DNA of 27,329 nt from a virus. The notes under the pieces are model-generated. The model was not told the origin of the DNA. It was given only the letters and a program-made list of their open reading frames with translations, and did no database searches. Position 1 is the first letter of the stretch. The number at the start of each line of letters is the position of its first letter. The stretch spans positions 1-27,329 of IMG/VR virus record IMGVR_UViG_3300013103_000050; one strand, given 5' to 3'. Positions 1-27,329 of the stretch are shown here, piece by piece. The position numbers were made by a program, and so were the translations under genes.

Positions 1-647
1 AATTCACACAAGATGATATGGATAATGGTTATATACCATTACCTGATTCAATTATATATGTTGATGGTGTTCTTGATGGTGGTATCATGGGTAATTTATT
101 ACAACCTATGGGTGATCCAAGAGCAAGTTGGGTCGGATTTAATCCTTTTGTAAATGGTATGATTGGTACTGGAAATAATCCAAGTGCAACATCAAGTACA
201 AATGATCATGGTGGCGGTGGTGGTAATTTTGGTATTAGTGATTTTTTCCTAACAATGAATAATCTTGAAATGATGGGGGACATGTTAGGTACTAATGATC
301 ATCCAATTCAATTTAATAGACACACTCATAAAGTACATTTAATTAATAATTTCATTGCCACATTTGAAGCTAAGGTTGGAAATTTTATAGCATTTAATTC
401 ATTGAAATCATTAGATCCGGAAGAATATAATGATGTGTATAATGATAGATGGTTAAAAGAATATTTAACATATTTAATTCAGCGTAATTGGGGTGCTAAT
501 TTACGCAAATTTGGCGGTATACAACTTCCAGGTGCTGTTGATTTGGATGGTGAAAAACTATACGATGATGCACAAAATGTACTTGAAAGATTGGAAGAAG
601 AAATGTTAGATAAATACACATTTCCACCATTACCTGAATTTGGTTAA
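1..647 (+). CDS. gp13: Neck protein gp13 (5'-truncated by the window)
   Basis: The frame is open from the window start (FTQDD precedes the ORF-track Met at 18). DNGYIPLP, WLKEYLTYLIQRNWGANLRKFGGIQLPGAVDLDGEKLYDDA and C-terminal YTFPPLPEFG match T4-like gp13. It lies upstream of gp14. Confidence 0.93.
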   Translation, partial: FTQDDMDNGYIPLPDSIIYVDGVLDGGIMGNLLQPMGDPRASWVGFNPFVNGMIGTGNNPSATSSTNDHGGGGGNFGISDFFLTMNNLEMMGDMLGTNDHPIQFNRHTHKVHLINNFIATFEAKVGNFIAFNSLKSLDPEEYNDVYNDRWLKEYLTYLIQRNWGANLRKFGGIQLPGAVDLDGEKLYDDAQNVLERLEEEMLDKYTFPPLPEFG

Positions 648-710
648 TGGGTAGAAAAAGGGCTATTATGTATCAAAATGGGGGTTAATGTGTATAAAAA
701 GGGCTGTTAT
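642..710 (+). repeat. Imperfect 28-bp direct repeat, period 41 bp
   Basis: ggttaatgggtagaaaaagggctattat (642-669) vs ggttaatgtgtataaaaagggctgttat (683-710), 25/28 identical. Confidence 0.8.
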
Positions 711-712
711 AG

Positions 713-1474
713 ATGTTGAAGTTTAAACAATTTTTAGTAGAAAAGACTTTTAGATTAGGTCAAGATGTTGATATGATCTATAAGAATTATTTTGCCAAAT
801 ATATGAAAGATATTAGAAGTGATAAATGGGATGGTAGATTTAAAGTAGAGGTCATATCATCTGCTTTTTTAAAATCGGCTGATTCTAAAAAAGCACATAA
901 ATTAAATCCAATTCACATTGTTATGAATAGTAAAAATGAATCTGGAAATTTTTATAATCCTATTAGTAAATATATATCATTAAAAATTAATGATAATGCT
1001 TTGGAAATATTAAAGCAAGCTAATATGAATTTTAATGATGCAGGTGAGTTGCTTTCTGGTCGAAAAAAAGAATGGATGAATGATTTATCTGAAAATAGAA
1101 TAAAGGGTACAATTTATCATGAATTATCTCATTGGATAGATGATTCAATTCACAATCAACATATTGAAAAAATGCTAATAAAAGCACATGAACCTGGACA
1201 TCGTGATGTTTTAAAACAAGGGTCTAAGGGTGTCAATTCTTCTTATTATGAGATTAATGCTCAGGTACATGCAGTAAAACAAATTAAAAGGCAAATGTCT
1301 AAATCTAAATATGATTCTTTAACATTTGATGAATTGGTTGCTGGTTCGTCTGCTTTAACCACAATGACCAATTTAAATAAAGATGCTGGATCATATGATC
1401 AATGGCGAAAAGATTTATTAAAAAGACTATCAAGAGAAAAATTGTTAGGAAAGAGCATGAAATTTAAATTTTAA
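713..1474 (+). CDS. Putative zincin-like (HExxH) metallopeptidase with a capsid-targeting-like N-terminus
   Basis: HELSH at aa136-140 (nt 1118-1132) with a downstream YEINA (E180) as candidate third ligand. N-terminus MLKFKQFLVE resembles the T4 internal-protein CTS (MKTYQEFIAE). Confidence 0.55.
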   Translation: MLKFKQFLVEKTFRLGQDVDMIYKNYFAKYMKDIRSDKWDGRFKVEVISSAFLKSADSKKAHKLNPIHIVMNSKNESGNFYNPISKYISLKINDNALEILKQANMNFNDAGELLSGRKKEWMNDLSENRIKGTIYHELSHWIDDSIHNQHIEKMLIKAHEPGHRDVLKQGSKGVNSSYYEINAQVHAVKQIKRQMSKSKYDSLTFDELVAGSSALTTMTNLNKDAGSYDQWRKDLLKRLSREKLLGKSMKFKF

Positions 1475-1509
1475 TAAATAGTATAAATTAACTTAAAAGG
1501 AAAAGAAAA

Positions 1510-2001
1510 ATGGGAAATATTTTAACAACAAAAGAACTTGGTGAATACAGACAAATGATTATTGATGAATTGGCTGGTGATCCAATGATTGATGGTGCAA
1601 CATTGGAAGCATTGGTTGATGTTTATGATGTGGCAAAATATGTCGAACGTTTAAATCACGTTGTTGATAATATCAAATCTACTCACAGTTTAAACAATGT
1701 TACTGGTGGTGAATTGGATGTTGCTGTAACTGTTTCAACTGCTGGTACGGGTTATGTTGAAGGTGCTACTTATCCGGTTGCTGGTGTATCTGGTGATGGT
1801 GGTGTAATGACTATTCTTACCGTTGATACTGGTGGTGAAATCTTAACAGCCGAAGTATCAAATGTTGGTATTGGTTATGATACTCCAACTGTTGATTTAA
1901 CAGGTGATGGTGATGGTCTTGGTGTAGTTGCTTTAACTGCTGGTGCAATTACTGCTCTTGATCAATCTACTGTTTTGGATGATATGTTAGCGTCTGTTTA
2001 A
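1510..2001 (+). CDS. Hypothetical, probably structural protein with a GxGY beta-repeat module
   Basis: 163-aa ORF with AAGG upstream and codon usage like the highly expressed genes (GGT/GTT/GCT/ACT). TAGTGY...NVGIGYDTPTVDLTGDG resembles the repeats inserted in the sheath protein. Confidence 0.7.
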   Translation: MGNILTTKELGEYRQMIIDELAGDPMIDGATLEALVDVYDVAKYVERLNHVVDNIKSTHSLNNVTGGELDVAVTVSTAGTGYVEGATYPVAGVSGDGGVMTILTVDTGGEILTAEVSNVGIGYDTPTVDLTGDGDGLGVVALTAGAITALDQSTVLDDMLASV

Positions 2002-2003
2002 TA

Positions 2004-2048
2004 GAAATTCCCTATTGTTATAAATAATAAAAACAATAGGGACATTTC
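2004..2048 (+). promoter_or_regulatory. Stem-loop with a late promoter (TATAAATA 2019-2026) mostly in the loop and the gp14 RBS in the 3' arm
   Basis: Perfect 11-bp stem tccctattgtt (2009-2019) / aacaataggga (2032-2042), extended by gaaat/atttc with one bulge up to the base before the ATG at 2049. Confidence 0.8.
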
Positions 2049-2696
2049 ATGGCTGTAAACCATTATTTAAATTTATACAAGAATAAACCAGAACAACAAT
2101 TAATTGAAAATCTAACGATTGAAGCAATTAAGTTTTATGGTATGGATCTACAATATATTCCAAGAGAAACACTTGAACGAGATCCTATTTTTGGTGAAGA
2201 TGTAAGAACTCAATTCACATCCAATTACTTGATAGAAATGTATCTTGAAACTGTTGATGGATGGGGTGGTGATGGTAACATGCTTGCCAATTTTGGTATG
2301 ACTATTAAAGATACCGCTACATTGGTATTATCTAAAAGAAGATTCCAAGAAACAATTCCCGAAAAAGTAAGACCATTAGAAGGTGATCTTATTTTCATTC
2401 CTATGTCCAATTCTTTATTGGAAATCAATTTTGTTGAACATGAAAATCCTTTTTATCAATTAGGAAAAGTATTCACATACAAATTAACCGTAGAAAACTT
2501 CACATATAGTCATGAAAACTTTGATACAGGTCAGGCATCTATTGACAGAATTAATAGTGATTTCTCATACTCAGAAACTATGGATGAAGCTGATAATGAA
2601 GAAATTCAGGAAGAATCTGATTTAATTGTGATAGAAACTGAAAACCCTAAAGATGATTTTGAAAATAATAAAGACAATTTCCCATTTGATTTTTAA
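2049..2696 (+). CDS. gp14: Neck protein gp14
   Basis: EQQLIENLTIEAIKFYGMDLQYIPRE, IEMYLE, PLEGDLIFIP, EINFVEHENPFYQLGK and FTYSHE are characteristic. Synteny fits. Confidence 0.95.
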   Translation: MAVNHYLNLYKNKPEQQLIENLTIEAIKFYGMDLQYIPRETLERDPIFGEDVRTQFTSNYLIEMYLETVDGWGGDGNMLANFGMTIKDTATLVLSKRRFQETIPEKVRPLEGDLIFIPMSNSLLEINFVEHENPFYQLGKVFTYKLTVENFTYSHENFDTGQASIDRINSDFSYSETMDEADNEEIQEESDLIVIETENPKDDFENNKDNFPFDF

Positions 2697-2700
2697 TTAT

Positions 2701-2708
2701 TATAAATA
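2701..2708 (+). promoter_or_regulatory. T4-type late promoter upstream of the homing endonuclease
   Basis: Exact TATAAATA ending 5 nt before the ATG at 2714. Confidence 0.75.
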
Positions 2709-2713
2709 TATGT

Positions 2714-3463
2714 ATGAATTATACTGTATATCAAACAACAAATATTGAAACTGGAAAAATTTACATTGGGTGTCATAAAACCCAGATCCCAAATGATGAA
2801 TATTTGGGATCTGGGAAACATTTAAAAAATTCAATAAAAAAATATGGTAAAGAAAATTTCACGAAAGAAATATTATTTAACTATGATAATGAATTTGAAA
2901 TGTATGAAAAGGAATTTGAAATAGTTGATGAAAATTTTATATGTAGACAAGACACATATAATATTGTTTTGGGTGGTTGTGGTGGCGGTCATTTAGGAAT
3001 GAAACACTCCAAAGAAACAAAAAATATAATGAAATATAATAATTTAGGAAATAAAAACCCTTTTTATGGAAAACACCATAATAATGAATCTAAGAAAAAA
3101 ATATCAAATACCCATAAAGGAAATCAATATAATTTGGGGAAATCGAGATCACAAAAAACTAAAAATAAAATATCCAAATCAATGAAAGGTTTATCCAAAT
3201 CACAAAAAACTAAAAATAAAATATCAGGTGAAAATAATTACAAATTTTCTGGATATTGGGTTACACCAAATGGAAACTTTATTACACTCAAAGAGGCATC
3301 ATTAAATATTGGTTCATCTTCACTTATTATGAACTGGTGTAAAAATTCAAATAAAATCATATCAAAAAATAATATTGGGAAATCTAAATATCTTCAATCA
3401 TTAAAAGATTATCCATTGGGAAAAACATTTAATGATATTGGATTTTCATTTATTCATAAATAG
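2714..3463 (+). mobile_element. Free-standing GIY-YIG homing endonuclease (Seg-like) with NUMOD3 repeats
   Basis: N-terminal YTVYQTTNIETGKIYIGCH...YLGSG...E is a GIY-YIG domain. NUMOD3-like HSKETK, HNNESKKKIS and SQKTKNKIS repeats follow. It is K/N-rich and intergenic between gp14 and gp15. Confidence 0.92.
3148..3225 (+). repeat. Exact 27-bp direct repeat (period 51 bp) duplicating a NUMOD3-like unit
   Basis: atcacaaaaaactaaaaataaaatatc at 3148-3174 and 3199-3225, encoding SQKTKNKIS twice. Confidence 0.9.
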
Positions 3464-3484
3464 TTATTATATAAGGAAATTTAA

Positions 3485-4279
3485 ATGAAAACCCCATTTT
3501 ATCATAATACCATAAGAAAGATTGTAATAGTTTTTGGTACATTATTTAATGAATTATCTATCAATCGTGAAGATCGTAATGGAATATATCAAGAAATTCC
3601 AGTGCCTATTTCATATATGACAAAGGAAAAATTCATTGCAAGAATTAATAACATCCAGCAACCTGGGGATGAAAAAATAACAATTGAAGAAACCTTACCT
3701 AAAATGTCTTATGAAATGACAGGTATGCGTTATGATAGTGCAAGAAAAGAAAATACTGTTCAAAAAATGCGTTCAAAAGAAAATGATGATTTATTCATGT
3801 TTCAAAGAGTGCCATATAATATAGAATTTACACTGAATATAGCCACACGTAAAATTGATGATAGTTTAAGGATTGTTGAACAAATTGTCCCCTATTTTAC
3901 ACCCGAACTTACATTAAAAATAATTGATATGGAACCATTGGATATCAATACAAATATACCAATTACATTGAGTGATACTAATTATGAAATTGATAGTCAA
4001 GGTGTATTTGATGATAGAAGAACCGTATTTTGGTCATTGACATTTACTGCACAAGCGTATTTGTATGCCAATTATAGAGACAATTCAATTATTAGAAAGG
4101 CTAATGTTAATATGAGAGATTTAGAAAGTGGTGCATTTTATGAACGTGTAATTGCTGAATTAGATCCAATTAATGCAAACAGCAATGATGATTATGACGT
4201 TAAGGTAACTATTGATAATGAAGAAGAAAATACTATACCTAATACAACGGGTGAAGATACGGAGATTGATATACAATGA
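3485..4279 (+). CDS. gp15: Tail sheath stabilizer / tail completion protein gp15
   Basis: FYHNTIRKIVIVFGTLFNEL, VPISY, LPKMSYEMTGMRYDSARK, VPYNIEF and EQIVPYFTP match gp15. Confidence 0.95.
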   Translation: MKTPFYHNTIRKIVIVFGTLFNELSINREDRNGIYQEIPVPISYMTKEKFIARINNIQQPGDEKITIEETLPKMSYEMTGMRYDSARKENTVQKMRSKENDDLFMFQRVPYNIEFTLNIATRKIDDSLRIVEQIVPYFTPELTLKIIDMEPLDINTNIPITLSDTNYEIDSQGVFDDRRTVFWSLTFTAQAYLYANYRDNSIIRKANVNMRDLESGAFYERVIAELDPINANSNDDYDVKVTIDNEEENTIPNTTGEDTEIDIQ

Positions 4280-4701
4280 AAAATAAAATAGATGATTTTT
4301 TTGATATGACTGATGATGTTCAAAATGAATTAGATGAAGTTGAAAATAAAGAAATTGATATAATTGAAGTTGAACCAATTATTCATCATCCAAGTATTAA
4401 AGAAAATGCATTAGATGATTATAATGCAACCCGTGAATCAATGAAAACAATGATCACTAAGGGTACGGTTATGATTGATGATTTAATTGCAGTTACCAAA
4501 GAATCAGAAAGTCCGAGAGCATATGAAGTATTATCCGGATATATGAAAACATTAACTGATATGAATAAAGCATTGATGGAAATTCACAAAGATACGAAAG
4601 AGATTACAGAGGAAAAAGAGCAAAAACAACATCAAGAAAATAATAGTTATGTGTATGTAGGTTCAACTGAGGATCTACAAAAAGAATTGGAGAATGACTA
4701 A
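4276..4701 (+). CDS. gp16: Terminase small subunit gp16
   Basis: DYNATRE...ESESPRAYEV...K...N...YVGSTEDLQK pattern. It lies directly upstream of the large terminase and overlaps the gp15 stop (ATGA). Confidence 0.9.
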   Translation: MKNKIDDFFDMTDDVQNELDEVENKEIDIIEVEPIIHHPSIKENALDDYNATRESMKTMITKGTVMIDDLIAVTKESESPRAYEVLSGYMKTLTDMNKALMEIHKDTKEITEEKEQKQHQENNSYVYVGSTEDLQKELEND

Positions 4702-4727
4702 TGAGTGAAGGTTCAGAGGGCTTTTAA

Positions 4728-6374
4728 ATGGCTCAGATAAACAATTTTTATAATGGTAATCCAAAACTAAAAAAAGCTGGAATTAAACAACCATATACAA
4801 AAGAACTTAAAGCGGAATATAGAAAATGTCGTGATGATATTATATATTTCACAAAGAAGTATTGTAAAATCGTGTCCTTAGACGAAGGATTAGTTAATTT
4901 TGAATTAAGAGATTATCAAGAAAGATTATTAAATGATTATTCAAATAATAGGTTTAATATTGTCTTAACATCAAGACAAACTGGTAAAACTATTACAACG
5001 GCCGCATTTTTAATACATTATTTAGTATTCAATGGATATAAATCCGTGGCATTGGTTGCAAATAAAGCAAAAACTGCCAGAGAAATTTTACATAGAATGA
5101 AAAGGATGTATGAAGGATTACCATTTTTCTTACAACCTGGGGTTGTGGAATGGAATAAATCAAGTGTAGAATTGGGTAATGGGTCAACTGTTGTAGCAGG
5201 ATCAACAACATCTGACACTATTCGTGGATTTTCATTCAACATGGTTATGGTTGATGAAGCTGGGTTCATTGATGGATTTGAAGATTTTTATACATCAACA
5301 TATCCTGTTGTATCATCTGGTAAAGAATCAAAGATTATTCTAATATCTACTCCAAATGGAATTAACCTTTTTTATAAATTGTGGAAAGAGGCGAAATTGG
5401 GACATAATACCTTTCATCCGTCAAGGGTAGATTGGTGGGAAGTTCCACATTATGATGAAGCATGGAAAACTGAAACCATTAAAAATATTGGTCAAAAAAG
5501 ATTTGATCAGGAATATGGTAATAAGTTTTATGGTTCAAGTGGTACATTAATTGATGGTAATAAACTTGAATTACTTACATGGGTTGATTCATTAGAAAAT
5601 GATGATGAAAATTATAACGAATATAATGAACCAGAAAAAGGACATAATTATGTTATAACTGTTGATCCATCTGAGGGTGTTGGTATAGATTCTAGTGTTT
5701 GTAATGTTATGGATATTACAGAATTTCCATATAAACAGGTTGCAGTATATAAAAATAATTTAGTTCCTGTATTATTATTGCCTGAAATTGTCATACAATT
5801 AGCACATAAATTCAATATGGCATATGTATTAGTGGAAACAAATAGCATTGGAGCACAAGTAGGATCAACGATATATTATGATTATGAATATGATAATATT
5901 ATTACATCTGCTATTAAATATGGTGATAATGAATTAGGTATATCGAGTAAGAATTTAGATTTTGGGTTAAGAATGACAAAAAAATCTAAATTGATAGGAT
6001 GTTCAAACTTAAAACAATTGATTGAAAGTGATAAATTAGAAATTCAAGATTTTGATACAATCGAAGAACTTAATACATTTTCCAAAAAAGGAAAGAGTTA
6101 TGAAGCAGAAGAAAATAAGCATGATGATATAGTCATGACATTAGTTTCATTTGCTTGGTTGACAACACAAGATTATTTTTCTGATTTATTCAATGTTGAC
6201 GTAAAACGAGAAGTATTGAATAAAATGAAGGGAGATATGAATATGCCAATGAATGTTGGGTTCATGCCTGATCATAATCCTGAATTACCAACTGATATCT
6301 ATGTTCCTGATTATGGTATCAATAATCCAATGAATTCACAAAATGAACTAAATATACCATTTGATCAATGGTGA
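4728..6374 (+). CDS. gp17: Terminase large subunit gp17
   Basis: YQ motif (LRDYQ), Walker A SRQTGKT, Walker B MVMVDE, ISTPNG, RNase H-like VITVDPSEG and HDDIVMTL. No intron or intein is evident. Confidence 0.97.
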   Translation: MAQINNFYNGNPKLKKAGIKQPYTKELKAEYRKCRDDIIYFTKKYCKIVSLDEGLVNFELRDYQERLLNDYSNNRFNIVLTSRQTGKTITTAAFLIHYLVFNGYKSVALVANKAKTAREILHRMKRMYEGLPFFLQPGVVEWNKSSVELGNGSTVVAGSTTSDTIRGFSFNMVMVDEAGFIDGFEDFYTSTYPVVSSGKESKIILISTPNGINLFYKLWKEAKLGHNTFHPSRVDWWEVPHYDEAWKTETIKNIGQKRFDQEYGNKFYGSSGTLIDGNKLELLTWVDSLENDDENYNEYNEPEKGHNYVITVDPSEGVGIDSSVCNVMDITEFPYKQVAVYKNNLVPVLLLPEIVIQLAHKFNMAYVLVETNSIGAQVGSTIYYDYEYDNIITSAIKYGDNELGISSKNLDFGLRMTKKSKLIGCSNLKQLIESDKLEIQDFDTIEELNTFSKKGKSYEAEENKHDDIVMTLVSFAWLTTQDYFSDLFNVDVKREVLNKMKGDMNMPMNVGFMPDHNPELPTDIYVPDYGINNPMNSQNELNIPFDQW

Positions 6375-6391
6375 GTTAAGAACGAAAAAAT

Positions 6392-6414
6392 ACTAAATAG
6401 ATAAAAGATAAATA
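6392..6414 (+). promoter_or_regulatory. Candidate late promoter variants upstream of gp18 (ACTAAATA 6392-6399, GATAAATA 6407-6414)
   Basis: One-mismatch versions of TATAAATA in the intergenic gap, followed by a strong SD (GGAAGGAG). Confidence 0.5.
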
Positions 6415-6444
6415 ATATTTAATTGAATAGGAAGGAGAATACTA

Positions 6445-8877
6445 ATGGGATTTCAATTATCTCCAGGTGTTAATGTTAGTGAAGTTGATTTAACAGGATT
6501 TGTACCTGCCGTTGGAACAAGTGGTGGTGCTTTTGTTGGTCAGTTTGAGTGGGGTCCAGTATTGGATTACACCACACTAGAAAATAAGAAATTATTACAA
6601 AAGTGGTTTGGTAAACCAAATGATGTAAATTACCGTGATTGGTTTTCATGTTCAAACTTTTTGGATTATTCAAATAATCTGAATATTGTTCGTGTAGTCG
6701 ATGATGCGGTTGCTTTAAATTCTGATGTTGTTGGAACAGGTATTTTAATTAAAAATTCAACACATTATACCGAAGTTTATGGTACTCCATTGGGAGATGC
6801 TTCATTTATGGCATCAAAATATCCAGGATCAAAAGGTGATACCATTCGTATAATTGTTATTGATAATAACACATATGATGAAGTTGCTTTGGATTATGGT
6901 GATGTTTTACCAAATAAACCAGAAACAAGTGATTATGTTAGAAATGTTGGTGGTGAAAATGATGAAGTACATATTTTAGTTTTAGATACATTAGGTAATT
7001 TTACTGGTGTTCCTGGAGCAGTTCTTGAAACTTATGAATTCTTATCAAAAGCTAGTGATGCTGTTGATTTAGACGGTAAACCAATTTTTTATGGTAGTGT
7101 TTTAAACAAAGAATCAGAATATGTATGGTTCTTAGAAGTTCCAGATAGTGCAGATCTTGCCGTTGGTGGATCAATTCAATCAATCAGTCTTATTGATGGT
7201 GGTGATGGTTATACTGTTGCTCCCGCAGTTGTTATTACTGGTGATGGTTCAGGTGCTACTGCTACTGCTGTTTTAGCAAGTACAGGTGAAGTTTGGGATG
7301 ATGTTATCATTACTCTTAATGATCGATATGCAATTGCTCCAACAATTACTGTAAATGGTGATGGTTCAGGTGCTCTTGCTACTGCTGTTTTAACAAGTGA
7401 TGGTGAACTTGATTCAATTACACTTTCAAATGGTGGAGCAGGATATAATGTTGGTGATACGATTGCCGTAACAGGTGATGGTGTTGGTGCAACTGCTGAG
7501 GTTGGTTCTGAAACTGGTAATGTAATTGATACAATCATAGTTACAAATGCAGGGTCAGGTTATACAACTATTGTAATCGATCCGGATACTACTTCTGGTG
7601 GTGGATCAGGTGGTGTTGCTACTGGTAATCTTACATTTGAAGTTGATGTTGTAAATATCACAAATGGTGGTTCAGCGTATACAAGTGCTACAATCGCATT
7701 TAATAGTGGTATTGCTACTGCTACCGTTACTGTTCAATTTGCAGTTGATGCTGTAAATATTGTTGTAAATGGTTCAGATTATATTGATGGTACAACTGTT
7801 GTTGATATTGCTATTGAAAATGGCGTTCAAGCTACTGGTACTGCCGTTGTAACTCCAGGAGCAGATTATGATGCTATTTGGAATACCCCTGCTTTAAACA
7901 GTAAATATCAATCACTAGCAAGTGCTTGGGATAAACAATTTACAGGTGGTGTTGATTCAGCAAATGTTGATGAAAGTGCATTAATTGAAGGTTGGGACAT
8001 GTTCCGAAATTCAGAAGTTGTTGATGTATCATTACTTATTATTGGTGATGCTGGTGAAGGTATCGGTCCGAATTCACATACAACTGTTGTTAAACATGTA
8101 GTTGAAAATATTGCAAGTTGGAGAAAAGATTGTGTTGCATTTTTCAGTCCAAAATATTCAGATGTTGTTAATCAACCCGAAACGTTAGCGGTAGAAAATT
8201 GTGTTAATACACGAAACAATGTCAACATTTCAAGTTCATACGGATTTATGGATAGTGGTTGGAAATATCAATATGATGTTCACAATGACAAATATCGTTG
8301 GATTCCATTAAATGCTGATATGGCTGGTGTTTGTGCTCAAAGTGATTTAGCCCGTGATCCTTGGTGGAGTCCTGCTGGATTTAATCGTGGACAGATTAAA
8401 AATGTTATTAAATTAGCATTAAATCCAAATAAGGGAAATCGTGATGAACTATATCAATCGAATGTAAATCCGGTTGTATCGTTTGTTGGTGAGGGAGTAT
8501 TACTATATGGTGATAGAACTCAATTAGCAAGACCAAGTTTATTCCAAAAATTAAACGTTCGTAGATTGTTTATTGTACTTGAAAAAGCGATTGCAAGATC
8601 TGCCAAATATCAATTATTTGAATTCAATGATGCATTTACAAGAGCACAATTTGTTTCACAAGTTGAGCCATATTTACGTGATGTTCAAGGTCGTAGGGGA
8701 ATTAATGATTTCCGTGTAGTGTGTGATGAAACTAATAATACAGGCGAAGTAATTGATCGTTCTGAATTTGTTGGTGATATTTACATTAAACCAAATAACT
8801 CAATTAATTTCATTCAATTAAACTTTGTTGCGGTTCGTAATGGTGTTGATTTTGATGAAATCGTTGGTAAATTTTAA
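6445..8877 (+). CDS. gp18: Tail sheath protein gp18 with an internal repeat insertion (about aa240-470)
   Basis: MGFQLSPGVNVSEVD, GQFEWGP, DSGWKYQYD, WWSPAGFNRGQI, RDELYQSNVNPV, LNVRRLF and IYIKPNNSINFIQLNFVAVR. Confidence 0.97.
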   Translation: MGFQLSPGVNVSEVDLTGFVPAVGTSGGAFVGQFEWGPVLDYTTLENKKLLQKWFGKPNDVNYRDWFSCSNFLDYSNNLNIVRVVDDAVALNSDVVGTGILIKNSTHYTEVYGTPLGDASFMASKYPGSKGDTIRIIVIDNNTYDEVALDYGDVLPNKPETSDYVRNVGGENDEVHILVLDTLGNFTGVPGAVLETYEFLSKASDAVDLDGKPIFYGSVLNKESEYVWFLEVPDSADLAVGGSIQSISLIDGGDGYTVAPAVVITGDGSGATATAVLASTGEVWDDVIITLNDRYAIAPTITVNGDGSGALATAVLTSDGELDSITLSNGGAGYNVGDTIAVTGDGVGATAEVGSETGNVIDTIIVTNAGSGYTTIVIDPDTTSGGGSGGVATGNLTFEVDVVNITNGGSAYTSATIAFNSGIATATVTVQFAVDAVNIVVNGSDYIDGTTVVDIAIENGVQATGTAVVTPGADYDAIWNTPALNSKYQSLASAWDKQFTGGVDSANVDESALIEGWDMFRNSEVVDVSLLIIGDAGEGIGPNSHTTVVKHVVENIASWRKDCVAFFSPKYSDVVNQPETLAVENCVNTRNNVNISSSYGFMDSGWKYQYDVHNDKYRWIPLNADMAGVCAQSDLARDPWWSPAGFNRGQIKNVIKLALNPNKGNRDELYQSNVNPVVSFVGEGVLLYGDRTQLARPSLFQKLNVRRLFIVLEKAIARSAKYQLFEFNDAFTRAQFVSQVEPYLRDVQGRRGINDFRVVCDETNNTGEVIDRSEFVGDIYIKPNNSINFIQLNFVAVRNGVDFDEIVGKF
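7239..7398 (+). repeat. 43-bp direct repeat (period 117 bp = 39 aa) in the sheath insertion
   Basis: tggtgatggttcaggtgct(act/ctt)gctactgctgtttta(g/a)caagt at 7239-7281 and 7356-7398, 40/43 identical. Confidence 0.85.
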
Positions 8878-8890
8878 TAAGGAGTAAGTA

Positions 8891-9415
8891 ATGGGAATTG
8901 GAGTTAATGAGTTTATAGCCAACTTTGAACATGGTGGTTATAGACCAAATTTATTTAAGGTATCAATTGCAAGTCCATTTATGGTTAATGCTACCAAATC
9001 ATCATACTTGTGTAAGTCAACAAGTTTGCCACCTAGTAATTTAGGTTTGGCAGATGTGTCTTATATGGGTCGTAAGATTAAGATCGCTGGTGATAAGGAG
9101 TTTCCATCATGGACAACTGATTTTTATGAGGATAACGATATGGTAAATCGTAAATCTTTTGAATATTGGTTATCAAAAATTTCAGCACATGAAGCTAATA
9201 CTGGTTATATTAAACCAAGTGAGTATTATGCTACTATTGTTTTGGATTTATTGAGTCATGAAACTGGTAATCCGGTTAGAACGTATAAACTAATTAATGC
9301 TTTTCCAACAGAAGTTGGTGAGCTGGCATTAGCATATGATTCTAATGATACAATTGGTGAATTTTCGGTAACATGGGAATTTAACTATTGGACAGTAAAC
9401 GATATTGATATTTAA
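8891..9415 (+). CDS. gp19: Tail tube protein gp19
   Basis: RPNLFKV, CKSTSLPPS, YMGRKIKIAGD, WTTDFYED, AFPTEVGELALAYDSND, EFSVTWEFNYW. It follows the sheath gene. Confidence 0.96.
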   Translation: MGIGVNEFIANFEHGGYRPNLFKVSIASPFMVNATKSSYLCKSTSLPPSNLGLADVSYMGRKIKIAGDKEFPSWTTDFYEDNDMVNRKSFEYWLSKISAHEANTGYIKPSEYYATIVLDLLSHETGNPVRTYKLINAFPTEVGELALAYDSNDTIGEFSVTWEFNYWTVNDIDI

Positions 9416-9429
9416 AATCAAGTAATATA

Positions 9430-9460
9430 AAAAGGGTAAATTTTGGTTTACCCTTTTTTA
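9430..9460 (+). terminator. Rho-independent terminator after gp19
   Basis: aaaagggtaaa-ttttgg-tttaccctttt stem-loop followed by a T run. Confidence 0.88.
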
Positions 9461-9464
9461 TATG

Positions 9465-9472
9465 TATAAATA
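9465..9472 (+). promoter_or_regulatory. Late promoter for gp20
   Basis: Exact TATAAATA just after the terminator, 29 nt before the gp20 ATG. Confidence 0.85.
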
Positions 9473-9501
9473 CTTCTATAACAATTTGAAATAGGTTTAC
9501 T

Positions 9502-11028
9502 ATGGAATTATTTGGCTGGAATATAAAGAAAATCGTTGGGAATAACCCAAAGGGTACTACATTTGTACAACCCCATAAAGAAGATGGGGCAATTGAGATC
9601 CATAATCAAGATGGATTTGCAAGTCAAAATGAACATATTATCAATCTGGATAATATTCCTACTGATGATTACAATTTAATTGTAACATATCGAAATTTAG
9701 CATTAAACCAATATATTGATGAAGGTATTCAAGAAGTTGTAAATGAAGCAATCATTCCGGATAATTTTGCCGATATTGTAAGTTTAAATCTTGATGCTAT
9801 TGAACCATCAATACTTTCTGAAAAAATGAAAGAAAGGTTAATAGAAGAATTTGATGAAATTTTAAGATTATTAAATTTTAAAAATGATGCATATGGATTA
9901 TTCCAAAAATGGTATATTGATGGAAGAATTTATTTCCATAAAATGATCGATAAGAATAAAATTAAAAAAGGTATTACACAATTAATGCCTATTGACCCAT
10001 TGGATATTAAATTAATCCGTGAGGTTAAAAGTACAACAACTGACGCTGTTCCTCTATATAAAACAGAAGATATAAACGAATATTATATTTATGATAAATT
10101 GGCTATTAAAAGTAAAAATAGCTATGCAGATACAAGTGCTGTTAAGATTGCCAAAGAAAATATTACATATGTAACATCTGGATTAGCTTCTTCTGATGGT
10201 TTGGTTATTTTAAGTTATTTGTATAAATCTATTAAACCATTTAACAATTTAAAGATGATGGAAGATTCTTTAATTGTTTATCGTGTAAGTCGTGCTCCCG
10301 AAAGACGTATTTTTTATGTTGATGTTGGTTCTTTACCAACTGGTAAAGCTGAACAATATTTAAAAAATGTTATGGATAAGTTTTCTACTAAGATTACTTA
10401 TGATGTAAATACTGGTGCTATTTCAAATCGTAAAAACTATCAATCAATCATGGAAGATTATTGGTTACCAAGACGAGAAGGTGGAAAAGGAACAGAAGTT
10501 TCAACACTACCTGGGGGTCAAAACTTGGGTGAATTGGAAGATGTTAATTACATGAAAACCAAATTATATAAGTCTTTGGGTATTCCATTATCAAGATTTC
10601 AAGATGATAGTGCATCATTTAATTTAGGTAGAACATCCGAAATTACAAGGGATGAATTAAGATTCAATAAATTTGTTAATAGACTGAGAGTTAAATTTTC
10701 AGGATTATTTGAAGATTTATTAAGAACCAATTTAATTTTAAAACAAATAATTGAACCAAAAGAATGGGAAAATATTGTTCAGGATATTAAATATGTTTAT
10801 AACGAGGACAATTATTTTGCCGAGTTAAAAGAAGTTGAAATACTTCAAGAACGTATGAACACTTACGAAATTATAAATAATAATGGAGTAATAGGAAAAT
10901 ATTTATCTAATGATACCGTTAGAAAAACTGTATTGAAACAAACACAGGAAGAAATGGAATATGAAGATAAATTGATTGAAAAAGAAAAAACTGTAAAACA
11001 ATATCAACCAAAAGAAGAAGAATTTTAA
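9502..11028 (+). CDS. gp20: Portal vertex protein gp20
   Basis: ELFGW, WYIDGRIYFHK, LKMMEDSLIVYRVSRAPERRIFYVDVGSLP, EDYWLPRREGGKGTEVSTLPGGQNLGE and EITRDELRF. Confidence 0.98.
   Translation: MELFGWNIKKIVGNNPKGTTFVQPHKEDGAIEIHNQDGFASQNEHIINLDNIPTDDYNLIVTYRNLALNQYIDEGIQEVVNEAIIPDNFADIVSLNLDAIEPSILSEKMKERLIEEFDEILRLLNFKNDAYGLFQKWYIDGRIYFHKMIDKNKIKKGITQLMPIDPLDIKLIREVKSTTTDAVPLYKTEDINEYYIYDKLAIKSKNSYADTSAVKIAKENITYVTSGLASSDGLVILSYLYKSIKPFNNLKMMEDSLIVYRVSRAPERRIFYVDVGSLPTGKAEQYLKNVMDKFSTKITYDVNTGAISNRKNYQSIMEDYWLPRREGGKGTEVSTLPGGQNLGELEDVNYMKTKLYKSLGIPLSRFQDDSASFNLGRTSEITRDELRFNKFVNRLRVKFSGLFEDLLRTNLILKQIIEPKEWENIVQDIKYVYNEDNYFAELKEVEILQERMNTYEIINNNGVIGKYLSNDTVRKTVLKQTQEEMEYEDKLIEKEKTVKQYQPKEEEF
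10872..10879 (+). promoter_or_regulatory. Possible internal late promoter in the 3' end of gp20 serving gp67/gp68/gp21
   Basis: Exact TATAAATA about 160 nt upstream of the gp67-like start. It could occur by chance in AT-rich DNA. Confidence 0.4.
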
Positions 11029-11040
11029 GGGGATAAAAAT

Positions 11041-11178
11041 ATGAGCTATGTAGACAACGTAATAAACAAAAAACCAGAAGAATTTAAACATGATGTAATT
11101 GCAACAATCAAAGAAAAGATTGGTGGATATATTGATTGGCGTAAAAATCAAATTGCAAAGGAACTATTCAAAAAATGA
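11041..11178 (+). CDS. gp67: Small prohead core protein, gp67-like (45 aa, below the ORF-track cutoff)
   Basis: Hand translation: MSYVDNVINKKPEEFKHDVIATIKEKIGGYIDWRKNQIAKELFKK*. SD-like AAGGGG upstream, fills the gp20-gp68 gap, ATGA overlap with gp68, and the C-terminal K..IA..LF pattern fits gp67-like proteins. Confidence 0.75.
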   Translation: MSYVDNVINKKPEEFKHDVIATIKEKIGGYIDWRKNQIAKELFKK

Positions 11179-11600
11179 TTTCATATAAAGAGTTCAATGA
11201 AGATTTATTTGAAGATCTAAACGATGAACGATTATTTGACATCATTTTAGAAGAATATGAAGATGATGATTTATTATCGGAAGATGATACAAGTTTCATC
11301 ATGGAATATTTAGATTCAAATGAATTTGAAAACGAAGAATTTATTGCCGAAAAAACTTATTTAAAAAAGGTTTTGGGTGGTGGTAGACGTATTCGTAAAA
11401 AAGATACACGTAAATTAAAATCTTTACAGTCTGATGGTAAGGGTGGTGTTAAAAAACTATCTGCTGGAAAACGTCATAAACTAAAAAAACAAGCTAAGAA
11501 AGCATGGAAGAAAGGTGGTAGACGTTCGGCCTCTGCTAAAAAACGTGTAGCTAAAAAGACCAAGAAAACACAACGTAAAAAAGGTGGTACAATCTCATGA
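11175..11600 (+). CDS. gp68: Prohead core protein gp68-like
   Basis: Acidic N-half with several xxE sites and a very basic C-half (RRIRKK...AKKRVAKKTKK). Positioned between gp67 and gp21. Confidence 0.75.
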   Translation: MISYKEFNEDLFEDLNDERLFDIILEEYEDDDLLSEDDTSFIMEYLDSNEFENEEFIAEKTYLKKVLGGGRRIRKKDTRKLKSLQSDGKGGVKKLSAGKRHKLKKQAKKAWKKGGRRSASAKKRVAKKTKKTQRKKGGTIS

Positions 11601-12247
11601 TTTTAATGCGAGAAGAATTTGAAGATATTCAATCAAATATCATAACAGAAAGTGAAGGTAAAAAGACAATGTATATTGAGGGTGTATTTATGCAAGATAC
11701 ACTTAAAAATAGAAATGGTCGTGTTTATCCAAAAAGTGTTATGTCTCATGCGGTAAAACAATATAATGAGAAATATGTACAAAAACATAGATCATTGGGC
11801 GAATTAAATCATCCTACACAAGCAACTGTTAATCCTGAAAAAGCATGTCATTTAATTACACATTTAAAAGAAGATGGTAATAATTGGATTGGTAAAGCGA
11901 AAGTTTTAAATACTCCAATGGGGTCAATTGTTAAAAATTTGATTGAAGATGGTGTTCAATTAGGTGTTAGTTCAAGAGGTTTAGGTACTGTAAAAGAATC
12001 TAATGGTTCTAATGTTGTACAAAATGACTATTGGATTTCCGCTGTTGATACTGTATTTGATCCATCAGCACCAGATGCATTTGTTAATGGTATCATGGAA
12101 AACAAAGAATGGATTTTTGAAAATGGTGTATTAGTTGAACAAGATATTGAAAAAATTCAAGATGAAGTTAATATCCTTGTACACAAAAGACAGTTCAATG
12201 AAGATGCTATGGAAAAAATATTCCAAAAAGTCATTACAAATATATAA
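11597..12247 (+). CDS. gp21: Prohead protease gp21
   Basis: YIEGVFMQ, NRNGRVYP, GELNHP, GKAKVLNTPMG, GVSSRGLG and DPSAPDAFVNGIME. Confidence 0.97.
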   Translation: MILMREEFEDIQSNIITESEGKKTMYIEGVFMQDTLKNRNGRVYPKSVMSHAVKQYNEKYVQKHRSLGELNHPTQATVNPEKACHLITHLKEDGNNWIGKAKVLNTPMGSIVKNLIEDGVQLGVSSRGLGTVKESNGSNVVQNDYWISAVDTVFDPSAPDAFVNGIMENKEWIFENGVLVEQDIEKIQDEVNILVHKRQFNEDAMEKIFQKVITNI

Positions 12248-12250
12248 TTT

Positions 12251-12258
12251 TATAAATA
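12251..12258 (+). promoter_or_regulatory. Late promoter for gp22
   Basis: Exact intergenic TATAAATA with SD AGGAG downstream. Confidence 0.85.
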
Positions 12259-12304
12259 TATAAAATATATAAAAATAATTAATTATTATTAGGAGAAATT
12301 AACA

Positions 12305-13075
12305 ATGCCAAAATTATTCACAGACGAAGATAAAACAATTCTTTTTGAAGGTGTTGATATTGCTGATGATAATCAAAATGAATTCATGGTTAAAATGGAA
12401 TCAATGATTACATCAAAGGTATCTGAATTAAAAACTAAATTAAATGAAAGTTTTGAAGCTGAAAAAGATGGAATTTTAGTATCACACAAAAAAGAAATCA
12501 CAGAAGATATGGAAACAAAAATTGATTCATACCTTGATTATGTGGTTGAAACTTGGGTAGAAGATAACGAAATTGCTCTGGATGCAGGTATCAAAAGCGA
12601 AATCTTAGAAGGATTTGTTTCAGGTCTGAAAGATCTATACGAAGATAATAACATTAACCTTGATGAAGAATCAATTGATGTTGTTGCTAAAGCTGATGAA
12701 AAAATCAATGAACTACAAGGTGATTTAGCCGAATCAATTACTAAAATTGGTGAACTTAAAGAATCAATTGAAGATTTCAAACGTGGAATTATTATCGACA
12801 AATATTCAGACGGTTTAACTGAATCACAGATCGAAAAATTGGATACACTTGTAGAAGGTATTGAATTTGGTTCTGATGAAACATTCAATGAAAAAGTTAA
12901 AATCATCCGTGAGTCTTACTTCAAAGAAGAAAAAGATGATGATGATGATGATGGAGACAAGGATGATGATGATTCTACTGACTTGAAAAAGAAAAAGAAA
13001 GAAAAAGTAGATGAAGCGATAAAACTTGAATCTTTGAATGAAGATTACATTTCAAAATTAGCAAAACGCTTATAA
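12305..13075 (+). CDS. gp22: Prohead core scaffold protein gp22
   Basis: Acidic coiled-coil. KIDSYLDYVVETWVEDNEIALDAGIKSEILEGFVSGLKDLY, LTESQIEKL, KVKIIRESYF. Lies between gp21 and gp23. A (GAT)6 poly-Asp tract is at 12935-12952. Confidence 0.93.
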   Translation: MPKLFTDEDKTILFEGVDIADDNQNEFMVKMESMITSKVSELKTKLNESFEAEKDGILVSHKKEITEDMETKIDSYLDYVVETWVEDNEIALDAGIKSEILEGFVSGLKDLYEDNNINLDEESIDVVAKADEKINELQGDLAESITKIGELKESIEDFKRGIIIDKYSDGLTESQIEKLDTLVEGIEFGSDETFNEKVKIIRESYFKEEKDDDDDDGDKDDDDSTDLKKKKKEKVDEAIKLESLNEDYISKLAKRL

Positions 13076-13086
13076 AAATACGAAAG

Positions 13087-13094
13087 TATAAATA
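13087..13094 (+). promoter_or_regulatory. Late promoter for gp23
   Basis: Exact intergenic TATAAATA with SD AGGAG downstream. Confidence 0.88.
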
Positions 13095-13131
13095 ACTAAA
13101 AGATTATAAAAAAAAATTTAGGAGACACAAA

Positions 13132-14343
13132 ATGCCAAAACCATTAAATGTTCTAGTAGAGAACTGGGACGAAGTTATTAACAATGACAAGTTTGAAAAC
13201 ATTGAAGATAACTATAAACAAAAAGTTACTGCTCAGTTACTTGAAAATCAAGTAGCATTTAGTAAGCAAGCAACACTTAACGAAGCCGGAGAACCTATAA
13301 ATAGCGTTGGTGCTGGTGGAGTTGATAACTATGATCCAATTTTAATCAGCCTTGTAAGACGTATGGCTCCAAAATTGATTGCGTTTGACCTATTAGGTGT
13401 TCAGCCTATGTCCGGTCCAACAGGATTAATCTTTGCCATGAAATCACGTTATAACACTCCATCTGGTGATGAAGCGTTTATGGACGAAGCTAACACCGCT
13501 TTCTCTGGTGCTGGAACGCATACAGGTGATGCTCCAAATCCAACTGCAACAGGTACAGGTATGCCTACTGCTGATGCGGAAGGAAGTGATAATTGGAATG
13601 AAATGGCTTTCTCAATCGAGAAATCAAGCGTTGAAGCTAAATCAAGACAGTTAAAAGCTACTTACTCAATGGAATTAGCTCAAGATTTACGTGCTATTCA
13701 TGGTCTGGATGCTGATAACGAATTATCAAATATTCTTTCAACTGAAATCATTTCAGAAATTAACCGTCAAGTTGTTCGTACCGTATATGATGCGGCCGTA
13801 GAAGGTGCTTCTGATACTACCGTTCCTGGAGTTTTCGATTTAGATATTGATGCTGATGGTCGTTGGTCTGTTGAAAAATTCAAAGGATTGTTATTTAACA
13901 TTGAACGTGATGCGAATAAGATTGCTATTGAAACACGTAGAGGAAAAGGTAACTTTATCTTATGTTCTGCTGATGTTGCAAGTGCTTTACATTTAGCTGG
14001 TGCGTTAGACAATCAAGGTAATAAATTAGACAACAACTTAACTGTTGATCCAACTGGTGCTACTTTCGCAGGTGTGTATCGTGGTCGCATGAAAGTTTAT
14101 GTTGATCCATATGCTACAACTGATTTTTATGTTGTTGGTTATAAGGGTGCGAATCAGTATGATGCTGGTATGTTCTATTGTCCTTATGTTCCATTACAAA
14201 AATTGAGCGCAATTAGTCAAGATACGTTCCAACCTATCATTGGTTTCAAAACCCGTTATGGTATGGTTAGTAATCCTTTCACAAGTATTGCTACTGGCGA
14301 GAATGTATACTACCGCAAAGTTGCTGTAACAAACTTACTGTAA
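13132..14343 (+). CDS. gp23: Major capsid protein gp23
   Basis: YDPILISLVRR, GVQPMSGPTGLIFAMKSRY, EMAFSIEK, ELAQDLRAIHGLDADNEL, GRWSVEKFKGL, YCPYVPL and FQPIIGFKTRYG. Probable gp21 cleavage at LNE51/A52. Confidence 0.98.
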   Translation: MPKPLNVLVENWDEVINNDKFENIEDNYKQKVTAQLLENQVAFSKQATLNEAGEPINSVGAGGVDNYDPILISLVRRMAPKLIAFDLLGVQPMSGPTGLIFAMKSRYNTPSGDEAFMDEANTAFSGAGTHTGDAPNPTATGTGMPTADAEGSDNWNEMAFSIEKSSVEAKSRQLKATYSMELAQDLRAIHGLDADNELSNILSTEIISEINRQVVRTVYDAAVEGASDTTVPGVFDLDIDADGRWSVEKFKGLLFNIERDANKIAIETRRGKGNFILCSADVASALHLAGALDNQGNKLDNNLTVDPTGATFAGVYRGRMKVYVDPYATTDFYVVGYKGANQYDAGMFYCPYVPLQKLSAISQDTFQPIIGFKTRYGMVSNPFTSIATGENVYYRKVAVTNLL

Positions 14344-14370
14344 TAATAACAATAATATGTAAGTAATATT

Positions 14371-14403
14371 AAAAGGGTGGCATTTTTTGCTCACCCTTTT
14401 TTT
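14371..14403 (+). terminator. Rho-independent terminator after gp23
   Basis: aaaagggtg-gca...tgc-t-caccctttt hairpin followed by a T run. Confidence 0.88.
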
Positions 14404-14407
14404 GTTT

Positions 14408-14415
14408 TATAAATA
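14408..14415 (+). promoter_or_regulatory. Late promoter for the 140-aa gene
   Basis: Exact TATAAATA right after the terminator, with SD AGGAG before the ATG at 14456. Confidence 0.85.
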
Positions 14416-14455
14416 CTATTACAATGATTAAATAAATATTTTAGGAGAAATTATT

Positions 14456-14878
14456 ATGGCAAGTGCTACAACAAGTGATTTTCAACATCATAGATTTATG
14501 AAGAAAGTCTTTCATGGGATTGATTGGACAGTTTATACTGATATTTTTGTTGCATTATTTTTAACATTACCAAACCTTGCAGGGTCAGGTGGTGCGGAAG
14601 TATCAACAACTGGTACAAACTACACAAGACAATCTGTTCCCGTTGGTGCAGTAAATTGGGATGTTGCAGGATTGGAATACTCTAACGCAAATGATATTAC
14701 TTATGGTGTGCCTAGTGCAACATGGGGAACTATTGTGGGTGCTGGATTGTATGATGCTTCAACAGGTGGTAATTTATTATATACTGCTCCATTGACTACA
14801 TCAAAATCAGTATCGGCTGGTGATGGTGCGCCAAAGATTTTGGCTAACCAATTAAGAATTACAAGAGCCACATGTTAA
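14456..14878 (+). CDS. Small virion structural protein of a widespread phage family (often annotated tail fiber or Gp80-like)
   Basis: FVALFLT..GAEVS..GTNYTRQSV...SNANDITY...TWGTIVGAGLYDASTGGNLLY..L..SKSVSAGD is a recognisable conserved phage motif set. Confidence 0.65.
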   Translation: MASATTSDFQHHRFMKKVFHGIDWTVYTDIFVALFLTLPNLAGSGGAEVSTTGTNYTRQSVPVGAVNWDVAGLEYSNANDITYGVPSATWGTIVGAGLYDASTGGNLLYTAPLTTSKSVSAGDGAPKILANQLRITRATC

Positions 14879-14906
14879 TTTAGATTTTTAAATTAATACA
14901 AAGATT

Positions 14907-14943
14907 AAAAGCCTACAAGTTGAAAGATTTGTGGGCTTTTTTT
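14907..14943 (+). terminator. Rho-independent terminator after the 140-aa gene
   Basis: aaaagcctacaagt-tgaaag-atttgtgggctttt stem with two G-U pairs and a GAAA-containing loop, then a T run. Confidence 0.82.
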
Positions 14944-14992
14944 GTTATATTAAATAATCATAAATATGTATGTTAATATATAGGAATATGAA

Positions 14993-16729
14993 ATGGCAGG
15001 TTATAAAACAACAGTAAAAAATGATGTACCAGTAAGTTTCCACACATTTGATTTAGATTCCAATTTAGATCATGGTGGACAAATTATTGATGAAATGAAT
15101 TCAAATAAAAATCCAATGTTTACCGTTGGTGATAATTATGAATTAGAATATATATCTTTAAATCCAATAGAACCATCTGATCAACATTCAATTAGAGTTG
15201 CCGAAGTATCAGAACCAAATGGGGATTATTCACCAATATATGCAAACATTCCCCATAATTCAGATTATAATATGGAACAATTTTCTATTGAATTTATTGT
15301 CAAGAAAAAACAAGCAAGTAGAACTGCAAATAATAATGAATGGTATTATAAACATAAATATACTCCATTAGTTAAAAAAGGTTCAAAAATCAATATTTAT
15401 TATAGTGATTTATATAATACAACGGATAGTCTTAAAGCTATTATTGGTGGACGTACTGTAACCCATAGTGAATCTAATAGTTGGCCCCTTTGGAATGTGG
15501 TAAATCATTATGTTTTAACTTATGGTACTGAACAAATAGATGTCAATGAATATAAAATTACATTGAGAATGTATTTAAATGGAAGAAATATTAGTACATC
15601 AACTGCCAATTATTTTGATTCTCCACCAAATGTTATTACAGGTGAACAATGGTTTCTTTTTGGTAATGGTGGTAATAATCCATTAACAGATTATACTACA
15701 GAAGATTTACAATTTGATCAATTTGCTATATATAATTATGTATTAACAAAAGAACAAGTATCAAACCATTATAGAAAAACCAAACAATATGTCGATTTAA
15801 TTAAAACAGATCAACCAACATATTATTGGCGTTTTAATGATACATCATTATTAAATAATACTATATATAATACCGTTGGTGGAATAAATGGTACATATTA
15901 TAATTCTTATGTAAAGGGAAATCCTGGACCCGAACACATACAGGATTCTATGTCAACGTATTTCAATAATGGTGGTACTGGTTATATTTACAATAGTGGT
16001 GGTTCATATAGTAATTATATTCCCATGTTGAAAACAAATCAGAATTATACTGTTGAATTTTGGTTTCAAATTGATCAAAATCATAAAGGTGTTATTTTTA
16101 CATCCCATGAAGATAAACCAAATCATAGAGGTTTAACAGTATATGCAAACTCTAAATTTGAAAATGAAACATCGGGCGTTATTCAATGTAATGAATCAAT
16201 TAAATATCAATTACACTCTCCGGATGGTGAAAACTATACTGATGGTAAATGGCATCATTTAGTATTTAGACGTTCCGGTACTACATTATATATGACCATT
16301 GATGGTAATGTTGTGGATGAAATGATAGCACCACTATTAGGTACAAATGGAGATCCTGGCGGTATTCATTTAATGTCATTAGATCCATATACATATACAA
16401 CGGATGGTAGTTTATCTGAACTTGCTTTATATCAATATGCTATTCAAGATATGCAAATTAATTCACGTTATCATTTTTCAACAAGACATAAAATATTTGG
16501 TTTTACATTATTAGAGGGTCAGGGTGTATCATCTATTGTAAGATTTTATGATAATATTACAGGTGAAAAGGTTGGTGAAACAATAAGTGATTCTACTGGT
16601 GAATATACATTTTATACATACAGTAATAAAAAATTGGATATTGTGGCATTATTACCTGATAACATAACAACACGTTATAGAATTCATGCACCAATAGTTC
16701 CAGCCGAATTTGACGATCCACATCTGTAA
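14993..16729 (+). CDS. Tandem LamG/concanavalin A-like lectin domain protein with a C-terminal transthyretin/carboxypeptidase-regulatory-like module
   Basis: Two units (D.P.SFHTFD / DQPTYYWRFND ... FSIEFIVK / YTVEFWFQ ... WHHLVFRR ... FDQFAIY / LSELALY). C-terminal HKIFG..VRFYDNITGEKVGETISDSTGEYTF. CATAAATA promoter variant at 14959-14966. Confidence 0.72.
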   Translation: MAGYKTTVKNDVPVSFHTFDLDSNLDHGGQIIDEMNSNKNPMFTVGDNYELEYISLNPIEPSDQHSIRVAEVSEPNGDYSPIYANIPHNSDYNMEQFSIEFIVKKKQASRTANNNEWYYKHKYTPLVKKGSKINIYYSDLYNTTDSLKAIIGGRTVTHSESNSWPLWNVVNHYVLTYGTEQIDVNEYKITLRMYLNGRNISTSTANYFDSPPNVITGEQWFLFGNGGNNPLTDYTTEDLQFDQFAIYNYVLTKEQVSNHYRKTKQYVDLIKTDQPTYYWRFNDTSLLNNTIYNTVGGINGTYYNSYVKGNPGPEHIQDSMSTYFNNGGTGYIYNSGGSYSNYIPMLKTNQNYTVEFWFQIDQNHKGVIFTSHEDKPNHRGLTVYANSKFENETSGVIQCNESIKYQLHSPDGENYTDGKWHHLVFRRSGTTLYMTIDGNVVDEMIAPLLGTNGDPGGIHLMSLDPYTYTTDGSLSELALYQYAIQDMQINSRYHFSTRHKIFGFTLLEGQGVSSIVRFYDNITGEKVGETISDSTGEYTFYTYSNKKLDIVALLPDNITTRYRIHAPIVPAEFDDPHL

Positions 16730-16740
16730 GGATAATTACA

Positions 16741-19700
16741 ATGCCTAATTTATATAAACTAACAATACCAAATACAGAAATTTCAAATGATTTATCTGAT
16801 TTTCCAGTATTATTAAATTTTGATACAACTTCTGGTTCAACTGATATAGATTCAACAGATCTATTTAATCACTTTGCATTTCCGGAAAGTGTTGATGATG
16901 ATTTCACGGGTGAAGATAATACTCAGCCTGATAGTAAATTGTGGATGGATGTTGATTTTGAATTGGATATAGGTGGCGTTACAAATACAATAGCTGATAT
17001 TGAAATATTAAACAATGAACTTAAAATGGATATTATTACTGATATTAGTAATGGTTATATTAGATCTAAATATAAAGTAAGTGGTGATTTTGATGTTCAG
17101 GTTAATTTCAATATACCCAATGGTATTCCAGTTCTAAGCGATAGTTGGGAATTTGGATTACGTTTTATAACAGATAAACACGATCCATTATTATTCCCTA
17201 TCGAAAATTTTACTATGGCAAGATATGGTGGTAGTAACGGTCCGTATTTATTTACTGGTACGGATATTACTAATATTACTGGTGGTAGTAATGATTTAAG
17301 TGGAAAATTAAGACTAACAAGAACTGGAAGTGTTATAACTGGTTATTATTGGAATGGTACTACATGGGTTGGTTTTGGTTCAGGTATTTCAAGTGCTTTA
17401 TCAATAGGATATTTTCAACTTGATATAAGAACGTGGAGTATTGATCATTCAATTAAAGTTGAATATGATAATTTTATTTTAAATTCCGGTAATATTGAAT
17501 GGGATGCAGAAGATTTACCAGAAGATTTAAATTTATTAAAAGTTGAATCACACACAAAACACAATAAAGTAGTTATGGGATTAAATCCATATGCTTATTG
17601 GCGTTTGGGTGAAATAACTGGCACTACTGCTTATGATTTATCTGGAAATAATTATAATGGTGCTATTGATGCTGGTGTTGTAATTAATCAATCCGGATTA
17701 TTAGTTAATGATGTAAATAAATCTATGCGTTTTACTGGTGATGGTATTGATTTTATTGATATTGGATCTGATGAATTAAATCAAGTTTCTATTAGTTGTT
17801 TGGTTAAATTTGAAGATTTAACATCAAATCAAATAATATTTAAAGAGGGTGGAAATGGAAACGGATTTGGTGTTGGTATAGTTGATTCTAAATTAAGTAT
17901 TGGTGTAACCTCAAATTCATCTAATACAAATTGGGGATATGCCACAAGTAATTTATCACTAAATCAAATATATCATATTGTTTGGATCTTGGATGTAACA
18001 AATTCCAAAATTCAAATATATCTTGATGGTGTTTTAATTGTAGATGAAACTGCTGTTATTGGTACTCATGATGGAACATGTAATTGTGCTATTGGAACAT
18101 CTAATTGTTATACGGGGTCATTTCAAAGTGCTCTTAGTGGTTTAGGGAATGATGAACCGTTTATTGGTACTATTGATGAAGTTGCAATATTTAATCAAAC
18201 ATTAAATATTGCAGAAGTTAATGAATTATATAATTCCACATTAGATAACATTATAGAATCATGTTCAATTGAAATTGATAGATGGGATCATAATAACAAT
18301 CAAGCTCAATTATGGGTTAAAGTTCCTTATGTTTATTCAAATGATGATACATTATTAACATTATCTAAAATGGAACACAATTATTCAATATATGTAAAAA
18401 GTTTAAAGCCTGTTGCATATTGGCGTTTAGGTGAATCAACAGGAAGTACAGCTTTTGATGAAATGGGGTCATATAATGGTACTTATATAAATTTACCAAC
18501 ATTAAATCAAAGTGGATTATTAGTTGATGATGGTGATGCTTGTGTTTATTTGGATGGTGTAGATCAAATAATTTCTGCACCATTTATATTTTCGGGTGAC
18601 ATGGATTCAACGGATTTAACATATACATGTTTAGTTAATCTTCCTGCGTTTAATACTTATGGAGCATTTTCTAATCAAGGATTATATAATTATGAATATA
18701 CAGTTGATGCAACGGGTCATGTTGTTGTATGGTATCAAGATGCTACAATAATAACATCAACAAATACATTAACATTAAATGAAACATATTTTCTTACATT
18801 AACAAAAGATGGAACAAGTCATACATTATACATATATGATATTAATGGTTTGGTTGAAAGTGTAAATGTAACTTCAAGTAAAAGTTTTACTTGGGATGAA
18901 ACAAATTTTTTCATTGGTAGCAATGGAAGTTCTAATTATGCTAATGTAAAAATTGATGAAGTTGCCATATTTGATTATGTATTATCATTACCGGAAATTA
19001 CAGAAATATATAATCAATCAATAGCAATAATTCAAAATCATGATATTGGTATTACTGGTGAAAGTCCTGCACAAGATGTATGGACAGAATATACTGCTGT
19101 TTATCATTTAAGTTCAGATGGTGCGGATAGTACAGCAAATGCGTTAGATGGTTCTATGATCAATATGGATTCATCTAATATAATTGATGGTGGAATAGGT
19201 AAGGCATTATCTTTTGATGGTACAACAGAATATATTAATATTCCACATAATGCATTATTTGATTCTGTTGATGGTTATCTTATAGAAAATACAATTAGAC
19301 CATTAACAACATGGAACCCTGTTGATCAAAAATACGCTACAATTATATCAAAAAATGCGGTTTGGGGTACTGCTGGTTTTTCACAAAATTTATATTTAAG
19401 AAATACATCAAATGATGTTAGATTAGAACATTATATGAGGGATGGTGGTAGATTAGTTAATATTTTGGGGACAGGTATAGTAGATTATACTGCTGATTTC
19501 AAATCACATTCATTTGTTTGTACTGCATTAACTGCTATTGATTCATATACAGATTCTTCTATTGATACACAAGATGTTCAAACTCTTGTAACATCATATA
19601 ATATGGGGTCAGATGATGTTCATATTGGATTAGGATATAGTGCTGATCCAAATGATGTTGGTTTCAATGGTATCATCCAAGAAGTTAGAATTGGAACATC

Positions 19701-20187
19701 AAGTAAACCTGTTGAATGGATAACAGCAAATGATCAAAGTATAAAAGATACTTTGATTATATATGAAAATACACAATTTAGAACAATTTCCGGAACCATA
19801 ACAGAAAGTTTTGATGTTGTGAATTGGTTGGCAAGAGCATGGTTAATGAGTGATGGTTCATTGTCTGCCGAAGAAATTACATCAAGTGGCACATTTGATT
19901 TAACTATTCCATTTGAAAGATCTGATACACATATGGTAACCGTATCGCCTATAATTGGGGACAGTTGGATAGAATCAAATATCACATTATTGGACGATTT
20001 GGTTTTTCCAACTAATCCAACAACAATACCATATTATTATAAATGTATTATTGCAGGTATAACCGGAACAAGTGAACCAACATGGACAGTTGGAAATGGT
20101 GATCAAATTACAGATAGTGGTGTAACATGGGAATTAGTAGAAGGAATGATACAACCAATAACTCAATTTCCAGTAATTCCTAGCTAA
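16741..20187 (+). CDS. Large multidomain adhesin-like protein (DUF2341-like scaffold, three LamG-like domains, CBM-like tip)
   Basis: DUF2341-like segments DFPVLL, IEIDRWD..AQLWVKVP and QDVW..YTAVYHL. Two duplicated AYWRLGE..G.TA.D...IDEVAIF modules. C-terminal YYYKCIIAGITGTSEPTW..G..ITDSGVTW. Confidence 0.68.
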   Translation: MPNLYKLTIPNTEISNDLSDFPVLLNFDTTSGSTDIDSTDLFNHFAFPESVDDDFTGEDNTQPDSKLWMDVDFELDIGGVTNTIADIEILNNELKMDIITDISNGYIRSKYKVSGDFDVQVNFNIPNGIPVLSDSWEFGLRFITDKHDPLLFPIENFTMARYGGSNGPYLFTGTDITNITGGSNDLSGKLRLTRTGSVITGYYWNGTTWVGFGSGISSALSIGYFQLDIRTWSIDHSIKVEYDNFILNSGNIEWDAEDLPEDLNLLKVESHTKHNKVVMGLNPYAYWRLGEITGTTAYDLSGNNYNGAIDAGVVINQSGLLVNDVNKSMRFTGDGIDFIDIGSDELNQVSISCLVKFEDLTSNQIIFKEGGNGNGFGVGIVDSKLSIGVTSNSSNTNWGYATSNLSLNQIYHIVWILDVTNSKIQIYLDGVLIVDETAVIGTHDGTCNCAIGTSNCYTGSFQSALSGLGNDEPFIGTIDEVAIFNQTLNIAEVNELYNSTLDNIIESCSIEIDRWDHNNNQAQLWVKVPYVYSNDDTLLTLSKMEHNYSIYVKSLKPVAYWRLGESTGSTAFDEMGSYNGTYINLPTLNQSGLLVDDGDACVYLDGVDQIISAPFIFSGDMDSTDLTYTCLVNLPAFNTYGAFSNQGLYNYEYTVDATGHVVVWYQDATIITSTNTLTLNETYFLTLTKDGTSHTLYIYDINGLVESVNVTSSKSFTWDETNFFIGSNGSSNYANVKIDEVAIFDYVLSLPEITEIYNQSIAIIQNHDIGITGESPAQDVWTEYTAVYHLSSDGADSTANALDGSMINMDSSNIIDGGIGKALSFDGTTEYINIPHNALFDSVDGYLIENTIRPLTTWNPVDQKYATIISKNAVWGTAGFSQNLYLRNTSNDVRLEHYMRDGGRLVNILGTGIVDYTADFKSHSFVCTALTAIDSYTDSSIDTQDVQTLVTSYNMGSDDVHIGLGYSADPNDVGFNGIIQEVRIGTSSKPVEWITANDQSIKDTLIIYENTQFRTISGTITESFDVVNWLARAWLMSDGSLSAEEITSSGTFDLTIPFERSDTHMVTVSPIIGDSWIESNITLLDDLVFPTNPTTIPYYYKCIIAGITGTSEPTWTVGNGDQITDSGVTWELVEGMIQPITQFPVIPS

Positions 20188-23100
20188 TGGCATATACACC
20201 AAATAACTCATATCAATTCAGTGAATATAATTCACCATCATCATCATTTAATTTTGATTTTGAAATTGAATTATATCCTACTGTCTTATATTCAGGTGAA
20301 GAAAGTGTATTAGATGATTTAAAAATATTTCCATTTTCACCAGAATTACCATTTAATTTTGGTTTATGTGATAAAGAATTAAATTGGGAATACAATAATG
20401 TGTGTACTCACAATAATTCATATACAGGTGAAAATACCTTTATTGAATTCACACAAGATAAAAATTATGAATATAATTTCGCTATATGTGATTTATGGGA
20501 TTATGGTGATGATATTGAATTATCTGAAACATGTGGTATGTTTATTAATACTGGACAAAGTTGTGAATTTGATATTATCACTTTCAAAAATCAAGAATTT
20601 AATTTTGATATTTGTGGTGATGGTAATATTAATGTAAGAAATAAAAATTTAACCAATATTCAACTTGATTATTTAGAACCATGTGAAATCATATATAGAA
20701 TGGAGCCTATTTATTCAGGTGAATCCATTTCAACTGCATTACATATTTCTGGAAAAAATTACCAATTTGATATCACTTTATGTGATAGTGAAACAAATCC
20801 TCAACCAATTGATATAATACCTCACGTATTTTCTTTTAATAGACCGTGGAATTATATATGTTCATCAATAACACTTGATGCTTCTACTGGTGAAAGTGCG
20901 TCTGCTACTATTCTTGGTAGTTTAAAATTACCATTAGATCCTACTTATACAGGCGAAAGTGCCGATTTAACTAATTTAGGTTTAGATATTTCATTCACAA
21001 ACATGAAGGGATATACAGGTGAAGAAGCTGATGTTGATTTCTTTACTAGACCATTTGTTACCTTTGATATTCAAAATCTTTCAGGTGAATATGGTGAAAC
21101 CGATATATATCGTTCAATTTTTATTGGAACAGATATCACTTATACAGGTGAAGAAGTTGATGCTGATATGGAAACTATCGGACCAATTAATCCAATAACA
21201 GATAGTTATACAGGTGAAGAAGTTGATGCTGATTTTGCAATTACTGCAATATTAAACCCATTAATGTATTCCGGTCAAGAAGTTGATGCTGATTTAAAAG
21301 ATGATCCATTAATTGAATTAGAAAATCCAACAATAGATACTGGTGAAGAAGTTGATACTGATTTGGAAATTTTCCAAGCACCAGCATTAACATTGGATTC
21401 TATGTATGGTGGTGAATTGGGGTCAAGTTATTTAAATGTAACTTATGCTTTGAGTTCTATTACTTATACAGGTGAATATGCCGAATTTAGTGTATTAAAT
21501 TTAGATACTGTTTTTGCTGTTGATTATAATACAGGTGAAGAAGCTGATGCTGATATTAAAACAAATTCACCGGATGATTTGGAACCAAATGCTGATAGTG
21601 GTGAATATTCTGATGCATTTGTGGCAACATCATTAGTATTATTCCCTAGAACATATACAGGTGAATATAGTAATGGTGCAATGAGTACAATACCTGCCAT
21701 ATATTTTGCTCCAAAATCATACGCTGGTGAACGTGCTGAAATTGATGAATTAATTGAAGAAACAGAATATTATATTGCTATTGGTGGTGAATATTCTGAT
21801 GCTGGATTATCAAGAGAAATTTCTTTTACACCATATAGTAATTGGACAGGTGAGGAAGTTAAAACAGAAGCACTTAATTTAGAGTTCACTATATTTGAGG
21901 CTAATTCATTAATCAATGGTCAATCAATGAGTGTTGTATTCACAACCATTGCCGGACCTTCACTAGCATTTGATTCTATGTGGACAGGTGAATATGCTGA
22001 ATCTGAGACAGGAATTTTATATTATCCTATATTTATTTTAGATACAATTATCGGTTCACAGGTTATGTATGATGGTTTGGGTGGTGCTGGTGGATTGAAT
22101 TTCTGTACAGATTGTTGTCCAATACCAAATCAATTTGGTGAAAATGATGATCCATTAATTTTTGATGTTAGACCACAAGACAGGGAAGTATGGGGTCGAT
22201 GTGGTCCGGATGAAGATACACAATTCCATACAAGTCTAACGGCTGGAATTAGATTTGAACCTATTGCCTATCATGGTGAATATGTTAAATCATACATAGA
22301 CAAGCAATATATGGCTTTTGGTGAAATGGATGGGTCATGTGATGATGTTCTTGAATTTTGTGAACCATTAGTTTGTATTGATGGAAAAGATAGAGAGGGT
22401 GAGGATTGTGTTCACGATGATTTATATTGGTTATATAATAGAACACCAATTCCAACTAAATTACCAAGGGTTAATGAACTTGAACCTGTTATAACAACTG
22501 GCGAGAGAATTGTTTTATGGTGGGAACCTGTTGATGATTTTGTATCACGTATGGAACAAAAATTCACAGTTGATTTAACACTTCCATCATTGGTGGATAC
22601 TTTTTATACTGGTGAAGATTTTATTATTAGTTTATCGTATGATGAATCTGATTGGAAATATCCATTCAAATTAAATCGTGGTGGAGAACAAGGATACTTT
22701 ACATTTGAAGCTAACGAGAATATGAGATTTTGTCCTGGATATTTAATTCCAAGAGGCGATAATGTTATATTTGATTTTGCTTCTGCAATATTCACAGAAT
22801 GTTTTGGTTATTTTGCTAAAACAGGTGAAATGGTAAAACCTGTTGATTTATTAAGTGAAGCTGGAATGTCTGCGAGAAGTACAAAGAATGGTCAAGTTAT
22901 GAAGTTCTTATTACGAGTGACTGGACCTTGGGAATTAAATTCTACTAATGGACAAAAATTTAGATTTGAGTTATCAACTACTGTTCTTATAAAACCGAAT
23001 AGAATTAAAAGTGGTCAATCTGCATTAGCACATTTATATCGTCCTCCTACATATTGGACTATGGCAAGTGGTGAAATGGCACGTTTAGCACAACTTGACG

Positions 23101-23597
23101 TATCATTGCCTGGAATTAGTTGGATAACCGAAGATGGTTGTATTGAAAATATATTCAACCCATTGACAGAAGATGGTGATATTGATTTAGAGTATGAAAA
23201 CTTTGAACGATGTGTTGAATTTATGCCTTACTTTGGTAAAGTTGAAGCGATATGTGATGATAGTGTTTATATTTATCACGTTATAATAAGACCTGAAATG
23301 ATGGGTAATAATTTTGTAGTTGATAAAATTTCATTTGCAACTGAAAAATTATTTAACTTAGAATGTAATTCAGGTGAAGATGTTTATATTCAAGAATATG
23401 TTGGTGAAGATGGAGCAGAAATTAATGTAGATTTAGAAACATTCCCTGTTATTCCATTAGATGATTTTAAATTAATGGGTACTGGTGAGAATTCATTTTC
23501 TATACTAAATACTACAAATACATTTGAATTTGAATTATATAGTAGTGAAGAAGCTGATGCTATTGTTAATGGTGAATTAGTCTTGGAGTTTGGATAA
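20187..23597 (+). CDS. Large acidic, Cys-containing hypothetical protein with many [Y]-[T/S]-G-[E/Q] repeats
   Basis: 1136-aa ORF overlapping the upstream stop. 18 motif copies at about 21-22 aa spacing in aa~232-605, plus further copies on both sides. No family recognised. Confidence 0.8.
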   Translation: MAYTPNNSYQFSEYNSPSSSFNFDFEIELYPTVLYSGEESVLDDLKIFPFSPELPFNFGLCDKELNWEYNNVCTHNNSYTGENTFIEFTQDKNYEYNFAICDLWDYGDDIELSETCGMFINTGQSCEFDIITFKNQEFNFDICGDGNINVRNKNLTNIQLDYLEPCEIIYRMEPIYSGESISTALHISGKNYQFDITLCDSETNPQPIDIIPHVFSFNRPWNYICSSITLDASTGESASATILGSLKLPLDPTYTGESADLTNLGLDISFTNMKGYTGEEADVDFFTRPFVTFDIQNLSGEYGETDIYRSIFIGTDITYTGEEVDADMETIGPINPITDSYTGEEVDADFAITAILNPLMYSGQEVDADLKDDPLIELENPTIDTGEEVDTDLEIFQAPALTLDSMYGGELGSSYLNVTYALSSITYTGEYAEFSVLNLDTVFAVDYNTGEEADADIKTNSPDDLEPNADSGEYSDAFVATSLVLFPRTYTGEYSNGAMSTIPAIYFAPKSYAGERAEIDELIEETEYYIAIGGEYSDAGLSREISFTPYSNWTGEEVKTEALNLEFTIFEANSLINGQSMSVVFTTIAGPSLAFDSMWTGEYAESETGILYYPIFILDTIIGSQVMYDGLGGAGGLNFCTDCCPIPNQFGENDDPLIFDVRPQDREVWGRCGPDEDTQFHTSLTAGIRFEPIAYHGEYVKSYIDKQYMAFGEMDGSCDDVLEFCEPLVCIDGKDREGEDCVHDDLYWLYNRTPIPTKLPRVNELEPVITTGERIVLWWEPVDDFVSRMEQKFTVDLTLPSLVDTFYTGEDFIISLSYDESDWKYPFKLNRGGEQGYFTFEANENMRFCPGYLIPRGDNVIFDFASAIFTECFGYFAKTGEMVKPVDLLSEAGMSARSTKNGQVMKFLLRVTGPWELNSTNGQKFRFELSTTVLIKPNRIKSGQSALAHLYRPPTYWTMASGEMARLAQLDVSLPGISWITEDGCIENIFNPLTEDGDIDLEYENFERCVEFMPYFGKVEAICDDSVYIYHVIIRPEMMGNNFVVDKISFATEKLFNLECNSGEDVYIQEYVGEDGAEINVDLETFPVIPLDDFKLMGTGENSFSILNTTNTFEFELYSSEEADAIVNGELVLEFG
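21140..21233 (+). repeat. Exact 28-bp direct repeat (period 66 bp) encoding YTGEEVDAD
   Basis: ttatacaggtgaagaagttgatgctgat at 21140-21167 and 21206-21233, with degenerate copies near 21267 and 21339. Confidence 0.9.
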
Positions 23598-24682
23598 TGT
23601 CTTGTGAATTGAATGAAAATACAATACCCTTAGATGCTGATATAATATATGAGGGTCATTTGGATGGATTTGGTGATGTTGACACATATTCATTTGATAT
23701 GATTGAGAATGAAACAATTACATTCAAGGTGAATATTGTTAATGATAGTGGTTCAGGTACATTACCAAATGCCACATTAAAATTATTTAAAATATTTGAT
23801 GGTAATGTAATTGATTTAGGAACATCATATTTACAAAGTCAGGTTAATGTATTTAACTATGATGGTGTTGTTGGGGATTATTATTTCTGTTTAGAAAACC
23901 TATATTCTTGTAATTATAGTGTGTTGGTAGAATTCACAGATTATGATGGTATTGTATTCACAAGGATGTATTCTTATTCAGGTGAAGCTATGGATGGTGA
24001 GTGGCCGATTGTTGAAATTCCACCATGCAATCAACCCGTGGCATATGAAATAACAAACGGTAAATTACCATTAGATATATCAAATGAACCGGAAGATTTT
24101 ACATTTGAATCTGCTGGAATTATATATGGAGTTCCTGGAGAACAAGATTGTGAAAGTGATGATGATGAAACACCAAGTTGGAACTGGAAACGATATGATG
24201 ATGAAACCGGAATACATCCACTTGGCAAAGAATATGATTTCATAGTCAGAGCATATTTTATTCAATATCCATACGTTTTTATTGAAAAAGCATTTAAAAT
24301 TTGTGTGTTTAATAATTGGGATTATGATAAACCTGATTTATTAAATCTACAAAGAACCGAATATGATGTTTCATATGTTGAAGTAGAATTACCGGATCAA
24401 TCACCATTATGTCCACCATGTACGGAGACTAAGGAAATTATTACAGAACGTATTATTAATTGGAAAGAATATGATATAGAAGGATTCCTGAAACGTATGG
24501 ACAAACTTATGTATGAAAAACAATGTAAAGTTAGACATGAATTACCTGAACTTGATAACGTTTATCATGAGCCTGAAATTATCATAAAAGAAGAAAAACT
24601 ATGTGATATTTGTCCAGAAGATGAAGAAGAAAAACCATTTGTGTCTGAACCAATTCAATCTTGTCCGGTATGTACAGAATGA
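23597..24682 (+). CDS. Hypothetical protein with a PPC-like beta-sandwich, an He_PIG/Ig-like domain and a Cys-rich acidic tail
   Basis: GHLDGFGDVDTYSF...GDYYFCL is PPC-like. YEITNGKLP...AGIIYGVP...YDFIVRA is He_PIG-like. CPPC, CDIC and CPVC occur in the C-terminus. Confidence 0.6.
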   Translation: MSCELNENTIPLDADIIYEGHLDGFGDVDTYSFDMIENETITFKVNIVNDSGSGTLPNATLKLFKIFDGNVIDLGTSYLQSQVNVFNYDGVVGDYYFCLENLYSCNYSVLVEFTDYDGIVFTRMYSYSGEAMDGEWPIVEIPPCNQPVAYEITNGKLPLDISNEPEDFTFESAGIIYGVPGEQDCESDDDETPSWNWKRYDDETGIHPLGKEYDFIVRAYFIQYPYVFIEKAFKICVFNNWDYDKPDLLNLQRTEYDVSYVEVELPDQSPLCPPCTETKEIITERIINWKEYDIEGFLKRMDKLMYEKQCKVRHELPELDNVYHEPEIIIKEEKLCDICPEDEEEKPFVSEPIQSCPVCTE

Positions 24683-24706
24683 TAAATAAGATAAAGGAGA
24701 ATTACA

Positions 24707-24997
24707 TTGTCGGTTCCAATAGGTAGAATATCGGAAATATGTAGTGGACATCAATGTTATCCACCATCAATTGCTATTTCTGCAAGTTCTAACGTATTTG
24801 CGGAATTACTACCAGTTCACAGAGTTGGGGACAGTTACATACCACATTGCTGTTTAAGTTGTCATGGGATAACAACAGCGAGGGGATCATCATCTGTTTA
24901 TGTAAACGGTAGACCTTCTGCACATATCGGAGCTATGGCGAGTTGTAGTAGTGTAATGATAACCGGAGCATCAACCGTTTGGATTGAGGGATCTTAA
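24707..24997 (+). CDS. PAAR-family baseplate spike tip protein (gp5.4-like), TTG start
   Basis: GHQCYPP, SSNVF..LPVHRVGD..PHCC..CH, GSSSVYVNGRP. TTG at 24707 preceded by SD AAAGGAG, with GATAAATA at 24681-24688. Confidence 0.92.
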   Translation: MSVPIGRISEICSGHQCYPPSIAISASSNVFAELLPVHRVGDSYIPHCCLSCHGITTARGSSSVYVNGRPSAHIGAMASCSSVMITGASTVWIEGS

Positions 24998-25389
24998 TGA
25001 GACAAACACAAGAAAATTTTTATTCAGATTTAGATTTAACATTTAATACACATCCACTAAACAGTGATATATCCGTATTATTTGATGAAAATAGTATTGA
25101 ACAAAATATGTATAATATATTAATGGCAAATAATGGTGATGCTAAATTTCATCCCGAAAAATGTCTTGGTATTAGGGATATGTTATTTGAACCTATTAAT
25201 ATTATCACAGAAGAACAATTAAGAATAAAAATAACAAATATATTAGAATCGTGGATGCCGAGAATTGAGGTAATACACATTGATGTTGAATCAATTAGGG
25301 ATGAAGGTTATAGAATAACAATATCATACATAACGATAAATATTGTAAATGAACAACAAACTGTATTGTTTTTAGATAGGATAAGATAA
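24997..25389 (+). CDS. gp25: Baseplate wedge subunit gp25
   Basis: YSDLDLTF..HP..DI...DENSIEQ..N, P...LGIRDMLFEP, ESWMPRIEV, YRITISY. Confidence 0.93.
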   Translation: MRQTQENFYSDLDLTFNTHPLNSDISVLFDENSIEQNMYNILMANNGDAKFHPEKCLGIRDMLFEPINIITEEQLRIKITNILESWMPRIEVIHIDVESIRDEGYRITISYITINIVNEQQTVLFLDRIR

Positions 25390-25393
25390 CAAA

Positions 25394-27155
25394 ATGGGAA
25401 AAAATTTAAAAGTAAACAAACTTGATTTTGATGATATAAAAGAAAATTTAATTGAGTTTCTAAAAGGTCAAGAAAAATTTAAAGATTATAATTTTTATGG
25501 TTCTGGATTTGATGTTATATTAGATTCATTGGCATATAATGCATTTTATATGGGAACGTTTGCTCATTTGTTAGCCAACGAAGCATTTATTGATTCTGCT
25601 AATTTAAGAGAAAGTTTAACAAGTAAAGCCAAATTATTTAATTATATTCCAAAATCATCATTTTCTGCTATTGCTGATGTTAATGTCAAATTAGATATTA
25701 ATGAAGATAATGAACCTGCTGATGAAAAGTTTTTAATTGAACGGGGTGAATTTGCGGAATCCGGTAATAATCTATCAGGTTTAATAAGAAAATTCATTTT
25801 AATTGATGATGTGTATGTTTATAACAAATCAATTGCAACAAGTGGTTTTCTTTATCAGACTGATACACTTGAAATATATGAAGGTGAATATATTACAGAT
25901 CACTTCACAAAAGATATTTCACAAAATTCAACTTGGAACCAAGTATACAGATTAACAGCAAAAGATGTTGATTATCGTACAATAAGAATTAAAGTATATG
26001 ATAGTGATACAAGTAGCAATTATCATACATATAAATTAGCTTCTGATTTTATGTTAATTAATGGCGATAGTCAAGTATTTTTTATTACTACTGATGATAA
26101 AGGGTATTATGAGATATTATTCGGCAATGATGTTTACGGTAAAGCTCTTGAAGATGGAAATTACATTGAAATAACATATGTCGAAAATAAAGGCGAATTG
26201 GGTAATGATGCATCATTATTTGATTATATTGGTAAAGATATAATTGGTAGAGATTTAATGCCTGTTGATGTAACCATCAATACTGAAATGGATTCTGATG
26301 GTGGTCGTGGTGAAGAAACATTAGAAGAACTTAAATACAATGTACCACATCATTATAAACGTCAAAATCGTTTGGTAACTATTGAAGATTATAAGTCTGT
26401 TCTTTTAGCTGAATACAATAATATTCAATCTATTAATGTTTGGGGTGGTGAAGATAATTATCCTAAAGTTTATGGTAGAGTATTTATTTCAATTAAACCA
26501 AAAATAGGTAATATTTTATCATCTAAGGCAAAAGAGAAAATACAAGAAACAATACTACACAAATATAACATTGTTACCATTGATACAACAATTGTTGATG
26601 TTGATTTCTTATACTTAAATTTAACAAATAATACCAAATTTAAACCATTAGATACGGATAAATCTGCTGGTGAAATTGCAAATTTGGTTAATGATACTAT
26701 TCATGATTATGATGATTTTCAAGTATCACGTTTCGATGGTTATTATTCAGATGCTTCTTTATATGAGCAAATATTAAATGCAGATCCATCAATCATTAGT
26801 ACATATAATAATATTACATTAGAAAAACAAACCAAACCATCATTGGAAACTTCACAATCTTATGTGATTGATTTTAATGGTGCGATTTTTAAAAATACAA
26901 TTCTAAGTAATGAATTTACATTTAGAGGATTACCAAGTTATTTTGATGATGATGGTGAGGGTAATATTATAATCCATTATGAAAGTTTAATTGATGGTGC
27001 AAAATATACTTATCTTGATGAATATTTTGGTACAATTGATTATGATACTGGAATATTAAATACTTCCAATATTATTATTGATAATATTACAGATGGTGAT
27101 TTTTTAATTACAACCGCTACACCAATCGAACCTGATTTTTATCCTTTAAGAAATA
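25394..27155 (+). CDS. gp6: Baseplate wedge subunit gp6 (native 3' end displaced by the terminal inversion; the ORF-track end at 27202 is probably not native)
   Basis: LDFDDIKENL..FLKGQ..FKDYNFYGSG...LAYN, NEAFIDSA..R, FGNDVYGK, RLVTIEDY, VWGGEDN and YGRVFISIKP. Homology-like sequence runs to ...FYPLRN at about 27154. Confidence 0.93.
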
Positions 27156-27284
27156 TGAATAGTTATTTTCTTCATCTAACCACTCAAAATACGTTGTTAT
27201 AAATGAAACAAACGTTGGATATTTATCGTGAGCATATGAAGGTAGTTGACTTGTGATTAATGGGGCAAGTTTATTTATTGTCAT
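27156..27284 (-). CDS. N-terminal 43 aa of a gp7-like baseplate wedge protein on the inverted segment
   Basis: Hand translation from the ATG at 27284: MTINKLAPLITSQLPSYAHDKYPTFVSFITTYFEWLDEENNYS, matching the Q.P....YP.FV.F...Y.EWL pattern of gp7-like N-termini in T4-like phages. Confidence 0.75.
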
Positions 27285-27329
27285 TATATTCGGTCACTTC
27301 GATTGATACTTTATTAATTTTAATAATGT
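27156..27329 (-). other. Inverted terminal segment (174-177 bp) carrying the gp6 C-terminus and gp7-like N-terminus
   Basis: The reverse complement begins acattattaaaattaataaagtatcaatcgaagtgaccgaatataatgacaataaataa, which joins in frame to gp6 as ...PLRN(N)IIKINKVSIEVTEYNDNK*. Confidence 0.85.

Follow-up and report, generated by a model that had tools for sequence, protein, structure and literature searches.

Chain-like fibers, in which small dimers are threaded on an extended rope of short tandem docking segments, one or two per dimer, came to light only in 2023-2026: a few podophages have them, and Felixounaviruses have two-dimer versions as neck whiskers. In these fibers, dimers of the Gp80 family form augmented β-sheets with a rope or fiber-dock domain (PMC13730344; PMC12609058), and the number of dimers per fiber is five in GP4 and 11 in A1002 (PMC13730344), and two in Bas63 (PMC12609058). 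Fiber I of GP4, as it is relayed in two later papers, has a rope with a gene of its own, on which the gp80 dimers sit (PDB 8JOU; Zheng et al., 2023, J Mol Biol, via PMC13730344 and PMC12609058). In the Pseudomonas podophage A1002, gp40/gp41 dimers sit on the nozzle-rope protein gp39, where a rope of 268 aa serves 11 dimers, or about 24 residues per dimer (PMC13730344). The dimers of the neck whisker-collar in the Felixounaviruses Bas63 and Sf14 wrap a rope "like beads on a string" (PDB 9MT4, 9C39; PMC12609058). Two myophage assemblies are also relevant here. The baseplate of Agrobacterium phage 7-7-1/Milano bears a "garland" of gp014 homodimers, 36 dimers in all (PDB 9RKV; PMC12796354), while the bead-chain neck fiber of Anabaena phage A-1(L), gp82-gp81-gp80, is encoded in a separate operon and consists of an anchor, about 14 small beads and a distal carbohydrate-binding module, reaching about 100 nm (PMC10966104).

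Organization and expression signals of the cassette

The DNA analyzed here, called the window throughout, is a 27-kb contig of 27,329 nt from a T4-like phage (IMGVR_UViG_3300013103_000050). The first-pass annotation had described five co-oriented genes between gp23 and PAAR, and five + strand open reading frames do lie there at exactly the coordinates it gave, bounded by gp23 (13132-14343) on one side and PAAR/gp25/gp6 on the other (Table 1). We refer to the 140-, 578- and 361-aa genes as g140, g578 and g361, and to the 1136-aa product as the YTGE-repeat protein. The two stop/start overlaps reported for the large-gene unit are both TAATG, one at the junction of the 1148-aa and 1136-aa genes (20187) and one at that of the 1136-aa and 361-aa genes (23597).

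Table 1. Features of the cassette and its surroundings in the window (aa, amino acids).
Feature	Position (nt unless stated)	Strand	Basis
Intrinsic terminator after gp23, GGGTG...CACCC hairpin + T-run	14371..14404	+	read from sequence
Exact T4-type late promoter box TATAAATA, 41 nt 5′ of the g140 ATG	14408..14415	+	sequence
Shine-Dalgarno AGGAGAA of g140	14443..14449	+	AGGAG 7 nt ahead of ATG
g140, 140-aa Gp80-family fiber/whisker monomer ("bead")	14456..14878	+	Pfam, PDB, AF2, Foldseek
Strong intrinsic terminator 3′ of g140, 15-pair stem + T-run	14907..14946	+	sequence
CATAAATA, 7/8 late promoter box match, 27 nt 5′ of g578	14959..14966	+	sequence
g578, 578-aa LamG protein, candidate adaptor or lectin component	14993..16729	+	PF13385, PHROG 31125
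1148-aa multi-LamG protein, candidate host-specific binding protein	16741..20187	+	PF13385, 2 stretches
1136-aa acidic YTGE-repeat protein, candidate "rope"	20187..23597	+	motif + PSSM counts
Tandem repeat core of the 1136-aa protein	residues ~233-620, nt ~20883-22046	+	motif spacing
Conserved Cys-containing module of the 1136-aa protein	about residues 850-1025	+	conservation
g361, 361-aa conserved partner, possibly PPC/Ig-like	23597..24682	+	PHROG 29085
PAAR spike tip, gp25, gp6 baseplate wedge genes, directly downstream	24707..27202	+	Pfam PF05488, PF04965, PF21379

The exact late promoter, strong Shine-Dalgarno sequence and terminator ascribed to g140 could all be read from the sequence, and the terminator that follows gp23 means that g140 is shielded from gp23 read-through. 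With eight copies, TATAAATA is not above chance for AT-rich DNA of this length; all eight are on the + strand, most of them directly 5′ of start codons, including those of gp14, gp20, gp22, gp23 (box at 13087) and g140. The layout of g140 had been likened to those of gp19 and gp23, and the likeness is complete for gp23, which has the same promoter/Shine-Dalgarno/terminator arrangement, and partial for gp19, where the Shine-Dalgarno sequence and terminator are present and a promoter of its own is absent. A late promoter of its own, a strong Shine-Dalgarno sequence and flanking terminators fit a high-copy g140 product, as judged from these signals, while CATAAATA is possibly a weaker promoter driving the four large genes.

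The subunit and its partner proteins

The 140-aa protein matches Pfam PF23140 over residues 7-136 of 140 (E 1.6e-28, 100 bits against a cut-off of 27) and chain a of PDB 8JOU by phmmer (E 2.9e-9). Its AlphaFold2 (AF2) model, with a pLDDT of 88.8, has a helix at residues 8-20 followed by strands, and shows the N-terminal helix, small sheet and incomplete β-sandwich of the Gp80-type fold. The Foldseek comparison that the first-pass annotation had proposed returned GP4 fiber I, with the model and 8jou_a aligned over 140 columns (TM 0.79/0.81, rmsd 2.5 Å), and the next matches were the Bas63/Sf14 whiskers and then the 7-7-1 entry 9RKV. Sequence and predicted fold together show the 140-aa protein to be a Gp80-family, GP4 fiber I-type monomer. 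The subunit has a pI of 6.2, its family carries the annotation "head protein" in PHROG 240, and a second Gp80 paralog was not found among the 17 main proteins of the window.

The repeat giant with a YTGE motif was also borne out, with 24-27 units by PSSM against at most two in 50 shuffles. The motif x-[TSAGN]-G-[EQ] occurs 33 times in the protein, 18 times in tandem at a spacing of 20-23 aa, and the strand-prone units have a period of 21-22 aa, the number of units varying from about 8 to 27 across lineages. It is strongly acidic (pI 4.05, net charge about -143) and has no match in Pfam, PHROG or PDB. AF2 returned no confident fold and no solenoid at a pLDDT of 31, from an alignment of only six sequences that makes the result uninformative and too weak to discriminate between a rope and a self-folding β-solenoid. 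Charge complementarity between subunit and candidate rope was also considered; it is absent, which counts against their pairing.

Genes next to Gp80 genes in unrelated small phages offer a point of comparison. The gene right after the Gp80 gene encodes a protein with repeats of 20- or 40-aa period in 18 of 49 cases, and 21 of the 49 exceed the 95th percentile of background for repeats, where about 2.5 would be expected. In these small phages the repeat gene begins 3-4 nt past the subunit gene, and some of the repeat proteins bear a phi-x-G-E-S core (L063). A hidden Markov model of the YTGE unit recovered every T4-like repeat protein and none of the small-phage ropes; the link between the two is architectural only. 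On this analogy the 1136-aa protein is likely to be a rope, because its repeat goes far beyond shuffles and repeat genes are typical beside Gp80 genes elsewhere. The earlier picture of an abundant subunit on a YTGE filament scaffold is thus firm for the subunit, through Gp80 sequence and fold, and circumstantial for the scaffold, where it draws on repeat period, co-occurrence and the analogous 20-aa-repeat genes. A counterargument to a fiber built on the 1136-aa protein is that some other protein may end in a short, inconspicuous rope, compare the N-terminal extension of the Bas63 collar.

Both proteins previously called LamG proteins match PF13385 significantly (cut-off 27.6 bits), the 578-aa protein with E 1.2e-18 and 68.2 bits and the 1148-aa protein with E 6.2e-25 and 88.5 bits. 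The C-terminal module that they were said to share was not borne out: the best BLASTP match between them has E 0.002 over 35 aa, only short motifs at LamG boundaries are recovered, and their C-terminal regions align with E >2. The 578-aa protein matches PHROG 31125 across its full length (7e-74) and, being conserved over its whole length, resembles an adaptor rather than a fast-evolving tip; it belongs to the conserved core of the cassette and is a candidate adaptor or lectin component. The 1148-aa protein varies between lineages. L005, the closest relative, is alone in having a full-length homolog (3e-124); a 1942-aa LamG protein of L088 matches it weakly (8.7e-15), and the remaining lineages have other LamG genes or none. 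Its C-terminal 60 aa match PHROG 20658, "head decoration", a module otherwise found in only five unrelated records. This variable protein is a candidate host-specific carbohydrate binder.

The label "PPC/Ig" given earlier to the 361-aa protein can be kept as a lead. The atlas points to PPC, He_PIG and Big_2 with scores of 0.80-0.86, short of its reliability line at 0.9, the L004 homolog has a sub-threshold He_PIG match (E 0.008), and the window protein itself has no Pfam and no PDB match, while it does match PHROG 29085 (5e-25). A collar or anchor was sought among the cassette proteins and the unassigned genes of the gp13-gp14 interval, and neither Pfam nor PDB gave a match to one. Relatives with a solved structure or a name were not found for the large cassette proteins, and none of the five proteins matched a family of the classical T4 fibers (gp34-37, gp12, fibritin wac) in Pfam, PHROGs or NCBIfam.

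Distribution and synteny among T4-like phages

Homologs of g140, g578 and g361 occur in the same 21 of the 2,594 gp23-bearing phage records, all of them T4-like, and those of g578 are full-length. Every lineage checked for the YTGE-repeat protein has it (Moby, ACP17, X1, V45v66, G001, L004-L006, L009, L088-L090, L093, L094). The co-occurrence of the cassette genes in other phages, which had been put forward as a check, is therefore what we find: g140, g578, the repeat gene and g361 all occur in every T4-like lineage examined. Single-sequence searches of loci with the repeat protein and with the 578-aa protein recovered only the closest relative, and an alignment query reached further.

The cassette is usually one block directly 5′ of PAAR-gp25-gp6. 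The order repeat protein-g361-PAAR-gp25-gp6 is found in ACP17, X1, V45v66, G001, L088-L090, L093 and L094, with g361 directly 3′ of the repeat gene in nearly all lineages. The minimal contiguous block, g140-g578-repeat-g361-PAAR-gp25-gp6, is that of L093 and L094, where g140 and the repeat gene are parted by g578 alone; g578 also adjoins g140 in L091 and L092. A position just after gp23 is seen in the window and L005 only, and in Moby, ACP17, X1, L004, L088-L094 and G001 the genes lie among gp5, PAAR, gp25 and gp6, away from gp23. Between g140 and the repeat gene there are 5.3 kb in the window and tens of kb in G001, a distance that counts against a fiber made of both products. The relative L004 has two subunit paralogs. 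The LamG giants carry structural annotation in relatives, and in general the cassette genes are now "hypothetical" or mis-labeled there ("head protein", "glycosyl hydrolase", "baseplate hub"). The Gp80 subunit family is now found in a whole T4-like clade, some of whose members are cultured and infect Stenotrophomonas, Acidovorax, Xanthomonas and Variovorax.

A proposed chain-like fiber and its relation to known systems

We put the chance at somewhat better than even that the cassette encodes a beads-on-a-string virion fiber of the kind seen in GP4, A1002 and Bas63/Sf14. Homodimers of the 140-aa protein, which in this family form through hydrophobic and N-terminal helix contacts, would be threaded along the 1136-aa protein, with every YTGE unit completing the open β-sandwich of one subunit, and a fiber would hold roughly 12-27 dimers, compared with 2-11 in the solved examples. 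Conserved synteny suggests that the 578-aa LamG and 361-aa proteins are also parts of this assembly, serving it as adaptor, anchor or cap, and the 1148-aa LamG protein may provide host-specific carbohydrate binding. Such a fiber would be mounted on the tail/baseplate side, since the block is almost always directly 5′ of PAAR-gp25-gp6; this gene context favors the tail or baseplate over the head, a choice that the first-pass annotation had left open.

The subunit could instead be a short whisker or garland on another rope, such as the end of the 578-aa LamG protein, a neck collar or a tail-fiber protein, with the YTGE-repeat protein an independent fibrous or baseplate-peripheral component. Known structures provide precedents, in that the ropes of Bas63/Sf14 are short N-terminal extensions with just two dimers each and the 36 small homodimers of 7-7-1 form a baseplate garland; 9RKV_A, a 139-residue chain that may be the garland protein, ranks third among the fold matches of our subunit. 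We nevertheless regard this arrangement as rather unlikely, if well worth keeping in mind: the four genes occur together in every lineage examined, the 21-22 aa period is close to the 20-aa period of repeats beside Gp80 genes elsewhere, the window holds no other repeat protein, and AF2 predicts no self-folding domain for the YTGE repeats (at pLDDT 31 and with six aligned sequences). The YTGE profile is blind to other ropes, however, it is g578 and not the repeat gene that lies directly 3′ of g140 in the minimal cassettes, and in G001 the subunit gene is distant from the repeat gene.

Decoration of the head, as a capsid fiber or decoration protein, is a reading to which we give little credence. 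The labels of PHROG 240 and PHROG 20658 that point to it are bare annotations, the latter module occurring in so few unrelated records, and the location directly after gp23 that would agree with it is peculiar to the window and L005, the genes lying among the tail and baseplate genes elsewhere; moreover, the solved fibers are all anchored on neck or tail parts and none on the capsid. Least probable of all is that the four large genes are non-virion, for example secreted or acting on the host surface, with the small gene alone being structural. Although their products lack solved or named relatives, these genes sit inside the late structural module, co-oriented and translationally coupled, ahead of PAAR-gp25-gp6 in many lineages, and the LamG giants are labeled structural in relatives.

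If the cassette does encode a beads-on-a-string fiber, the fiber type extends to T4-like phages, probably in a much enlarged form. A bolder version, which we consider speculative and less likely than not, is that this T4-like clade has replaced or supplemented its trimeric tail fibers with a very long, baseplate-mounted beads-on-a-string fiber, in which 12-27 Gp80-type dimers would sit on a giant acidic rope that has a gene of its own and about 25 docking units; a conserved LamG adaptor and a PPC/Ig-like cap would be joined to it, exchangeable LamG proteins would form tips or branches, and repeat number would set the length of the fiber. Were the fiber confirmed, a recurrent 10-kb stretch of "dark" structural genes would gain annotation, fiber length would be tunable via repeat number, and the LamG proteins would be likely host-range determinants in phages considered for biocontrol.

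How far the assembly is new depends on the system with which it is compared. The A-1(L) fiber follows the same logic as the scheme of the first-pass annotation, but its beads are non-Gp80 trimers joined head-to-tail without a rope, making it an analog and not a relative. In 7-7-1, small homodimers likewise occur in many copies on a myophage baseplate; however, the fold match to 9RKV_A, a putative garland chain, is weak (TM 0.47, E 0.025), no rope is described, and the garland touches conventional trimeric tail fibers. The whisker monomer of the myophages Bas63/Sf14 has a fold equal to that of the window subunit (Foldseek probability 0.99-1.0) with a sequence similarity of just 13-16%, whereas an Ig-like collar protein supplies the rope there, as a short extension of its N-terminus that holds only two dimers at the neck, and LamG partners are not described. 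A1002 has about 24 rope residues per dimer, close to the 21-22 aa period of the YTGE units, a long fiber-dock with an Ig-like end and two subunit paralogs, as in L004. In contrast to the window, its rope is fused to a podophage nozzle protein and the fiber wraps the tail tube; sequence kinship to the YTGE units is not demonstrated.

GP4 is the closest counterpart. The subunit has 140 aa in both phages, belongs to the same Pfam family and superposes over its full length at a TM of 0.8, the rope (in the window, the candidate rope) is encoded apart, and an accessory attachment role is likely to be common to the GP4 fiber and the window cassette. RPZH3 ORF87 was tried as the GP4 rope, and the PDB sequences gave no match even at E 10; its neighbor ORF89 is GP4 gp81, a 12-copy chain of 8JOV. 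GP4 itself is a podophage with five dimers per fiber and an Ig-like collar anchor at the tail adaptor, while the window comes from a T4-like myophage with conserved LamG and 361-aa partners. The candidate rope of GP4 is about 325 aa long, neutral and encoded directly beside the subunit gene, whereas that of the window is very acidic, several times longer than any known rope and encoded well downstream of the subunit gene. The assembly is not a new kind of attachment organelle, as subunit and rope map onto the GP4/Bas63/A1002 fiber, a subunit/rope type that is already known; the mapping is partial, however, and the new elements are the occurrence in a T4-like phage, a rope candidate that is both giant and acidic, and the LamG and 361-aa proteins that are conserved alongside.

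Setting and layout of the cassette

The window comes from a distant T4-like phage, has ~30% GC and constitutes a late structural module, with gp13, gp14, gp15, terminase, sheath, tube, portal, gp21, gp22 and gp23, and later PAAR, gp25 and gp6. Its major capsid protein matches that of pelagiphage HTVC008M, the best isolate match, at ~58%. The five + strand ORFs of the cassette lie exactly where the first-pass annotation placed them, and the 140-aa gene has the late promoter, strong Shine-Dalgarno (SD) sequence (AGGAG, 7 nt before the ATG) and terminator attributed to it. The proposed likeness to gp23 and gp19 stands in full for gp23, while gp19 has the SD and terminator and lacks a promoter of its own. 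Exact TATAAATA sites number eight in the window, all on the + strand, a total not above chance expectation for its AT-rich DNA; most lie just upstream of start codons, including those of gp14, gp20, gp22, gp23 and the 140-aa gene. Two stop/start overlaps, each TAATG, join the 1148-aa gene to the 1136-aa gene and the latter to the 361-aa gene. LamG matches are significant in both the 578-aa and 1148-aa proteins; the C-terminal module that these were thought to share finds no support by BLASTP.

Elsewhere in the window, the inserted 253-aa and 163-aa proteins have no match in Pfam or PDB, the latter showing a weak Ig-like PHROG match. These two might belong to the neck or collar, but no link by sequence to the GP4 or Bas63 collars was found. 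The Ig-like domains inserted in the sheath resemble domains of giant virion structural proteins and baseplate wedge PHROGs.

Coordinates of features in the window and in other loci
Feature	Position	Remark
253-aa gene	713-1474	inserted between gp13 and gp14
163-aa gene	1510-2001	inserted between gp13 and gp14
Homing endonuclease gene	2714-3463	between gp14 and gp15; PHROG 314, 6e-40
Tail sheath, 810 aa	6445-8877	Ig-like domains at residues ~240-470
Terminator	~14371-14404	hairpin and T-run, before 140-aa gene
Late promoter	14408-14415	exact TATAAATA
140-aa gene (subunit)	14456-14878
Terminator	14907-14940	hairpin and T-run, after 140-aa gene
7/8 box	14959-14966	CATAAATA, precedes 578-aa gene
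578-aa LamG gene	14993-16729
1148-aa LamG gene	16741-20187
1136-aa repeat gene	20187-23597
Second-motif region	20187-20880	residues 1-230 of 1136-aa protein
361-aa gene	23597-24682
Two Gp80 paralogs	L004:9986-12313	145 aa and divergent 141 aa, homing-endonuclease genes between
x-x-E-x-W runs	L054:1015-1740, L043:2084-2809, L063:1149-2030	carrier genes; others similar

The bead and the repeat protein

The 140-aa gene carries high-expression signals and encodes a bead of the Gp80 family. The protein hits Pfam PF23140 ('Podophage GP4 fiber I protein gp80'; 100 bits, E 1.6e-28) and PDB 8JOU chain a (E 2.9e-9), and AF2 models it confidently (pLDDT 88.8, 56-sequence alignment), with a helix at the N-terminus and a beta-sandwich after it. 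Foldseek ranks GP4 fiber I first for this model (TM 0.79/0.81, 2.5 Å, all 140 columns), ahead of Bas63 whisker chains, a 7-7-1 'tail fibers' entry and the Sf14 neck.

The YTGE repeats of the 1136-aa protein are borne out by a PSSM count: it finds 24-27 units, while 50 shuffles yield no more than 2 and the LamG and 361-aa proteins 0-1. Its 33 x-[TSAGN]-G-[EQ] motifs include 18 in tandem at 20-23 aa spacing (residues 233-620). A relaxed repeat, [YF]-x-G-[EAS]-x-[AV]-x-x-[DE]-[LI], recurs with a conserved Cys-containing C-terminal module across T4-like lineages (Moby gp167, ACP17 gp072, G001, X1, V45v66, and loci L004-L006, L009, L088-L090, L093 and L094), at ~8-21 units where counted. The family is rare and unnamed, with 8 clusters among 5.8 billion, and AF2 gives the 1136-aa protein no confident fold (pLDDT 31, six-sequence alignment only).

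The N-terminal part of the 1136-aa protein also contains another recurring motif, [YF]-x-F-x-[IL]-x-x-C-[DG] (e.g., FNFGLCD, YNFAICD, FNFDICG, YQFDITLCD), which alternates with YTGE units, widely spaced, at intervals of ~45-55 aa. The homologs of Moby, ACP17 and G001 have comparable h-x-F-x-F motifs at their N-termini. The motif is possibly a further type of site for docking or anchoring.

Co-occurrence and gene context

That the genes should travel together is upheld in the phage collection, where homologs of the subunit, 578-aa and 361-aa proteins occur in the same 21 of 2,594 gp23-bearing records (hosts: 16 Stenotrophomonas, 2 Acidovorax, 2 Xanthomonas, 1 Variovorax). The same set is found in IMG/VR loci retrieved via the subunit or an alignment of 578-aa homologs. 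A four-gene core is conserved, and the minimal contiguous block, in L093 and L094, reads subunit, 578-aa gene, repeat protein, 361-aa gene, PAAR, gp25, gp6. Only the closest relative, L005, has a homolog of the 1148-aa protein over its full length; this protein is the variable member, since elsewhere the LamG genes are different or missing. Subunit homologs without the rest of the cassette also occur in many small phages. The Ps15 record (OL702939/NC_070951), whose 578-aa homolog is annotated 'putative amine dehydrogenase', was singled out together with that of IME-SM1 (KR560069/NC_054952).

The block adjoins gp5, PAAR, gp25 and gp6 in Moby, ACP17, X1, V45v66, G001 and L088-L094, and follows gp23 only in the window and L005; in the 130-kb relative L004 its genes are interspersed with gp5 and gp6. 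On gene order alone, this arrangement speaks for an appendage linked to the tail or baseplate rather than for a head fibre. The 578-aa homolog of L004 lies directly after gp6.

Repeat proteins also accompany Gp80 genes elsewhere. Non-T4 loci that encode a Gp80 homolog number 73, and 49 distinct ORFs in them begin no more than 150 nt downstream of the Gp80 gene; 21 of these exceed the background 95th percentile for self-periodicity (~2.5 expected), 18 of them with a period of 20 or 40 aa. On inspection these are strict 20-aa repeats, some with a phi-x-G-E-S core (L063); an HMM of the YTGE unit does not detect them. The GP4-like phage RPZH3 encodes, directly after its gp80 homolog, a 325-aa protein with ~11 G-x-G-x-A-x-I-x-L repeats and no match among PDB chains. 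The 20-aa-repeat proteins end in a separate run of ~10-aa x-x-E-x-W repeats (e.g., EKWEPEAGTPETWAAVDPATEIW), possibly the anchoring end of small-phage ropes.

A proposed chain-like fibre and its counterparts

From architecture and co-occurrence, we infer that the 1136-aa protein is a rope. Subunit dimers would thread onto its YTGE repeats via strand complementation, ~12-13 of them if each dimer takes two units (a GP4-like ratio, itself inferred) or up to ~27 if it takes one (A1002-like spacing). Anchor, adaptor or cap would be formed by the conserved C-terminal module of the rope, by the 361-aa protein, which is translationally coupled to it, and by the 578-aa LamG protein, conserved throughout; the variable LamG giant would supply host-specific binding.

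Charge complementarity between the subunit and the repeat protein is absent. The subunit might instead assemble on another short rope, or as a garland like that of phage 7-7-1 (PMC12796354), with the repeat protein an independent fibre. The cassette might also be a head decoration, which gene order favours less than the tail or baseplate link, or its large genes might be non-structural.

The threaded fibre proposed here would work like the chain-like fibres of GP4, A1002 and Bas63. In A1002, 11 dimers sit in tandem on a nozzle-rope protein's fibre-dock domain, and each builds an augmented beta-sheet with it (PMC13730344); ~268 rope residues serve the 11, or ~24 per dimer. In GP4, according to the same source, a separately encoded rope joins five dimers (PMC13730344). 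In Bas63, two whisker dimers wrap the collar's N-terminal rope domain 'like beads on a string', and the rope completes their incomplete sandwiches (PMC12609058). The two bead types of L004 recall A1002 gp40 and gp41, and the bead-chain neck fibre of A-1(L) is an analogue whose beads are trimers without a rope (PMC10966104). The literature searched held no report of a chain-like fibre of this type in T4-like phages. The appendage had been put forward as an organelle distinct from classical T4 tail fibres. Its subunit belongs to a known family, and the novelty lies in the T4-like clade that carries it, in a rope candidate that is giant, acidic and separately encoded, and in the LamG and 361-aa partners conserved alongside.
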